Shown here: piece after piece, positions 1 to 64,000 of the stretch
Position numbering within the stretch: the first letter of the stretch is position 1
Layout: each line of letters begins with the position of its first letter
From: Deltaproteobacteria bacterium
GTDB taxonomy: Bacteria > Desulfobacterota > Desulfobaccia > Desulfobaccales > 0-14-0-80-60-11
Assembly: GCA_016208235.1 (NCBI GenBank)
Contig: JACQYN010000118.1
Location: 11,891-75,890, forward strand
Length of the DNA: 64,000 bases
Direction of reading: 5' to 3'
Notes under the pieces: model-generated
What the model was told of the DNA's origin: nothing
The model's database searches: none
What the model saw: only the letters and a program-made list of their open reading frames with translations
Position numbers and translations under genes: made by a program

Positions 1-3
1 CCT

Positions 4-38
4 CTGGCCCCTGGCCCCTGACCCCTGGCCCCTGCCCT
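4..38. repeat. 7-nt tandem array (CTGGCCC/CTGACCC) x5
   Basis: ctggccc ctggccc ctgaccc ctggccc ctgccct, ending exactly at the stop codon (39-41) of the minus-strand gene. Confidence 0.9.
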
Positions 39-1112
39 TCACCCCCGCACCCAATGGCGTCCTTCCAGGAGCGCGGCCAGGGACAGGAAGTTATAGGGAT
101 GGAGCAGGGTGCCCAGGCCTTTGAGCCACCGGCCCTGGCCCCAGGCCTTGAGGGTATCCGCCACTGATACGGCCACGTATTGGAAGACGCTGGGGTCCCG
201 GTAGCAGTCGATGACGCAGGCGGTGCAGTTGTCGCGCACCGGGGTTATCTGATGGATTTCTTCCAGGGGGCCCAGGGTTTCCCCTACAAAATGACAGCGG
301 GAAACCTGGAGATGCCAGTCCACAAAGAAATATTTATAGCCCGCCAGGCAGGGGAAGCGCACACTCTGGCCCCGGAGTTGGCGTTGCAGTTCGCTCAGGC
401 CCAACCTGGGGTTGAGGATGCTCAGGGGGGAATCTTTTTTTAACTCTTTGATCTCGGTGAACCACCGGTCCAATTCCCTTGGGGTGAAATCCACGGAATA
501 ATGATCGGCAAACCCTAGATAGGAGGAGTTAAGCCGGTTTAAAGGGTAGGAAAAAGTGACCCGGCGAAAGCCCAGGTCTTTTAAGAAATCCATCATTTCC
601 CGGAGATCGCCCAACATCCGGCTCAAGGTCACTGAAGCCACCGGGTCTAGGCCGGCTTGCCGCAGGAGGGGGAGCATCTCCCGGATGTGAGAGGTCAGAC
701 CCGGCAGTCCCCGGTGCTCGTCGTGCTCCTGGGCAGAAGCCGCGTCCAGAGAAATGATTAAGGTATGCAGGTCCAGGGCCTTAAGCTTCTGAATAAGACC
801 GGGCGTGAGCAGGGCCCCGTTGGAACACAGGATGATCTTCAGGCCCAGTCGCCGTCCCCAGTCCAGGGCCGGCAACAGGTCCGGGTAAAGCAGGGGTTCG
901 CCGCCGGTAATGGACAGGTAATGCACCCCGGCTTGCTTTAAGGCTTTTAATCCTTGGAACAGCCGCTCCGGGTCGGCCCCGACCCGGTCCCGGGCGGCCA
1001 CCTGGGGGAAACTGCAAAAACGGCAGCGGGCATTGCAGGCATTGGTGACGGCAATCTGGCAGAATCCAGGCCCGCCTTGCTGGACCAGATGAATCAGTTC
1101 TTTCAGGGTCAT
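39..1112 (-). CDS. radical SAM enzyme with Cys-rich C-terminal (SPASM/twitch-like) region
   Basis: Track ORF 39..1406 trimmed to the ATG at 1112 (MTLKELIH), which overlaps the upstream stop as ATGA (1109-1112). VTNACNARCRFC gives a CX3CX2C motif. GGEPLL motif present. C-terminal cysteines CLAGY..CHF..CTACVIDC. Confidence 0.75.
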   Translation of the reverse strand: MTLKELIHLVQQGGPGFCQIAVTNACNARCRFCSFPQVAARDRVGADPERLFQGLKALKQAGVHYLSITGGEPLLYPDLLPALDWGRRLGLKIILCSNGALLTPGLIQKLKALDLHTLIISLDAASAQEHDEHRGLPGLTSHIREMLPLLRQAGLDPVASVTLSRMLGDLREMMDFLKDLGFRRVTFSYPLNRLNSSYLGFADHYSVDFTPRELDRWFTEIKELKKDSPLSILNPRLGLSELQRQLRGQSVRFPCLAGYKYFFVDWHLQVSRCHFVGETLGPLEEIHQITPVRDNCTACVIDCYRDPSVFQYVAVSVADTLKAWGQGRWLKGLGTLLHPYNFLSLAALLEGRHWVRG

Positions 1113-2566
1113 GGACAACTGCGGCAGGTCCCCTTCTGCTCCTCTGGCGTCTGTCGCCGCCGGAACATGAAGTTTAAGAATTCCCGGCCCTCCCGGAGCA
1201 GCCGCCGCCGTTCCTCCGGGTCCCGGAGCATTATTTTCGCGGCCCGGGCCATATAGCGGGGCCGGAAATAAAAGCGGCGGTAAAACCGGGGCACGGCCTG
1301 GAAGATTTCGGCTGCGGCCAAGCCCGGATAATCCACCACGCACTGTTGATAGCCGGTCTGGCCGTTGACCAGGCTGTCGGCCTGCATATAGCCCTTCTCC
1401 CGGCAATAATCGTAAAACTCGGTGCCCGGGTAAGGTGTGGCCAGGGAGACCTGGATGGTGTCCGGGTCCAATTCGCAGGCAAAGCGGATGGAAGCCTCAA
1501 TGCTTTTTTGGGTCTCTCCGGGGAGGCCCACCATGAAAGTGCCATGCACCTGGATGCCCAGTTCCCGGCACCATTTGACCAAGCGGCGGCCCAGATCCAG
1601 GGTGGCCCCTTTGCGGATATTCTGTAATACCTGGGGGTCGCCGGTCTCAAAGCCCACCACCAGCAGGCGCAGGCCCCCTTCTTTCATGGCCTTTAAGGTT
1701 TCGTAAGAGGTGTTGACCCGGGCGGTGGCGGACCAGGTGAATTTCATATTCCGGAATTCCTTGCTCAGGTCCCGGGCCCGTTCCCCCGCGGCGGTGAAGG
1801 TGTCGTCATCGAAAAAGATCTCCGCGGCCTGGGGGAAGAGTTCTAGTGTCCGGCGCACCTCGGCCACCACGTTGGCAACGCTGCGCACCCGGAAGCGCCG
1901 GCCGGTGAAGGTCTGGGGCCAGAGGCAATAGACACAGTGGGCCGGGCAGCCCCGGCCCGTATAAAAAGAGACATAGGGATAGCGGAGGTAGGGAATGTTG
2001 TAATGCTCCATGACCAGGTCCCGGTGGTAAATCTCAGTGACCATGGGCAGCGCGTCCAGGTCCTCGATCCAGGAGCGATCCGGGTTATGTTTGATCTGGC
2101 CGTTTTGCCGGTAGCTGATCCCCTGAATCTCTGCCCAGGTCTTTCCTTGGGCCACCTCCAGGATGGCATAGTCAAACTCCCGGCGGGCCACAAAGTCCAC
2201 CTGGGGCCCCGCGGCCAGGGATTCCCCGGGCAGGACGCTCACCTGGGGACCCACCAGGCCCGCCAGCAATTTGGGGTTTTCTTCTTTAAGGCGGGTAATG
2301 GTCGCCAGGTCATGCTGAAAAGAAGGACTGGTGGTGAACAGGACCGCCAGGTCGAAGTCCCGGGCCATGGTGGCCACCTGGGAAGCTGTCATATTCTCCG
2401 GGGGCGCGTCCACCACCCGGCTCTCGGGAATGAGCCCCGCGGGGTAGCAGAGCCAGGTGGGATACCAGAAGGAGGTCACCTCCCGGGTGGCCTGGTAGCG
2501 GGAACCCGCGCCGCCGTCAAAGTCTTGAAAAGAAGGAGGGTTTAGCAACAGGGTGCGTTTCATCAA
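1109..2566 (-). CDS. B12-binding-domain radical SAM enzyme, HpnJ-like
   Basis: 485 aa. The N-terminus MMKRTLLLNPPSFQDFDGGAGSRYQATREVTSFWYPTWL and the core YTGRGCPAHCVYCLWP (CX3CX2C) match my recollection of the HpnJ family. The family call is from memory, not searched. Confidence 0.8.
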   Translation of the reverse strand: MMKRTLLLNPPSFQDFDGGAGSRYQATREVTSFWYPTWLCYPAGLIPESRVVDAPPENMTASQVATMARDFDLAVLFTTSPSFQHDLATITRLKEENPKLLAGLVGPQVSVLPGESLAAGPQVDFVARREFDYAILEVAQGKTWAEIQGISYRQNGQIKHNPDRSWIEDLDALPMVTEIYHRDLVMEHYNIPYLRYPYVSFYTGRGCPAHCVYCLWPQTFTGRRFRVRSVANVVAEVRRTLELFPQAAEIFFDDDTFTAAGERARDLSKEFRNMKFTWSATARVNTSYETLKAMKEGGLRLLVVGFETGDPQVLQNIRKGATLDLGRRLVKWCRELGIQVHGTFMVGLPGETQKSIEASIRFACELDPDTIQVSLATPYPGTEFYDYCREKGYMQADSLVNGQTGYQQCVVDYPGLAAAEIFQAVPRFYRRFYFRPRYMARAAKIMLRDPEERRRLLREGREFLNFMFRRRQTPEEQKGTCRSCP

Positions 2567-2860
2567 TTACCTCTTAAGGTCGCGCAGAAACTCAATGATA
2601 GCCGGATATTATCCAAGACGTCCCGGTTTGTCCAGGGAAAGAAGGCAATTTTAAAAATAGGGACAGACGCTATTTATTCCGCCCCCTGAGCCCAGGCCCC
2701 CTGCCTTTCAGTCTTTAAAAAATAGCCTCTTTCCCTATTTTTCCCTTTTATTATGTTTAAAATTTAGAAATGAACTTTTGCACTTATCCCAAGATGATTA
2801 TTATTGGGAAAGAGGGAAATTTTTCCTGCGAAATATCGATTTATGCAACCAGGCAACTTA

Positions 2861-2920
2861 TCGATAATCTTTATCTTTTAACCGAAAACCGAAAACTGAA
2901 AACCGAAAACGGTATTAAAA
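2861..2920. repeat. (CGAAAAC)n 7-nt array with conserved flanks, forming the copA leader
   Basis: ttatcgataatc...tta-ACCGAAAACCGAAAACTGAAAACCGAAAAC-GGTATTAAAA followed directly by the ATG of copA. Confidence 0.9.
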
Positions 2921-5131
2921 ATGCCCAAAGAAACCACGGAAGTCACCCTCACCCTGGAAGGCATGCACTGCGCTTCCTGTGTGGCCCGGGTGGAAAGGGC
3001 CCTGAGCGGGGTGCCCGGGGTGGAGCAGGCCCTGGTCAACCTGGCCACCCGCCAGGCTAAGGTCAGGTACGACGCACAGCAGACCGCGGTGGAAAACTTG
3101 CAGGCCGTGGTCCATGATGCTGGCTATGAGGTTACCGGCTGGGCTCTGGAAGCCCCTCCACCCGTTTCTCCGGAGATCGAGGCCCAAAACCTTAAGCGCC
3201 GTTTTCTCCTGGCCCTGATCTTGAGCCTCCCCGTCTTTCTGGGGGCCATGGTGCCGCCTCTGCCGGGGTGGTTGGGCCTGAAGCCGGAGCCCCTGGCTTA
3301 TCTGCTCCTGATCTTCACCACCCCGGTGTTGTTCTATTCCGGCGCGCCTTTTTTCCGGGGCGCGCTGAGCGCAGCCCGCCACGCCGCGGCTAATATGGAT
3401 ACCCTGGTGGCCCTGGGGACCAGCGCCGCATACTTTTATTCCGCGTGGGTGACTTTTTGGCCCCAATCAGTGGTTGCTCCCGGCAAAAGCCCGGACCTCT
3501 ACTTCGACACCACGGCCATGATTATCACCTTCATCCTCCTGGGCCGCTGGCTGGAGGCCCGCACCCGGGGCCGGGCCTCCCAGGCCATCCGCCGCCTCTT
3601 CGCCCTGGCCCCGCCCAACGCCCGCATCCGCCGGGAAGGCCTGGAATTGGAGGTGCCCCTGGAGCAGGTGCTGGTGGGGGACTTGATGACCGTGCGCCCC
3701 GGAGAGAAGATCCCGGTGGACGGGGTGGTGGTGGAGGGCGCGTCCAGCGTGGACGAATCCATGCTCACCGGGGAGAGCGTGCCGGTGGCCAAGGAACCGG
3801 GCGCCGAAGTCTGGGGGGCCACCCTCAACCAGCGAGGGTTTCTGGTCTTTAAGGCCACCCGGGTGGGCCGGGACATGGTGCTCTCGCAGATCATCCGCCT
3901 GGTGGAAGAGGCCCAGACCAGTAAGGCCCCCATTGAACGCCTGGTGGACCGGGTGGCGGGGATTTTCGTCCCTGTGGTCATGGGCCTGGCCGGCCTCACC
4001 TTCCTGGGTTGGCTGGTCTGGGGCCCGGCCCCGGCTCTCACCCCGGCCCTGGTCAGCATGGTGGCGGTCCTTATCATCGCCTGCCCCTGCGCCATGGGCC
4101 TGGCCACCCCCACCGCGGTGATGGTGGGCTCCGGCCGGGGCGCGGAAATGGGCATCCTGCTGCGGGGCGGCGAACCCCTGGAGCGGGCCTACCGCCTCAC
4201 CGCGGTGGTCTTCGACAAGACCGGCACCCTCACTCAAGGCCGCCCCCAGGTCACGGACATCCTGGCCTGGGAAGGCTGGCCTGAAGACCAGGTCCTGGCC
4301 TGGGCCGCGGCCGTGGAAGAAAAATCGGAACATCCCCTGGCGGAGGCTGTAACCCACGCCGCGGCCCACCGGCAACTACCGCTGCCGCTGGTGGCGGAGT
4401 TTCAGGCCATTCCGGGGCTGGGAGTCAAGGCTAGAATTGAAGGGCAGGAAGTACTCCTGGGCAATCTCACCTTCCTTAATCGGGAAAATATTCTGGTTCA
4501 GGCCCTCACCCCCCACCAGGAGCGCTTGGCCCAGGAAGGCAAAACCACCATCTTCCTGGTGGCCGGGGGTAAACCGGTGGGGCTGCTGGCCGCCGCGGAT
4601 ACCCTGAAACCGGGAGCCAAGGCGGCTGTGGCCGCGATCCAGGCCATGAATCTGAAAGTTGTCCTCCTCAGCGGCGACAACCGCCTGGCCGTGGAGGCTG
4701 CAGCCCGCACCGTGGGCATCTCCGAAGTGCTGGCGGAAGTCCTTCCCGGGGACAAGGCCCGCAAGGTCGCAGAATTGCAAGCTGCCGGGGAGACCGTGGC
4801 CATGGTGGGAGACGGCATTAACGACGCCCCGGCCCTGGCCCAGGCCGATGTGGGCATAGCCCTGGGCACCGGCGCGGACGTGGCCGCGGAAGCCGCGGAC
4901 CTGACCCTCATCCGGGACGACCTGACCCTCATCCCTCAGGCCATTCACCTCTCCCGGAAAATGATGCGCATCATCCGCCAGAACCTCTTTTGGGCCTTCT
5001 GTTACAACGTGGTGGCCATCCCCGCGGCTTCCCTGGGGCTGCTCAACCCGGCCATCGCCGCCGCGGCCATGGCGATGAGTTCGGTGAGCGTGGTTACAAA
5101 TTCCCTGCGCCTCCGGCGTTTTCGAGGGTAG
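2921..5131 (+). CDS. copA: copper-translocating P1B-type ATPase
   Basis: N-terminal HMA motif [11 protein letters not shown] motif ([13 protein letters not shown]), DKTGTLT phosphorylation site, GDGINDAP hinge. 736 aa. Confidence 0.95.
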
Positions 5132-5137
5132 ACTTTT

Positions 5138-5219
5138 TGGTGGGGCGGGCCTCTGTGCCCGCCCAAATTAAGAGAGGCAATCAGGCAATTTTTGGCGGGC
5201 ACGGAGGCCCGCCCCACCA
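5138..5219. repeat. 82-bp palindrome of the GGCGGGC...GCCCGCC family
   Basis: TGGTGGGGCGGGCCTCTGTGCCCGCC ... GGCGGGCACGGAGGCCCGCCCCACCA, 7 nt after the copA stop. Related hairpins at 6509-6532, 11033-11100, 13848-13868, 25455-25478, 40245-40269 and 57811-57836. Confidence 0.9.
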
Positions 5220-5372
5220 TATTTTAAATGGTAACAGATAAAGCCAACACCTGCCTCCCATGTTGAAAAGCCCCTTGGACAAAAAAGTCCTTGCCTGGCG
5301 TGAAATCCATTCTTATTTTTAGAAAAAAGTCTTCCATAACCCCGCTAACCCAAGATTGCACGGAGAAAAATC

Positions 5373-5870
5373 ATGCGAAAAATGCTGGTTCCACTAATTT
5401 TGGCAGGTCTGGCCGCGCTGTGCCTCACCGCCTCCGCCCAAAAGTACCCGCCTCCCACCACTTCGGGCGGCTCGGGGGAGGCCCTCCTTAACCTGGACAA
5501 TACCGTAGCGGTGCACGGCTACGACCCCACGGCCTATTTCACCGACAAGCGCGCCATCAAGGGCAACCAGCGGATTAACGAAAGGGTGGGAAGCGCCACC
5601 TACTATTTCCATTCCCGGGCATCCCGCTACGAGTTCCTGAGTAATGCCCCACAATACCAGCCTCAGTTCGGCGGTTACTGCGCCACCTCCATGTCCTTCG
5701 GGCGCCTGGAGGACATTAACCCCCATATTTTCGCCGTGTACAACGGCAAACTTTATCTTTTCCGGGACCCGGAGGCCCAGGCGCGGTTCTGGGCCAACCC
5801 GGAGAGGATCATCCGGGACGCCACCTTCAACTATTTCGAGATGGCCAGGCAGAAACGCGAGAGGTATTGA
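5373..5870 (+). CDS. secreted YHS-domain-like protein
   Basis: Signal peptide (LAALCLTASA). GYDPTAYF..YYF..PQFGGYC pattern typical of YHS-type domains. Lies next to copA. Confidence 0.6.
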   Translation: MRKMLVPLILAGLAALCLTASAQKYPPPTTSGGSGEALLNLDNTVAVHGYDPTAYFTDKRAIKGNQRINERVGSATYYFHSRASRYEFLSNAPQYQPQFGGYCATSMSFGRLEDINPHIFAVYNGKLYLFRDPEAQARFWANPERIIRDATFNYFEMARQKRERY

Positions 5871-5944
5871 GAGGGAATGCTTGCAGTTTGATCGCTAACC
5901 CAATAGAGTGTAGGCAATTTTTACCATGACCGGAGGGCGGCACC

Positions 5945-6490
5945 ATGACGAAAAAAGTTTTGGTCGCACTGGGGTTCGTGGCGGCAATCATCATCCTCTT
6001 GGTTTTCTACTTTTTTTACTCCGGAGCCCCGCCGTTTAAAGGCATGGAGAAACCGAAGACCCCCGAGGTAAAATCCCAGGCCGCCCCCGAGGTAAAGGAA
6101 AAGCCCACTCCTGCGCCCGCTTTACCGCCCTCCCCCGCTCCCCCAGAAAAACCCCAGCCCCAACCGGGTGCTCCTCCGGAAAAATCTTTAACCAAACCGG
6201 AGGCTGCTTCCCCGGCCCCTGAAAAAACCTTGCTGCCCCCCTTGGAACCTAAAAAAGAATCAGGGCTCCTGGCGGGTAGTTACCGAAGGTATGCCGATGC
6301 CGCCAAGATGATGGAAAAACTGAAAAAACAGGGCCAACCCGCGTTTATCCGCCGGGAAAAAGGGAAATATCAGGTGTGGGTGGGTCCTTTCTCCACCCCC
6401 GAAGAAGCCCAGGCGGCAGCCAAGGCGCTTAAAGGGAAAGCAAAAATTCCCTCAAAAATCCACCAAATCGAGACCCCGGTGCCCAAATAA
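5945..6490 (+). CDS. SPOR-domain membrane protein
   Basis: N-terminal TM helix, Pro/Glu/Lys-rich linker, and a C-terminal SPOR-like fold (GSYRRYADAAKMMEKLKKQGQPAFIRREKGKYQVWVGPFSTPEEAQAAAKAL). Confidence 0.75.
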   Translation: MTKKVLVALGFVAAIIILLVFYFFYSGAPPFKGMEKPKTPEVKSQAAPEVKEKPTPAPALPPSPAPPEKPQPQPGAPPEKSLTKPEAASPAPEKTLLPPLEPKKESGLLAGSYRRYADAAKMMEKLKKQGQPAFIRREKGKYQVWVGPFSTPEEAQAAAKALKGKAKIPSKIHQIETPVPK

Positions 6491-6650
6491 CCTGCGGGGG
6501 CAAGGGCCGTGGGGCGGGCCTCCGGGCCCGCCGGCGCCAACTTGGCCCCCCCGCTCATTTCCTGTCGCCCTTCCCGGTTTGAATCTCTCGCATCAATGAT
6601 TAACGTTCAATAACTGGGGAAAATAATCTTATACCAGGTGCCATGCAAGA

Positions 6651-6703
6651 GGTAGCACAGGCTTTCCAGCCTGTGCCGGCGCAGGCTAAAGCCTGCGGCT
6701 ACC
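6651..6703. repeat. double hairpin of the CACAGGC...GCCTGTG family
   Basis: GGTAGCACAGGCTTTCCAGCCTGTGCCGGCGCAGGCTAAAGCCTGCGGCTACC. Related hairpins at 14131-14152, 25407-25430, 52820-52843, 53038-53060 and 57888-57910. Confidence 0.9.
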
Positions 6704-6750
6704 AAGCATTACCGTTTGCAGGCTAACTGATATTAGGGGCAGGGTGCTCT

Positions 6751-7128
6751 ATGCGCATATTTCCTGTGATAATACTGGCCGTCCTCCTCTTGGCCGGTTG
6801 TTCCGTGGGCATGGCCCTGTACGGCCATTCCGAGCCGGATTTGCGAAACATCCAGGTGGGCAAGGATCGTAAAGAGGTGGAATCCTACCTGGGAAAGCCG
6901 GTGAAGACGAAAACCGAGGATTGGCGAACCATCGCCGTTTATAAATACCAGGTGGGCAATGAACCCGCGCCGGCCCGGGCGGGGATGCACGCCATCCTGG
7001 ACGTGGGCACCTTGGGCCTCTGGGAATTCATCGGCACCCCCATTGAACTGATCAAGGGGAGCACCCGACGGCTCACTGTTATCTATGGACCGGACAATAA
7101 GGTCGTGGAGATTAAGAAAGGCGGCTGA
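6751..7128 (+). CDS. small lipoprotein, unknown function
   Basis: Lipobox LLLAGC after a hydrophobic leader. 125 aa. No family recognised. Confidence 0.6.
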   Translation: MRIFPVIILAVLLLAGCSVGMALYGHSEPDLRNIQVGKDRKEVESYLGKPVKTKTEDWRTIAVYKYQVGNEPAPARAGMHAILDVGTLGLWEFIGTPIELIKGSTRRLTVIYGPDNKVVEIKKGG

Positions 7129-7137
7129 CTGTAAAAT

Positions 7138-7361
7138 ACGGTTTTCATTTTTTGGTTTTCAGTTTTCAATTAAAAAAAGTTGGACTATCCATGGTTATGG
7201 GCGGAGTCATCACTCTGCTTATCTGCTTTCCCCAACCCACCCATATAAGTCAGCCGGGGAATTCGGGGCTGCAGCGCCGACTTCTCCGGCTGCTAATCAA
7301 TTCAACATCTGATATCTCGATATTATTTAACCGAAAACCGAAAACCGAAAACTGAAAACTG
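7138..7361. repeat. ~225-bp element bounded by inverted (CGAAAAC)n arrays (MITE-like)
   Basis: Left arm acggttttcattttttggttttcagttttc (7138-7172). Right arm aaccgaaaaccgaaaaccgaaaactgaaaactg (7329-7361). Fills the spacer between two convergent genes. Confidence 0.85.
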
Positions 7362-7363
7362 TA

Positions 7364-8827
7364 TCATTCCCCCTCCACCAACAGCTTATAGAGGTTCAGG
7401 TAGGCGGACGCGGACCTTTCCCAGGAGAAGTCCTGGGACATGGCGTTTTCCACGAGACGGCGCCATTGCTTCTGATTCTTGTAAGCCTTCAGGGCCGCGT
7501 TGATGGCCGCCGCGAAGGCTTCCGGGGTGTAGTCGGTGAACAGGAAGCCGGTGCCCGAGCCTACGGCCGGGTCGGCCTGGGCCACGGTGTCGGCCAGGCC
7601 GCCGGTGGCCCGGACAATGGGAATGGTGCCGTATTTTAGGGAATACATCTGGTTGAGGCCGCAGGGCTCAAACCGGGAGGGCATGAGGAACATGTCCGCG
7701 CCGGCTTCCATGAGGTGAGCCAGGGCGTTGTCGAACGCGATCTTCACTCCCAGTTTGCCGGGGTATTTGGGGGCTTCCTGGGCCAGCCAGCGGTGGTATT
7801 TTTCCTCCCCGGTGCCCAGGATGACCACCATCAGGTCCTGGTCCAGGAGTTCCGGGAGCATCGCGGCCACCAGGTCGAAGCCTTTCTGGTCCGCCAGACG
7901 GGAGATCATGGCCAGGATGGGGGCCTTGGACAGCTTGGGGTCCAGATTGAAGGCCTCCATCAGCGCGGCCTTGTTCTTGGCCTTGCCCGCGAGGTTGCCC
8001 TTGCTGAAGGTGGCGGGGATGAGGCGATCGTTTTCCGGGCTCCAATCCTGATAATCCACCCCGTTCAAAATGCCGTGCAGGGCAGAGGCCCGGGCCCGCA
8101 GCAAGCCTTCCAGGCCGTAGCCGAACTCCGGGGTCTGAATCTCTTCGCTGTAGCCGACGCTGACGGTGGTGATGGCGTCGGCAAAGACGATCCCCCCTTT
8201 GAGCAGGCTGATCTGGTCGTAATATTCCAGGCCGTCAATACCGAACAGGGACCAGTCCAGGCCCAGAAGAGGAAATTTCTCTTTATAAAAAAGCCCCTGG
8301 TAGGCCAGATTATGAATGGTGAGCACGGTCTTGGCCCCGTTCAGAATTTCCGCCCCCTGCCATCGGTGGCGCAGGTAAACCGGAACCAAGGAAGACTGCC
8401 AGTCGTGGCAATGGATCACATCCGGCTGAAAGCCCAGGTTCTGGCAAACCGGCAGGATGGTGGAGCAGAAAAAAGAAAAGCGCTCCAGGTTGTCGAAATA
8501 ATCGCCTTTGGGCGTGCCGTAAAGCTGAGAGCGTTCAAAGAACTCATCCCGCTCCACGAAATAAAAGGGGTAATCGCCGGACTCGGGGGTCTTCACATCA
8601 AAGGCCAGCCCGGTTCCCCCCAAATGCCCTTCCAGGTTTTCCGCCACCGTGGTCATGGGAATCTTGCCCTGCTTGACCATGCCGTAATAAGGCATGAGGA
8701 CCCGGACGTCTGAGCCCAGGTCCTTCAGGGCGTTAGGCAGGGTGCCCACCACGTCGGCCAACCCCCCGGTCTTGGCAAAAGGCACCGCTTCCGAGGCAAC
8801 AAACAACACCCGCAAATTCCGCGCCAT
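7364..8827 (-). CDS. glgA: glycogen synthase
   Basis: 487 aa. N-terminal VLFVASEAVPFAKTGGLADVVGTLP motif and overall GT5 glycogen synthase pattern. AAGGAGG Shine-Dalgarno upstream. Confidence 0.95.
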   Translation of the reverse strand: MARNLRVLFVASEAVPFAKTGGLADVVGTLPNALKDLGSDVRVLMPYYGMVKQGKIPMTTVAENLEGHLGGTGLAFDVKTPESGDYPFYFVERDEFFERSQLYGTPKGDYFDNLERFSFFCSTILPVCQNLGFQPDVIHCHDWQSSLVPVYLRHRWQGAEILNGAKTVLTIHNLAYQGLFYKEKFPLLGLDWSLFGIDGLEYYDQISLLKGGIVFADAITTVSVGYSEEIQTPEFGYGLEGLLRARASALHGILNGVDYQDWSPENDRLIPATFSKGNLAGKAKNKAALMEAFNLDPKLSKAPILAMISRLADQKGFDLVAAMLPELLDQDLMVVILGTGEEKYHRWLAQEAPKYPGKLGVKIAFDNALAHLMEAGADMFLMPSRFEPCGLNQMYSLKYGTIPIVRATGGLADTVAQADPAVGSGTGFLFTDYTPEAFAAAINAALKAYKNQKQWRRLVENAMSQDFSWERSASAYLNLYKLLVEGE

Positions 8828-8842
8828 AGCCCCTCCTTAGGA

Positions 8843-8900
8843 CGGTTTTCAGTTTTCGGTTTTCGGTTTTCGGTTATAAATATATCGAATAATCGTATGG
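8843..8900. repeat. (GTTTTCG)n array plus ATCGA-box flank in the glgA leader
   Basis: acggttttcagttttcggttttcggttttcggtt ataaatatatcgaataatcg. Inverted relative to 7329-7361. Confidence 0.9.
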
Positions 8901-8964
8901 TTAAATTAAGCGTCGTCCTCTCAAGGGATCAGTGGCCAGAAAATATGGATTTTTTGCTACTAAT

Positions 8965-8996
8965 CCCTGGCCCCTGACCCCTGACCCCTGGCCCCT
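8965..8996. repeat. 7-nt tandem array (CCCTGGC/CCCTGAC)
   Basis: Same family as 4-38. Overlaps the stop codon (8995-8997) of the NYN gene. A complementary-orientation copy lies at 57751-57771. Confidence 0.9.
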
Positions 8997-9810
8997 AATA
9001 CTTGTACACCAGGTCGATGTCTGCGGCGACGAAGCCCTTTTCCCCTTCGGTGAGGGTAAATTCAAAGATATAGTCCCGGCTGGGCAGGTTTTCCGGGTTG
9101 ACCCCCGAGGGCAGGTCCTTTTCCATGAAAAACACGGAGGTATAGGGGGATTCTTCCAGACGGGTGTCGGTCACCCATGCCTTGCCGAAGCTGTGCATGA
9201 AGCGGAAGAATCCGTAGGAACGGTCCAGGAAATACTTGGTGCACACGCCCCGGACCCGGCTGCCCGACTCCCCCCAGGGGGGAGCCCCGGCAAAGGGGGG
9301 CGTGGTGGGCAAAAGACCAGGAATAAGATAACCGGGGATGAACAGGTCCACTTCCCGGCGCAGCCGCGCGGAGACGTTGGCGAAGGCCACCAGTTCCACG
9401 CGGCAGCCCTTGTTCTGGACCATGGTCACCACACTGCAAAAATCCCCATCCCCCGTAAACAGATAGATCAGGTCCAGGCGGTCCGACTGGGAGATGATGT
9501 CCAGGCCCATCTCCATGTCCAGGTTGGCCTTGCCGTAGGTGCGGCCCGAATCATCCGTGTACCACCTGATGGGCTTTTCTATTACCTTGAAGCCCAGGTC
9601 CCGGAGGGTGAGAATGAAGTTCAGGGTATTTTTGTAGTTGGGGTCGGAGCTGGCCCGCTCTTCGTCGATGGCCACATACGCGTTGAGGCGCATCACTTCA
9701 TCGCCGTCCCAGGCGGCCAGGCGGCGGATGACTTCGTAGCGCATGCCGTAGCCGCCGCAGCGCATGATGTTCATGGAATCCACATATATTCCCACTTTGC
9801 GATTATTCAC
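8995..9810 (-). CDS. NYN (LabA-like) domain protein with C-terminal cold-shock/OB-like domain
   Basis: N-terminal VGIYVDSMN..., FTGDGDF and VELVAF motifs of NYN/LabA RNase-like domains. C-terminal GVCTKYFLDRSYGFFRF resembles a CSD. Confidence 0.75.
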   Translation of the reverse strand: MNNRKVGIYVDSMNIMRCGGYGMRYEVIRRLAAWDGDEVMRLNAYVAIDEERASSDPNYKNTLNFILTLRDLGFKVIEKPIRWYTDDSGRTYGKANLDMEMGLDIISQSDRLDLIYLFTGDGDFCSVVTMVQNKGCRVELVAFANVSARLRREVDLFIPGYLIPGLLPTTPPFAGAPPWGESGSRVRGVCTKYFLDRSYGFFRFMHSFGKAWVTDTRLEESPYTSVFFMEKDLPSGVNPENLPSRDYIFEFTLTEGEKGFVAADIDLVYKY

Positions 9811-9917
9811 GATCTTCAGGCTCCTTTACTAAAACTAAAATAAAGATCAGGGTACTGCTCTAAACCGTCATGGAAGCAATTCTTTCCGAAAAGTCTTCCT
9901 GTCGATGGGCGATTGGT

Positions 9918-10868
9918 TCAAAAAATCGGCCTTTCCCCAGCCACGGGGCGGAAGGGAGCGGCGTCGGTAAGCACCCTTCCCTCCTTTTCCAGCCGCGTCT
10001 GCAAATAAACGGGCAGGTGCGGCAGGCCTGCGGCGAACTCCGGTCCCATCCACCGCAGTGGCGGCATGGCCCGGTCTTCGAGGCGGGTTGCCGCTTCCCA
10101 GGGGGAGGGCCAGTCAAAGTCATCCCCTCCGGCCAGATGGAAACCGTAGAGGTCCATAAAGCTGGGGACAAAAGCGGTATAGGCCAGCACCCTGGGAAAG
10201 ACGGCCCTGAGAGTGCAGTTGAGGTCCGGCAGGAGCCGGCCCCAGGGACCGGCTGTGCCTGATTGCAAGGCCACCAGGCCTCCAGGCGCGAGTTTGCTCC
10301 GGACCAGGTTATAAAACTCCCGGGTAAACAACAGCAGGGCCGGGCCCTCTTCCAGGGGCTCCGGCAGATCCAGGATGATGACGTCGAAACTCCCGTCCGG
10401 CTGAGCCGCCAGCCAGGCGCGGCCGTCGGCAAACACCAGTTCCGTGCGGGGGGCGTCGAAAGCCCCTTGATGGAACTCCGGCAGCCACTTGCGGCAGACC
10501 TCCACCAACTCCTGGTCGATGTCCGCCATCACCGCGGCTTCAACCAAGGAATGGCGCAGCACCTCCCGCAAAGTGGCCCCTTCCCCGCCGCCCAGCACCA
10601 GCACCCGCCGGGGTTCGGGATGGGCCAACATCACCGGGTGCACCAGGGCTTCATGGTAGATAAATTCGTCTTTCTCCGCGGACTGCAGCCTGCCGTCCAG
10701 GAGCAAGACCTTGCCCCAGAGCCGGCTGAGAAAAATTTCATATTCCTGAAAGCGGGTCTTCCCGAAGACCAGGACTTTCTGCTTCTCATAGGCCACCAGG
10801 TCCGCAGGGCTGGACAGGTCAATGAACCAATCTCCCGATGGCCAGGATGGGGACGACAAATCGCTCAT
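9918..10868 (-). CDS. speE: spermidine synthase-like polyamine aminopropyltransferase
   Basis: LLLDGRLQSAEKDEFIYHEALVHP, VLVLGGGEGATLREVL, DIDQELV and FDVIILDLPEP motifs. Confidence 0.8.
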   Translation of the reverse strand: MSDLSSPSWPSGDWFIDLSSPADLVAYEKQKVLVFGKTRFQEYEIFLSRLWGKVLLLDGRLQSAEKDEFIYHEALVHPVMLAHPEPRRVLVLGGGEGATLREVLRHSLVEAAVMADIDQELVEVCRKWLPEFHQGAFDAPRTELVFADGRAWLAAQPDGSFDVIILDLPEPLEEGPALLLFTREFYNLVRSKLAPGGLVALQSGTAGPWGRLLPDLNCTLRAVFPRVLAYTAFVPSFMDLYGFHLAGGDDFDWPSPWEAATRLEDRAMPPLRWMGPEFAAGLPHLPVYLQTRLEKEGRVLTDAAPFRPVAGERPIF

Positions 10869-11309
10869 TTTCTCCGTTCGCTCAGCATGGTTTTGCAGAT
10901 TATAATCGAAAAATCTTAGAGAGAAACTATTTTCAATGCAAGACGGGGTGAGAAGAAGTTGAAGTTTCTTAAATTGTTCTAGAAAAATGGTCGGATAAAA
11001 AGAATTAGTGAGGTTAGAGGACAGGGTCTAAAGGCGGGCGCGGAGGCCCGCCCCACTATCAAAAGGAAATGTATTGGTGGGGCGGCCATCCCTGGCCGCC
11101 TCCAAGAGTTCCTGGGAAAAAGGATTTACTTCACGTTCCCCAGCTTTGCTTGGGAACCAGAAGAATGTGGAACAGCCGCCCCCGGCTGTAATCGGGCAGG
11201 CGAGGGCGCCTGCTCCACATCCTGGTCCTCATCATACAAGCCTCTTTTTTATGAGGTCTCGCACCGGGTAATTTTGATAGAATGGGGCGAATCGGCTTAA
11301 GGGGGCGGA

Positions 11310-12050
11310 ATGCGGGAAGTCTGGCGCATGTGGCATTATTCCACCATGGTGGTCCTCACCGTGCTCACGGCCGGGATCTTCGCGGCCATCCTCATCCCTT
11401 TCAAAGGCATCCCCCTGATTCCCGGGCTCACGGAACTGCGGCCCGCCAACGTCATCCCCGTGGTCTTCGGCCTGCTCTTCGGGCCCGCGGGGGCCTGGGG
11501 CGCGGCTTTGGGGAACCTCATCGGCGATTTTTTCGGCACCCTGGGCGTGGGCAGTTTCTTCGGCTTTTGGGGCAATTTCCTGGCCGCGTACCTGCCTTAT
11601 AAGATGTGGCGGAACCGGCCTTTGGGGAGCATTCGGGGACACCTTCCCCGCTTCATGCTGGCGGTGCTCCTGGGGGCCATGGGTTGCGCCCTGGTGGTGG
11701 GCTTCGGCCTGGAAGCGCTGAAACTTTTGCCCTTCAGCGTCATCGCGGTGGCGGTCTTCATCAATAACGCGCTCATCACCCTGCTTTTGGGGCCCTTTCT
11801 CCTGGCCCTGCTGGAGCCCCGGGTAAGCCGCTGGGACCTTTCCTGGACCGAGATCGTGGACCCGGAGGACCGCGCCCCCGGACCCGCGCCCCGCCTGGGC
11901 CTGGCTCTGGCCTGGCTGGGCGCGGGAGGTGGCTTCTTGCTGGGACTGGCAGTGGGTCTGGGTCTGGTGGGCCTCCCCGGCCTCCCTTCCTTGGCGGCGC
12001 TACTGACGCCCTTTGTGGTGATCCTGCTAATCGGCTGCTTCTTCCTTTAG
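11310..12050 (+). CDS. ECF-type substrate-capture (S) component-like membrane protein (QueT-like)
   Basis: 246 aa polytopic membrane protein. ELRPANVIPVVFGLLFGPAGAWGAALGNLIGDFFG resembles S-component/QueT-like families as I recall them. Followed by an ECF-like ATPase. Confidence 0.6.
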   Translation: MREVWRMWHYSTMVVLTVLTAGIFAAILIPFKGIPLIPGLTELRPANVIPVVFGLLFGPAGAWGAALGNLIGDFFGTLGVGSFFGFWGNFLAAYLPYKMWRNRPLGSIRGHLPRFMLAVLLGAMGCALVVGFGLEALKLLPFSVIAVAVFINNALITLLLGPFLLALLEPRVSRWDLSWTEIVDPEDRAPGPAPRLGLALAWLGAGGGFLLGLAVGLGLVGLPGLPSLAALLTPFVVILLIGCFFL

Positions 12051-12063
12051 AAATGAATATTTT

Positions 12064-12140
12064 TCTCACGCAAAGACGCAAAGGCGCTAAAGATTTAATA
12101 TAATTATTGCGTCTTTGGGCCTTTGCGTCTTTGCGTGAGA
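12064..12140. repeat. hairpin with 8-nt periodic arms (CGCAAAGA)n
   Basis: tctcacgcaaagacgcaaaggcgc ... gcgtctttgggcctttgcgtctttgcgtgaga, between the S-component stop and the ATPase ORF. Confidence 0.9.
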
Positions 12141-12159
12141 ATTCAACGGAGAACCTACA

Positions 12160-13806
12160 ATAATCAGAATCACCGATCTCCATTTTAAGTATAAAAAAGC
12201 CGACCGGCCTGTCTTTTACGGGCTCAACCTGGAGGTTGCCCCAGGGGAGCGCCTCGCCATCCTGGGGCCCAGCGAGGCCGGCAAATCCACCCTGGCCCTC
12301 TGCCTGGGGGGCCTCATCCCCCGGATGATTAAAGGGGAATTTCGCGGGCAGGTGGAAGTGGCGGGCAGTCTCACTCACCTCTGCCGCCCCCGGGAGCTGG
12401 CCGACCGGGTGGGCCTTTTGTTCCAGGATTTCGAGGCCCAGCTCTTCTGCACCCGGGTGGACCAGGAGGTGGCCTTCGGGCCGGAAAACCTGGGGCTTAA
12501 CCGGACGGAACTACTCCGGCGGGTGCCCTGGGCCTTGGGCCGGGTGGGCCTGGAGGGGGTGGAAAATCGCGATCCCGCCACCCTCTCCGGGGGGCAGAAA
12601 CAACTCCTGGCCCTGGCCGGGGTCCTGGCCCTGGAACCCCGCATTCTGGTTCTGGATGAACCCACCACAGACCTCGATCCCCTGCGGGTGGAAGAACTTC
12701 TATCTGCCTTGGACTGCCTCAGCATGGATAAAAACCTTACCTTAATCCTGCTGGGCGCGGACCTGCGGCTGGCCCGGCATTGCTCCCGGATTGTCTTACT
12801 TAATCACGGGGGAGTGGCGGCCGACGGCCCCCGAGAGCAGGTGTTACGGAAGGTGGAGACCTTGCGCGGCCTGGGGCTGCGGCCCCCGGAACTGCCGGCC
12901 CTGTTCCACGACCTGGGGCAAACGGCCCTGCCCCTGACCCTGGAAGAGGCCGCGGTCCAGGCCCGGAGCCTGGGTTGGGAGTGTCCCGGGGCAGGAAGCC
13001 GGGAGCTTCCGGCCCCTCCCCTGCCCTCCCCGGCCCCGGAACTTCTGGCCCTGCGCCGGGTGACTTTCGCGTATCCGGATTCCTCCCCCATATTTCGGGA
13101 CTTTTCTTTCAGTTTGCGGGAAGGGGAGCTAACCGCGATTTTAGGCCCCAACGGCGGCGGCAAGACCACCCTGGTGAAGCTGCTCCGGGGCCTGCTCAAA
13201 CCTCAGGAGGGTGAGGCATGGTCCGCCCCGGGAGACCAACCTCTACGGGTGGGGTTTGTCTTCCAGAATCCCGATTATCAGTTATTTTCCGAGCAGGTCT
13301 GGGAAGAAGTGGCCTTTGGCCCCCGCCTCCTGGGGCTGGAACCGGAGGAAGTCAACCGCCGGGTGGAGCAGTCCCTGTCCCGGGTCCATCTCCTGGACCG
13401 GGCCGGGGAGGACCCCTTTTCCCTCACCAAGGGACAGCGCCAGCGACTGGCCGTGGCCGGGGTCCTGGCCCTCACCCCCCGGGTGATCATCCTGGATGAA
13501 CCCACCACCGGCCTGGACCACCGGGAGCAAGAAGACATGCTGGAGTTGATCCGGGAACTCCACGCCCAAGGCCACACCATCGTCATGGTCACCCACTCCA
13601 TGTGGGTTGCCGCCACTTATACCCAGCGGCTGGTGGTCCTGAACCGGGGCCGGATAGTCCTGGACGGCCCCACCCGGGAGGTCCTGGCCCAGGAAGAAAT
13701 TTTGTGTTCCTGCAACCTTAAGACCCCGGCGCTAGTGCAGCTCAGCCGGCGGTTGGGATTTATGGCCCTGACTCCGGAGGAGTTTCGCAACCACGTTTTG
13801 GGATAA
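12160..13806 (+). CDS. duplicated ABC ATPase (EcfA1-EcfA2-like fusion); start codon uncertain
   Basis: Two ABC cassettes: Walker A GPSEAGKST at ~12265-12291 and GPNGGGKTT; LSGGQKQ and LTKGQRQ signatures; LVLDEPT and IILDEPT Walker B. The first Walker A lies upstream of the first ATG (12325). The frame opens at 12139. GGAGA at 12148-12152 is followed by ATA/ATC at 12160/12163. Confidence 0.8.
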   Translation: MIRITDLHFKYKKADRPVFYGLNLEVAPGERLAILGPSEAGKSTLALCLGGLIPRMIKGEFRGQVEVAGSLTHLCRPRELADRVGLLFQDFEAQLFCTRVDQEVAFGPENLGLNRTELLRRVPWALGRVGLEGVENRDPATLSGGQKQLLALAGVLALEPRILVLDEPTTDLDPLRVEELLSALDCLSMDKNLTLILLGADLRLARHCSRIVLLNHGGVAADGPREQVLRKVETLRGLGLRPPELPALFHDLGQTALPLTLEEAAVQARSLGWECPGAGSRELPAPPLPSPAPELLALRRVTFAYPDSSPIFRDFSFSLREGELTAILGPNGGGKTTLVKLLRGLLKPQEGEAWSAPGDQPLRVGFVFQNPDYQLFSEQVWEEVAFGPRLLGLEPEEVNRRVEQSLSRVHLLDRAGEDPFSLTKGQRQRLAVAGVLALTPRVIILDEPTTGLDHREQEDMLELIRELHAQGHTIVMVTHSMWVAATYTQRLVVLNRGRIVLDGPTREVLAQEEILCSCNLKTPALVQLSRRLGFMALTPEEFRNHVLG

Positions 13807-13882
13807 GGGGTAGAAACCCCTTGGGCGTGCCGTGCACGCCGATTAATGGCGGCCACGGGCCGCCCTATGGCTGCTTGGAAAA

Positions 13883-14044
13883 GTTCCAAGTTCCCAGTTC
13901 CGTGTTCCAAGTTGAGACTTCTGCGAAAGTCTTTTAAGGTGTCATTCTGAACGGAGCGAAGCTTCGTTTCGAATCTCGTATTTGAGATTCTTCGGTCGCT
14001 TCGCTCCCTCAGAATGACAATTGATGAAGTTTCGCAGAAGTCTC
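13883..14044. repeat. composite nested palindrome, copy I-a
   Basis: GTTCCAA-type 7-mer array (13883-13913), GAGACTTCTGCGAAAG (13914-29) paired with TTTCGCAGAAGTCTC (14030-44), and the core GTCATTCTGA...TCAGAATGAC palindrome (13941-14018). Confidence 0.9.
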
Positions 14045-14282
14045 AAGTTAGGAATTAGCCATCAGGAACTTTTAATAATTTGCGGTAGGCCAACGGCCCA
14101 TGAATAATTGATCTGAAAAGTTGTACCCCGCACAGGCTGGAAAGCCTGTGCTACCGATACTTTTTATGGTTTATGGGTGAGCCTAAGGTCCATGAGGACC
14201 TGCCTTGATTTTTGATTTTTAAGCTGATGGCTGAAAGCTATTCGCCTTCTTTTTCATGGACCTTGACCGAACGGAGGCATCT

Positions 14283-15089
14283 ATGTGGGTAGCCGCAATT
14301 CAACTCAATTCCACCCCGGATATGGAGGGGAACCTGACTCGCGCCCGGTCCTTGATCGAGGAGGCCGCGTCCCGGGGCGCGCAGCTTATCGCCCTGCCGG
14401 AGCATTTTGCGTATCTGGGGCCGGAAGACAAAAAGCCGCCGTCCGCCCAGGCACTGGATGGGCCTCTGCTGAGTGAATTTCGGGAACTGGCCAGAAAATT
14501 GGGGGTCTTCCTGCTCCTCGGCTCCTTCCCGGAGCTTACCGCGGCCGGGGCCCGCCCCTTTAACACCAGCGTGCTCCTGGGACCCCAGGGAGACATTCTC
14601 GCGTCCTACCGCAAGATGCACCTCTTCGACGTGGATCTCGCCAAAGGGCCAAGATACCGGGAATCTCAATTTATTCAGGCCGGAGAAGAATTGGCCGTGG
14701 CCCCCCTTCCCGGCGCCCCCTTCACCGCGGGTCTGGCCATCTGCTACGACCTGCGCTTCCCGGAGCTTTTTCGGGCCCTGACGGCCCAAGGCGCGGATCT
14801 TCTGCTGTTGCCCGCGGCCTTCACCCTGGCCACCGGCCGGGACCACTGGGAGGTCCTGGTCCGGGCCCGAGCCATCGAAAACCTGGCTTACGTCATCGCC
14901 CCGGCCCAATGGGGCCAGCACTCCCCGGGCCGCCGCAGCTACGGCCGCTCCCTCATCATCGACCCCTGGGGCCTCATCCTGGCCCAGGCCCCGGACGGAG
15001 AAGGCATCATTTACGCCCGCCTGGACCACGATCGTTTGAACAGGCTGCGCCGGGAACTGCCTTGTTTGCACCATCGCCGATTGAAGTAA
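14283..15089 (+). CDS. carbon-nitrogen hydrolase (nitrilase/Nit family)
   Basis: Start at ATG 14283, after GGAGG at 14272-14276. Typical Nit pattern IALPE (catalytic Glu), YRKMHLFD (Lys), LAICYDLRFPE (Cys). Confidence 0.85.
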   Translation: MWVAAIQLNSTPDMEGNLTRARSLIEEAASRGAQLIALPEHFAYLGPEDKKPPSAQALDGPLLSEFRELARKLGVFLLLGSFPELTAAGARPFNTSVLLGPQGDILASYRKMHLFDVDLAKGPRYRESQFIQAGEELAVAPLPGAPFTAGLAICYDLRFPELFRALTAQGADLLLLPAAFTLATGRDHWEVLVRARAIENLAYVIAPAQWGQHSPGRRSYGRSLIIDPWGLILAQAPDGEGIIYARLDHDRLNRLRRELPCLHHRRLK

Positions 15090-15102
15090 GAGGTGGGTGG
15101 AA

Positions 15103-15373
15103 AGCTGTCAGCTATCAGCTATCAGCTGTCAGCTGTCAGCTTAATTGAAGAACTATTAGAGATTGGAGCTAAATCGAGTTCAGCTGAAGTTTTGGGGTCT
15201 GCCTTAATTTTTGATTTTATACCAAGTCGCAAACAAAAAACGCAGTATCGTAGGGGCGCACCCGTGTGTGCGCCCGAGTCCGGGGCGGACACATGGGTCC
15301 GCCCCTACAAGAAAATTGTCTTTTGTTTGCGACTTGGTATTAAAGCTGATGGCTGAAAGCTGATAGCTGAAAG
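15103..15373. repeat. composite nested palindrome, type II
   Basis: Outer (CAGCTRT)n arms at 15103-15141 / 15344-15373, enclosing the element at 15219-15340. Confidence 0.9.
15219..15340. mobile_element. 122-bp MITE-like palindromic insertion (ATACCAAG...CTTGGTAT)
   Basis: 20-bp perfect terminal inverted repeats (ataccaagtcgcaaacaaaa / ttttgtttgcgacttggtat) around a GTAGGGGCG...CGCCCCTAC double hairpin. An uninterrupted version of the flanks exists at 14201-14240. Confidence 0.65.
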
Positions 15374-15405
15374 TTAAGCAGCCTTTAGCCCCCTCCCCCA
15401 CCCCA

Positions 15406-15441
15406 ACAAAAAAAGGCGGAAGGAAAACCCTCCCGCCTTTT
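15406..15441 (-). terminator. rho-independent terminator after the sigma/dksA-like operon
   Basis: Stem GGCGGA/TCCCGCC (15415-15437). On the minus strand it is followed by a T7 run (plus-strand A-run 15408-15414). Lies 22 nt past the stop at 15463. Confidence 0.7.
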
Positions 15442-15462
15442 ATATTTCGGTGTTAGGCTGCG

Positions 15463-15816
15463 TTACCGGGACGTGGCTTTGGCCAGTTTTTCCCGAAGAG
15501 ACTGGCAGTTGCGGCACAAGGGGGTTTCGGGCATGATTTCCAGCCGCCGCGGCTCAATGGGCAGCCCGCAGTTTTCACATTGGCCGTAGCTGCCGTTTTC
15601 CAGCCTTTGCAGGGCTTCTTCGATGGCCTCCAGCTCCTGCCGTTTGGGTCCCAGAAGGGAGAGCTGGGTCTCCGCCAGGAGGCTGACCGAGGCCTGATCT
15701 TCCTCGTCCCGGGCGGTGGCCAGCATCTCCTGATAGCCGTCGCCGATACTGCTCTTCAGCTGTTGTTTCACTTCCAGCCAGAGGCGCTGTTTCCGGGACA
15801 GCAGCCGTTCTTTCAC
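15463..15816 (-). CDS. DksA/TraR-family C4 zinc-finger protein
   Basis: 117 aa. C-terminal CENCGLPIEPRRLEIMPETPLCRNC four-Cys finger after a coiled-coil region. GTG start overlaps the sigma stop (GTGA). Confidence 0.85.
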   Translation of the reverse strand: MKERLLSRKQRLWLEVKQQLKSSIGDGYQEMLATARDEEDQASVSLLAETQLSLLGPKRQELEAIEEALQRLENGSYGQCENCGLPIEPRRLEIMPETPLCRNCQSLREKLAKATSR

Positions 15817-17009
15817 TTCCGCCTGACGTCGATTTCCTCCAGGGTATGTTCCACTTCCTCCCCCACTCCGAAGCGCATCTTCATGATTTTCTCTTCCCGC
15901 TGGGTCAGGGTGGTGAGGATGGTGTCCGTCTTTTCCGTAAGCTGGGACTCCAGGATGGCCTCGTAAGGGGAGACCGCCTTGTCATTGCGGATGAAGTCTC
16001 CTAGCCGGTCCCCTTCGTCTCCCACCGGGGTTTCCAGGGAGATCAGCTCATCGGACAGATTGGTGACCATGAGGATTTTTTCCTCCGGCACCCCGGAACG
16101 CGCCGCGATCTCCTTGAGATTCGGTTCCCGGCCCAACTCTTTCAACAGGTCGTAAAAAGCCCGGTAGCAGCGGTTTCGGATCTCCTGCAGATGCACGGGG
16201 ATACGGATGGTCCGGGTCTTGTCGTAGATGGCCCGGGTGATGGTCTGCCGGATCCACCAGGACGCGAAGGTGCTCAGGCGGTAGCCGGTGGTATAGTCAT
16301 ACCGGGTTACGGCCTTCATCAGGCCCAGGTTGCCTTCCTGGATGAGGTCGGAGAAACTCAGGCCCCGGTGCAGGTATTTTTTGGCGATGCTCACCACCAG
16401 GCGCAGGTTCGCCTTGATCATCTGGTCCCGGGCCTGGGTGACTTCGTCTTCCATGGCCTGGATGCACCGCGCCAGTTCCTTGATATCCGCGGCCTCGGGA
16501 TAATGTCTCTCGAGCCAATGCAGCTTCTTATGGATATCCTTGAAAAGCTTCTCTTTGGCTTGGGCGCTCTTTTCCGGTGTCTGGAACCAGCCAAGAATCT
16601 TCTTTTGCAGGTAGCGGATCTCTTCCAGGTCGGAATCCACCATGGATACCAGTTTAAAGATGGTCTCCTGCCCTTCTTTGATGATGCGGCCCAGGTTCCG
16701 TTCTTCTTCCGGGGAAAGGATGGAATACCGCAGCATTTCCCGGAAATACGCGGCTACCAGGCCCTCATGTTCCGGAATTTCCTGGGCTTCCAGGCTCTCA
16801 TCCAGGTCTTCTTCCGCCTCTTCCCCGAGGACCAGGGCCGGGGTCAGGTCGCCTTCCAGGCCCTCCTCGGGTATAACCTCGTAGTTTTCCCGGTAATTTA
16901 GTGATTCATCCTCCTCTTCCGGAACGAAAAGATGAAACTGGTCATAGGGAATGATCTGGTCATTCCCCCCGCCAAGGTTGATGATCTTTTTAAAGTATTC
17001 TTTTTCCAT
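15813..17009 (-). CDS. sigma-70 family RNA polymerase sigma factor (C-terminally short)
   Basis: Region 2 (ANLRLVVSIAKKY..GLSFSDLIQEGNLGLMKAVTRYDY..GYRLSTFASWWIRQ), region 3 and region 4.1 (LTQREEKIMKMRFG) are present. The ORF ends at TLEEIDVRRK, before the expected 4.2 recognition helix. Confidence 0.85.
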   Translation of the reverse strand: MEKEYFKKIINLGGGNDQIIPYDQFHLFVPEEEDESLNYRENYEVIPEEGLEGDLTPALVLGEEAEEDLDESLEAQEIPEHEGLVAAYFREMLRYSILSPEEERNLGRIIKEGQETIFKLVSMVDSDLEEIRYLQKKILGWFQTPEKSAQAKEKLFKDIHKKLHWLERHYPEAADIKELARCIQAMEDEVTQARDQMIKANLRLVVSIAKKYLHRGLSFSDLIQEGNLGLMKAVTRYDYTTGYRLSTFASWWIRQTITRAIYDKTRTIRIPVHLQEIRNRCYRAFYDLLKELGREPNLKEIAARSGVPEEKILMVTNLSDELISLETPVGDEGDRLGDFIRNDKAVSPYEAILESQLTEKTDTILTTLTQREEKIMKMRFGVGEEVEHTLEEIDVRRK

Positions 17010-17261
17010 GAATTTGGGTCCTGTGGCCCCCTGCCACTGTTTAAATTTAAACGTTTATTTTAACTTCTTATAGAGTCATGTCAAGGAAAAAAGTTAATTT
17101 TTATTTATTAACTTTCGACTCTGCGACGTTTATATCGGCATTTTTTCTAATAATTTAAATATAATTACACCTTGTACCCTTGTCAAGACAGCTTAGAACA
17201 ACTCTTGACCCCCTTCCCCGGCCGCGAGTATCATGGCACCAGCCATTTGGAGGGAGAAGCC

Positions 17262-18278
17262 ATGCCCCACCGTTTCCTTACCGACCTGCAGGAAGGGGAT
17301 GCCATCCACCAGTTCTTGCTGGTGCGCCGGGTGGAGACCCGCATCGATAAATCCGGTAAGCCCTACCTGGCCCTGGTCTTAGGCGATCGCAGCCGCGACC
17401 TCGAAGCCCGGGTCTGGAGCGACGTCTTAGCCAAATGCCCCGGACCCTTCACACCCGGCGATTACGTGGGTGTGCAGGCCCAAGTGAGCAGTTACAAGGG
17501 CGAGATTCAGCTAAGCGTCCAATATATCAGTACCGTGGAGGCCTTGCGGGAGCGGGGCCGGGAACTCAAAGAGTTCGACCCGGAGCTGCTGCACCGGGCC
17601 ACTCCCTATGACCGTGAGCAATTGTGGCGGGAGCTGTGGGAGTTGGCGGAGGCCCACCTGAAGACGCCCTTAAAGGAGTTGGTGCTGGGCTTGCTGGGAA
17701 AATATCAGGAGGAACTGCTGGTCTGCCCCGCGGCCCGGGTCTATCATCACCCCTATCTGGGAGGCCTGCTGGAGCACACCTGGTCCGTAGCCCGCCATGC
17801 CCTCCAGTCTCTAAGCGTCTATCAGGACCTGCATCCGGACCTGGTCCTGGCCGGGGCCATCCTCCACGATCTGGGCAAAGTCAAAGAACTGGCCAATCCC
17901 CAGGCGCCGGACATCACCGTGGCCGGCGCGCTCCTGGGCCACATCGTCCTGGGCTGGGAAATGGTGCGGGAGGAAGCCCGGGCCCAAAACTTCCCTGACC
18001 CCGCCTTGCTCCTGGAACTGGAGCACATCATTCTCTCCCACCACGGTAGTCAGGAGTTCGGCTCACCGGTCCCCCCCAAAACCCGGGAGGCGATGCTCGT
18101 TTTTTATCTGGACGACCTGGACGCCAAACTGAAGATGATGGACATGCACCTGGAGAGCGATAACACCGCGGGGGATTTCACTAGCTATCACCGGGTCTTG
18201 CAGCGCGGGCTGTATAAAGGGGGAGATCGGTCCGAGGAAGAACCCGCTCCAACCCCGGAATCAAAAAAAAATAACTAA
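17262..18278 (+). CDS. OB-fold plus HD-domain phosphohydrolase (YhaM-like 3'-5' exoribonuclease family)
   Basis: Start at ATG 17262 after GGAGGGA. N-terminal OB fold (KSGKPYLALVLGDRSRDLEARVW). HD motifs HHPYLGGLLEH and ILHDLGK. Confidence 0.8.
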   Translation: MPHRFLTDLQEGDAIHQFLLVRRVETRIDKSGKPYLALVLGDRSRDLEARVWSDVLAKCPGPFTPGDYVGVQAQVSSYKGEIQLSVQYISTVEALRERGRELKEFDPELLHRATPYDREQLWRELWELAEAHLKTPLKELVLGLLGKYQEELLVCPAARVYHHPYLGGLLEHTWSVARHALQSLSVYQDLHPDLVLAGAILHDLGKVKELANPQAPDITVAGALLGHIVLGWEMVREEARAQNFPDPALLLELEHIILSHHGSQEFGSPVPPKTREAMLVFYLDDLDAKLKMMDMHLESDNTAGDFTSYHRVLQRGLYKGGDRSEEEPAPTPESKKNN

Positions 18279-18419
18279 GAATGATTATCTTATAAGAATT
18301 CTCCTCATGTGAACTTGACATCCCCCAAGTCTATTCTTAGCTTAATTCTCAGGTAAAGGCGAGGCTGCAGCGGCAGGGTAGTCCTGGCCAGCGCAAGTTA
18401 TCCTTCAAAGGAGGGCAAC

Positions 18420-18899
18420 ATGTTTAATAAGATTTTGGTTCCGTTGGATGGTTCTGAACTGGCTGCTAAGGTCCTCCCCAAAGTTACAGAGATGGCCAAG
18501 ACCTTCAAAGCCCAGGTTACTCTGATTCATGTCTGCTACACTCCCGCCATCGGCGAAACCACGCCAGAGACCATGAAAGCCGCGGCAGCCCACGAAGAGA
18601 AGTGGTGCGCCACCTTCCTCGGGAAGGTTGCCGGCGATCTTAAGGCCCAAGGATTGGACGTCAAGACCGAATGCGTCGAAGGAGTGCCGGCCCGGGAGAT
18701 CATCCACTATGCCGACAAAAACAACATGGACCTCATTGCCATGACTACCCATGGCATCGGCGAAGTGGCCTGGGTCTTGGGCAGTACCGCGGAAAAAGTG
18801 GTTTCCCATGCCACGGTGCCGGTGCTGCTGTTCAGGGTTATTGAATTCAAGCCTCCCTTGCTGAAAGAAGTTTATTACACCACACCCGGCGTAGGTTAA
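18420..18899 (+). CDS. universal stress protein
   Basis: MFNKILVPLDGSELA N-terminus and C-terminal GSTAEKVVSHATVPVLL motif typical of UspA. Confidence 0.9.
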   Translation: MFNKILVPLDGSELAAKVLPKVTEMAKTFKAQVTLIHVCYTPAIGETTPETMKAAAAHEEKWCATFLGKVAGDLKAQGLDVKTECVEGVPAREIIHYADKNNMDLIAMTTHGIGEVAWVLGSTAEKVVSHATVPVLLFRVIEFKPPLLKEVYYTTPGVG

Positions 18900-18935
18900 T
18901 ACTTCTGCGCAATTTACCCAGACCTGAATAATAAC

Positions 18936-18975
18936 GGGGGACCACCGGTCAAGCCCAGGGGGTCCCCCTTTGTTT
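18936..18975 (+). terminator. rho-independent terminator after the usp gene
   Basis: GGGGGACC ... GGTCCCCC stem followed by TTTGTTT. Confidence 0.65.
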
Positions 18976-19068
18976 ATTCAAAAAGCATTTTCCAGGAGGG
19001 GCCCAGAGGCTACCCCAGGTGAGACGCGTGTGCCACTGGCCCCTCGCACACCAATCTTTTCCACAATT

Positions 19069-20484
19069 TTAAGGCCGCAGCGCCAGAAGGCGGAGTTCCG
19101 TGAGTTCCTCGACGGCGTAACGCACCCCTTCCCGGCCCAGCCCCGAGTCCTTGACCCCGCCGTAGGGCATGCTGTCCACCCTAAAGACCGGGCCGTCGTT
19201 GATGATCACCCCCCCCACCTCCAGGGTCTCGAAGGCCTGCCAGGCGTGGGCCAGGTTGTTGGTGAAGACCCCGGCCTGGAGCCCGTAACTGGAGTCGTTG
19301 GCCAGCTCCAGGGCCTGGGCAAAATCCCGGCAGGGGGTGAGGGTCGCCACCGGCCCGAAGATTTCCCGGTTCCAGACCTTCATCTCCCGGGAGACGTTTT
19401 CGAGCACGGTGGGGGGCATGAGGTTCCCTTCTCCCAGGCCGCCGGCGGCCAGTGTCGCGCCTTCGTCCAGGGCCTCTTGGACCCAGGCCCGGACCCGGGC
19501 TGCGGCCCCGGGCTCCACCAAGGGGCCTACCACCGTGTCTTCTAAGGCCGGGGCCCCGGCTTTGATCTCCCGGGATACGGTTTCCAGGAAGATTTTCTTA
19601 AACTCCTCGTACACCTCCTCCACCACCAACAGGCGCTGCACCGCGATGCACACCTGGCCCGCGTGGGCAAAAGAGCCGATCGCGGCCCGATTCGCGGCCA
19701 ACTGCAGGTCGGCCCCCGCGTCCATGATGCACGCGGCATTGCCCCCCAGCTCCAGGATGACTCGCTTTTTTCCGGCCACGTTTTTCAGGTACCAGCCCAC
19801 CGCGGCGCTGCCGGTGAAAGACAAAGCCCGGAGGCGGTCGTCGGCCACGGCCCGCTCTGCCACTGCCGCAGTGCTGGGAAGGACCTGCAGGCCGCCGGGG
19901 GGCAGGCCCGCCTGGTCGTAGATCTCCGCCAGCAGCAGCGCGGTGAGGGGCGTCTTGGACGCGGGTTTGATGATAATGGGGTTGCCCGCGGCCAGGGCCG
20001 GGCCTACCTTGTGGGCCACCAGGTTGAAGGGGAAATTGAAGGGGGTAATCCCTAGGACCGGCCCTATGGGAAAGCGCCGGGTGAGGCCCCAGCGGCCTTT
20101 GAACGCGGCCTGCACATCCAGGGGGATCACTTCCCCGCCGATCCTCTCCGCCTCTTCCGCGGCCAGGGAAAGGGTCATCACCCCCCGGGCCATCTCCGCC
20201 CGGGCGTAGGTGATGGGTTTGCCGCCTTCGGCCATAATGGTCTGGGCCAGCTCCTCCTGGCGGGCCTTGACTCCGGCCACCAGCTTTTCCAGGATTTGGC
20301 GGCGCTCCAGGCTGGAGAATTTGCGCATCACTACCGCGGCCTCCTGGGCTGCAGTGATGGCCGTTTCCCACTCCGCGCCCCCGGCCAGGCAGACCTCCCC
20401 CACCACTTCCCCGGACCAGGGGGAGAGGACAGGGAGGCTGTCTTTGGTTTCCACCCAACGGCCAGTGATGAAACAGCCTTTCAT
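19069..20484 (-). CDS. NAD(P)-dependent aldehyde dehydrogenase
   Basis: Start trimmed to ATG 20484 (MKGCFITGRW); the track extension MSLRLCVRKKGG is repeat-derived. ALDH motifs FTGS, ELGGNA and catalytic-Cys region GQVCIA. Confidence 0.9.
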   Translation of the reverse strand: MKGCFITGRWVETKDSLPVLSPWSGEVVGEVCLAGGAEWETAITAAQEAAVVMRKFSSLERRQILEKLVAGVKARQEELAQTIMAEGGKPITYARAEMARGVMTLSLAAEEAERIGGEVIPLDVQAAFKGRWGLTRRFPIGPVLGITPFNFPFNLVAHKVGPALAAGNPIIIKPASKTPLTALLLAEIYDQAGLPPGGLQVLPSTAAVAERAVADDRLRALSFTGSAAVGWYLKNVAGKKRVILELGGNAACIMDAGADLQLAANRAAIGSFAHAGQVCIAVQRLLVVEEVYEEFKKIFLETVSREIKAGAPALEDTVVGPLVEPGAAARVRAWVQEALDEGATLAAGGLGEGNLMPPTVLENVSREMKVWNREIFGPVATLTPCRDFAQALELANDSSYGLQAGVFTNNLAHAWQAFETLEVGGVIINDGPVFRVDSMPYGGVKDSGLGREGVRYAVEELTELRLLALRP

Positions 20485-20502
20485 CGTATCCCCCCCTTTT
20501 TT

Positions 20503-20575
20503 TCTCACGCAAAGACGCAAAGACACAAAGAAAATAAATGCTTTGCGCCTTTGCGCCTTGGCGTCTTTGCGTGAG
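20503..20575. repeat. hairpin with 8-nt periodic arms (CGCAAAGA)n, second copy
   Basis: tctcacgcaaagacgcaaagacacaaag ... ctttgcgcctttgcgccttggcgtctttgcgtgag. Abuts the aconitase stop (20576-78) and lies 19 nt before the ALDH start. Confidence 0.9.
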
Positions 20576-22501
20576 CTATCCTTTCTTTGCCATATTCAGC
20601 GCCCCGCCCACGGCCAGCATCCGCCGCTGCCGCGCTGAGAGGTCCAGCCGCACCCAGATTTGGTGGCCATCCACTTTCAGGGGCAGGCGCTCCGCGCCGT
20701 CCAGGAGAAGTTTGCGCACCCCGGGAAGTTCCAGGGTTTTACCCAGATCCAGGATGTCGTAGTCAGCCGGGTTTTCAAAAGTTAAGGGCAGGATGCCGAA
20801 GTTGATGAGATTCGCCAGGTGGATACGGGCGAAGCTCTTCACCAGTTTCACCCGCACTCCCAGGTACCGGGGGGCCAGGGCCGCGTGTTCCCTGGAAGAG
20901 CCTTGCCCATAATTCTCGCCCCCAACGATGGCCCCTTCCCCCCGCCCCTGGACCCGGTCCGGGAAATCCCGGTCCAGCCGGGTGAAGGCAAAGCGGCTGA
21001 TGGCCGGGAGATTGCTCCTAAGCGGCAAAATCTGGCTGCCCGCGGGCAGAATGTCGTCGGTGGTGACGTTGTCCCCGGTTTTCAGCCAGACTTCACCGCA
21101 CCAGGAATCCGGCAGGCCGGACAGCCTGGGAAAGGCCACGATATTGGGGCCCCGGATCACTTCCGCCTTCCGGCTCTCCTCCGCCGGCAACGGGGCCATC
21201 AGGCTGCGGCCGTTCACCAGGAAATAGCGGGGCGGGGCCACTCGCGGATAATCCCCCAGGTTCCGGGGGTCCATAATTTCACCGGAAATAGCCGCAGCCA
21301 CCGCGGTCTCGGGGCTGGCCAGATAGACCTGATCGTCCTTGGTGCCGCTTCTGGCGGGAAAATTACGGGTGAAGGTGCGCACGCTCACCGCGCCGGTGGC
21401 CGGGGCCTGGCCCATACCGATGCAGCCCCAGCAGCCCGGAGGCATCACCCGCACCCCGGCTTTCAGGAGCGTCAGCAGCCCCCCGGAGAGGTCCAGGTTT
21501 TCCAATACTTGCAGAGATCCAGGATTTATTTCCATGCTCACCCGGGGATGCACCCGGCGGTCTTGCAAGGCCCGGGCAATGACCATCAGGTCCCGGAAGG
21601 AAGAGTTGGCGCAGGAGCCGATGAGCACCTGGTCCACCGGGGTACCCTCAGCTTCCTTAACCGGCACCACGTGGTCCGGAGAGCCCGGGGTGGCAATGAG
21701 GGGCGAAAGCTCGCCCAGGGCAATTTCCTCCACCTGGGCATAGCGGGGCCGCCCCTGGGCCTTAAGGGGCCGGTAATCTTCGGCCCGTCCCTGGAGCGCC
21801 AGAAAGCACTGCGTCTGGGCGTCCGCGGGAAAGATGGAGGTGGTGGCCCCCAGTTCCGTCCCCATGTTGGTGATGGAGGCCCGCTCCGGCACCGCCAGAT
21901 GGCGCAAAGCCGGGCCGAAAAACTCCAGGATCTTCCCCCGCCCCCCCTTCACCGTCAGGCGCCGGAGCAACTCCAAAATCACATCCTTGGCCGACACCCA
22001 GGGCTGGAACCGCCCCTCCAGCCGAACGCCGATGACCTCCGGCATTACCAAATAAAAGGGCTGCCCGGCCATGGCCAGGGCCACGTCCAGACCCCCGGCC
22101 CCGAAGGAGAGCATGCCCGCGCCCCCCGCAGTGGGGGTGTGGCTGTCCGAGCCGATCAAAGTCTTTCCCGGAATACCAAAACGCTCCAGGTGCACCTGGT
22201 GGCAGATGCCGTTGCCCGGGGGCGAGAAATACAGGCCATACTTAGCGGCAATGGTCTTCAAGAACCGGTGGTCGTCGGCATTGCGGTAATCCGTCTGCAA
22301 CAGATTGTGATCCACATAACTCACCGACAACTCGGTCTTGACCCGCTCCACCCCCATGGCCTCAAACTCCAGGTAGGCCAGGGTGCCGGTGGCGTCCTGG
22401 GTCAAAGTCTGATCAATCTTCAAGGCCACCTCCGCGCCCGGAACCAACTCCCCGGACACCAGGTGCGCGGCCATGATTTGTTCCACGATGGTCTTTGCCA
22501 T
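20576..22501 (-). CDS. aconitate hydratase (short ~640-aa aconitase family)
   Basis: 641 aa. IDQTLTQDATG, GSDSHT, cluster-ligand regions GSCANSS and CWGCIGMG, and C-terminal swivel domain GENYGQGSSREHAA. Confidence 0.9.
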   Translation of the reverse strand: MAKTIVEQIMAAHLVSGELVPGAEVALKIDQTLTQDATGTLAYLEFEAMGVERVKTELSVSYVDHNLLQTDYRNADDHRFLKTIAAKYGLYFSPPGNGICHQVHLERFGIPGKTLIGSDSHTPTAGGAGMLSFGAGGLDVALAMAGQPFYLVMPEVIGVRLEGRFQPWVSAKDVILELLRRLTVKGGRGKILEFFGPALRHLAVPERASITNMGTELGATTSIFPADAQTQCFLALQGRAEDYRPLKAQGRPRYAQVEEIALGELSPLIATPGSPDHVVPVKEAEGTPVDQVLIGSCANSSFRDLMVIARALQDRRVHPRVSMEINPGSLQVLENLDLSGGLLTLLKAGVRVMPPGCWGCIGMGQAPATGAVSVRTFTRNFPARSGTKDDQVYLASPETAVAAAISGEIMDPRNLGDYPRVAPPRYFLVNGRSLMAPLPAEESRKAEVIRGPNIVAFPRLSGLPDSWCGEVWLKTGDNVTTDDILPAGSQILPLRSNLPAISRFAFTRLDRDFPDRVQGRGEGAIVGGENYGQGSSREHAALAPRYLGVRVKLVKSFARIHLANLINFGILPLTFENPADYDILDLGKTLELPGVRKLLLDGAERLPLKVDGHQIWVRLDLSARQRRMLAVGGALNMAKKG

Positions 22502-22538
22502 AACTTATCCCTTCGGAAAATTTGATGTTGGATTTTTA

Positions 22539-22725
22539 AGTGGTCAGTGGCCAGTGGTCAGTTAGAGAGCTCTGAAAAAGTCTTGTCTGTCATCCTGAGC
22601 GAAGCGAAAGATCTCGTATTTGAGAGATTCTTCGGTCGCTCCGCTCCCTCAGAATGACATAAAAGACCAATTTTACAGAGGTCTCAGTCTTTTTTCTGGC
22701 CACTGGCCACTGACCACTGACCACT
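22539..22725. repeat. composite nested palindrome, copy I-b
   Basis: (CAGTGGY)n arms at 22539-22562 / 22696-22725, degenerate GAGAGCTCTGAAAAAG layer, and core GTCATCCTGA...TCAGAATGAC (22589-22658). The right arm overlaps the 3' end of CDS 22684..25395. Confidence 0.9.
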
Positions 22726-25395
22726 ACCTTTCAGCCTCAAAACCTCCTCCCGCAGACCCAGGGTGACGGCGTTAATCTCCGACGCGCCCGGGTCCACCTG
22801 CAGTCCCCGCGCTTTCAGCTCCTCCCAGGAATGCTCCCGGCCGAAAACTACCTGGATAGGATGGGAGCGGGGCAGGGTCGCGCCGGCAGGCCAGGCTTCG
22901 TAGGAGCCTTGAATATAGACCGGCACCAATTTCACCCCCAGTTCTTTGGCCAGGATGGCCGCGCCCTTCTTGAACCGGCCCACCTCTCCGGAAGGGCTCC
23001 GGGCGCCTTCGGGAAAGACGCAGAGCAACTGGCCGTTTCTGAGAATATAAGACGCCACCTGCATGGCCGCCACCACGTTCCGGGACGAGTCCACCGGGAT
23101 GACCCGGATGAGCTTGCTAAGATTCCGGACTACGGGAATATCGAAATACCGGCTGTATCCCATGGAAAAGAGGCGGTCCCGCAACGGCCCCGGCACCGCA
23201 TAAGCAATGAGAAACCCATCCAGGAAACTGGCGTGGTTGGGGCAGATCACATATCCTTGCTTCTGTAGCCTCTCTCCGCCATAGACCTGGAGGTTGAACA
23301 TCCATTTAAACCAACGGCCCAATACTGTCGATAGCCCCTGGGTGGCCATCCGGGCCGCGAGCCCCCCTTCGATGCCCAGGCGCTGGAGTAAGTCCGGCGG
23401 CGGATCAGTCCGGAGAATGGTGTCCCAGGCCGCGATTTCTTCTTCAGGCTCCTTGGCGGCTTCCGGTTTTTTCTCTTCGATAAAGTTGATGAGCTCTCTG
23501 ACCGTGAAGATCCCGGTAAATTCTTCATCCCTGATCTTGAGCTGGAACCGGCTTTCCAGGGCCGCGAGCAGTTGCACCAGGCCCAGGGAGTCCATACCTA
23601 AGTCCAGCTCCAGATGGTCGTCCAGGGAGATGCGGGAGTCTCCAATTTGCCGGGCCAAAACTTCCACCACCATCTCGCCCACGGGAGACAGCCCTTCTTC
23701 TATGGCCGGCTTTTTCTTTTCGTAACGTTGGCCGGCCCGCTCCTGGTAAAGCCGCTGGGCCTCGTGGATCTTGACTTTTCCCAAGCGGGTCTTGGGGAGT
23801 TCTTCGTTTATCAGGATAAAATCCCGCACTCGCTTGTAAGGCTCCAGGCCCTGGGACAACAGTTCCAGATCCCACTTCACCTTCCCGTAAATGTCCGTTT
23901 CTCCGATTTTCCGGAAAAAGTCCAGGTCCGGCACCACCACCGCGGCCAGTTTCTCGGCCTTGGCGTCCGCGGTCACGAAGATTTCTTTGATGGAAGGAGC
24001 CTTCAGGTAGTAATGCCCCACTTCCTCGGCGGAGACGTTCTTGCCCGAACTGAGGACGATGATCTCCTTGATCCGTCCCTGGATGAACAGATAGCCTTCC
24101 CGGTCGAGATACCCCAGATCGCCGCTGTGAAACCAGCCGTCTTTCAGGACCTCCCGGGTGGCGGCCTCATTGCGGTAATACCCGGCCATGACATTGTCAC
24201 CCCGGATGAGGACCTCGCCCACCCCGTCCGCAGCGGGGTTGAGAATCCTGACTTCCACCCCCTCCAGGGGCCGGCCCGCGGACCCCAGGCGGGGAGCCTC
24301 CGGCGAGTTCATGGTGACCACCGGCGCGGTCTCCGTTAAGCCGTAGCCTTCCAGGACCGTGAATCCCAGGCGCGCAAAACCCTCTGCCAAGACTTCCGGC
24401 AGCTTGGCCCCACCGCTGACAAAAAACCGGAACTGCTCCCCCAGGGCGCTGTGGAATCGCCGCAGCAGCGGCTGCGCGGGATTTACCCCCAAAAACCGCG
24501 AAATCTTCCAGGAAATATTGAGAAACCCCAGCAACAGGGGCCGCACCGGCCAGGGGATTTTGTCTATCTGCCTCTGGATGCCGTTATAAAAAAGCTGGAG
24601 CACCTGGGGGGTGACCGCCATGATGGTCACCTGCTGCTCCTTGATGCACCTCAGGATGGCGTCGGGCTTCAAGGTGTCCAGATAAGTGATCTGCAGTTGC
24701 AAGAAAAGCGGCGTGAGAAGGGTGGCGGTAAAAGAAAAAGAATGGGACAAGGGCAGGATGGAGAGAAAGTTGTCCCCCGGCCGGGTGGCGTTGAGCCGGG
24801 TAATGCCCAGGTAATTGGCGCAGAAATTTTTATGGGTGAGCATCACCCCTTTGGGAACCCCGGTGGTGCCGGAGGTATAAATGATGGAAGCCAGGTCGTG
24901 GGGATGGGCCTCAGGCAGAGGTCTGCGACTTGCCTTCGTCTCCAGCAACACCGGGAAACCTACGGTTTTCTCCCCGGCTTTCCCCCCCTCGCCGACGACC
25001 ACGATCTTTTCCAGGAAAGACGCCTCCCGCAATTGGGAGAGAGGGGCCTTGGGAAAGGTGAAGATGATCCGGGCCTGGGTCTCCTGCAGAACATGGTCCA
25101 GGAAGTCCCAGCGGGAGACCGGGTCCAGGGGCACGGCCACCGCGCCCGCCAAGAGCAGCCCGAAGTAGCAGATGCTCCATTCAGGGCGGTTTTCCAGGAG
25201 GATGACTCCCCGGTCGCCTTTTTTCACCCCCTGGGCCCGGAGCCAACGGGCCACGGCCAGGCTGTCCCGGTAAAGCCGGCCGTAGGTGTACTCATGCACC
25301 ATTTCCCCTTCCCGGAAGAGAATGGCCGTTTGGTCGGCAGCTTCTGAGGCCACCCGGGCTAGTTGACCCGTCAAAGTTTCCGCTGCGTCTTCCAT
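22684..25395 (-). CDS. tri-domain fusion: acyl-AMP/CoA ligase, acyl carrier domain, PlsC-type acyltransferase
   Basis: Start trimmed to ATG 25395 (MEDAAETL). AMP-binding YTSGTTGVPKG. PP-binding LDLGMDSLGLVQL. Acyltransferase HX4D motif PNHASFLDG plus FPEGARS. Confidence 0.85.
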   Translation of the reverse strand: MEDAAETLTGQLARVASEAADQTAILFREGEMVHEYTYGRLYRDSLAVARWLRAQGVKKGDRGVILLENRPEWSICYFGLLLAGAVAVPLDPVSRWDFLDHVLQETQARIIFTFPKAPLSQLREASFLEKIVVVGEGGKAGEKTVGFPVLLETKASRRPLPEAHPHDLASIIYTSGTTGVPKGVMLTHKNFCANYLGITRLNATRPGDNFLSILPLSHSFSFTATLLTPLFLQLQITYLDTLKPDAILRCIKEQQVTIMAVTPQVLQLFYNGIQRQIDKIPWPVRPLLLGFLNISWKISRFLGVNPAQPLLRRFHSALGEQFRFFVSGGAKLPEVLAEGFARLGFTVLEGYGLTETAPVVTMNSPEAPRLGSAGRPLEGVEVRILNPAADGVGEVLIRGDNVMAGYYRNEAATREVLKDGWFHSGDLGYLDREGYLFIQGRIKEIIVLSSGKNVSAEEVGHYYLKAPSIKEIFVTADAKAEKLAAVVVPDLDFFRKIGETDIYGKVKWDLELLSQGLEPYKRVRDFILINEELPKTRLGKVKIHEAQRLYQERAGQRYEKKKPAIEEGLSPVGEMVVEVLARQIGDSRISLDDHLELDLGMDSLGLVQLLAALESRFQLKIRDEEFTGIFTVRELINFIEEKKPEAAKEPEEEIAAWDTILRTDPPPDLLQRLGIEGGLAARMATQGLSTVLGRWFKWMFNLQVYGGERLQKQGYVICPNHASFLDGFLIAYAVPGPLRDRLFSMGYSRYFDIPVVRNLSKLIRVIPVDSSRNVVAAMQVASYILRNGQLLCVFPEGARSPSGEVGRFKKGAAILAKELGVKLVPVYIQGSYEAWPAGATLPRSHPIQVVFGREHSWEELKARGLQVDPGASEINAVTLGLREEVLRLKGSGQWSVASGQKKD

Positions 25396-25481
25396 AATTC
25401 CTTGGTGGCACAGGCTTCCAGCCTGTGCATGTAGGTTTTGCACCGTTACACCTATAAGGCGGGCGATGCCCGCCCTACCTA

Positions 25482-26318
25482 TTAAATCGGTTCTATATTC
25501 AATTTATATTTTGTTTCATCAATTATGGCCTGATATAAAACTATTTTTGTAGGATATCTTGAAACCCATTCCATTATCTTTTGCTTATTTTCTGGAGAAA
25601 TTAAAGCACCAAAAATTACGCCGGTTAATATCTCAGGTCTGAAATGTCGTATTCCTGGGCCTCCTTCCCGTTCAGTTTTTATTACCCTCCATTCTTCCTC
25701 ATATTCCCAATGATTTGATTTTGTTAAAAGAGCCTTCTTATATTCTGTTGGTTGATCTGATGCCATCACAAATGCCATCACATTTACAATGGGACGTTCC
25801 TCGCTATAAATAACTTTTAGTGCCTGTCCAAATAATATCATTCCACCAATCCTGGCATCAAGGATTGGGTCAAATTCTATACACAATCCCTTATGCCCAC
25901 TTGAATAATGAGACCACATCAGTATATCATCTTTCTTCTCTGAAAGACAATAAAGACCTGTTGTTTCTAAAAACCTTTCATATGCATTATCAATATGTTC
26001 TGGTCTATCCCTTAATATTCTATTATAATCTCTCATTAGTGCTTTACGAGCCTTTCTGTTATTACATGGCATCATATTCCGCACCCTTGCTCTAATAAAC
26101 TGCTGTCTTTTAAGTCCACTGTTATAAACCGTAAGTTTCGGTCGACATTCAAAGGGGTCGTTAAAATCTATTGGCTTTGGTAAGAAGATTTCTCTTTTTG
26201 TAAATATTCCCTCAAGTTCTTGAGATTCCATTGTACGGTATCTATATAGTTTCCTGATTTGACATAATTCAGGAGTTTTCAACAATTCCTTGATTTGATC
26301 TTCTCTTGTTGTGCTCAT
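25482..26318 (-). CDS. DUF2971-family protein
   Basis: 278 aa in a clearly low-GC segment. DFNDPFE and MWSHYSSGHKGLCIEF motifs characteristic of DUF2971 as I recall it. Confidence 0.7.
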   Translation of the reverse strand: MSTTREDQIKELLKTPELCQIRKLYRYRTMESQELEGIFTKREIFLPKPIDFNDPFECRPKLTVYNSGLKRQQFIRARVRNMMPCNNRKARKALMRDYNRILRDRPEHIDNAYERFLETTGLYCLSEKKDDILMWSHYSSGHKGLCIEFDPILDARIGGMILFGQALKVIYSEERPIVNVMAFVMASDQPTEYKKALLTKSNHWEYEEEWRVIKTEREGGPGIRHFRPEILTGVIFGALISPENKQKIMEWVSRYPTKIVLYQAIIDETKYKLNIEPI

Positions 26319-26454
26319 AAAATAATCTTAGGCATACTGAGGCGGAAACCTCATTAAATTTTATCGATTATTGCTTTAGCTTCCATTTCAAGCACACCCA
26401 AAGGGAAAAGGGAATCCAAGAATCCACTGATGCTTGAAAAATCGGCCGCTTAAG

Positions 26455-26568
26455 TTCCCCCTCCCTTGAGGGGAGGGGGTTAGGGGGAGGGTGGTGGCGA
26501 CTATGGGCAACAAGGGTTCAAAGACGCCACCCCCTCCCTAACCCTCCCCCCTCAAGGGGGAGGGAAAA
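26455..26568. repeat. 114-bp GC-rich palindrome (CCCCTCCC-TTGA-GGGGAGGG ... GGTGGCG / CGCCACC ...)
   Basis: Arms at 26455-26500 and 26523-26568. The right arm differs from the DUF559-cassette terminal repeat at 1 of 40 positions by hand alignment. Confidence 0.9.
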
Positions 26569-26613
26569 AGCGGGATCGCCATTGCTCTGAGGGAATTCCT
26601 TCAATTTTCAGAG

Positions 26614-27315
26614 TTAAGGGCATGATCGAAAAACATTATTCAAATAATTGATAATCTCCTCCGGCCGGTTGGTGCAGATGGCTTCCAGGTTCATACTCAG
26701 GTAAGGTTCCAGGGCTGCGGGATCGTCGATATTCCAGACGATGACCTTAAGCCCTTGCTGATGGGCGAGATCGGCCAGTTCCCGATTGACGTAACGATAG
26801 TTCAGGACCAGGGTGTCGGTGAGCGCGGCCCGGGCCAGGCCCCCGGGGTCGGCGGGGCAGCCCACCATGAGCGCGCCGGTGCGGAGCCTGGGTTCCTCTT
26901 CCTTAAGGGCCTTGACAGCCGGGTGCCAGAAAGAGATGGCGCGAACGTCCTCGAAAAGCAGGCGTTCCCGGCACAGGCGCAGGAGCGCGGGCGCGGCCTC
27001 AGGTTGTTTCAGTTCCACCAGCAGTTGCCCCCGGCCCCGGACCAGTTCCACCACTTCTTCCAGGGCGGGGATGCGCTCGCCTTGGCCCGTATCGAGTCTT
27101 TGCAGTTCCGCCAGGGTAAAGTCTTTCACCCAGCCCCGGCCATTGGTGGTGCGGTCCACGGTCTCATCGTGGATCACCGCTAAACGGCCATCTTTGGTCA
27201 TTTGCACGTCCAGCTCTACCGCGGCCGCGCCCGCGTCCAGGGCCCGCCGGAAGGAGCGCAGGGTGTTTTCCGGCTCAGACGCGGCCGCGCCCCGATGACC
27301 TATGATATTAACCAT
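26614..27315 (-). CDS. ugpQ: glycerophosphodiester phosphodiesterase
   Basis: IIGHRGAAASEPENTLRSF, ELDVQMTKDG and VIHDETVDRTT motifs of the GDPD family. Confidence 0.9.
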   Translation of the reverse strand: MVNIIGHRGAAASEPENTLRSFRRALDAGAAAVELDVQMTKDGRLAVIHDETVDRTTNGRGWVKDFTLAELQRLDTGQGERIPALEEVVELVRGRGQLLVELKQPEAAPALLRLCRERLLFEDVRAISFWHPAVKALKEEEPRLRTGALMVGCPADPGGLARAALTDTLVLNYRYVNRELADLAHQQGLKVIVWNIDDPAALEPYLSMNLEAICTNRPEEIINYLNNVFRSCP

Positions 27316-27524
27316 TGGATCTCCGGTGGTTGGGGGAGGAGGCTAAAAAGTTGTCAGTGGTCAGTGGTGCCGTCCACGTTTTTTCGTTTATAACTGGCAA
27401 CTGACTACTGTTTTACCCCCTCTCCACGCTTCCCATCTTTAATACTTACGATCCCTTGTGGAACCGATATGATATTGTTCATATATTAGAAGAAACATGG
27501 GAAACTGGCAAGGAGGAGGGTAAG

Positions 27525-27932
27525 GTGAACTGGCTGGTATTTTCCTTGATTGCCTTGGGTTTGTGGGGGGCGTGGGGTTTTCTGAGCAAAGTGGCCACCC
27601 AACAGTTGCCGCCCCAGGCCGTTTATCTTCTGGCCATTTGCGGCCACGTGGTGGTTGCCGCTTATTTATGGCTGGGTGGGGGTTTGACCCTCCCCGGCCA
27701 CCTCTGGGGCATAGCCGCGGCCCTGGCCGCGGGCATCTGCATGGCCTTCGGCCTGCTGTGCTTCTTCAAGGCCCTGGCCGCAGGGGCCGCCACCGTGGTG
27801 GTACCCCTCACCGCGCTTTATCCCCTGGTGACGGTAATCCTGAGTTGGGCCCTTCTCCGGGAAAGCCTGTCTCCCCGGCACCTGGCCGGCATCGCCCTGG
27901 CCCTGCTGGCGGGTTGGCTCCTGTCCAAATAA
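27525..27932 (+). CDS. small EamA/DMT-like membrane transporter
   Basis: GTG at 27525 preceded by AGGAGGAGGG (27511-20). About four TM helices. Single EamA-like repeat pattern. Confidence 0.65.
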   Translation: MNWLVFSLIALGLWGAWGFLSKVATQQLPPQAVYLLAICGHVVVAAYLWLGGGLTLPGHLWGIAAALAAGICMAFGLLCFFKALAAGAATVVVPLTALYPLVTVILSWALLRESLSPRHLAGIALALLAGWLLSK

Positions 27933-28101
27933 GCCCCACAAGCCTGAAACACACGCAAAACAAGATAATTGTCTTGATAATAGTTTACAATAAATAAAAT
28001 AATGTTTATCTTTGATGCCAAAGAACCCATAAACTCGGAATTAACGTGCTGGAAAATAAAACAATTACTTTCTCTTCAACCACGGCGATGTAGGACCGAC
28101 C

Positions 28102-31100
28102 ATGGGGAATAGAGAAGACATGCTGCGCGACGGCGGAAGAGACTTATTCGGGCGGTTCTTCAACTTGTCCCTGGACATGTTGTGCATTGCAGGATTTGAC
28201 GGCTCTTTTAAGAAAGTCAATCCCGCCATGATCAAGACCCTCGGCTGGACGGAAGAGGAGCTGTTTAGCAGGCCTTGGATCGAATTTGTCCAACCTGAGG
28301 ATCGCCAATTAACGAAGGCTGCCTGGGGAAAACTGAGGGCAGGGGAAAAGGTATTTCATTTTGAAAACCGGTATCAAGGTAAAGATGGCTCTTATCGGTG
28401 GTTTTCCTGGAACCCGATGCCGGTGCCGGAACAAGAACTGATCTTTGCTGTAGTCCGGGACATAACCAAGCAGAAGCAGATGGAGGAGGAACTGCACCGG
28501 TATCGCCTCGACCTGGAGAAGCAGGTCCAGGAGCGCACCGCGGTGTTGGCGGGGATCAACCGCATCTTCCGGGAAGCTCCATTCTGCGTGACCGAGGAAC
28601 AATTGGGCCACGTCTGTCTGGCCGCGGCCCAAAAACTGACTGGGAGCAAGTTCGGTTATATGGGCGAATTGGATCAGGCCGGAAATTTCAAGACCATTGC
28701 CGTTAGTAACCCGAGAGCGTCCGCCTCTGAGATGCCGGTACCGGAGGCGTGGCAATTTTGGAAATATATGGAAGTGCGCGGTCTGCACAGCCGGGTCATG
28801 GAGGGTGGAGAAGTTCTTATCTTTAACGACCCGGCCTCCCACCCCGAATGGATGGAGCCTCCCAAAGGCCATCCGGCCATTACTTCCTTCCTGGGGGTGC
28901 CGTTAAAACATGCCGGCCAAACCTTCGGCATGATGGGTTTGGTCAATAGGAAAGGGGGTTACGACCAGCGTAATCAAGAAGATATGAGGGTCTTGGCCAT
29001 ATCAGTGGTGGAAGCATTGATACGGAAAAGGGCCGAAGGGAAGCTGGCACAGCTCCGCCGGCATCACGAGCTCATCTTGTCTTCGGCCTCGGAAGGAATC
29101 CTGGGGCTTGACCTTGACGGGAACATGATCTTTGTGAACCCCGCGGCCGCGGCCATGCTGGGTTATGAAGTCGAGGAGCTGATCGGCCGGCATGCTCATA
29201 CTGTCTGGCACCATACCAAACCCGACGGCCGTCCCTACCCGCCGGAAGAATGTCGTTTCCTGGAGACACTGAAGGCAGGGATCCCTGTTCCCCTCGAAGA
29301 TGATTTCTTTTGGAGAAAAGACGGCACCGGGTTCCCGGTGATTTGCAGCAGAAATCCCATCATCCAGAACGACCAAATCTCTGGAGAGGTTGTCACCTTC
29401 CAGGACATCTCCAAGCGGAAGCAGATGGAAGAGGCGCTGCGGAAAAGCGAGGAGATCTATCGCCAAATTGTGGAAACCGCGTTGGAAGGCATTTGGACCA
29501 TTGACGCGGACAATAGGGTGACCTTCGCCAATAGCCGAATATTGGAAATGTTAGCTTACTCCCTGGACGAGGTGATGGGGGAACCCATATCAAAGTTCAT
29601 GGACCAGGAATGGGCGGCGGTGGCCATCACCACCATCAACGAGCGTCTCCGGAAAGGCCTAAGAGAACAGCTTGATTTGAAGCTCCGCTGCAAGGAAGGC
29701 CTGGAGTTATGGGTAATATTGACTGCCAGCCCCATCTTCGACCAGGAGGGGCGATACGCCGGAGCCCTGGGGATGGTCACCGACATCACCGCCCGCAAGC
29801 AGGCAGAGGAGGAGATTGCCCGCCTGGCGACCTTCCCTCAGTTAAATCCTAACCCCATACTGGAAGTGGACAACCAGGGCAACATCACCTTTGCCAACCC
29901 CGCAGCCCATGAGCTTGCCCAAAAATTGGACCTCCCGGACCTCCAGGCTTTCTTGCCCGCCGACCTGGAGAAGATTCTCCGTTCCGCCCAGGAAGTCAGG
30001 GAAAGGCAGTTTCGGTGTGAAAAGCACTTAAAGGAGGGGGTTTTTGCGATATATACTTCTTTAGTCCCCCAGTTCCAGGTAGCCCGCTTATTCTTCCTGG
30101 ATATCACTGAACGAAGACGAGCGGAGGAAGCAATCCGGCAGAGTGAGGAGAAGTTTCGCCGCACTTTTGACCAGTCCCCCATCGGCGCGGCCATGGTGGG
30201 CCTGGATTTTCACTATCAGCGGGTCAACGCCGAGTTATGCCGCATCACGGGGTACTCCGACGAGGAACTGACCGCCCGCACCTTTGTGGACATCACCCAT
30301 CCCGATGATGTGACCCTGGATGTGAAGCTGGCGCGGCGCCTGGCTGCCGGCAAAATCGACCATTACTCCCTGGAAAAGCGCTACCTCCGCAAGGACGGCA
30401 GCACTGTCTGGGTCCGTCTTTCGACGCGCCTGATAAGAGACGCCGCCGGGAAACCCCTCTACTACCTGCCCATGATACAAGACATCTCCGCCCACAAACG
30501 GGCGGAGGAGACCCTCCGGCAAAGTTTCAACCGATTGCAGAAGGTCCTGGGAGATATCGTCCGGGCCATGGCCCTGATTGTGGAGGTCAGGGACCCTTAT
30601 ACCGCGGGCCACCAACGTCGGGTGACCCAATTGGCCCAGGCGATTGCCTGGGAAATGGGTCTGCCCAAAGAGCAACAGGAGGCGGTCTGGTGTGCCGGGA
30701 ATCTCCACGACCTGGGAAAGGTCTTTGTGCCCGAAGCCATCCTCAGCAGGTCGGGGGAGCTGTCTGATATCGAGTCTGCCATGGTTAAGACTCACTGCCA
30801 GAAAGGATATGAAATCCTGCAGTCCATAGAGTTTCCCTGGCCGGTGGCCAATATAGTCCGACAACATCACGAAAGGCTGAATGGTTCCGGTTATCCGGAC
30901 GGTTTGCAGGGCGAGGAGATTTTACTGGAGGCCAGAATCCTGGGGGTGGCGGACGTGGTGGAAGCCATGGCTTCCCACCGGCCTTACCGGCCGGCCTTGG
31001 GGATAAACGAGGCCTTGACGGAAATCCATCGAAACAGGGAAATCCTTTTTGACCCTGAGGTGGTAGATGCATGCTTAAGGGTCTTCAAAGAGAACGCCTT

Positions 31101-31113
31101 CACCTTTGAGTAG
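28102..31113 (+). CDS. multi-PAS/GAF sensor with C-terminal HD-GYP domain (likely c-di-GMP phosphodiesterase)
   Basis: 1003 aa. Several PAS/PAC units (..DITKQKQMEE.., ..DISKRKQMEE.., ..DITARKQAEE.., ..DITERRRAEE.., ..DISAHKRAEE..), a GAF-like segment, and a C-terminal HDLGK...HHERLNGSGYPDG motif. Confidence 0.9.
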   Translation: MGNREDMLRDGGRDLFGRFFNLSLDMLCIAGFDGSFKKVNPAMIKTLGWTEEELFSRPWIEFVQPEDRQLTKAAWGKLRAGEKVFHFENRYQGKDGSYRWFSWNPMPVPEQELIFAVVRDITKQKQMEEELHRYRLDLEKQVQERTAVLAGINRIFREAPFCVTEEQLGHVCLAAAQKLTGSKFGYMGELDQAGNFKTIAVSNPRASASEMPVPEAWQFWKYMEVRGLHSRVMEGGEVLIFNDPASHPEWMEPPKGHPAITSFLGVPLKHAGQTFGMMGLVNRKGGYDQRNQEDMRVLAISVVEALIRKRAEGKLAQLRRHHELILSSASEGILGLDLDGNMIFVNPAAAAMLGYEVEELIGRHAHTVWHHTKPDGRPYPPEECRFLETLKAGIPVPLEDDFFWRKDGTGFPVICSRNPIIQNDQISGEVVTFQDISKRKQMEEALRKSEEIYRQIVETALEGIWTIDADNRVTFANSRILEMLAYSLDEVMGEPISKFMDQEWAAVAITTINERLRKGLREQLDLKLRCKEGLELWVILTASPIFDQEGRYAGALGMVTDITARKQAEEEIARLATFPQLNPNPILEVDNQGNITFANPAAHELAQKLDLPDLQAFLPADLEKILRSAQEVRERQFRCEKHLKEGVFAIYTSLVPQFQVARLFFLDITERRRAEEAIRQSEEKFRRTFDQSPIGAAMVGLDFHYQRVNAELCRITGYSDEELTARTFVDITHPDDVTLDVKLARRLAAGKIDHYSLEKRYLRKDGSTVWVRLSTRLIRDAAGKPLYYLPMIQDISAHKRAEETLRQSFNRLQKVLGDIVRAMALIVEVRDPYTAGHQRRVTQLAQAIAWEMGLPKEQQEAVWCAGNLHDLGKVFVPEAILSRSGELSDIESAMVKTHCQKGYEILQSIEFPWPVANIVRQHHERLNGSGYPDGLQGEEILLEARILGVADVVEAMASHRPYRPALGINEALTEIHRNREILFDPEVVDACLRVFKENAFTFE

Positions 31114-31141
31114 ATAACCCCACACTCTGTTTTCTGTTATA

Positions 31142-31435
31142 ATGCAATCATGCCCCCCAGCCTTTGTGGAACTTGGCACTTTGATGACCCTGGCATATCT
31201 AGGTTTGATTACTCTGATTATAATTAAATATTGCAGGAAGTTACGGCCGGTTGCTCAATCTCCCCCAGTGGATTTATACCGCCTCCTGGTTCCCATTGGG
31301 TTCGCCGTTCACTCCATGACTTATGATTCCTTGCTTTTTCCCTCGATAAGCTGGCTTTTCCATGTGCAGATGGGAGTTCTCGCAGGATATTCTTTTACAA
31401 CCGGCTGCATTCACGGCCAACCGGTGAATACTTAG
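31142..31435 (+). CDS. hypothetical membrane protein or remnant of a larger membrane protein gene
   Basis: 97-aa ORF in a lower-GC patch. The hydrophobic segments vaguely resemble the C-terminal end of O-antigen-ligase-like proteins. No Shine-Dalgarno seen. Confidence 0.25.
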   Translation: MQSCPPAFVELGTLMTLAYLGLITLIIIKYCRKLRPVAQSPPVDLYRLLVPIGFAVHSMTYDSLLFPSISWLFHVQMGVLAGYSFTTGCIHGQPVNT

Positions 31436-31445
31436 CTTCCCAGGA

Positions 31446-31907
31446 ATGAATATGGAAACCCAGGCGCCGTCAAAACCCCGGCGGGAAGTGCGCATCCTGG
31501 CCCTGGACGTGGGCCAGAAACGCATCGGCCTGGCGGTGAGCGACCCTTTGGGCATCACCGCCCAGGGCCTGGAAGTCCTTATCCGTAAGGACCCCGAAAC
31601 CGATCTAGCCCGGCTCCTGGAAGTGGCCCGGGAATGGCACGTCCAGGAAATCTTGGTGGGCCTCCCCCGCCACCTGGACGGCCGCGAAGCCAAGCAGGCC
31701 GGGGCTATCATGGATTTGGCCCAGGCCCTGGGAGAGGCTCTGGGCGTGCCGGTGACCCCCTGGGACGAACGGCTCACCACCGTGGAGGCGGAGCGCGTCC
31801 TCCTCCAGGCGGATTTGAGCCGCCGCCGCCGGCGCCGGGTGGTGGATCAGGTGGCGGCCGTCCTCATTCTGCAATCCTACCTGGAATACCGTAACCTCTC
31901 CAAATAA
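31446..31907 (+). CDS. ruvX: Holliday junction resolvase-like nuclease YqgF/RuvX
   Basis: ILALDVGQKRIGLAVSD, ILVGLPRHLDG and DERLTTVEAE motifs. Confidence 0.9.
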   Translation: MNMETQAPSKPRREVRILALDVGQKRIGLAVSDPLGITAQGLEVLIRKDPETDLARLLEVAREWHVQEILVGLPRHLDGREAKQAGAIMDLAQALGEALGVPVTPWDERLTTVEAERVLLQADLSRRRRRRVVDQVAAVLILQSYLEYRNLSK

Positions 31908-31987
31908 AATCCCCCCTCAAACCTTCTTTAATCCGGCCAAATCAGCGTTTAATGGTTTGTGAAAATTTTCTTTTTAATCTTTTTTCC

Positions 31988-32017
31988 TTGACACTTCCCT
32001 AGGAAAGGGCGTATTTT
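31988..32017 (+). promoter_or_regulatory. candidate sigma-70 promoter of the dcw cluster (Pmra-like)
   Basis: TTGACA at 31988-31993 and TATTTT at 32012-32017 with an 18-nt spacer, about 50 nt upstream of the mraZ ATG. Confidence 0.55.
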
Positions 32018-32025
32018 GACTACCA

Positions 32026-32050
32026 GTGGGAAAAAGTGGGATACTGTGGG
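32026..32050 (+). promoter_or_regulatory. three GTGGG direct repeats with exact 10-nt period (candidate MraZ operator)
   Basis: GTGGG at 32026-30, 32036-40 and 32046-50, immediately downstream of the -10 box. E. coli MraZ binds repeated TGGGN boxes in Pmra. Confidence 0.65.
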
Positions 32051-32065
32051 AAATGGTAGGGTCAG

Positions 32066-32500
32066 ATGTTCACCGGTAGCTACTTTCACCTCCTGGATAA
32101 CAAAGGCAGGGTCAGCATTTCACCCCGCTACCGGGAAATTTTGCAGGAGCGCCAGGATCGCGTCCTCATCATCACCAATTACGACGGTTATATTCTCGCT
32201 TTTCCCCAATCCGAATGGGTGAAGGTCGAGGCCAGGCTGGCGGAGCAGTCCACCTTGCGGAAGGAAGTGCGCGCGGTGCAACGGTTTCTCATCTCCGGCG
32301 TCCAGGAATGTCCCCTGGACCGCCAGGGACGGATCTTGATCGGCCCTTATCTCCGGGATTATGCCAAGCTTTCCCGGGAAGTGGCCCTGGTGGGGATGAT
32401 CCGCTGTTTTGAAATCTGGGACCGGCCCACTTATGAGGCGCACCGGAAGCAGTTAGAGGCTTCGATTAACGAAGAGGTACTCCACGAATTACTGATCTGA
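32066..32500 (+). CDS. mraZ: transcriptional regulator MraZ
   Basis: MFTGSYFHLLDNKGRVSISPRYR N-terminus, duplicated SpoVT/AbrB-like halves, first gene of the dcw cluster. Confidence 0.95.
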   Translation: MFTGSYFHLLDNKGRVSISPRYREILQERQDRVLIITNYDGYILAFPQSEWVKVEARLAEQSTLRKEVRAVQRFLISGVQECPLDRQGRILIGPYLRDYAKLSREVALVGMIRCFEIWDRPTYEAHRKQLEASINEEVLHELLI

Positions 32501-32517
32501 ACCAAGACCACTACCCG

Positions 32518-33447
32518 GTGCATGAACCGGTGATGGTAACGGAGGTGTTGGTGGGCCTCGATTGCCGGCCAGGCCGCGTGTACGTAGATGGCACCGTAGG
32601 TGAGGGGGGGCATGCTGCGGCCATCCTTAATCGTACCGCCCCGGACGGAAAGCTCTGGGGCCTGGACCGAGACCCGGCGGTCCTCAAGGCCGCGGCCGTG
32701 CGGCTGGCCCCCTACACCTCCAGATTTCGTCTGTTCCATTGTTCTTATGCCCAATTGGGGGAGATTCTCGAAGAAGCCGGGGAACCGGCGGTGGCCGGCA
32801 TCCTCCTGGACCTGGGGCTATCCCTCCATCAGTTGCAGCGCTCCGGTCGGGGCTTCAGTTTCCAGAAGGATGAGCCCCTGGATATGCGGTTTAACCCGGA
32901 AAAACCCGGAAAAACCGCGGCGGACATCCTCAACAGCGCCACTCCGGCAGCCCTGGAAAAAATCTTTGCCGAGTATGGCGAGGAACCGCGTGCCCGGCGT
33001 ATCACCCGCCTGGTGATGGAAGCCAGGCGGCAGCATCCTTTCCGGTCTACCCAGCAGTTGGTAACACTCGTACAGCAGGCCCAGGGACCCGGGCGGCGGC
33101 GGGGGGAGCGTCATCCCGCCACCCGGGTCTTCCAGGCCTTGCGGATTGCGGTAAACCGGGAACTGGAGGAACTGGCCCTGTTTCTGGGGGAGGTCCCGGG
33201 TTGGCTGGCGCCGGGGGGGCGCCTGGTGGTCATCTCCTATCACTCCCTGGAGGACCGGATGGTGAAGCAAAAGCTGCGGGCCTGGGAACAGTCCGGACTG
33301 ATGCGCCGCCTCACCCGGAAGCCCCTGGCCCCCTCCGGGGAGGAAGTACAGCGGAACCCCCGGGCCCGGAGCGCCAAATTGCGGGTGGCCGAAAAGGTTG
33401 GTGAGCAGTCGGTGAGCAAAGGAGAAATGGTATGGCCAGACATGTAA
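32518..33447 (+). CDS. rsmH: 16S rRNA m4C1402 methyltransferase
   Basis: HEPVMVTEVL, DGTVGEGGH, LLDLGLS and SYHSLEDR motifs. Confidence 0.95.
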   Translation: MHEPVMVTEVLVGLDCRPGRVYVDGTVGEGGHAAAILNRTAPDGKLWGLDRDPAVLKAAAVRLAPYTSRFRLFHCSYAQLGEILEEAGEPAVAGILLDLGLSLHQLQRSGRGFSFQKDEPLDMRFNPEKPGKTAADILNSATPAALEKIFAEYGEEPRARRITRLVMEARRQHPFRSTQQLVTLVQQAQGPGRRRGERHPATRVFQALRIAVNRELEELALFLGEVPGWLAPGGRLVVISYHSLEDRMVKQKLRAWEQSGLMRRLTRKPLAPSGEEVQRNPRARSAKLRVAEKVGEQSVSKGEMVWPDM

Positions 33448-33788
33448 CCCTCCGATTAAGCAGCGTCGAACAGCTCTTTCTCTCCCGTAACCGGAAGGTG
33501 GCCGTCCAATCCTCCCGGTGGGGGAAAACCGGGGTGTGGGTCCTGGTCCTGGTGGCCGCGGGGTTCATCATCTCCTCCGCGGTCTGGGCCTGGGCCAATC
33601 TCCAGCAGACCAACCTGAACTACCAGATCTCCCAGGCTCAAGAAACCCAAAAACAATACCTGGAGCTGAATCGCAAACTTCGCATCGAACTTTCCAACTT
33701 GACCTCCATCTCCCGTCTGGAGAGGTTAGCGGTGGAACAATTCGGCATGGGTCCGCCGCAACCTAGCCAGGTCGTGCGGCTGCCATGA
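33432..33788 (+). CDS. ftsL: cell division protein FtsL-like
   Basis: 118 aa. Single TM helix, coiled coil, and a C-terminal RLERLAVEQFGMGPP motif. Lies between rsmH and ftsI with overlaps at both ends. Confidence 0.75.
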   Translation: MARHVTLRLSSVEQLFLSRNRKVAVQSSRWGKTGVWVLVLVAAGFIISSAVWAWANLQQTNLNYQISQAQETQKQYLELNRKLRIELSNLTSISRLERLAVEQFGMGPPQPSQVVRLP

Positions 33789-35851
33789 CGCCGGGCCTCG
33801 ACAAATGGACCCGTCTGCGCATCGTCCTGGTAGGTTTGGGCTTGGTCTGTTTGGGTCTGTGGCTCGTGGGCAGATTTTTTCATTTGCAGATCATCCGGGG
33901 CCCCCAACTCCGGGAAGAGGCCAGCCGGGAAGTTCAGAAACTTTGCCCCGTTCTGCCGGTGCGGGGCCAGATCCTGGACCGCCGGGGCAACGAGTTGGCC
34001 ATCAGCACCAGGGTCTCTTCCCTGGTGGCCCATCCTCCCCAGATCAAAAATGCGCCTCGTCTCAGCCGGGAACTGGCCCCGGTTCTAGGGTTCAAGGTCC
34101 GGGAACTACAGCAGATCCTGACCCGGGCCAAACCCTTTGTCTGGGTGAAGCGCCACCTGACCCCGGAAAAAGAAGAAGCCTTCCGCGCCTGGCAGGCCGC
34201 GGCGGAGAAGGCCGCGTCCCGGCAAAAAATCACCGGCCGCCGGGATATTGACGCCATTTACCTTATCCCCGAGGCCTTCCGTTATTATCCCCAACTTTCC
34301 CTGGCCGGCCCGGTCCTGGGGTTCTGCAACCTGGACGGCCAGGGACTGGAAGGGCTGGAACTGCAGTACGAAAACTACCTCTATGGCAAGCCCAAAATGT
34401 GCGTGAAGATGCTGGACGCCCGGGGCCGGATCGTGGTCACCGGAGAAAAGGCCTGGGACCCGGAGGTCATCGGCAACAACGTGGTCCTTACCCTGGACAG
34501 CACCCTGCAATATATCGCGGAGAAGGAATTGAACCGGGGAGTGGCCCATTGGAAAGCCGCCGGGGGCCTGGCCCTGGTGGTTAAGCCCCAGACCGGGGAG
34601 ATTCTGGCCCTGGCCCAGCATCCCGCGGTGGACCCCAACCGCTATGCCCAGTATCCTGAGGAAAACCGCCGGATTCGCCATTTCACTCATGCCTTGGAGC
34701 CGGGTTCCACTTTCAAGGTGTTTATAGCCGCCGCGGCCCTGGATGCCCAGGTGGTGAAGGCCGGTGACCGCTTCAACTGCGAAATGGGCGAATGGCGCCT
34801 GGGGGCCAAGGAAGTGATCCATGACGCCCACCCTTACGGTACCCTGACGGTGCAGCAGATTATCCAGAAGTCCAGCAACATCGGAACCGCGAAAATCGCC
34901 AACCGTACCGGCGGACCTCGCCTGGATCAATATCTCCGGGCCTTCGGCTTCGGCAGACGCACCGGTATTCTCTTTCCCGGAGAAAACGCCGGGATTCTGA
35001 AAAATCTGCGCACGACCCGCTCGCTCATTGACCGGGCTACCCTGGCTTTCGGCCAGGGGGTCTCCGTCACCCCCCTACAGTTGACCATGGCCCTGGCGGC
35101 CATGGGTAATGACGGGGTCCTCATGAAGCCCATGCTGGTCAAAGAGATCGTCAGTCCCCAGGGAAAGGTGGTAAAAGAATTTCAGCCCCAGTCCACCTGT
35201 CGGGTTATTTCCTCCGGTACGGCCCAACTGATGCTAAACATTATGCAAACCGTGACCCAGACCGGCGGCACGGCCAAGGAGGCCGTCCCTCCCGGCTTTA
35301 CTGTGGCCGGCAAGACCGGCACGGCCCAAAAGCTGGTGGGCCGGTCTTATTCCCACAGCAAATATCAGGCTCTATTCATGGGGCTGACACCGGCCCAGAA
35401 GCCGGCCTTGGCCATTGCCGTGATCATTGATGAACCCAAAGGCGCAATTTACGGAGGGGTGGTGGCCGCCCCCATTTTCCGGGAAATCGCGGCCCAATCC
35501 TTGCGCTTCCTGGGGTATTATCCCCAAGGTAACGAAAACAATACGGTGCTGGCTGGATTGCTGCCCACCCCGGCCGCGGCCCAACCCCCGCCCGAGGCCA
35601 AACTCCGGGCCCCGAAGGCCGCGGCGCCGCCGAAACCTTTGACAGTACGAGAGGCGGCCCCGAAAAAGCCTTTGCAGGTGATGCCGGATTTGAGCGGATT
35701 GACCATCCGCCAGGCATTGGACCTGCTGCACCGTTCCGGATTGCATTGTCGCTTTGAGGGCAGCGGCCGGGCCGTCAGCCAGGAGCCGGCCCCCGGAACC
35801 TCCCTCACCCCTGGCGCCACCTGTTTGGTGAGATTCCGCTCCCAGCCCTGA
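33785..35851 (+). CDS. ftsI: penicillin-binding protein 3 (FtsI) with C-terminal PASTA domain
   Basis: Transpeptidase motifs STFK, SSN and KTGTA. The C-terminal ~60 aa (MPDLSGLTIRQALDLLHRSGLHCRFEGSGRAVSQEPAPG) look like a PASTA domain. Confidence 0.9.
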   Translation: MTPGLDKWTRLRIVLVGLGLVCLGLWLVGRFFHLQIIRGPQLREEASREVQKLCPVLPVRGQILDRRGNELAISTRVSSLVAHPPQIKNAPRLSRELAPVLGFKVRELQQILTRAKPFVWVKRHLTPEKEEAFRAWQAAAEKAASRQKITGRRDIDAIYLIPEAFRYYPQLSLAGPVLGFCNLDGQGLEGLELQYENYLYGKPKMCVKMLDARGRIVVTGEKAWDPEVIGNNVVLTLDSTLQYIAEKELNRGVAHWKAAGGLALVVKPQTGEILALAQHPAVDPNRYAQYPEENRRIRHFTHALEPGSTFKVFIAAAALDAQVVKAGDRFNCEMGEWRLGAKEVIHDAHPYGTLTVQQIIQKSSNIGTAKIANRTGGPRLDQYLRAFGFGRRTGILFPGENAGILKNLRTTRSLIDRATLAFGQGVSVTPLQLTMALAAMGNDGVLMKPMLVKEIVSPQGKVVKEFQPQSTCRVISSGTAQLMLNIMQTVTQTGGTAKEAVPPGFTVAGKTGTAQKLVGRSYSHSKYQALFMGLTPAQKPALAIAVIIDEPKGAIYGGVVAAPIFREIAAQSLRFLGYYPQGNENNTVLAGLLPTPAAAQPPPEAKLRAPKAAAPPKPLTVREAAPKKPLQVMPDLSGLTIRQALDLLHRSGLHCRFEGSGRAVSQEPAPGTSLTPGATCLVRFRSQP

Positions 35852-36031
35852 ACCCCTGGGCTGCCGGGAATGCGTCTTGCGAAGGGTTTAAAGTTTTTAT
35901 AGGATTATTATGAAAGCCGGTTGAGAAACCATACCCGCCATCATTTTCAACCTCGGTGGAGTAAGTCCGGGAAAGAAAATATCTCCCCGGCCTTCAACCT
36001 CCACCAGCCGATACAAGGACCGGTACGGAGA

Positions 36032-37561
36032 ATGCATCGCCCAGCCCAAACATTGAAAAACCTCCTGGCCGGCCTGGAAGGCTGTCACGTCTCCGGCGAT
36101 GACCGCTTGACCGTCCCCGGGGTGGCCTATCATTCCCAGGATGTGGTCCCCGGGGGCGTTTTCGTGGCCCTGAAAGGCGTCCGCACCGACGGCCACCGCT
36201 TTTTAGACGCAGCCTTGAACCGGGGCGCCCGGGTCATCGTCACTGAACAGGATTTAACCCCGCCCCCGGGGGTCACGGTAGTGCGGGTGCCCGACGCCCG
36301 CCTGGCCCTGGCCCACCTGTCCGCCGCATTTTACCGCCATCCCAGCCGGGAACTCAAGTTGGTGGGCATCACCGGCACCAACGGCAAGACCACCACCACT
36401 TATCTGCTGGAGGCCATTCTGGACGCAGCCGGACACCGGGTGGGGGTGGTCGGGACCGTCAACTACCGGGTGGGCTCCCGCACCTGGCCCGCGCCGGTGA
36501 CCACTCCCGAATCCTTGGACCTGCAGCGGCTGCTCCGGGAAATGCGCGGCCACGACGTGAGCCACGTCTTCCTGGAGGTCTCCTCCCACGCCCTGGACTT
36601 GCGGCGGGTGGACTGCGCCACCTTTGCCGCGGGGGTCTTCACCAACCTCTCCCAGGACCACCTGGACTATCACCGGGAGATGGACGATTATTTTGCCGCC
36701 AAGTCCCGCCTCTTTTTAGAAATTATGGCCAATGGCTTTAGCGCTGGCGGCACCGCGGTCCTCAACCTGGACGACCCCCGGGGAGAGGAACTGCACCGCC
36801 GCGTGTCCGTCCCCGCTCTCACTTACGGCCTCCATCCTCGGAGCCAGGTGCGGCCCCTGATGCAGCGCTATCGGCGACACGGCCTGGAGGCCCGGCTCAC
36901 CACGCCCGCCGGAGAAGTAGAGATCAACTCCCGGCTGGTCGGCCACTTTAACCTGGCCAACATCCTGGCGGCCGCGGCCACCGCCCTGGCCCTGGGTTTG
37001 AGCCCGGATGAGGTGGCCCAAGGCATCGCCTCTCTAAACGGCGTGCCAGGGCGCTTGGAGCGTTTCGGGCCCCTGGAAGGTCCCGCGGTCTTGGTGGATT
37101 ACGCGCACACCCCCGCGGCCCTGGCTTCGGCCCTGAAGGCCTTGCGGGCCTTGAACTTTTCCCGGATGATCACCGTCTTCGGCTGCGGTGGGGACCGGGA
37201 CCGCAGCAAGCGCCCTTTGATGGGCCAGGCCGCGGCTGCGGCCTCCCATCTTCTGGTAGTCACCAGCGACAATCCCCGGAGCGAAGACCCTTTGAGCATT
37301 ATCCAGGAGATTGAAGAAGGCCTGAAGGTTATGAATGTCCCCCGGCTCACGGCCGCTGCGGCCAAGAAGGGGAAGACCGGTTACCTGGTGATCCCGGAAC
37401 GCCGGGAAGCCATCCGCCTGGCTGTGGAACTGGCCCGTCCTGGCGACGCGGTCCTGGTGGCCGGCAAGGGCCATGAAAACTACCAGATTCGCGGGAATGA
37501 GCGCCTCCATTTCGACGACCGGGAGGAAGTCCGGGAGGCTCTGAAGGAGTATCACGGCTGA
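36032..37561 (+). CDS. murE: UDP-MurNAc-L-Ala-D-Glu:meso-DAP ligase
   Basis: Start trimmed to ATG 36032. GITGTNGKTTT P-loop and DNPR motif (TSDNPRSEDP) indicating meso-DAP specificity. Confidence 0.9.
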   Translation: MHRPAQTLKNLLAGLEGCHVSGDDRLTVPGVAYHSQDVVPGGVFVALKGVRTDGHRFLDAALNRGARVIVTEQDLTPPPGVTVVRVPDARLALAHLSAAFYRHPSRELKLVGITGTNGKTTTTYLLEAILDAAGHRVGVVGTVNYRVGSRTWPAPVTTPESLDLQRLLREMRGHDVSHVFLEVSSHALDLRRVDCATFAAGVFTNLSQDHLDYHREMDDYFAAKSRLFLEIMANGFSAGGTAVLNLDDPRGEELHRRVSVPALTYGLHPRSQVRPLMQRYRRHGLEARLTTPAGEVEINSRLVGHFNLANILAAAATALALGLSPDEVAQGIASLNGVPGRLERFGPLEGPAVLVDYAHTPAALASALKALRALNFSRMITVFGCGGDRDRSKRPLMGQAAAAASHLLVVTSDNPRSEDPLSIIQEIEEGLKVMNVPRLTAAAAKKGKTGYLVIPERREAIRLAVELARPGDAVLVAGKGHENYQIRGNERLHFDDREEVREALKEYHG

Positions 37562-38961
37562 TGCAGGCTTTATTCACCATCCCGGAGATTTTGGCCGCCA
37601 CCCGCGGGACTCTGGCGCAAAAGGGCGCATCCGCCACTTTTTGCGGCGTCAGCACCGACTCCCGCACCTGCCAGGCGGGGCAGCTTTTCATCCCCCTCAC
37701 CGGCGAACGCCATGACGGCCATGAGTATATCCCCGGGGCCCTGCGCCGGGGGGTACGCGGGGTTTTGGTGGGAAGATATTGTCATCCTGGGGAAAGCGGC
37801 GCCCATTTCCAACTGCCCCCGGAAGTGACGGTCATTTCCGTTCCCGACACCCTCACCGCCCTGGGGGACCTGGCCCGGGCCTGGCGCGACCGCTTCTCCA
37901 TTCCGGTGGTGGGCATCACCGGCAGTTGCGGCAAGACCACCACCAAAGAAATGACCGCGGCCGTGCTCTCCTCGAAGTTCCGGGTTCTGAAAAATACCCT
38001 GAACCTGAACAACCTAATCGGCCTGCCCTCCACCCTCCTGGGACTGGACGCGGGCCATGGGGCCGCGGTGGTGGAAATGGGCATGAACCGTTTCGGGGAA
38101 ATCCGGCGGTTGACCCAGATCTGCCGCCCCACGGTGGGCGCTCTCATCAATGTGCATCCGGCCCATACCGAAGGGGTGGGGGACGTGGCGGGCGTGGCCC
38201 GGGCCAAAGGGGAGTTGCTGGAGACCCTGGAACGCGGCGCCACCCTGATCTATAACGCGGACGACCGCTGGTCGGCCGGGTTGGCCCGGGATTATCCGGG
38301 CCGGGCCCTGGGGTTCGGCCTCAAGCCCGGCGCGGACTTGCGGGCCTGGGGCCGCCAGGTCCGGGGCTGGGACGGCCAGGTGGCCCGGGTCTCTTTTGCC
38401 GGGCGCAGTTGGACCCTGAACCTGGCGGTACCGGGTCTGCACCAGTTGTACAACGCCCTGACGGCCACCGCGGTGGGGCTGGCCTTAGGGTTGGACCCGG
38501 AGGAAGCCGCCCGGTCCCTGGCGAACTTCCGGGCCATCCACCGGCGCTCCCAGATTCTCACCCTGCCTTCCGGGGTGCACCTCTTAAACGATTGCTACAA
38601 CGCCAACCCCGGCTCCATGGCCATGGCCCTGAACACCTTGAAGGAACTGCGGGATCGGGGCCGGGGGGCCGCGGCCCTGGGGGATATGCTGGAGTTGGGA
38701 AACGACGCCTCTCAGGCCCACCGGGACCTGGGACGCGTGGCTGCGGCCACCGGCCTGGACTTCCTGGTCGTTTACGGCAACTTCAACAAAGAAGTGGCCG
38801 CGGGGGCCAAAGAAGGGGGTCTGGCTCCGGAGCGGGTTATGCTCGTGAACAGCCGGCTCGAGGGAGCCAAAGTCTTAAAAGAGTTCCTGCAACCCGGGGA
38901 CTGGCTCCTGGTGAAGGGCTCCCGTTCCATGCACATGGAAGGGCTGACTGAGCTTTTATAA
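37561..38961 (+). CDS. murF: UDP-MurNAc-tripeptide:D-Ala-D-Ala ligase
   Basis: GITGSCGKTTTKEM P-loop and Mur ligase domains. The ATG overlaps the murE stop by 1 nt. Confidence 0.9.
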   Translation: MQALFTIPEILAATRGTLAQKGASATFCGVSTDSRTCQAGQLFIPLTGERHDGHEYIPGALRRGVRGVLVGRYCHPGESGAHFQLPPEVTVISVPDTLTALGDLARAWRDRFSIPVVGITGSCGKTTTKEMTAAVLSSKFRVLKNTLNLNNLIGLPSTLLGLDAGHGAAVVEMGMNRFGEIRRLTQICRPTVGALINVHPAHTEGVGDVAGVARAKGELLETLERGATLIYNADDRWSAGLARDYPGRALGFGLKPGADLRAWGRQVRGWDGQVARVSFAGRSWTLNLAVPGLHQLYNALTATAVGLALGLDPEEAARSLANFRAIHRRSQILTLPSGVHLLNDCYNANPGSMAMALNTLKELRDRGRGAAALGDMLELGNDASQAHRDLGRVAAATGLDFLVVYGNFNKEVAAGAKEGGLAPERVMLVNSRLEGAKVLKEFLQPGDWLLVKGSRSMHMEGLTELL

Positions 38962-39018
38962 TTCAAGGATTATCCAGGCCCAGGACGGGCGGAACCTGCC
39001 TGGGGGGGAAAAACCTAA

Positions 39019-40098
39019 GTGCTTTACCATCTCTTTTATCCTTTAAAGACGGTTTTCGGCGGCTTCAACGTCTTCCGTTATATTACCTTCCGCAGCATCT
39101 TCGCGGTGCTCACCGCGCTGCTGATTACCTTGTTCATCGGCGCCTGGTTTATCCGCAAGCTCAAGGCCATGCAGGTGGGCCAGTATATCCGGGAAGACGG
39201 CCCCCAGTCCCATTTCTCCAAGGCCGGCACCCCCACCATGGGGGGCCTGATGATCATCTTCACCGCGCTGTTGGCCACCTTGCTGTGGGCCGAACTTTCC
39301 AATTCTTACATCTGGCTCTTAATCCTGGTGACTCTGGGCTTCGGCTTCATCGGCTTTGTGGACGACTATCTCAAGGTGATCAAAAAACATAACCGGGGCC
39401 TCAGCGGCCGGGCCAAGCTCCTGACCCAAACCGTAATCGCCCTGGTGGCGGCCTTCTGGCTCTATCACAGCCCCGGGTTCAATACCACCCTGACGCTGCC
39501 CTTTTTCAAGCAGTTGCAGCCGGATTTGGGTTGGGGTTTCATTCCCCTGGCGGTGTTCATCATCGTGGGCGCGGCCAACGCGGTGAACCTGACGGACGGT
39601 CTGGACGGCTTGGCCATCGGCCCGGTGACCATTGCTGCGGGCATTTTTATGATCTTGTGCTATTTGGCCGGCAACAAAGTTATCGCTGCCTATCTGCAGA
39701 TTCCCTATATCCGGGGGGTGGGGGAGCTGTCCATTTTTCTGGGCGCGGTGGTGGGCGCGGGCGTGGGTTTCCTGTGGTTCAACGCCTACCCGGCCCAGGT
39801 GTTCATGGGGGACGTGGGGGCTTTAGCCCTGGGGGGCGTCCTGGGCACCGTGGCCCTGGCCACCAAGCAGGAATTCCTCCTGGCCATTGTCGGGGGCATC
39901 TTCGTGGTGGAGGCTTTGTCGGTCATTATCCAGGTCTGCTTTTTCAAGGTGTCCAACGGCAAGCGCGTCTTTCGCATGGCGCCTTTGCACCACCACTTCG
40001 AACTGAAGGGCTGGCCGGAGCCCAAGGTGATCGTCCGCTTCTGGATTCTGTCCCTGATCCTGGGGCTCATCTCCTTGAGCTTCCTGAAACTGAGGTAG
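39019..40098 (+). CDS. mraY: phospho-N-acetylmuramoyl-pentapeptide transferase
   Basis: GTG start. [21 protein letters not shown] and HHHFE motifs. 10-TM pattern. Confidence 0.95.
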
Positions 40099-40335
40099 CA
40101 CCGCCCCCGGCCTGTGGGTGGCCGCCGGGCGTTGGGTAACGAGGGGGACCTTAACTTGCTTGCTGGTAGGTTACTGACGCCCAACCTAATCTTCACCCTT
40201 CCCGGGGAAGGGCAGGACCCGCCCTTCCCCAGGAAGATAGGCATCATAGGGCGGCCCGTGGCCGCCACCAGGAGGCGTGCCCGGTACCCCCTGGTGTACT
40301 ATCCTCAGGATTATCTTACCTAAGTTTTAAGGTCT

Positions 40336-40444
40336 TTACTCCCTCCCCCTTGATGGGGGAGGGCTGGGGTGGGGGTGAAATTTCTGGCAACTGCGCCCGC
40401 TTATCCCCCTCCCCCCAACCCCCTCCCACCAGGGGAGGGGGAGT
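40336..40444. repeat. diverged copy of the GC-rich palindrome family, inside the mraY-murD spacer
   Basis: ttactccctcccccttgatgggggagggctggggtgggggtgaaa ... tccccctccccccaaccccctcccaccaggggagggggagt. The same variant arm occurs at 57011-57055. Confidence 0.85.
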
Positions 40445-40513
40445 TTGGGAAACAGGAATTTATAAGGTGCATCCAGGATACGATGCTAAAGATAGGAATG
40501 AAGCTGAGGTAAA

Positions 40514-41872
40514 ATGGATCTGGCCGGAAAAAAAATTCTGGTGGTGGGGCTGGCCCGAACCGGGGTGGCCCTGGCCCGTTTCCTGGCCGGAGCCGGTGCC
40601 CGGGTGACGGTCACCGACCTGGCCCCGGCCGCGGCCCTGGAGGAGCAGCGCCGGGAGATCCAGGGTCTGGGGATCAAGGAAGAACTGGGGATGCCGCAAC
40701 CCTCCTGGCAGGGCTACGATCTCCTGCTGCTGAGCCCCGGGGTGCCCCCGGAGCTCCCCTGGATCGGCGCGGCCCAGGAAGAGGGCATCCCGGTATGGGG
40801 GGAACTGGAACTGGCCTCCCACTTTTTCACCCGTCCCTTGATCGCCGTGAGCGGCACCAACGGCAAGACCACCACCACCACTTTGGTGGGGGAGCTGCTC
40901 CGGGCCTCGGGCCTCAAGCCCCTGGTGGGGGGCAATATCGGCACTCCGGTGGTGTCTCTGCTCTCCCGCCAGGAGGATGCGGATTTCCTGGTCCTGGAGG
41001 TTAGCAGCTTCCAGTTGGACACCGCGCCCCACTTCCATCCCCAGGCCGCGGCCTTGCTGAACATCTCCCCGGATCACCTGGACCGGTACCCCGATTTCCC
41101 GGCCTACATCTCGTCTAAGGCCGGACTCTTCAGATGCCAGAATCCCGGGGATTTAAAGGTCCTCAACTATGACGACCCTGCGGTGCGGCCTTTGAGAGAG
41201 GGAGGGAGACGGATATTTTACTTCTCTTCCTGCCATACTCTAGAGGAAGGGGCCTGGCTGGAAGACGGGGCCCTCCGGGTGGTGCTCCCCGGAAAGCTTG
41301 ACGAACGCTTCTCCTTACAAAAAATCCGCCTTCCGGGCCGCCATAACCTGGAAAACGCCATGGCTGCGCTCCTTCTGGCCCTGGATGCCGGGGCTACGGT
41401 CTCTGCCTGCCGGGAAGTGCTGGCCCGATTCCAGGGTCTGCCGCACCGGTTGGAGTGGGTGGCGAAGATTGGCGGCGTGGATTTTTATGACGACTCCAAG
41501 GGCACCAACGTGGGCGCGGTGGCCCGCTCCCTCACTTTTTTTGAGCAGCCGGTGATCCTCATTGCCGGCGGCCGGGATAAAGACAGCGATTTCAGCCTGC
41601 TCTCGACCCTGATCAGGGAGCGGGTCAAGGCCCTGGTCCTGATGGGGGAGACCCGGGAGTTGCTGGCCCGAACCTGGAACGGCCTGGTGCCCGCTTATCT
41701 GGCAGATGATATGCGGGCCGCGGTGGCCCGGGCTTATGAACTGGCCGCCCCCGGGGAGGTGGTGCTGCTTTCCCCGGCCTGCGCCAGTTTTGATATGTTT
41801 CGGGACTACGCCCATCGGGGTGAAACTTTCCAGAAACTGGTGGAGGAACTGCAGGATGTCGCCAAATCCTGA
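40514..41872 (+). CDS. murD: UDP-MurNAc-L-Ala:D-Glu ligase
   Basis: VSGTNGKTTTT P-loop, N-terminal Rossmann motif VVGLARTG, and position in the cluster. Confidence 0.95.
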   Translation: MDLAGKKILVVGLARTGVALARFLAGAGARVTVTDLAPAAALEEQRREIQGLGIKEELGMPQPSWQGYDLLLLSPGVPPELPWIGAAQEEGIPVWGELELASHFFTRPLIAVSGTNGKTTTTTLVGELLRASGLKPLVGGNIGTPVVSLLSRQEDADFLVLEVSSFQLDTAPHFHPQAAALLNISPDHLDRYPDFPAYISSKAGLFRCQNPGDLKVLNYDDPAVRPLREGGRRIFYFSSCHTLEEGAWLEDGALRVVLPGKLDERFSLQKIRLPGRHNLENAMAALLLALDAGATVSACREVLARFQGLPHRLEWVAKIGGVDFYDDSKGTNVGAVARSLTFFEQPVILIAGGRDKDSDFSLLSTLIRERVKALVLMGETRELLARTWNGLVPAYLADDMRAAVARAYELAAPGEVVLLSPACASFDMFRDYAHRGETFQKLVEELQDVAKS

Positions 41873-43028
41873 GTCCGGGTCCCGGTCTTACGACCACCTC
41901 ATCCTGATCAGCGCCCTCACCCTCCTGGGCCTGGGCCTGACCATGGTCTTCAATGCCAGCACGGTGATGGCCCAGGCCCAATATCAAGACCCTTATTATT
42001 TCATCAAGCGCCAGGCCCTGTATGCCTTGCTGGGTATCGGAGTCCTTTTTCTGGGCCGCACCGTTGATTACCATCGCTACCAGCGCTTGGCTTATCCTTT
42101 TCTATTCCTTTCCTTAATCTGCCTGGTCCTGGTCTTTATCCCCGGTATCGGCGGCAAAGTGCGGGGCGCGGCCCGCTGGCTCAAGCTGGGCCCCTTTACC
42201 TTGCAGCCTTCGGAGTTCGCCAAACTGGCGGTGGCCCTCTTCCTGGCCTATTCTTTGACGAAAAAGCAGGAAAAGATGAAGTTCTTTTCCATCGGCTTCC
42301 TCCCCCATATGATGGTGGCCGGTGTCTTCATCATCCTGGTGGGCCTGGAGCCGGACTTCGGCACGGCCATCACCATCGCGGCCATCGTCTTTACCATGCT
42401 CTTCATAGGCGGCACCCGACTCACCCATATCATGCTGGCCCTGGGGAGCGGCGTGGGCCTGGCCGTTATCATGGTGCTTAGGGACCCCAAGAAGATGGGG
42501 CGCGTCTTTTCTTATCTCGATCCCTGGAAGTACGGCCAGGACGTGGGCTACCAACTCAAGCAGTCGCTGCTGGCCATCGGCTCCGGGGGCCTGTGGGGAA
42601 TGGGGCCTGGTCAGAGCCGGGCCAAACTCTTCTACCTGCCGGATGCGCACACCGATTTCATCATCTCCATCTTTAGCGAGGAGACGGGCTTTCTGGGGGT
42701 GATGCTGGTCCTTATCCTCTTTGGCGTTCTGGTGTACCGCGGCTTTCTCCTCAGCTTCCGGGCCCCGGACAGCTTCGGTTCTTACCTGGCCCTGGGCCTC
42801 ACCCTCTTGATCGGTTTGCCCGCGGTCATCAACCTGGGAGTGGTGAGCGGCATCTTCCCCACCAAGGGCTTGTCTCTGCCCTTTCTCAGCTACGGCGGGT
42901 CCTCCCTGCTGGCCAACCTGCTGGCCGTGGGCATCCTGCTGAACATCAGCAGCCGCATCAAACGCCCGGGCCTGACGATGCGGAGGGGGGAGGAGAAGCA
43001 AGGGAATGTGGGGGGAGGGTCAGGGTAA
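41856..43028 (+). CDS. ftsW: SEDS peptidoglycan polymerase FtsW
   Basis: Start trimmed to ATG 41856 (MSPNPES), overlapping the murD end by 17 nt. SEDS motifs QPSEFAK, LEPDFGT, LPDAHTDF and LSYGGSS. Confidence 0.9.
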   Translation: MSPNPESGSRSYDHLILISALTLLGLGLTMVFNASTVMAQAQYQDPYYFIKRQALYALLGIGVLFLGRTVDYHRYQRLAYPFLFLSLICLVLVFIPGIGGKVRGAARWLKLGPFTLQPSEFAKLAVALFLAYSLTKKQEKMKFFSIGFLPHMMVAGVFIILVGLEPDFGTAITIAAIVFTMLFIGGTRLTHIMLALGSGVGLAVIMVLRDPKKMGRVFSYLDPWKYGQDVGYQLKQSLLAIGSGGLWGMGPGQSRAKLFYLPDAHTDFIISIFSEETGFLGVMLVLILFGVLVYRGFLLSFRAPDSFGSYLALGLTLLIGLPAVINLGVVSGIFPTKGLSLPFLSYGGSSLLANLLAVGILLNISSRIKRPGLTMRRGEEKQGNVGGGSG

Positions 43029-43029
43029 A

Positions 43030-43153
43030 CCAGTGGTCAGTGGCCAGTGATCAGTTTTTAGTTTTCGGTTTTGGGTTTTGGGTTTTGGGTTTTATCTTAC
43101 AAGGATTAAATGCCTATACTTACCTAATCACTGGCCACTGACCACTGACCACT
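43030..43153. repeat. (CAGTGGY)n inverted arms enclosing a (GTTTTSG)n array, ftsW-murG spacer
   Basis: ccagtggtcagtggccagtgatcagt (43030-55), tttttagttttcggttttgggttttgggttttgggtttt (43056-94), tcactggccactgaccactgaccact (43129-53). Confidence 0.9.
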
Positions 43154-43200
43154 TTTAAGGCCTTAGCACCTCACCCACTGCTCCTTCTGCGAGGGTTTGA

Positions 43201-44277
43201 ATGGACCTAAAGATCGTCATCGCCGGCGGCGGCACCGGGGGGCATCTCTTTCCGGGGATTGCTGTGGCCCAGGAGTTCCAGTCCTCCCGGGGTGCGGCGG
43301 TGACTTTCCTCACGTCCCCCAAATCAGTGACCGCCCAGATCCTGGAACGCTACGGCTTTCCCTGGGAGGCCATCGCCAGCCGGGCTTTGAAGGGACAGGG
43401 GTGGTGGAGCCGGGTCCGCACCCTGTGCGGCCTGCCGGGGAGCGTGCTGGAGGCCAGAGCCCGGCTCAAGGCCTTGGCTCCCCAACTGGTTCTGGGCATG
43501 GGGGGTTATGCCTCCGGCCCGGTGGGGGCGGCCGCGTATCTGTTGGGCATTCCTTTGGCGATCCATGAACAGAACGCCATTCCCGGGGTGGCCAACCGCT
43601 GGCTGGCCAAATTGGCGAGCCGGGTATTTTTGTCTTTCCCGGATACTTCCGGCTATTTTCCTCGGGACCGGGCGGTGTGGACCGGGAACCCCATCCGCCC
43701 CGAATTTTTCGAGCTGCGCCCGGAACGGCCCGCCGCGCCCTTTACGGTGCTCCTCATGGGGGGAAGCCAGGGAGCGCACAGTCTCAATATGGCGGCTTTG
43801 GCGGCGTTGCCCTTGCTTGCGGATTTAAAAGAAAAGATTTCTTTCCTCCACATCACTGGCGAACAGGACCGGGAAGAGGTGGCCGGGGGTTACGAAAAAG
43901 CCGGTTTTGCCGCGCAAGTTGCGGCTTTCACCCCGGAGGTGGCCGCGTGGATGGGCCGGGCCCACCTGGTGGTCTGCCGGGCCGGGGCCTCCACCCTGGC
44001 GGAGCTCACTGCGATGGGCCGGGCTGCGATGCTGGTCCCCTTCCCTTTTGCGGCCAACAATCATCAGGAGTTTAACGCCCGTTTCCTGGCGGATGCGGGC
44101 GCTGCGGAATTAATTTTGAATAAAGATTTTACCGGGGAGATTTTGGCTGATAAGATAAGACATCTCATATCGCGCCCCGATTCATTGATGAGCATGGAGA
44201 CCGCCAGCCGCTCCCTGGCCAAGCCGGACGCAGCCAAAGAGATTGTCCAGGGGTGTATGGAATTGATTGAAATGTAG
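43201..44277 (+). CDS. murG: UDP-GlcNAc:lipid I GlcNAc transferase
   Basis: IAGGGTGGHLFPGIAVA, GGSQGA and RAGASTLAEL motifs. Confidence 0.95.
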   Translation: MDLKIVIAGGGTGGHLFPGIAVAQEFQSSRGAAVTFLTSPKSVTAQILERYGFPWEAIASRALKGQGWWSRVRTLCGLPGSVLEARARLKALAPQLVLGMGGYASGPVGAAAYLLGIPLAIHEQNAIPGVANRWLAKLASRVFLSFPDTSGYFPRDRAVWTGNPIRPEFFELRPERPAAPFTVLLMGGSQGAHSLNMAALAALPLLADLKEKISFLHITGEQDREEVAGGYEKAGFAAQVAAFTPEVAAWMGRAHLVVCRAGASTLAELTAMGRAAMLVPFPFAANNHQEFNARFLADAGAAELILNKDFTGEILADKIRHLISRPDSLMSMETASRSLAKPDAAKEIVQGCMELIEM

Positions 44278-44353
44278 GGAGGGCACGGCCCGCAGATAAT
44301 GCGTGGCTGCATCACCTTTTGAAAGGCTGGGAACTGTTTGGAACGTACAAACC

Positions 44354-44900
44354 TACGCCACCCCCACCCTAACCCTCCCCCCTCAAGGGGGAGGGGATAG
44401 ATCGCTGGATTTTTGGGGGGTTAGTAGATATGCATGACCTTGTCAGTCTTTCCAGAAATCTGAGAAAAAATCAGACTGATGCGGAAAATCTATTATGGCG
44501 GCATCTGCGGGGAAAACAATTAGAAGGATTGAGATTTAGGAGGCAACACCCCATCGGACGATACATTGTGGATTTCGTATGTCTCGAAAAACGATTGGTT
44601 CTGGAAATTGACGGCGGCCAGCATGGGATGGAAAAAGAAAAGATTAAAGATGATGAACGGGATCATTGGTTAAGGACGGAAGGTTACCAGGTATTAAGAT
44701 TTTGGAATAACGACGTCTTAACAAACCTGGAAGGCGTCATGGAAACGATACGATTAACTGCCCTCCCTAATTCTAACTGATAGATAAAGGGGCCATAAAA
44801 AAGAAAACTGCCAATAAAAGAAATGCCCCATAATACCACAGATGTCTTTGCTTTTATCCCCTCCCCCTTGAGGGGGGAGGGTTAGGGTGGGGGTGGCGTA
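44354..44900. mobile_element. 547-bp cassette: DUF559 gene bounded by ~46-bp perfect inverted repeats of the GC-rich palindrome family
   Basis: Left TACGCCACCCCCACCCTAACCCTCCCCCCTCAAGGGGGAGGGGATA (44354-44399) equals the reverse complement of 44855-44900 by hand comparison. The interior is low GC. Confidence 0.7.
44430..44780 (+). CDS. DUF559 (Vsr-like endonuclease fold) protein
   Basis: 116 aa, low GC. LRKNQTDAENLLWRHLR..FRRQHPIGRYIVDF..LVLEIDGGQH..D..RD.WL...GY.VLRFWNNDV matches the DUF559 pattern. Confidence 0.85.
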   Translation: MHDLVSLSRNLRKNQTDAENLLWRHLRGKQLEGLRFRRQHPIGRYIVDFVCLEKRLVLEIDGGQHGMEKEKIKDDERDHWLRTEGYQVLRFWNNDVLTNLEGVMETIRLTALPNSN

Positions 44901-45374
44901 TTGAAGGTTGAGAAAAGTTCTCGGCATTCCAAAATCACAGGTAACTTCGCAGAAGGTCTTATTCTATATTGGCTTTCAAAGTATGGTTTCGAGCGTGCTT
45001 TGGTAGACCATGTCGGTGTAGACATCATAGCACGGAACCCGCTGACCCAAGAACTTATGGGTATATCGGTGAAGTCAAGATCAAGGAGTACCGGCAAAGA
45101 AGGACAATATGTGCATATACCAAACGATCATTTCGAAAAAATCGAAGCGGCATGTCGTGCCTTCGCCTGTGTTCCCTACATCGCAGTGGTGGTCGATGAA
45201 AGCAGTGATATCCATGCCTTTTTAACGCCTATGGCCCATTTTTTAACTTTGTTCCCTCGTCGGGAAACGTCCGCGGGTTGGAAAATGAACCGGACGTGGC
45301 TTGATCATTATGAAAAAGATCCGGAGATAAAGTACTTTCATTTCAGCCATAGGACTATTAATTGGTGGAAGTAG
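44901..45374 (+). CDS. hypothetical protein, possible PD-(D/E)xK nuclease fold (DUF4365-like)
   Basis: 157 aa, low GC, TTG start abutting the right inverted repeat. GNFAEGLILYWLSKYGF..VDHVGVDIIAR..GISVKSRS resembles the D...(D/E)xK core of restriction-endonuclease-like folds. Weak call. Confidence 0.45.
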   Translation: MKVEKSSRHSKITGNFAEGLILYWLSKYGFERALVDHVGVDIIARNPLTQELMGISVKSRSRSTGKEGQYVHIPNDHFEKIEAACRAFACVPYIAVVVDESSDIHAFLTPMAHFLTLFPRRETSAGWKMNRTWLDHYEKDPEIKYFHFSHRTINWWK

Positions 45375-45428
45375 CTTAACAAGAAGATCCAGTATGTTAG
45401 ATTCACACTGCGCACCTGAACTTGAGTT

Positions 45429-46802
45429 ATGGTGAAAAAAACCTACCACTTCATCGGCGTCGGCGGGATCGGCATGAGCGGGTTGGCCGAGATCTTGGTG
45501 CGGCGCGGGCAGCGGGTTAGCGGCTCCGATCTGGCGGCCAATGCCATCACCGCGCGGCTGGAGACCCTGGGGGTCCGGTTTCGTCAGGGCCATCAGCCGG
45601 AGCACCTGGGGGAGGCCGAAGTGGTAGTCCACTCCACCGCGGTGAAGGAAGACAACCCGGAGCTGGCCGCGGCCCGGGCTAAGGGCCTCACGGTTCTGCG
45701 CCGGGGGGAGATGCTGGCCCGCTTGATGGTCGGCCATTTCCAGATCGCGGTCACCGGCGCGCACGGCAAGACCTCTACCACCGCCATGGTGGCCTCCATT
45801 CTTAGGGCCGGGGGCCTGGACCCCACGGTGTTGGTGGGCGCCTTGTGGGACAGCCTGGGCTCCAACGCGGTCCTGGGCCGGGGGGAATTTTTTGTAACCG
45901 AGGCGGATGAAAGCGACGGCTCCTTTGCTTATCTTCAGCCCCAGATCACGGTGATCACCAACCTGGACCGGGAGCACCTGGATTATTACCGGGATCTGGC
46001 CCATATCCAGGAGGTCTTTGCCCGTTACCTGGCGGAACTCCCGCCGGGCTCCCGGGTGGTGGCCTGGCGGGACGACCCCCATTTGGCTCCTGTTCTCCAG
46101 GGAACGCCCCATCCCTTGGTGACCTACAGCCTTCACCCCGGTGCTGATTTCTGGGCCACGGAGATCCAAGCCCAGGAACTGGGCACCAGCTTTCATCTGT
46201 TTCATCGGGACCAAGACCTGGGGCAAGTGACTCTGCCTTTAACCGGCAAACACTACGTGCTCAACGCCATGGCCGCGTGCGCGGTGGCCCACTCCCTGGG
46301 GCTGGATTTTTCGGTGTGGCGGCAGGGGCTGAAAGAATTGGGGCAGATTCACCGGCGCTGCCAGCCCAAGGGCGAGGCCCAAGGCATCCTGGTGATGGAC
46401 GACTACGGCCATCACCCCACGGAGATCAACACCACCATTAATGCCCTGGCCCAGGCCTTCCCGGAGCGGCGATTAGTGGTCGCTTTCCAGCCCCACCGCT
46501 ACAGCCGCACCCAGGCCCTGCTGCCGGATTTTTTCCCGGTCTTCGGCCAGGCGGAAATGGTCTTTGTCACCGAGATTTACGCGGCTGGGGAGAATCGGCT
46601 TAATGGGGTCACGGGCCGGGCCATTTATGAAGGCATCCGCCATACCGGCCACCCCTCCGTGCATTTCGTGGGGGAAAAAGCCGCGACCGCGGACATTATC
46701 CTGGACCACCTACTCCCCGGGGACCTGGTCCTCACCCTGGGCGCGGGCGACATCTGGAAAACCGGGGAAGAGTTATTGGCGCGGCTGGCGGGAGAAAAGT
46801 AA
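45429..46802 (+). CDS. murC: UDP-MurNAc:L-Ala ligase
   Basis: HFIGVGGIGMSGLAEIL, VTGAHGKTSTT and DDYGHHPTEI motifs. Confidence 0.95.
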   Translation: MVKKTYHFIGVGGIGMSGLAEILVRRGQRVSGSDLAANAITARLETLGVRFRQGHQPEHLGEAEVVVHSTAVKEDNPELAAARAKGLTVLRRGEMLARLMVGHFQIAVTGAHGKTSTTAMVASILRAGGLDPTVLVGALWDSLGSNAVLGRGEFFVTEADESDGSFAYLQPQITVITNLDREHLDYYRDLAHIQEVFARYLAELPPGSRVVAWRDDPHLAPVLQGTPHPLVTYSLHPGADFWATEIQAQELGTSFHLFHRDQDLGQVTLPLTGKHYVLNAMAACAVAHSLGLDFSVWRQGLKELGQIHRRCQPKGEAQGILVMDDYGHHPTEINTTINALAQAFPERRLVVAFQPHRYSRTQALLPDFFPVFGQAEMVFVTEIYAAGENRLNGVTGRAIYEGIRHTGHPSVHFVGEKAATADIILDHLLPGDLVLTLGAGDIWKTGEELLARLAGEK

Positions 46803-47683
46803 TGGCGTGGAGATCTTCCAACCTGAAGCCCCAACGCCCGGACAAGAAAGAAGCGCGTCTCCGCCGCAAACGCAACAACTACCGCCGCCGCAGTGAAAAG
46901 GAACCCCGCAAGTATTGGGGCTGGGTGGCATTTTTCTCCTTTGGTTTTTTGACCCTGGCCGGTCTGGGCCTGGGGCTGGCGCTACTCTATTATCAGGTCT
47001 TGACCTCGAACCTCTTTTTCATTAAAGATATTAAAAATATTGAGCTCACGGGCCTAACGCGGCTCCAACCGGAACTTATCCTTGAACTGGCCAAACTCGG
47101 TCCCGGCACCAATCTCCTGGCTCTGAAGCCCGTCCAGGCGGAACACGCCCTGGAAACCCACCCCTGGATCGCCCGGGCTACCCTGACGCGCAAGTGGCCC
47201 CAGCGAGTGCACCTCCACATCCAGGAACGGGAACCCACGGCCCTGGTGCAGGTGGGAGAGCTGTATTACGTGGATCAGCGGGGCCAGCTGTTTAAACCCC
47301 TGTCCCCCGGCGACCCCCATGATTTTCCCATCATCACCGGTTTGCCCCGGGAGTTCTTCTCCCCCAAAGAAGGGGCCCTGCCGGAGACCATGGCCCGTAT
47401 CAGTCAATTAATGGATCTACTTAAGAAGGCGCCACCCCCCCTCGGCCTGGAGAACATCTCCGAGATCCACGTGGACCTGGAGCGGGGACTCACCCTTTAT
47501 GCCAATGGCCTGGGGGCGGGCGTGGACCTGGGCCGGGATCTTTATCAGGAAAAATTGCAGCGGCTGGCCCTGGCCTGGCCCGTCATCACCCAAAAGGGCT
47601 ATTTGCCCCGGGCCGCCCGCATTAATCTAGACTATCCCCAAAAGGTGCTTTTAACCCTCAAGGGGACGGAAGAACTTGAATAG
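46802..47683 (+). CDS. ftsQ: cell division protein FtsQ
   Basis: Basic N-terminus, single TM helix, POTRA-like region (IKNIELTGLTRL) and FtsQ-type C-terminal domain. Lies between murC and ftsA. Confidence 0.85.
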   Translation: MAWRSSNLKPQRPDKKEARLRRKRNNYRRRSEKEPRKYWGWVAFFSFGFLTLAGLGLGLALLYYQVLTSNLFFIKDIKNIELTGLTRLQPELILELAKLGPGTNLLALKPVQAEHALETHPWIARATLTRKWPQRVHLHIQEREPTALVQVGELYYVDQRGQLFKPLSPGDPHDFPIITGLPREFFSPKEGALPETMARISQLMDLLKKAPPPLGLENISEIHVDLERGLTLYANGLGAGVDLGRDLYQEKLQRLALAWPVITQKGYLPRAARINLDYPQKVLLTLKGTEELE

Positions 47684-48932
47684 GATCAGCAAAGTGCCAC
47701 AAGACTTAATCGTTGGTTTGGACATCGGCACCACTAAGATCTGCGCGGTGGTGGGGGAAGTGCGGGACCGGCAGGTGGAGATCGTGGGGCTGGGCAGCGC
47801 CCCCACCGCCGGGGGGATGCGCAAAGGAGTGGTGGTTAACATCGAAAACACCGTCCGTTCCATCCGCCGAGCTATAGAAGAGGCGGAAACCATGGCGGGC
47901 TGCGAAATCCGTTCGGTTTTTGCCGGGGTGGGAGGCGGCCAGACCAAGGGCTTCAACAGCCACGGGATCATCGCCATCAAGGACCGGGAAGTGAGCCAGG
48001 CCGACGTGGAGCGGGTCATCGACGCGGCCCGCACCATCGCCATTCCCTCGGACCGGGAAGTGATCCACACCCTGGTCCAGGATTTCATGATCGACGGCCA
48101 GGACGGCATTAAGGACCCCATCGGCATCCACGGCGTGCGCTTGGAGTGCAAGGTGCACATCGTCACCGGCGCGGTGACCGCCCTGAACAACATCATCAAG
48201 TGCGCCAACCGGGCCGGATTGGAAGTGAGCGGCATCGCCTTGCAAAGCCTGGCCTCCGGTGAGGCGGTGCTCACCGAGGAGGAAAAGGAACTGGGGGTGG
48301 CATTGGTGGATTTCGGGGGCGGCACCACGGATCTGGCCATCTTCTCCGAAAACGCCTTGCGCTATAATTTCGTCCTGCCCGTGGGGGGCAACAACCTCAC
48401 CAACGACATCGCCATCGGGTTGCCCTCCTCCCTGCAAAACGCCGAACAGTTGAAGAGAAACTACGGTTGCTGCCTCAATGTCCTGGCCGACCCCCAGGAA
48501 CAGGTGGAAGTGCCGGGTCTGGGCGGGCGGAAAGCCCGCAGTCTGCCCCGAGGGCGCCTGTCGGAAATCGTCCATATGCGGGTGGCGGAAATCCTTAATT
48601 ACGTTGCCAAAGAGATCAACCGGGCCGGGTTCGCCAACCCCCTGATTTCCGGGGCGGTCCTCACCGGGGGCACTGCCCTGGTGGAAGGCCTGCCGGAATT
48701 GGCCGAAGAAATTTTTAATTTGCCCACCCGCCGGGGCTATCCCATGGGCGTGGGCGGCCTTACCGACATTATTCACGACCCGGCCTATGCCACCGGCGTG
48801 GGGTTGATCCTTCACGCCCATCGCACGCAACAGACCCAGCAGCGTCACCGCGGCCGCGCCGGCCGCCATCGCGGGGGCTCCGGCGCCGGTTTTTGGTCTC
48901 GTGTAAGAAATTGGTTGCGCGAGGTGGTTTGA
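47676..48932 (+). CDS. ftsA: cell division protein FtsA
   Basis: GLDIGTTKICAVVGE, actin-like fold motifs (VDFGGGTTDLAIF), and a basic/amphipathic C-terminus. The start is either TTG 47676 or GTG ~47694. Confidence 0.95.
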   Translation: MNRISKVPQDLIVGLDIGTTKICAVVGEVRDRQVEIVGLGSAPTAGGMRKGVVVNIENTVRSIRRAIEEAETMAGCEIRSVFAGVGGGQTKGFNSHGIIAIKDREVSQADVERVIDAARTIAIPSDREVIHTLVQDFMIDGQDGIKDPIGIHGVRLECKVHIVTGAVTALNNIIKCANRAGLEVSGIALQSLASGEAVLTEEEKELGVALVDFGGGTTDLAIFSENALRYNFVLPVGGNNLTNDIAIGLPSSLQNAEQLKRNYGCCLNVLADPQEQVEVPGLGGRKARSLPRGRLSEIVHMRVAEILNYVAKEINRAGFANPLISGAVLTGGTALVEGLPELAEEIFNLPTRRGYPMGVGGLTDIIHDPAYATGVGLILHAHRTQQTQQRHRGRAGRHRGGSGAGFWSRVRNWLREVV

Positions 48933-49416
48933 TTTTCAGAAAAGTGGCTAACCTCAATTACTCAGCAACAATTGCTTGAAATCGGCTTAACTATAGGCCC
49001 AAAACCATAATCTAAAATTTAAAGAATTTCATTTTAGATTTCAGCAGATAGCTTTTTTTGCACTCTTTTTTTCTGGACCCCTATGAAAATCGATGTTATT
49101 TCCAGGAAACGGGAGATTGGCCACAGACCAGGCGCTTTTCCCCCCACATGGCCCAGAGCCGGGGATAACTTACTTTAACTAATCGTTAAATTAATTTAAT
49201 CATTATGTCTGTAAAATTTCTGAAAACGTCAACGTTGGAGGGCTTCAAGGGAGCCCCGGGGCAGAGCCGGGGTAATCTAAATTTGGCTTCACCCCCTTTG
49301 ACCGGGCTGGAGGGGGGAGGCTAATATATTCCTAACTAGAATGCGCGTCGTGCCCTTCCCGTATGGCCTTGTCCGCGGGGAAATGCCCGGTAATATGCTG
49401 CAAGGGGGTGGTGGGT

Positions 49417-50619
49417 ATGAAAATACAATTAGTCACCAATGAATTATCGGCTAAAATCAAGGTGTTAGGAGTCGGCGGAGCCGGCGGCAATGCCATCAAC
49501 GACATGATCGCCTCCCAGATGGCGGGGGTGGATTTCATGGCCGCCAATACCGATTCCCAGGCCCTGGAACGCAGCCTGGCCTCGGTTAAAATCCATTTGG
49601 GTCCCACGGTGACCCGGGGGTTGGGAGCCGGAGGCGATCCGGAGATGGGCCGCAATGCCACCCTGGAGGAAAGCGAACGCATTAAGCAGGTCCTCCAAGG
49701 CGCGGACATGGTGTTCATTGCCGCGGGCATGGGCGGCGGCACCGGCACCGGCGGGGCGCCGGTGATCGCCGAACTCAGCCGGGAGTTGGGCGCGCTCACC
49801 GTGGCGGTGGTGAGCAAGCCCTTCGACTTCGAAGGCAAGATGAAAAAACGTCTGGCCGATTCCGGCATCGAAGAGCTGCGCAAGGTGGTGGACACCATCA
49901 TCACCATCCCCAACGATCAGCTCTTCAAACTGAGTTCCAAAAACTCCCGCATCAAAGACGTCTTCGCCATGGCCAACGAAGTTCTGGGCTTTGCCGTGCG
50001 GGGCATCTCCGATCTGATCATGGTGCCCGGCTTCGTCAACCTGGACTTCGCGGACGTGCGCACCATCATGCGGGAACGGGGTATGGCCCTCATGGGCACC
50101 GGCATCTCCGGCGGCGCCAACCGCGCCTGCGAGGCCGCCCAGAAAGCCATCTCCAGCCCTCTGCTGGAGGACATCTCCATCCGAGGGGCCCGGGGGATTC
50201 TCATCAACATCACCTCCACCCCGGACATCTCCATGGACGAACTGAAGGAAATTTGCGGCATCATCCAGGAAGAAGCGGACGAAGAAGCCATCATCAAATG
50301 GGGCCTGGTTTACGACGAGAGCCTGGCCGAAGAGATCCGGGTCACAGTCATCGCCACCGGTCTGGGCAAGCGCGCAGAAGCTGAAAGAGTCATCTGGTCC
50401 CCGCCGGTCACTACCCAGGCCGAGATGGAAGACCTGGAAATTCCCACCATCCTACGGAAACCCACGGAAATGCAGGGCATGGCCGCGGAAGGGCACCAGC
50501 CTGGAAGGCCTTCCCCCAACCTGGGGGTGGTGGCCGCCAAGAAGTACATCGTTCATCCCGACCTCCAATACGAGGAAAACGAACTGGACACCCCTCCTTT
50601 TTTGAGAAGGGCTGATTAA
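49417..50619 (+). CDS. ftsZ: cell division GTPase FtsZ
   Basis: Start trimmed to ATG 49417. GVGGAGGNAIN, tubulin signature GGGTGTGGAPVIA, NDQL, and C-terminal conserved peptide DTPPFLRR. Confidence 0.95.
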   Translation: MKIQLVTNELSAKIKVLGVGGAGGNAINDMIASQMAGVDFMAANTDSQALERSLASVKIHLGPTVTRGLGAGGDPEMGRNATLEESERIKQVLQGADMVFIAAGMGGGTGTGGAPVIAELSRELGALTVAVVSKPFDFEGKMKKRLADSGIEELRKVVDTIITIPNDQLFKLSSKNSRIKDVFAMANEVLGFAVRGISDLIMVPGFVNLDFADVRTIMRERGMALMGTGISGGANRACEAAQKAISSPLLEDISIRGARGILINITSTPDISMDELKEICGIIQEEADEEAIIKWGLVYDESLAEEIRVTVIATGLGKRAEAERVIWSPPVTTQAEMEDLEIPTILRKPTEMQGMAAEGHQPGRPSPNLGVVAAKKYIVHPDLQYEENELDTPPFLRRAD

Positions 50620-50622
50620 AAT

Positions 50623-50648
50623 ACGGTTTTCAGTTTTCGGTTTTCGGT
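50623..50648. repeat. (GTTTTCG)n array abutting the ftsZ stop
   Basis: gattaaaat-acggttttcagttttcggttttcggt. The ftsZ TAA lies inside the conserved TTAAAATAC flank. Confidence 0.9.
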
Positions 50649-50649
50649 G

Positions 50650-50682
50650 GGGGCGTGATTTTGTCACGCCCCTTGCTTTTTT
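50650..50682 (+). terminator. rho-independent terminator after ftsZ
   Basis: GGGGCGTGA-TTTTG-TCACGCCCC stem-loop followed by TTGCTTTTTT. Confidence 0.75.
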
Positions 50683-50720
50683 AAGGCAAATCATTAAGTT
50701 ACAATATCAAACTATTGCTT

Positions 50721-50830
50721 ATACCAAGAAATTGTAGGGGCGGACCCGCGTGTCCGCCCTTGGGTGGGCGCACACACATGGGTGCGCCCCTACAACAGAT
50801 AATTCTAGTTTTTTGACGGCAACTTGGTAT
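50721..50830. mobile_element. second copy of the ATACCAAG...CTTGGTAT element, flanked by a 19-bp direct repeat
   Basis: Core tgtaggggcggacccgcgtgtccgccc..gggcgcacacacatgggtgcgcccctaca. Flanks tacaatatcaaactattgc (50700-18) and tacaatatcaaactactgc (50831-49). Confidence 0.6.
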
Positions 50831-51044
50831 TACAATATCAAACTACTGCCAGTTAGGAGGTTGCGCCCTGCGCACCAGTTAAGTTGCCGACTTTTCATAA
50901 TTTAAGGGTGAGTCGAAGGCTCATGTTCAAATGCTTGGGCAAAATGGATGCGCGTGGCATAATAAATAATGGAATTGTGGGGACGGTTTAAAACCGCCCC
51001 TCTTTGGTTCGCAAATCGCAGGATTATCCTCAAAAAGCTATTCC

Positions 51045-52787
51045 ATGTCCGCCAAGATCAAGGCACGCCTGAAAAAGCTACTGTCCCAGGAAAAAGGCGC
51101 ACATGCGCGGGAGTGGGGCGCGCGCTGGCCCGTGGCCCTGGTTTACCCCCACATCTATCCCGTAGCCATGGGCAACCTGGGGTTTCAGGTGATTTACCAC
51201 CTGCTCAACTCCCAGACCGGTTTGGTCTGTGAGCGGGCCTTCCTGCCCGGACCCCAGGAGTGGGAGGAGCACCGGCGCACCGGCACCCCTGTACTTTCCC
51301 TTGAATCCCAGCGGCCCCTCACCGATTTTGCCGCGGTGGCGTTTTCCATCTCTTTTGAGGGCGATTATCCCCAGGTCCTGCAAATTCTGGAAGGAGCGCG
51401 GATTCCCTTATTGGCCAGGGATAGAGGCCCCGGCGACCCCCTGATCCTGGCCGGAGGCGTGGCCACCTTCCTCAATCCCGAACCCTTGGCCCTTTTTGTG
51501 GACGCCTTTTTCCTGGGGGAGGGGGAGGCCGGTGCGGTTGATTTTTTTCAATTCCTGGCGGAAGCGAGCGGCGCCCGTGAGAGAAAAGAATTGCTCCGGG
51601 AACTGGCCCAGGCGGTCCCCGGCGTCTATGTCCCTCAAGGTTATCAGCCCCACTACTCCGGGGACGGCTCCCTATCCGCATTCACGCCGGAGGCCGGTTA
51701 TCCCCCCCGGGTGAGGCCGCCCCATCTCCCCGAACTGGCCCCCTACCCTACCCACAGCCACCTCCTGGCGCCCCAGAGCGAATGGGGGGAGATGTTCCTG
51801 GTGGAGACCGGCCGGGGCTGCTCCCGGGGTTGCCGTTTTTGCGCCGCGGGTTTCATCTACCGCCCGCCCCGGGAGAGAGCCGCGGAGTCTTTATACCCCC
51901 AAATTTTGGAGGGCTTACAAAATTCCCGGAAAGTCGGTCTGTTGGGCGCCGCGGTCTCCGATCACCCCGGGGTTAAGGATTTGTGCCGCAAGGTCCTGGA
52001 CGCGGGCGGGGACCTGGGTATCAGTTCTTTAAGGGCCGATTCCGTGGATGAAGAACTCTTCCGGCTGCTGGCCCAAGGGGGGGTGCGCACCCTGGCCTTG
52101 GCCCCGGACGCGGGCAGCGAACGTCTGCGCCAGGTCCTGAACAAGGGCCTTACCCAAGAAGACCTGGCCCAGGCCGCCATCGCTCTTAATGCCGCGGGTA
52201 TCTCCCAGATGCGCCTCTATTTCATGGTGGGCCTCCCCACCGAAACCCTGGAGGACGTGGAGGAGATCCCCCGCCTGGTGAAGCACCTGGAACACCGGGT
52301 AATCAAGGACTCCCGGGGCAAAAAGCGCCTGGGCCAGATCACCCTCAGCCTCTCCTCCTTTGTGCCCAAGCCCTTCACTCCCTTCCAATGGACCCCCTTT
52401 TTAGAGGTGGGGGAGTTGAAAAAGCGCCTGAAACTGGTGCGCCAGGGGCTCCAGGGGATGAAAGAGGTGCGGGTGAACACGGACCTCCCCAAATGGGCCT
52501 ATGTCCAGGCCCTTTTGTCCCGGGGCGACCGGCGGGTGGGGGACCTGCTCCTGGCCGCGCACCGCACCAACTGGACCCGGGCCTTCCGGGAAAGCCCCGT
52601 CAACCCGGACTTCTTCACCCTCCGGGAACGCCTCCAGCACGAACTCTTCCCCTGGGACTTCATCGACCACGGCCTGAATAAAGAATACCTGTGGGAGGAA
52701 TACCAAAAGGCCCTGGCCGGGGAGGAGACCCCCCCCTGCCGCCCGGAAATCTGCACCCGCTGCGGGGTTTGCGGCGGGGTGGAGTGA
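51045..52787 (+). CDS. radical SAM protein (uncharacterised large family with B12-binding-like N-terminal domain)
   Basis: 580 aa. ETGRGCSRGCRFCAAG has a CX3CX2C motif. The N-terminal domain resembles the flavodoxin/B12-like fold seen in the TIGR03960-type family (from memory). Confidence 0.8.
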   Translation: MSAKIKARLKKLLSQEKGAHAREWGARWPVALVYPHIYPVAMGNLGFQVIYHLLNSQTGLVCERAFLPGPQEWEEHRRTGTPVLSLESQRPLTDFAAVAFSISFEGDYPQVLQILEGARIPLLARDRGPGDPLILAGGVATFLNPEPLALFVDAFFLGEGEAGAVDFFQFLAEASGARERKELLRELAQAVPGVYVPQGYQPHYSGDGSLSAFTPEAGYPPRVRPPHLPELAPYPTHSHLLAPQSEWGEMFLVETGRGCSRGCRFCAAGFIYRPPRERAAESLYPQILEGLQNSRKVGLLGAAVSDHPGVKDLCRKVLDAGGDLGISSLRADSVDEELFRLLAQGGVRTLALAPDAGSERLRQVLNKGLTQEDLAQAAIALNAAGISQMRLYFMVGLPTETLEDVEEIPRLVKHLEHRVIKDSRGKKRLGQITLSLSSFVPKPFTPFQWTPFLEVGELKKRLKLVRQGLQGMKEVRVNTDLPKWAYVQALLSRGDRRVGDLLLAAHRTNWTRAFRESPVNPDFFTLRERLQHELFPWDFIDHGLNKEYLWEEYQKALAGEETPPCRPEICTRCGVCGGVE

Positions 52788-52795
52788 GGTGAGAT

Positions 52796-53176
52796 GTGGG
52801 GGAGGGGGCTAAGGGCCGGTAGCACAGGCGTCTCGCCTGTGGACCTTAGCCCCCTTCCCCTATACCCGCCACAGGCGCTAACTTAAACAATATTTGTCAT
52901 TCTGAACGGAGCGAAGCGGAGTGAAGAATCTCTAATTTTCCTACGAAATGAGAGATTCTTCGCTGCGCTCAGAATGACAAAAAGCCTTATGTTAACGCTT
53001 ATGCCCACACCCCCTCCCCCAATCCCATAAGCTTTGGTGGCACAGGCTTCCAGCCTGTGCGGTCAACTCGCTGGGTCTCCTATCTCATGCTGATTTACCT
53101 GCAAACGACATGTTCTGTAGGGGCGAACCTTGTGTTCGCCCACGATTCCCCAGGCGAACACAAGGTTCGCCCCTAC
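52796..53176. repeat. cluster of at least four different palindrome families in one spacer
   Basis: 52796-52858 (GGGGAGGGGGCTAAGG..CACAGGCG..), 52896-52978 (GTCATTCTGA core), 53038-53060 (CACAGGC hairpin), 53118-53176 (GTAGGGGCGAAC...GTTCGCCCCTAC). Confidence 0.9.
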
Positions 53177-53259
53177 GGGAACTGAGAAAAGTCTTGCCAA
53201 AATTGCCCGCATCTTCTACTAATGCTTCAAGTTTCTCAGCAACTTAGGGAGCCGAGGCC

Positions 53260-54222
53260 ATGTCCCAGGACCTGGACCAGCAGGTGAGAAAAGCGGTGGC
53301 GGATTTTTGCCGCCAAGCGCCGCGGCGATACCCGTTAGTCGCCGGAACATTAGGAATTCTCGTCATAGTCCTCATCATCTGGTTTATCCCCCACTGGCAA
53401 GTGCCGGTATCGGGCCTGTCCCTCAAGGACCGGCTGCACCAGATCAACGAAAACCGCAAGACCGTGGCCCAGATCGTGGGGGGCGTCTTTATCCTATGGG
53501 GCCTGTACATCGCCTGGGTGCGCTCCAAGGCCATGCGTGATCAGGCAGAGGTGGAACGGGAGCAGCAACTCACCGACCTCTACGTCAAGGCTATCGAGCA
53601 ACTGGGCAACGGGAACATTCATATACGCCTGGGCGGCATTTACGCCCTGGAGCGCATCGCCCGGGAATCGCCCAAAGACCACTGGACCATCATGGAGGTC
53701 CTCACCGCGTTCGTCCGGGAAAATGCTCCTCTAAGGGAAGAAGCGCCAGTGGCAAAAGCCAAGGAAGAGGAACCTGCGGCCACACCGGAAGCTGCGGAAA
53801 AAACCGCACCCCCGGCGCCCCCAGAAAAGCCCCCCACCGACATTCAGGCGGTGCTCACCGTCCTGGGCCGTACGGCTGTTGACTACGCTCAGAAGGGGGA
53901 GAAGCGGTCTCTGGATTTGACGGCCACTCATCTGGCCCAAGCCGACATGCATGAGCTCAACCTTAATGGAGTTCTTCTTAATAATGCTAATTTAAGGTTA
54001 GGATACCTTTTGGGAGCCAACTTTTGCAACGCACGTTTCGGGAATGCCAATCTCCAAAGTGCAGATCTCGAGAAGGCCAACCTCCGGGGAGCGGATTTAC
54101 GGTGGGCCAGTGGCCTTACTGCCGAGCAGTCGGCTTACGCGCTTTGGGATGAGACTACACGCTGGCCGGATGATTTTGAACCACTTCCTCCACTCCAGGC
54201 AAAGGAAGTAGAAAAGGATTAA
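53260..54222 (+). CDS. membrane-anchored pentapeptide-repeat protein
   Basis: Two N-terminal TM helices, an IRLGGIYALERIA helical region, a Pro/Glu/Ala linker, and C-terminal pentapeptide repeats (ANLRLGYLLGANFCNARFGNANLQSADLEKANLRGADLR). Confidence 0.8.
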   Translation: MSQDLDQQVRKAVADFCRQAPRRYPLVAGTLGILVIVLIIWFIPHWQVPVSGLSLKDRLHQINENRKTVAQIVGGVFILWGLYIAWVRSKAMRDQAEVEREQQLTDLYVKAIEQLGNGNIHIRLGGIYALERIARESPKDHWTIMEVLTAFVRENAPLREEAPVAKAKEEEPAATPEAAEKTAPPAPPEKPPTDIQAVLTVLGRTAVDYAQKGEKRSLDLTATHLAQADMHELNLNGVLLNNANLRLGYLLGANFCNARFGNANLQSADLEKANLRGADLRWASGLTAEQSAYALWDETTRWPDDFEPLPPLQAKEVEKD

Positions 54223-54255
54223 TTAATACGGACGGCCAATCCTGGTAATGGACCT

Positions 54256-54849
54256 GTGACCTCATCATTCTTAGAACAACTCTCCCAACCCCAACCCGAT
54301 CCCGGGGGCGGGGCCGCGGCTGCGTATGGCGGCATGTTAGCCTTGGCGCTACTGGAGAAAGTGGCGCAACTGGAGGCCCAGCGGCCCGCAAACCAAGGGG
54401 ACCGGCAGGTTTGGGAAGAAAAGTTAGAGCAGATAAAGCAATTGAGCGAGGATCTGGACCGCCTCCGGGAGGAGGACGTCCGGGCTTACGCGCAGATGGC
54501 GCAAGTTCGGGCCTCCGGCTGCCAGGGTCCGGAGTGGCAGGAGGCCATTAAATACGCCCTGGAAGTACCTCAGGAAATCATGGCCCGGGCCCGGGAAGCC
54601 CTGGGTTTGGTGGCCTGGGCCGGGGCGCGCTGTAGAAAACACCTGGTCTCCGACCTCCAGGTGGCCCGGGAGTTTCTGGGAGCCGCGCTCCTGGGGGCCT
54701 ACCACATCGCCTGGGCCAATCTCCCTCTAGTGGAGGATGAATCGCGCAGGCAAGATTTCTCCCAGCAACTTGTGCAGGCCGAGACCCAGGGCCGCCAGGC
54801 CTTCCGGGAGGCCGGGGCCACCCTGGCAGCCCGGGGATTTGCAAAATGA
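54256..54849 (+). CDS. cyclodeaminase/cyclohydrolase-family protein (FTCD C-terminal-like)
   Basis: GTG start. The PDPGGGAAAAYGGMLALAL motif is typical of the formiminotetrahydrofolate cyclodeaminase / methenyl-THF cyclohydrolase helical family. Confidence 0.7.
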   Translation: MTSSFLEQLSQPQPDPGGGAAAAYGGMLALALLEKVAQLEAQRPANQGDRQVWEEKLEQIKQLSEDLDRLREEDVRAYAQMAQVRASGCQGPEWQEAIKYALEVPQEIMARAREALGLVAWAGARCRKHLVSDLQVAREFLGAALLGAYHIAWANLPLVEDESRRQDFSQQLVQAETQGRQAFREAGATLAARGFAK

Positions 54850-55010
54850 TTTAAGAGAAAAGCGGGGGAAGGTGGAGCAAGCGCCCTCGCCTGCTCAATA
54901 ACAGCCGGGCGCCGCTGTTCCCCATTTACTCCCCTCCCCATCCCCTGTATGGGGTTGGGGGAGGGGGCAGGGGCCTAAGGCGGCTGGCCTCCTCCCCCCA
55001 GAACCCAAAC

Positions 55011-55040
55011 AAAAAAAGCCCGGCCTGAGCCGGGCTTTTC
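55011..55040. terminator. bidirectional rho-independent terminator between convergent genes
   Basis: A7 - AGCCCGGC CTGA GCCGGGCT - TTTT. Confidence 0.75.
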
Positions 55041-55058
55041 TATTCTAAAAGGTTACCG

Positions 55059-55970
55059 CTACTTCTTCTTGCTGCTGGAGGAACTGGAACTTGACGAGCT
55101 AGAGCTGCTGGAGCTGGAGGAACTGGAGCTGGACTTGCTGGGCGTGCTGGAGGAGCTGGAAGAACTGGGGGTGCTCCTTTGCACCTGCGGCGCCGGCGGC
55201 GGTGTCGGCCGGCTCAAGGTGGGCGGGGACGAGGCCGGACGGGACGGCGGCGGTGTAGGCCGCACCGCGGCAGGCGGCGGGGAGGCCGGGCGACTGGGCG
55301 TAGGTGTAGGTGTGGGCCGCACCGTGGCAGGCGGCGGCGTCGGGGTTGAACGGTAAGTCGAAGTCGACGGGGTCACCATGGAGCGGGGTGGAGTCGCGGG
55401 CGTTGGGCTCTTGGTGCCCGGCGGCGGTGGGGGCGCCGTAGTTTTCAGGCCCTTGGTGGGCTTCGGTTCCTGCTGTTTGATTTTCTGGATCTGCTCCTGC
55501 TGCCTCTTTACAGAATCAGCCTGCTCCTGCTGGGTTTTCTTTTGCCAATCAGAAAATTGCTGAGACTGGGGCTGGGTCTTGGCCGGTTGGGTCTTGGCCG
55601 GTTGAGCCGCGGGGGTCTGGGTTTTGGGCTTAGGAGTGGTGGGTGCCACCTGTTTGCCAGGCGGCACCGGAGGGACCTTTTGGGGTTTTATCGGCACCGG
55701 CTCATTCAAAGTGCTGCCCGGGCCGCCGTCAAAACGTTGCCCTTCATAAGTGCCGGAGCCACCGGGACCCTGGCCGGCAACGCCTTTTAACTGCTGCATG
55801 GCCTTGCCGTCTTGCTTGGGCTGCACCTGCTTTTGCTGCTGTTGTTGGGCTTTCTGTTTCTGTTGGGGGTCGGTGGGTTGACTGCTGCTTTGGGCCAGCG
55901 AGAGTGAATTGCTCATAAATAGCCCTAAAGCCACTGCGAGAGGCACCGCCAGGACTTTACGCCAATTCAT
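55059..55970 (-). CDS. secreted low-complexity Gln/Pro/Thr/Ser-rich protein with C-terminal poly-Ser tract
   Basis: Signal peptide MNWRKVLAVPLAVALGLFMSNSLSLAQS. Q-rich, then P/T-rich repeats (RPTPTPTPSRPASPPP..). Ends SSSSSSSSSSSSSSSSSSSSKKK. A terminator lies downstream. Confidence 0.6.
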   Translation of the reverse strand: MNWRKVLAVPLAVALGLFMSNSLSLAQSSSQPTDPQQKQKAQQQQQKQVQPKQDGKAMQQLKGVAGQGPGGSGTYEGQRFDGGPGSTLNEPVPIKPQKVPPVPPGKQVAPTTPKPKTQTPAAQPAKTQPAKTQPQSQQFSDWQKKTQQEQADSVKRQQEQIQKIKQQEPKPTKGLKTTAPPPPPGTKSPTPATPPRSMVTPSTSTYRSTPTPPPATVRPTPTPTPSRPASPPPAAVRPTPPPSRPASSPPTLSRPTPPPAPQVQRSTPSSSSSSSTPSKSSSSSSSSSSSSSSSSSSSSSKKK

Positions 55971-56160
55971 CAGGCACTCTCCTTTGGGATGAAATTTATC
56001 TTAATCGAAATAATATCGGACGTTATCCAATTTTCCATTAAGGGTCAATTAAAAGGCCTGATTAAATTGATGTTCGAAACATCCAATAATTGCTGATAAA
56101 ATTGATGGAAGGATAAAATGTAAGCGGACACTGCCCGCCAGAATCTCTTTTTTTTTTCAC

Positions 56161-56192
56161 GGAAAACGGAAAACAGAAAACGGGTATTTAAA
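56161..56192. repeat. (GGAAAAC)n array plus GGGTATTTAAA flank forming the leader of the pterin-binding gene
   Basis: ggaaaacggaaaacagaaaacgggtatttaaa followed directly by ATG 56193. Compare with the copA leader. Confidence 0.85.
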
Positions 56193-56954
56193 ATGCTCCT
56201 GGCCGCGGATAATTTGCAGATCTTTAACCCGGTGGTGGCCGCGGCTTTGGAAAAACAAGACCCCCGGCCGCTCCAGGATTTGGCCCGGCGCTGCCGGGAG
56301 GCCGGGGCCGCCATGTTGGACATTAATCCCGGCTTTCTCAGCAAGCGCCACCAGGAGCGCATGGCCTTCATGGTGGAAGCGGTGCAGGAGACGGTGGACC
56401 TGCCCTTGATCCTGGACAGCCCTGACGCCGCGGTCCTGGCTAAGGGCCTGGCCGCCTGTCGCAGTAAACCCACTCTCAACGCCCTGACCCTGGAACCCAA
56501 AAAACTCGAAGAGATCCTCCCCGTGGCCGCGGCCCAGCAGACCGACCTGGTGCTGCTGCTCCTGGATGAACGCTCTTTTCCGGCCCCCACCCTGGAAGGC
56601 AAAATCGCTCTAGCCGTGGAGCTGCGGGAGCGGGCCCTGGCCGCGGGCCTGGCTGCGGAGCAGTTGATTTTCGACCCGGTGCTCCCCAACCTCAGTTGGC
56701 CCGACGCCTGGGAGCAGGTGCGGGAGTGTATCAAAACCGTGCGTCTGCTGGCCGCAGGCGCCATCTTTCCCGAACCCGCGCGCACCATGGCGGGGCTGTC
56801 CAATCTGCGCAGCCACCTGCGCCGGGTTTATCCCCTGGAGGTGGAGGTAACCTGCCTGGGTATGCTGGCGGGCGCGGGCCTTAACATCTTCCTGGCGGAC
56901 GTGCTGCAGCCGGGGTTCAGGGAAGGGATCAAACTTATTCGGGAATTAAGTTGA
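56193..56954 (+). CDS. pterin-binding (DHPS/MeTr-like) domain protein
   Basis: 253 aa TIM-barrel-like pattern (AGAAMLDINPG, LILDSPD, TLNALT) resembling methyltetrahydrofolate:corrinoid methyltransferase / dihydropteroate synthase-like proteins. Confidence 0.65.
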   Translation: MLLAADNLQIFNPVVAAALEKQDPRPLQDLARRCREAGAAMLDINPGFLSKRHQERMAFMVEAVQETVDLPLILDSPDAAVLAKGLAACRSKPTLNALTLEPKKLEEILPVAAAQQTDLVLLLLDERSFPAPTLEGKIALAVELRERALAAGLAAEQLIFDPVLPNLSWPDAWEQVRECIKTVRLLAAGAIFPEPARTMAGLSNLRSHLRRVYPLEVEVTCLGMLAGAGLNIFLADVLQPGFREGIKLIRELS

Positions 56955-57168
56955 TTAAAAAACCTGGCAAGGGGTTGGGGGAGGGGGATAATTGGCGCTG
57001 TTCCCAAAAATTTCACCCCCACCCCAGCCCTCCCCCCTCAAGGGGGAGGGAGTAAGTGCCTTAAAACTAAATAAATTTACTCCAGTGGCGGCACACGGTA
57101 ATAGGCAACTGATAGGGACCGACAGAGAATATGTGTTTCCGGGAAAAGTTGGAGTACCGCTGCCGCCA

Positions 57169-57631
57169 TCAAACCACCTCGGCCCCCAGGACCCGCTGCA
57201 TGTATTTCAGGGCGAACGCGTGGCCTTCGGGGTCGAAGTCGGCCACGCCCTCCCGGTAAACCAGGCGGGGGATGTCCCGGTCGAAGAGTTCCTTCACGGT
57301 TTCCATGACGCAAATGGAAGTGCACACCCCCACGATCTCCACCCGCTCCACCTGCTCCCGTTTAAGGACGGCGTCCATCTCGGTGTTATGGAAACAGCTA
57401 TAGCTGGTCTTTTCCACCCGGTAATCCCCGGGCAGCACCTGGAGTTCGGGAATGATCTCCGCGCCCCGGGTGCCCGACATAAATCACCACCCCGCCTGCG
57501 GCCCGGGTTTCCTCGATCTTCCGGGCCACAAAGGGGATGATCTCCCGGGCTTCAGCCCCCAGGTAAAGGGTCCCCTGGGGCTCCATGAAATCCCGGAGCA
57601 TGTCCGCCACGATCAAGGCCTTTTTCCCCAT
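57169..57631 (-). pseudogene. isochorismatase/nicotinamidase-family cysteine hydrolase, frameshifted with internal deletion
   Basis: Two overlapping ORFs in different frames: 57398..57631 (MGKKALIVADMLRDF...GGVVIYV) and 57169..57480 (..GTRGAEIIPEL..VEKTSYSCF..VGVCTSICV). The junction at ~57470-57490 lacks the ~20 aa normally found between the beta-strand VVIYV and GT.GAEI. Confidence 0.6.
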
Positions 57632-57650
57632 TTAAGCCCTCTTTAATGAC

Positions 57651-57674
57651 GTTTTTGGTTTTTGGTTTTTCGTT
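57651..57674. repeat. (GTTTTTG)n array in the leader of the isochorismatase-family pseudogene
   Basis: gtttttggtttttggtttttcgtt, 20 nt upstream (minus strand) of the start at 57631. Confidence 0.8.
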
Positions 57675-57810
57675 AAATAAATAAGATTGTCAAAAGAAAT
57701 GAGAAGTACCGGGGCGGAACCCGTAGGCCTATTATAAGCACGGCCAAGGACAGGGGCCAGGGGTCGGGGTCCCTTTTATCCGGCTGGTGGCGGTAGGGGT
57801 ATGATCTAAA

Positions 57811-57930
57811 GGCGGGCACGGAGGCCCGCCCCACCATATATGTAGGGGGTTAGGGGAGGGAGTCTGAGGGAGTGGGCAGGGGCCGGTAGCCACAGGCGTC
57901 CCGCCTGTGGTTTCCCTGGCCCCCTCCCTC
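57811..57930. repeat. adjacent palindromes (GGCGGGC family, GGGAGGG/CACAGGCG nested family)
   Basis: ggcgggcacggaggcccgcc, then tgtagggggttaggggagggagtctgagggagtgggcaggggccggtagccacaggcgtcccgcctgtggtttccctggccccctccctc. Confidence 0.85.
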
Positions 57931-57939
57931 AAATTATTT

Positions 57940-58539
57940 TCATACAAACAGGGTAATATCCGCGTCCGCGGCGAAGTCCAGAAACGCGCCGGCCCCGGCG
58001 AATTCCAGGCCGTCCAGCAGGTCTTCTTTTTTGATCCCCAACACGTCCAGAGACATCTGGCAGGCGATGAGGCGCACCCCGTTTTCCTTGGCCATGTCCA
58101 GCAGATCAGGGATGGTGGGCACCCCGCCCTTTTTCATCCAATCCTGCATCATCCAGCTAGCCATGCGGGTCATGCCCGGGAGCACCCCGATGATGTTGGG
58201 CATGGGCACGGGCATGGCCGGGTTGGCCAGGGGCGGCACCTTGAGGTGGGCGGATTTGCTCTTTTTGACGATCTCCAGGCCGTAGAAAGTGAAAAAGATG
58301 GCGGCCTCCATGTCCATGGCCGCGGCGGTGGTGGCCAGGATCAGGGGCGGATAAGCCATGTCCAGGGTGCCTTTGGAGGCGATGAGGGCCACGCGTTTGG
58401 GCCGGGCCGGGTCCAGGCCCAGGCGCTTGAGTTCCCCGGCCACCTGCAGGCGCACCTGTTCGGCAATCAGGGCCTGAAGTTCCGGAGATAAGGCCGGACC
58501 GCCGCCGGAAGCGGTTTGAGGTTCATCGTGATGACTCAT
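57940..58539 (-). CDS. DsrE2/DsrE3-like (DsrE/DsrF/DrsH-like family) sulfur carrier protein
   Basis: 199 aa. VALIASKGTLDMAYPPLILATTAAAMDMEAAIFFTFYG and conserved Cys region RLIACQMS, as in DsrE-like proteins that partner with TusA. Confidence 0.75.
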   Translation of the reverse strand: MSHHDEPQTASGGGPALSPELQALIAEQVRLQVAGELKRLGLDPARPKRVALIASKGTLDMAYPPLILATTAAAMDMEAAIFFTFYGLEIVKKSKSAHLKVPPLANPAMPVPMPNIIGVLPGMTRMASWMMQDWMKKGGVPTIPDLLDMAKENGVRLIACQMSLDVLGIKKEDLLDGLEFAGAGAFLDFAADADITLFV

Positions 58540-58551
58540 GTTTGCTCCTTG

Positions 58552-58725
58552 TTACCACCAGGAGATCACCTGGTCGTGGGTGGTGATTAAATCCAGCAAC
58601 CGGTCATAATCCACCGGCTCTTGATAAAGAAAAAATTCCGCGGCCTCCCGGTCCCGGGAGAGGATGGTTGCCAGTTCCCGGGTAACGGGATCGGGGGGGT
58701 GGCGAAAGACATGGAGAATTTTCAT
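58552..58725 (-). CDS. miniature DsrH/TusB-like protein
   Basis: ATG at 58725 after GAGG. The C-terminus VDYDRLLDLITTHDQVISWW resembles the TusB/DsrH C-terminus (IDY..F..L....(M/I).W). Only ~57 aa. Confidence 0.55.
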   Translation of the reverse strand: MKILHVFRHPPDPVTRELATILSRDREAAEFFLYQEPVDYDRLLDLITTHDQVISWW

Positions 58726-58733
58726 AAGCTGCC

Positions 58734-59018
58734 TCAAAAAGGAATAATAATATCCTGCCCGCGCAGAAGCTCCCCCATCTCCGCCAGGCTTAAGGAGGTG
58801 AAACCGTGCTTTTCCACGTTGGCCGGCTGATTGCTGTAGCGCCGGCCTTCCATTTCGTCCAAAAAACCCAGGTTGTCGGAAAAGGCCTCATCCGGGTGGA
58901 TCTCCTCATCCAGCACCAGGTAACTCACCTCATGGTCCTCCAGAAGGCATCCCAGGCTGGTGCGCAGGGCCTCGTACTGACGTTGGGGCTGGCGCACCAC
59001 TACTGCGACTTTTTTCAT
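58734..59018 (-). CDS. DsrF/TusC-like protein
   Basis: 94 aa. MKKVAVVV N-terminus and C-terminal QDIIIPF resemble TusC/DsrF (..YDVILRF). Confidence 0.6.
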   Translation of the reverse strand: MKKVAVVVRQPQRQYEALRTSLGCLLEDHEVSYLVLDEEIHPDEAFSDNLGFLDEMEGRRYSNQPANVEKHGFTSLSLAEMGELLRGQDIIIPF

Positions 59019-59030
59019 GGTGTTACTCCT

Positions 59031-59348
59031 CTACAGCACCAGGTAATAGGGACAGTCTTCCACCATGGCCGCGTGGCGGGCCTGGGTGGCAAAATCCTTG
59101 AACCCCATGCCCGGCACGTCCCCCTCCAAGCCTAAGGCCCGGAAGCTCACTTCACAAAGGGCCAACCGGGCCCGGCCCGCGAGTTGGGCAAAGCGGGGGT
59201 CCTGGGTGACCAGCACACCCTCGCCGCTGAGAAAGACCTCCACCTTCAGGCCCCTTTTTTCCGCGGCGGCCACCACCCCCAGGAGATGATCCAGGGAACC
59301 CCGGGTAGTCACCATGATGCCTAAGGGTCCGGTCATCTCGGGCCTCAT
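59031..59348 (-). CDS. DsrE/TusD-like protein
   Basis: Start ATG 59348 overlaps the tusA stop as ATGA. 105 aa. The LALCEVSFRALG Cys region resembles the DsrE/TusD active-site Cys context. Confidence 0.65.
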   Translation of the reverse strand: MRPEMTGPLGIMVTTRGSLDHLLGVVAAAEKRGLKVEVFLSGEGVLVTQDPRFAQLAGRARLALCEVSFRALGLEGDVPGMGFKDFATQARHAAMVEDCPYYLVL

Positions 59349-59581
59349 TTCTTCTGGAGAAAGAAGTGGAAGACGCTGCCTTCTTCCTCGTCTCCCAGGT
59401 AAAGGTTGCCGGTGCGGTTGGCCCAAGCGGGGAGATCGTTTTTGGAGCCAGGATCGGTGCCCACTATCTCCAAAATCTCGCCGCTGGCCAATTCCGCCAT
59501 GGCCTTCTTGGTCTTCAGCAGGGGCATGGGGCAGACGTCCCCCCGGCAATCCAGGGTGCGCTGCGGGGTGTATTTGGTCAT
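59345..59581 (-). CDS. tusA: TusA-family sulfurtransferase
   Basis: 78 aa. The LDCRGDVCPMPLLKTKKAM CPxP motif is diagnostic for TusA/SirA. Confidence 0.85.
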   Translation of the reverse strand: MTKYTPQRTLDCRGDVCPMPLLKTKKAMAELASGEILEIVGTDPGSKNDLPAWANRTGNLYLGDEEEGSVFHFFLQKK

Positions 59582-59666
59582 GTCTTGCTCCTTTAAAAAG
59601 TGTTTCTAAGGGAGGTAGCCGGGACGGGCGGGGAAACCCGCGCCCAGGTCCTTTTCCTCCTCCGGC

Positions 59667-59963
59667 TTATTCCTTGCAAAACAGCTCCCGGGTTAGGGAG
59701 ATGAGATCCATAAAGCGGGGGTTGTTCAGGCGGTAGAAGACCTGTTGGGCCGCCCGCCGGGAAGCCACAATCTCCTTGTCTTTCAAGAGATTGAGATGCT
59801 GGGAGATGCTGGATTGAGAAGCCTCCAGCTCTTTTTCCAGCTCCTGTACGGAATATTCCCTCTGGCTGAGGAGGTGAATGATCATCAGCCTTAAGGGGTG
59901 GGCCATGGTCCGTAAACACCGGGCCGCCTTTTCCAGACGTTCGGCTTTATATTTGCTTTTCAT
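59667..59963 (-). CDS. ArsR/SmtB-family transcriptional regulator
   Basis: LRTMAHPLRLMIIHLL..EYSVQELEKELEASQSSISQHLNLLKDKEIV winged-HTH pattern. Confidence 0.9.
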   Translation of the reverse strand: MKSKYKAERLEKAARCLRTMAHPLRLMIIHLLSQREYSVQELEKELEASQSSISQHLNLLKDKEIVASRRAAQQVFYRLNNPRFMDLISLTRELFCKE

Positions 59964-59970
59964 AATATTA

Positions 59971-59986
59971 GAATATAATAATATTC
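59971..59986. promoter_or_regulatory. AT-rich inverted repeat GAATAT-N4-ATATTC adjacent to the arsR start (candidate operator)
   Basis: Perfect 6-4-6 palindrome 8 nt upstream of the arsR-family start codon (59963), in the 210-bp divergent region shared with the radical SAM gene at 60174. Confidence 0.3.
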
Positions 59987-60173
59987 ATATATTTCTCTTT
60001 GTCAAGAAAATATCCAGAAACTGCAAAAATTTTCCCCCGGCTTCGAAGCCTTTGGATATAATGAAACAATTCATCACGCACTATTTTTGATAAATTTCAG
60101 AAACTTCGCCCAGAATTCCTCCGGGAAGTTCGCCCATATTGACAATCCTGGTCCCTGATCCAAAAATATTTTC

Positions 60174-61412
60174 ATGATTTCTCCAAACCTTCAGGATAAC
60201 TGCACGCCGGCCCTAGACGGGGAAAATTTTTTCTTTGAGATGGGCCCCATCCGCCCCCCCAGCGAAGGCAGCGACCATTCCCTGCTGATCCGCACCACCA
60301 GGAACTGCAGTTGGAACCGGTGTGAGTTTTGCGGCACCTACCGGGGGGAAAAATTCAGTTACCGGCCGGTGGCGGAGATTAAGAAAGATATCGAGGTGGC
60401 CCGGACTCTGTATGAGGAATTGCAAGCCGTTGCCGCCCGGGGTGGGGTCCGGGAGATCAGTTCCCAGGCAGTGCGCTCTCTCTGGGCCGGCAACCCCCGG
60501 CGTTATGGGGAAAGTGCCGGGAATCTGACCCTTAAATGGCAAAATCTCCACAACGTCGCTAACTGGCTCCATGCCGGGGCCAAAACCGTGTTTCTCCAGG
60601 ACGCGGACGCCTTAATCATGCGCACCCCGGATTTACTGGAGGTTATCACCTATCTGCGCGCGGCCTTCCCCACGGTGGCGCGGGTCACCGCGTATGCCCG
60701 CTCCCAGAGTTGTTACCGCAAGTCATTGGAAGAATTAAGTGAATTACGCCAGGCGGGCCTGCTGCGGTTGCACGTGGGTCTGGAATCCGGCTGCGACGCG
60801 GTGCTCAAACGGATGAAAAAAGGAGTCTCCGCCCGGAAACAAGTGGAAGGCGGCCAAAAGGTGGTGGCCGCGGGCATCTCGCTGTGCGAATACCTCATGC
60901 CCGGCCTGGGGGGCAAGGATTTTTCCGAGAGGCATGCCCTGGACAGCGCCGCGGTGTTGACCGCCATCAACCCGGCTTTCATCCGCCTGCGCAGTTTGGC
61001 CCTGCGCCGCCATTCCCCCCTGTTGGCCCAAAGCAAGGAGGGACTCTTCACCGAACTCTCCGAAGACGGCGTAGTGGCGGAGATTGCCTTGCTGATCGCC
61101 AACTTGCATTGCCACTCGTATCTGGTCTCCGACCAGATGTCCAACCTGCTGTATGGCGTAGAAGGGCAACTGCCCCAGGATAAAGAGAAAATATTGCAGG
61201 TGATCGACGATTATTTACAAAAACCGGAGTCGGAGAGATTGGCTTTCCGGCTGCGGCAGCGCCGGCGGTCTTTCCTGGCGGTTTACGGCTCTCTTCCCGA
61301 ACCCCTGGAAGAAAAGGCCGAATTAGCCTGGGACGCCCTCCGCCGGGAATCCCCCGAAGCCCGGGAACGGGTGGACGCCGCTATTGCTGCGCTCAAGGAG
61401 GGTTTTGTTTGA
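60174..61412 (+). CDS. radical SAM-like protein with CX4CX2C cluster motif
   Basis: 412 aa. GPIRPPSEG..SLLIRTTRNCSWNRCEFCGTY, read directly from codons tgc agt tgg aac cgg tgt gag ttt tgc at ~60306-60332. TIM-barrel-like remainder. The start (60174 or 60240) is uncertain. Confidence 0.75.
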   Translation: MISPNLQDNCTPALDGENFFFEMGPIRPPSEGSDHSLLIRTTRNCSWNRCEFCGTYRGEKFSYRPVAEIKKDIEVARTLYEELQAVAARGGVREISSQAVRSLWAGNPRRYGESAGNLTLKWQNLHNVANWLHAGAKTVFLQDADALIMRTPDLLEVITYLRAAFPTVARVTAYARSQSCYRKSLEELSELRQAGLLRLHVGLESGCDAVLKRMKKGVSARKQVEGGQKVVAAGISLCEYLMPGLGGKDFSERHALDSAAVLTAINPAFIRLRSLALRRHSPLLAQSKEGLFTELSEDGVVAEIALLIANLHCHSYLVSDQMSNLLYGVEGQLPQDKEKILQVIDDYLQKPESERLAFRLRQRRRSFLAVYGSLPEPLEEKAELAWDALRRESPEARERVDAAIAALKEGFV

Positions 61413-61448
61413 TTTTTCTGGTCGTGTGGAGGGAGGAGCAGGGGTACT

Positions 61449-61787
61449 AAGCTGTCAGCTATCATCTGTCAGCTTAAAAGAATATGGAGTTTGATTGTAA
61501 ATTGAGACCTCTGCGAAAGCCTACTCAGCTGTCATTCTGAGGGAGCGGAGCGACCGAAGAATCTCGTTTTTGGCAGTACAGCTTTTCCAGATGGTGCCGA
61601 TGATTCCACCCAGATTGGAAATCCTGGGCGCTAAAATACGAGATTCTTCACTCCGCTTCGCTCCGTTCAGAATGACATTTTAAAGACTTTCGCAGAGGTC
61701 TCAAATTGAGATAAACCAGGATTCCGATCTTAATTTCAAATCTTGCTTTAAAAAAAGCTGAAAGCTGACTGCTGAAAGCTGTAAGCT
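61449..61787. repeat. composite nested palindrome, copy I-c (largest)
   Basis: (CAGCTRT)n arms 61449-61475 / 61755-61787. GAGACCTCTGCGAAAG 61504-19 pairs with CTTTCGCAGAGGTCTC 61687-702. The core GTCATTCTGA...CAGAATGAC at 61531-61676 has an enlarged loop. Confidence 0.9.
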
Positions 61788-61806
61788 ATTTATTAGAGGT
61801 CCACGC

Positions 61807-61938
61807 ATGCCCAAAAAAGCGATCTGGCTGGTGATCATTTTTACCGCCCTCTTCATTCTGGGGATCAATACCGGAGACCTGGAGTACCTCATGAACCTGG
61901 GCAACACCATCTGCCTGTCCTGCATCGGAGTGGGTTGA
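61807..61938 (+). CDS. 43-aa membrane protein with C-terminal CXXC (not in ORF track)
   Basis: My translation: MPKKAIWLVIIFTALFILGINTGDLEYLMNLGNTICLSCIGVG. AGAGG at 61795-99 lies 7 nt upstream of the ATG. The stop TGA 61936-38 overlaps the ATG (61938) of the next gene. Confidence 0.5.
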   Translation: MPKKAIWLVIIFTALFILGINTGDLEYLMNLGNTICLSCIGVG

Positions 61939-62816
61939 TGGTCGCTCTCAGGTGGCTGATCCAGACCGTGGTGGCTCTGGGAACCAACGCTTATCTGCTC
62001 TTTCCCTGGGGCTCGGTGATCTACCAGGGCCCCTTGAAGGCGGTGTGCCATCCGGGCCTCAATTGCTATTCCTGCCCCGCGGCCCTGCTCTCCTGCCCGG
62101 TAGGCGCGGTGCAGAATTTTGTCGCCAGCCTGCGTTATATTACCCCGGGCAGCATCCCGCACCTGGGGGCCATGGTGGTGGGCTATCTGGGGTTCATCGG
62201 CACCCTGGTGGGCCGCCTGCCCTGTGGTTGGCTCTGTCCTTTCGGCTTCATCCAGGACCTGCTCAACAAAATTCCCTCGCCCAAGTTCAATCTCTGGGCC
62301 CCCTTGAGGTGGGTGAAATACGGGGTGCTGGTGGTGATGGTGATCCTCATGCCCTTCTTCCTGCTGGATCAATATGGTTTGGGGCAACCCTGGTTCTGTA
62401 AGCTGCTTTGCCCCGCGGGCACCATGTTGGGGGCGCTCCCCCTGGTGGCCCTCAAACCTGCACTGTGGACCACCCTGGGTTTTTACTTCTGGAACAAGAT
62501 CACCATTTTGGTGGCCATCGTCATTCTGGCCATTTTTATCAGCCGCCCCTTCTGCCGCATCCTTTGCCCCCTGGGAGCTTTTTACAGTTTATTTACCCGG
62601 ATGACCCTGGTGCAATTGGAGTTTATCGAGGGAAATTGCGTCGAATGCCGGGCCTGCGTGCGGGTCTGCCCCACCGGGGTAGCGCCCCATGAACAGAGAG
62701 ACAGCCGGGAATGCATCATGTGTCTGAAGTGCCTGGACGCCTGCCAGTTCCGGGCCCTGGGCTTCGGTCTGAGGCGGCCTTTGCCGCCGCCCAAGGAGTC
62801 CCATATTCACCCCTGA
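61938..62816 (+). CDS. NapH/MauN-like integral-membrane polyferredoxin (4Fe-4S binding protein)
   Basis: Repeated CxxCP motifs (CYSCP, CGWLCPFG, CKLLCPAG, CRILCPLG) plus two ferredoxin motifs CVECRACVRVCP and CIMCLKCLDAC. The track start 61935 is a TTG; the ATG is at 61938. Confidence 0.8.
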   Translation: MVALRWLIQTVVALGTNAYLLFPWGSVIYQGPLKAVCHPGLNCYSCPAALLSCPVGAVQNFVASLRYITPGSIPHLGAMVVGYLGFIGTLVGRLPCGWLCPFGFIQDLLNKIPSPKFNLWAPLRWVKYGVLVVMVILMPFFLLDQYGLGQPWFCKLLCPAGTMLGALPLVALKPALWTTLGFYFWNKITILVAIVILAIFISRPFCRILCPLGAFYSLFTRMTLVQLEFIEGNCVECRACVRVCPTGVAPHEQRDSRECIMCLKCLDACQFRALGFGLRRPLPPPKESHIHP

Positions 62817-62908
62817 ATAATAGGGCAAAAAATACTTGACACGGATTTTTGTTTAAGCCATTATATAAGCTACAGATTTAGCCGCTAACAAAAGGTTAGA
62901 ACAAGCCT

Positions 62909-63202
62909 ATGGCCCTCACCAAAGAAAAATTGATCAGCCGTCTGCAGACCCAGGTAGGTCTGAGCAAACAAGAATCCCGGGCAGTGGTGGAACGGGTCCT
63001 GGACCTCATGAAGGATTCCTTGGCCCGGAGTGAAGACCTGCTCATCAGCGGCTTCGGCAAGTTCTCGGTCAGGCAGAAAAACGCCCGCCGGGGCAGAAAC
63101 CCTCAAACCAAAGAAAATCTCATCCTGCGAGCCCGCAAGGTGGTGGTGTTCAAGACCTCCGGGGTGCTGCGCAACCGCATCAACGGCATCAGGTCCACCT
63201 AA
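62909..63202 (+). CDS. integration host factor / HU-family DNA-binding protein
   Basis: 97 aa. MALTKEKLISRL...GFGKFSVRQKNARRGRNPQTKENLILRARKVVVFKTS is the classical IHF/HU fold signature. Confidence 0.9.
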   Translation: MALTKEKLISRLQTQVGLSKQESRAVVERVLDLMKDSLARSEDLLISGFGKFSVRQKNARRGRNPQTKENLILRARKVVVFKTSGVLRNRINGIRST

Positions 63203-63333
63203 TTCGCCCCCTGGGTACCAGCGCCTGAAACAGGGAATACTCCCGATTCCTCCCCTGAAAATCAGGGGTGGATCTCGGGTTCAGGCCCATTTCGAGCCCC
63301 TTTGAGGCCCCCGACCATGGAAGGCAAAGGCAG

Positions 63334-64000
63334 ATGAGGACCGGCCCGCCGCCCTGGCTGTGCCGGCAGTGCAGCCGCCGCGCTTTTCTCCAGAGCAGCG
63401 CCTGCGCCCTGGCCCTCCTGGCCCTGCCACCTGCCCCCGCTCCGGCCCAGGAGATGCGCTCCGGCTTCATTCAACCCCACCCTGCCCTCTACTACCACGC
63501 CGTGGCCAAAGGCCTGGTGGAATGCCGGCTCTGCCCCCGCAAATGCGAGGTTAAGGATGGAGAACGGGGAGATTGCCTGGTCCGGGAAAACCGGGGCGGG
63601 AAATATTTCACCCTGGTTTACGGCAACCCCTGCGCGGTGCATCTGGACCCCATTGAGAAAAAGCCCTTTTTCCACGTCCTCCCGGGCACCCTGTCCTTCT
63701 CTATCGCCACTGCGGGATGCAACCTGCACTGCAGGTTCTGCCAGAACTGGGAGATCTCCCAGGCCCGGCCGGAAAAGACCTACAACTTCGTTCTCCCCCC
63801 GGAAAAGGTGGTGGCCGCGGCCCAGGAAGGAAAGTGCCCCTCCATCGCCTACACCTACGTGGAGCCCCTGATCTTTTATGAATACATGCTGGACACGGCC
63901 CGCCTGGGGAAGAAAGCGGGCCTCCTCAACACCTGCCACTCCGCGGGCTACATCAATACCGAGCCCCTACAAACCCTTACGGAAGTCCTGGACGCGGCCT
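63334..64000 (+). CDS. radical SAM enzyme (PflA-like / AmmeMemoRadiSam-type) with Tat signal peptide, 3'-partial
   Basis: Not in the ORF track because it runs off the window. My translation from ATG 63334: MRTGPPPWLCRQCSRRAFLQSSACALALLALPPAPAPAQE...ECRLCPRKCEVKDGERGDCLVREN...DPIEKKPFFHVLPG...GCNLHCRFCQNWEIS. Confidence 0.8.
   Translation, partial: MRTGPPPWLCRQCSRRAFLQSSACALALLALPPAPAPAQEMRSGFIQPHPALYYHAVAKGLVECRLCPRKCEVKDGERGDCLVRENRGGKYFTLVYGNPCAVHLDPIEKKPFFHVLPGTLSFSIATAGCNLHCRFCQNWEISQARPEKTYNFVLPPEKVVAAAQEGKCPSIAYTYVEPLIFYEYMLDTARLGKKAGLLNTCHSAGYINTEPLQTLTEVLDAA

Follow-up and report, generated by a model that had tools for sequence, protein, structure and literature searches.

A conserved Tat-type leader on a TIGR04337-type radical SAM enzyme, and a candidate membrane electron conduit for it

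Can radical SAM chemistry take place outside the cytoplasm? To our knowledge, characterised radical SAM enzymes all act in the cytoplasm or in an organelle matrix, where SAM and flavodoxin or ferredoxin are at hand; the periplasm is not known to have a SAM pool, a SAM exporter or a low-potential reductant. The question is raised by a gene at the end of the 64,000-nucleotide stretch of DNA analysed here (the window), for which a preliminary description proposed a PflA-like/AmmeMemoRadiSam radical SAM enzyme with an apparent twin-arginine (Tat) signal peptide, beside a membrane polyferredoxin that could supply its electrons. No paper describing an exported radical SAM enzyme was found in our literature search, whose reach excluded most subscription journals.

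The radical SAM gene at the window end

The frame starting at ATG 63334-63336 is open to base 64000 without a stop, and its translation of 222 amino acids reads MRTGPPPWLCRQCSRRAFLQSSACALALLALPPAPAPAQE MRSGFIQ... CRLCPRKC ... DPIEKKPFFH ... GCNLHCRFCQNWEIS. The following features were located in or just ahead of it:

63319..63324, + strand: Shine-Dalgarno-like hexamer GGAAGG, 9 nt upstream of the ATG (direct reading)
63334..64000, + strand: radical SAM gene of the TIGR04337 type, 5' part (222 codons)
63334..63447, + strand: predicted Tat signal peptide, residues 1-38 (TIGR01409, 17.5 bits; conservation in homologues)
63376..63381, + strand: twin-arginine codons, R15 and R16 (invariant columns in alignments A1, A2 and A3)
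63523..63576, + strand: N-terminal Cys motif C64-x2-C67-x3-C71-x9-C81, putative site of an auxiliary metal or cluster
63718..63741, + strand: radical SAM cluster motif C129-x3-C133-x2-C136, CNLHCRFC (Pfam Radical_SAM, 9.3e-11; cysteines invariant)

The profile TIGR04337 (AmmeMemoRadiSam radical SAM enzyme) matches residues 53-222 over profile positions 3-172 with an E value of 1.1e-53. The fragment scores 182.3 bits against a cut-off of 220, the gene being cut by the window end after 222 residues, while full-length orthologues (385-389 aa) score well above it: 370 bits for P0001, which has 385 aa and is 90% identical to the window protein, and 372-392 bits for P0024, P0106 and P0115. The window ORF is the 5' half of a gene for a PflA-like radical SAM enzyme of the TIGR04337 type, in agreement with the family first proposed for it. 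Since the profile match starts at residue 53, residues 1-52 form an extension beyond the family profile.

The nearest solved fold of the modelled protein is that of PFL-AE (TM-score 0.80 on target, E 2e-13), which is also the one match of a sequence search against the PDB (E 1e-7); that search returned no structure of the TIGR04337 family. With PflA (PDB 3c8f/8fo0) and the glycyl-radical activases the window protein has the partial TIM barrel and the cluster motif in common. However, it is only 17% identical to PflA, carries additional N-terminal Cys-rich and C-terminal zinc-ribbon-like modules, and bears a signal peptide that the cytoplasmic PflA lacks. On the glycyl-radical activase profiles P0001 reaches 59.5 bits (TIGR02493, cut-off 231.75) and 57 bits (TIGR02494, cut-off 174.35), and no gene for a glycyl-radical enzyme is present among the called neighbours of the radical SAM gene. 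Homologues are named 'pyruvate formate lyase activating enzyme' by JGI automatic annotation.

Canonical TIGR04337 proteins are cytoplasmic and either about 335-350 aa long or part of an rSAM-AMMECR1-Memo fusion of about 900-1100 aa. Both they and the window type contain the N-terminal C-x2-C-x3-C...C motif (in alignment A1 its C64 and C81 never vary and C67 hardly does), DPIEKKP, CX3CX2C, TYxEP and a C-terminal CxxC...CxxC. The window form differs by its 38-residue Tat signal, absent from canonical members, and by its surroundings, which include a NapH-like polyferredoxin and a CxxC microprotein but, in the window as around close relatives, neither Memo nor AMMECR1. The only discussion of the function of the TIGR04337 family that we found is a 2007 study predicting a role of AMMECR1 in RNA base modification (PMC2034487).

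The leader and its conservation

The predicted leader consists of an n-region (residues 1-14), the motif SRRAFLQ (14-20), an h-region (about 21-33) and a c-region with APA, with predicted cleavage before Q39. Its segment S14-R-R-A-F-L-Q20 agrees with the Tat consensus S/T-R-R-x-F-L-K near the N-terminus. On the TIGR01409 TAT_signal_seq profile (cut-off 16.7) the isolated N-terminus scores 17.5 bits and the whole P0001 protein 15.2 bits, just under the cut-off; on Pfam TAT_signal (PF10518) the N-terminus scores 12.9 bits, below the cut-off of 22.7. The h-region ACALALLALPPA, which is broken up by prolines, has a mean hydropathy of 1.96 in its best 12-residue window and is followed by A36-P-A38/Q39. 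Sampled signals of Memo-AMMECR1 partners lie above this value, at 2.4-3.4; Tat signal cores are usually less hydrophobic than Sec cores. The structural model sets the leader apart from the predicted fold, with residues 15-30 as an isolated helix. When all ORFs of at least 100 aa in the six frames of the window were passed through a Tat regular expression plus a hydrophobic-core test, a single one of 1443 start/ORF combinations passed, namely ORF 63334, which together with the invariance of the RR pair rules out a chance likeness to a Tat signal.

Among close homologues with a complete N-terminus, RRxF is kept in 114 of 115. In alignment A1 (33 sequences, 37-71% identity) R15 and R16 are invariant, like the cysteines of CX3CX2C, while the remaining leader drifts. 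The apparent signal of the preliminary description is thereby borne out: as a conserved feature the Tat signal is real, and export itself is predicted. Could the leader nonetheless be an artefact, the true start being the in-frame Met at residue 41 (63454) and the upstream likeness to a Tat signal a coincidence? We give this almost no credence. The position of Met41 is L, V, I or M in homologues, called homologues begin at the same upstream position as ATG 63334, a Shine-Dalgarno-like hexamer precedes that ATG, and the upstream 40 codons are conserved at the protein level in more than 100 homologues, in addition to the single pass in the six-frame control. A start at Met41 is refuted by the conservation. 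Of the other objections raised at the outset, that homologues might lack the extension falls with the retention of the leader in close homologues, and that signal predictors might reject the leader is answered by the curated Tat profile TIGR01409, which accepts the isolated N-terminus.

A small-x-small site of the peptidase type follows the h-region in 102 of the 114 close homologues, with a strict AxA in 57/114; a sub-clade of the Desulfobacca acetoxidans type (LFPFFPQE; 12/114) lacks the site. This sub-clade and the modest share of strict AxA sites, along with the many relatives whose N-terminus is a plain TM anchor or which are joined to membrane modules, lend something to the idea that the Tat leader stays uncleaved as an N-terminal signal anchor, in the manner of Rieske proteins, and would hold the enzyme on the outer membrane face beside the NapH-like module. 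For the window protein such an anchor seems improbable, given its good A-P-A/Q-E site, the preservation of small-x-small in most homologues, and an h-region of limited hydropathy interrupted by prolines.

Beyond the close homologues, a canonical Tat leader is present in at least 31 of 150 representatives (38-55% identity), others showing a KR/RK variant or a lipobox (the latter in P0149 and P0162); 67 of the 150 have no N-terminal extension and 25 of the 150 are signal-less fusions. Loci were collected by a genome scan with the nine-sequence alignment A2. Among the 80 closest genomic loci, from at least 10 phyla, about 51 encode Tat-type enzymes and about 25 encode enzymes with Sec-like signals or anchors. 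These roughly 25 relatives with Sec-like, non-RR signals are hard to square with an Fe-S enzyme, which hints that the model is incomplete somewhere.

Membrane modules and signal-bearing partners

Upstream of the radical SAM gene the window contains three further genes of interest:

61807..61938, + strand: 43-aa membrane microprotein with C-terminal CLSCIGVG; its stop overlaps the start of the NapH-like gene
61938..62816, + strand: NapH/NosR-like membrane polyferredoxin with Fer4_5, three CX3CP and a C-terminal 2x[4Fe-4S] ferredoxin domain; proposed electron conduit
62909..63202, + strand: IHF/HU-family gene (NF001401, 7e-30), between the NapH-like and radical SAM genes

The polyferredoxin matches Pfam Fer4_5 (4.9e-17; 62.1 bits, cut-off 22), and TIGR02163 (70.9 bits against 213, a partial match) and NF007013 (65 against 234) below their cut-offs; it is NapH-like and not an orthologue of NapH. 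It has TM helices, two ferredoxin-type CxxCxxCxxxC motifs and an extra N-terminal 4-Cys loop. Its gene is syntenic in L001, L002, L004, L007 and L009-L014 (rearranged in L014), lies near the radical SAM gene in the distant locus L027, and is absent as a neighbour in L005. The microprotein, conserved in L001, L002, L004, L010-L012, L014 and again L027, resembles the CD1871A CXXC family weakly (NF040920, 16.3 bits against a cut-off of 32) and is a probable subunit of the membrane module. As a pair, the NapH-like and microprotein genes are linked to the radical SAM gene in all loci of the window clade, in the rearranged L014 and in L027. The IHF/HU gene keeps its position in L001, L002 and L004 and is not counted as a functional part. 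A promoter-like site (62836-62864) precedes it, and a hairpin also lies between the NapH-like and radical SAM genes, where a terminator and promoter scan found no intrinsic terminator on the + strand. With a hairpin and a gene that has its own promoter-like site between the two, their linkage could be partly inherited synteny.

More distant relatives speak to the same connection by fusion. The architectures are TM+FMN_bind+Fer4_5+rSAM (P0124, P0133), DsbD_2+FMN_bind+Fer4_5+rSAM (P0140), DsbD_2+rSAM (P0128, P0132) and TM+FMN_bind+rSAM (P0142, P0147). In L089 and L090 the genes for DsbD_2+Fer4_5 and FMN_bind-rSAM overlap, and DsbD_2 genes adjoin the radical SAM gene in 9 loci. By Kyte-Doolittle windows and the positive-inside rule, a crude method used for all topologies here, both CX3CP loops of the fusions face inside, and an extra seventh helix would place the rSAM domain on the outer, FMN_bind side. 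The suggestion that the adjacent polyferredoxin supplies electrons thus gains support from the module fusions and from NapH-like linkage in rearranged and distant loci, and is put forward as a proposal.

Known systems offer close parallels. In NapGH, NosR-NosZ and PceC-PceA a membrane polyferredoxin with Fer4_5/CX3CP is likewise encoded beside a Tat-signal Fe-S protein, and the NosR-like FMN_bind+Fer4_5 architecture occurs fused to the radical SAM family of the window. However, the client here is a radical SAM enzyme and not a respiratory reductase. Compared with NapH/NosR systems, the rSAM fusions have the extra seventh helix and no cytoplasmic C-terminal ferredoxin domain, whereas the window NapH-like protein has no FMN_bind but has the extra N-terminal 4-Cys loop and the 43-aa CxxC partner. 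The same modules (PF12801 Fer4_5, FMN_bind, DsbD-type) make up the flavinylation-associated systems of Meheust et al. 2021, a paper that assigns NapH-like and DsbD-like modules to extracytosolic electron transfer and gives the reactions or clients of most NapH-like systems as unknown (PMC8238504). The main text of that paper contains no occurrence of radical SAM, Memo or AMMECR1 clients, and its DsbD class is PF02683, whereas the proteins near or fused to rSAM here are PF13386 DsbD_2.

HMMs built on the fused relatives were run over the 64-kb window and, in L001-L006, up to 8-10 kb from the gene, and gave no hit for Memo, AMMECR1, FMN_bind or DsbD_2; Memo and AMMECR1 genes were likewise not found in L007-L014, and an HMM search found no SpeE-like gene in the window or L001-L006. 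A search started from a Memo-AMMECR1 protein, aimed at partners elsewhere in Desulfobaccales genomes, gave close relatives of the query alone, without informative taxon names. Memo/AMMECR1 genes stand beside more distant Tat-bearing relatives, e.g. in L020, L021, L025, L053-L055, L060 and L073. The co-occurrence that the preliminary description proposed to check holds for NapH-like genes in the close loci and for AMMECR1/Memo in distant relatives, but not for AMMECR1/Memo in the clade of the window. Every adjacent Memo-AMMECR1 partner in the genomic loci has a signal-like N-terminus, as do 93 of 95 Memo-AMMECR1 homologues. In about 35 of the 80 loci the enzyme adjoins a polytopic membrane protein with a spermidine-synthase-like (SAM/dcSAM-fold) domain predicted to face outward, and this protein may be part of the answer to the need for periplasmic SAM.

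The partners and fusions also bear on whether the leader exports anything. A non-exporting remnant, as in NarG, might bind a chaperone or tether the enzyme to the cytoplasmic face, which would solve the SAM and reductant problems together. Vestigial Tat motifs do occur on cytoplasmic-facing Fe-S or molybdenum enzymes, NarG-type enzymes share with the window protein an N-terminal leader with RR and an Fe-S chemistry better suited to the cytoplasm, and the Pfam TAT_signal score is under threshold. Remnants degenerate, however, whereas the motif here is canonical, with an invariant RR pair, F, an h-region and a peptidase-type site. Partners carry genuine signal peptides of the ordinary Sec or lipoprotein kind, some relatives of the enzyme itself have lipoboxes, and the fusions put the rSAM domain on the FMN_bind side. 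We regard retention in the cytoplasm as distinctly improbable.

A proposed extracytoplasmic radical SAM system

The reading that we favour, at a little better than even confidence and from sequence evidence, is that of a radical SAM enzyme exported by Tat to the periplasm and driven there by electrons from a membrane Fe-S conduit. The [4Fe-4S] cluster(s) would be inserted and the enzyme folded in the cytoplasm before Tat export, and the enzyme would then act on the periplasmic side. Reducing electrons would reach the radical SAM cluster through a dedicated transmembrane conduit, which in the window lineage would be the NapH-like polyferredoxin (61938-62816) with the 43-aa CxxC microprotein (61807-61938), and in other lineages NosR-like FMN_bind+Fer4_5 modules or DsbD_2 proteins, adjacent or fused. 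Most other lineages would pair the exported enzyme with a Sec-exported Memo-AMMECR1 fusion protein and often also with the polytopic membrane protein with the spermidine-synthase-like domain. SAM might travel bound to the folded enzyme, enough for the one turnover that an activase-like enzyme would be expected to make, or it might be delivered by some exporter.

An exported enzyme need not sustain radical SAM chemistry outside. The SAM-dependent step might take place in the cytoplasm, on the enzyme itself or on a bound partner that then leaves with it as a Tat hitch-hiker, or the enzyme might act once with one bound SAM, and serve afterwards as a redox or structural subunit at most. Periplasmic SAM would then no longer be needed, one turnover per target would be enough for a family nearest to the glycyl-radical activases, and Tat is known to export folded, cofactor-loaded proteins and complexes (PMC10924467). 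We still consider this rather unlikely. The Memo-AMMECR1 partners carry Sec-type signals and so would fold only after export, too late to be modified or carried in the cytoplasm; the transmembrane electron modules are fused to an rSAM domain predicted to lie outside, which implies repeated reduction there; and the SAM-binding and cluster motifs are still strongly conserved.

Returning to the periplasmic enzyme, a broader proposal, in which our confidence falls somewhat short of even, is that it belongs to a dedicated extracytoplasmic radical SAM branch in at least 10 phyla, made up of a Tat- or Sec-like-exported enzyme and a Sec-exported Memo-AMMECR1 protein and reduced via NapH/NosR-like Fe-S/FMN or DsbD_2 modules. 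Such a branch would require that SAM or a SAM-loaded enzyme reach the periplasm, and the window gene would be its NapH-linked, Memo-less sub-type.

Conserved radical SAM enzymes with export signals in many phyla would change the picture of a family confined to the cytoplasm or matrix, and in this the signal-bearing partners and the purpose-built electron modules of the membrane agree with the export signals. Should export be disproved, the invariant RR leader itself would need another explanation. If the proposal is true, it would open a new compartment for radical chemistry, require delivery of SAM across the membrane, and supply the many orphan systems of extracytosolic electron transfer of the NapH-like and DsbD_2 kinds with a first identified client. 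The function of the Memo/AMMECR1/radical SAM triad, whose conservation extends to humans, would become easier to approach; in bacteria with the exported enzyme the target must then be a component of the cell envelope.

Tat-rSAM and its N-terminal leader

The truncated radical SAM gene at the window end is as follows.
63334-64000 (+): Tat-rSAM ORF, ATG start, stop-free to the window end, 222 codons

The translation quoted in the preliminary description is identical to the frame opened by this ATG, which has a Shine-Dalgarno-like hexamer (GGAAGG) 9 nt upstream. Residues 53-222 align with positions 3-172 of TIGR04337, the NCBIfam model of the AmmeMemoRadiSam system radical SAM enzyme (E 1.1e-53), and Pfam Radical_SAM covers residues 125-213; since the profile match begins at residue 53, the first ~52 residues form an extension beyond it. 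The fragment scores 182 bits against a cut-off of 220, solely because half of the gene falls outside the window: P0001, a full-length orthologue (385 aa, 90% identical), scores 370 bits, and three remoter orthologues 372-392 bits. The AmmeMemoRadiSam-type call made earlier is thus borne out as TIGR04337 membership by sequence. By context the locus departs from the system, with no Memo or AMMECR1 gene nearby. The enzyme would work like a glycyl-radical activase without being one (TIGR02493, 59.5 versus 231.75). AlphaFold2 models P0001 with confidence (pLDDT 86.8, pTM 0.84), showing residues 15-30 as an isolated helix outside a fold that begins near residue 41. Among solved structures the nearest is that of the PFL-activating enzyme from E. 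coli, at 17% identity and a target TM-score of 0.80; a PDB sequence search found no structure of the TIGR04337-type family itself.

The leader comprises a 14-residue n-region, S-R-R-A-F-L-Q, an h-region whose best 12-residue stretch (ACALALLALPPA) has a mean hydropathy of 1.96, and an A-P-A/Q-E end. The isolated N-terminus passes the curated Tat model TIGR01409 (17.5 bits versus 16.7) and falls below the cut-off of Pfam TAT_signal (12.9 versus 22.7). RRxF is present in 114 of 115 close homologues with a complete N-terminus (63-90% identity). Across 33 leader-bearing sequences (37-71% identity), R15 and R16 are invariant, as are the three radical SAM cysteines, and the rest of the leader drifts freely. 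The Tat signal first proposed by eye therefore stands: one curated model accepts it, close homologues keep the extension, and the internal Met41 is ruled out as the start because homologues carry L, V, I or M there. A control over all six frames of the window, with 1443 start/ORF combinations of 100 aa or more, picked out Tat-rSAM alone as having both a Tat motif and a hydrophobic core; a mis-called start or a chance resemblance to a Tat signal is scarcely credible.

Of 114 homologues, 102 have a small-x-small peptidase site behind the h-region, and for the window protein cleavage after A38 is probable. A sub-clade of Desulfobacca acetoxidans type (LFPFFPQE) lacks the site, and its enzymes may stay membrane-anchored. 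That the leader is an uncleaved signal anchor is unlikely.

Leaders in the wider family

The best 150 relatives (38-55% identity) were taken from an exhaustive HMMER search over 1.84 billion cluster representatives. At least 31 of these have a canonical RRxF[LI] leader (length 373-396 aa); others show RK/KR variants, single N-terminal hydrophobic anchors, long N-terminal membrane fusions or lipoboxes (P0149, LSGC; P0162, LTGC). The extension is missing from 67 of the 150 (about 335-350 aa), and 25 of the 150 are signal-less rSAM-AMMECR1-Memo fusions. Scanning a single genome for each species gave 589 relatives, the best 80 loci of which were examined; these belong to Thermodesulfobacteriota, Omnitrophota, Aminicenantes, Zixibacteria, Latescibacterota, Planctomycetota, Poribacteria, WOR-3, Elusimicrobia and others. 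In our own ORF and N-terminus analysis, with some borderline cases judged by eye, ~51 of the 80 carry Tat-type (RR or KR) leaders and ~25 an anchor or a Sec-like signal, which leaves at most four with no signal or an ambiguous N-terminus. Judged from sequence, the export-type leader is a family-wide trait, not a local oddity.

Sec-like, strongly hydrophobic, RR-less signals (e.g. MKKSLLLLILLLSVLFPAIGADQ) were noted in L027-L029, L031, L033-L036, L042, L044, L046, L052, L061-L063, L067, L070, L075, L077 and L080, mostly Omnitrophota. We know of no Fe-S enzymes that are Sec substrates; the non-RR hydrophobic signals of ~25 relatives are unexpected for an Fe-S enzyme and fit the export model poorly.

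A Memo-AMMECR1 fusion gene (~500 aa) adjoins the rSAM gene in ~27 of the best 80 loci, each time with a signal-like N-terminus, and a separate search found such an N-terminus, in some cases with a lipobox, in 93 of 95 full-length Memo-AMMECR1 homologues. With signals on both proteins, the three-domain system (rSAM, Memo, AMMECR1) is predicted to be wholly extracytoplasmic in these bacteria. Memo, AMMECR1, FMN_bind, DsbD_2 and SpeE-like genes were not found in the window or near its close relatives.

Beside KR/RR-type TIGR04337 relatives, a second uncharacterised radical SAM family (~350 aa; motifs CQLCPRxCGVNR and FFSNCNLRCxFCQNW) is encoded; it too has a canonical Tat leader (TRRDFIK with an h-region), and it scores only 19 bits on TIGR04337.
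L015 3460-4524 (-), L017 11267-12358 (-), L022 11122-12282 (-), L032 3485-4558 (+), L050 6090-7172 (+): members of this family

The candidate electron conduit

Upstream of Tat-rSAM lie the following features.
61807-61938 (+): 43-aa ORF, MPKKAIWLVIIFTALFILGINTGDLEYLMNLGNTICLSCIGVG, one N-terminal TM helix, C-terminal CxxC
61938-62816 (+): NapH-like gene, Pfam Fer4_5, three CX3CP motifs, C-terminal 2x[4Fe-4S] domain
62836-62864 (+): strong sigma-70-like promoter match, TTGACA-17-CATTAT, 5' of the IHF/HU gene
63252-63268 (+): perfect 7-bp hairpin, CCCCTGA-AAA-TCAGGGG, no T-tract, IHF-rSAM intergenic

By sequence, 61938-62816 is NapH/NosR-like, yet no NapH orthologue. The stop of the 43-aa ORF overlaps its start, and the two are kept together in L001, L002, L004, L010-L012 and L014; the ORF matches the CD1871A CXXC family (NF040920) weakly, below threshold, and has a counterpart with CLSCIGIG in the distant locus L027. 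The order ArsR(-), 43-aa ORF, NapH-like, IHF/HU, Tat-rSAM, YchF is conserved in L001, L002 and L004; L007 and L009-L013 have a NapH-like gene just upstream of the rSAM gene, and L005 has no such neighbour. This synteny could by itself reflect inheritance, and the two genes are separated by the hairpin and by the IHF gene, which has a promoter-like site of its own. The NapH-like gene is also within 3 kb of the rSAM gene in the rearranged L014 and in L027, whose rSAM is 56% identical with a Sec-like signal.

Other features of the window and its relatives were recorded.
60174-61412 (+): second radical SAM gene (412 aa), no family assignment, only weak matches to B12-binding or methyltransferase-type rSAM models
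57940-59963 (-): cluster divergent from the NapH-like unit, with small ORFs and genes for DsrE/DsrE_2-like proteins, a TusA-like protein and an ArsR/HTH_5 regulator
55059-55970 (-): 303-aa protein, Sec-like signal (MNWRKVLAVPLAVALGLFMSNSLSLAQS), low-complexity Q/P/T/K-rich part, ~30-residue poly-serine tail, KKK end
L001 11219-12226 (+): 335-aa ORF without Pfam match, between the rSAM gene and ychF

The 60174-61412 gene has a counterpart in L001 (471 aa) and none in L002 or L004, and so probably lies outside the NapH-like/Tat-rSAM unit. The 335-aa ORF is likewise missing from L002 and L004 and therefore looks like a lineage-specific insertion. For 57940-59963 the window lists ORFs alone, the domain labels being those of syntenic L001 genes; L002 keeps a DsrE-like gene and the regulator, L004 the regulator alone.

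Several relatives are fused to electron-transfer modules: TM+FMN_bind+Fer4_5+rSAM (P0124, P0133), DsbD_2+FMN_bind+Fer4_5+rSAM (P0140), DsbD_2+rSAM (P0128, P0132) and TM+FMN_bind+rSAM (P0142, P0147). An FMN_bind-rSAM gene is overlapped by a DsbD_2+Fer4_5 gene in L089 and L090, and DsbD_2 genes adjoin in 9 of the best 80 loci. From hydropathy and the positive-inside rule, the NosR-like fusions have a single consistent predicted topology, with the N-terminus inside, FMN_bind outside, both K/R-rich CX3CP loops inside, and a seventh helix, which NosR lacks, bringing the chain back outside ahead of the rSAM domain. In P0142 no helix intervenes between FMN_bind and the rSAM domain. NosR, PceC, RnfG and NqrC carry FMN_bind as their flavinylated extracytosolic module; periplasmic covalent FMN beside a radical SAM domain looks, we infer, like a stand-in for flavodoxin. 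As in NapH-NapG, NosR-NosZ and PceC-PceA, a Tat-exported metalloenzyme would be served by a NapH-family membrane protein, but here the client is a radical SAM enzyme. Both NapH-like and DsbD-like systems have been described as extracytosolic electron-transfer devices, most of the NapH-like ones with unknown clients (PMC8238504). The rearranged and distant linkage, the fusions and the adjoining DsbD_2 genes support a functional link to the membrane polyferredoxin, suggested earlier as a possible electron source. A remnant leader on an enzyme that stays cytoplasmic is at odds with the invariance of the RR pair, the partners' signals and this topology, and is a shade more doubtful than the signal anchor.

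Proposed export and SAM supply

All claims past the sequence features are predictions. In the reading that we prefer, each step of which we infer, Fe-S cluster(s) would be loaded in the cytoplasm, the Tat pathway would export the folded enzyme, and the NapH-like module with the 43-aa CxxC microprotein would reduce it at the outer face. The folded enzyme might take one SAM out and act once, a behaviour in keeping with an activase-like enzyme; that it is exported with its chemistry preceding export or occurring once only has a modest chance of being right. For export followed by outer-face reduction, an unknown exporter could also supply SAM. In ~35 of the best 80 loci, across many phyla and not in the window or its clade, the direct neighbour of the signal-bearing rSAM gene encodes a polytopic membrane protein of 710-780 aa. 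It has 6-7 TM helices, a central ~310-aa spermidine-synthase-like domain with a SAM/dcSAM-binding fold (Pfam PF01564, E 1e-28 to 1e-30) and 5-7 further TM helices, and loop charges on either side of this SpeE-like domain, a crude method, predict that it lies outside. It is a possibly relevant lead on SAM supply, from other lineages.
Among L021-L086, e.g. L039 10878-13226 and L084 11135-13273; further L089 6336-8501 and L091 6370-8631: polytopic SpeE-like protein

In a search covering few subscription journals we found no paper on a radical SAM enzyme that is exported, periplasmic or dependent on Tat; the sole functional discussion found of AMMECR1-associated radical SAM enzymes dates from 2007 and predicts that AMMECR1 acts in RNA modification (PMC2034487). 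These leaders may already be picked up by automatic annotation pipelines. Export, if confirmed, would surprise specialists.
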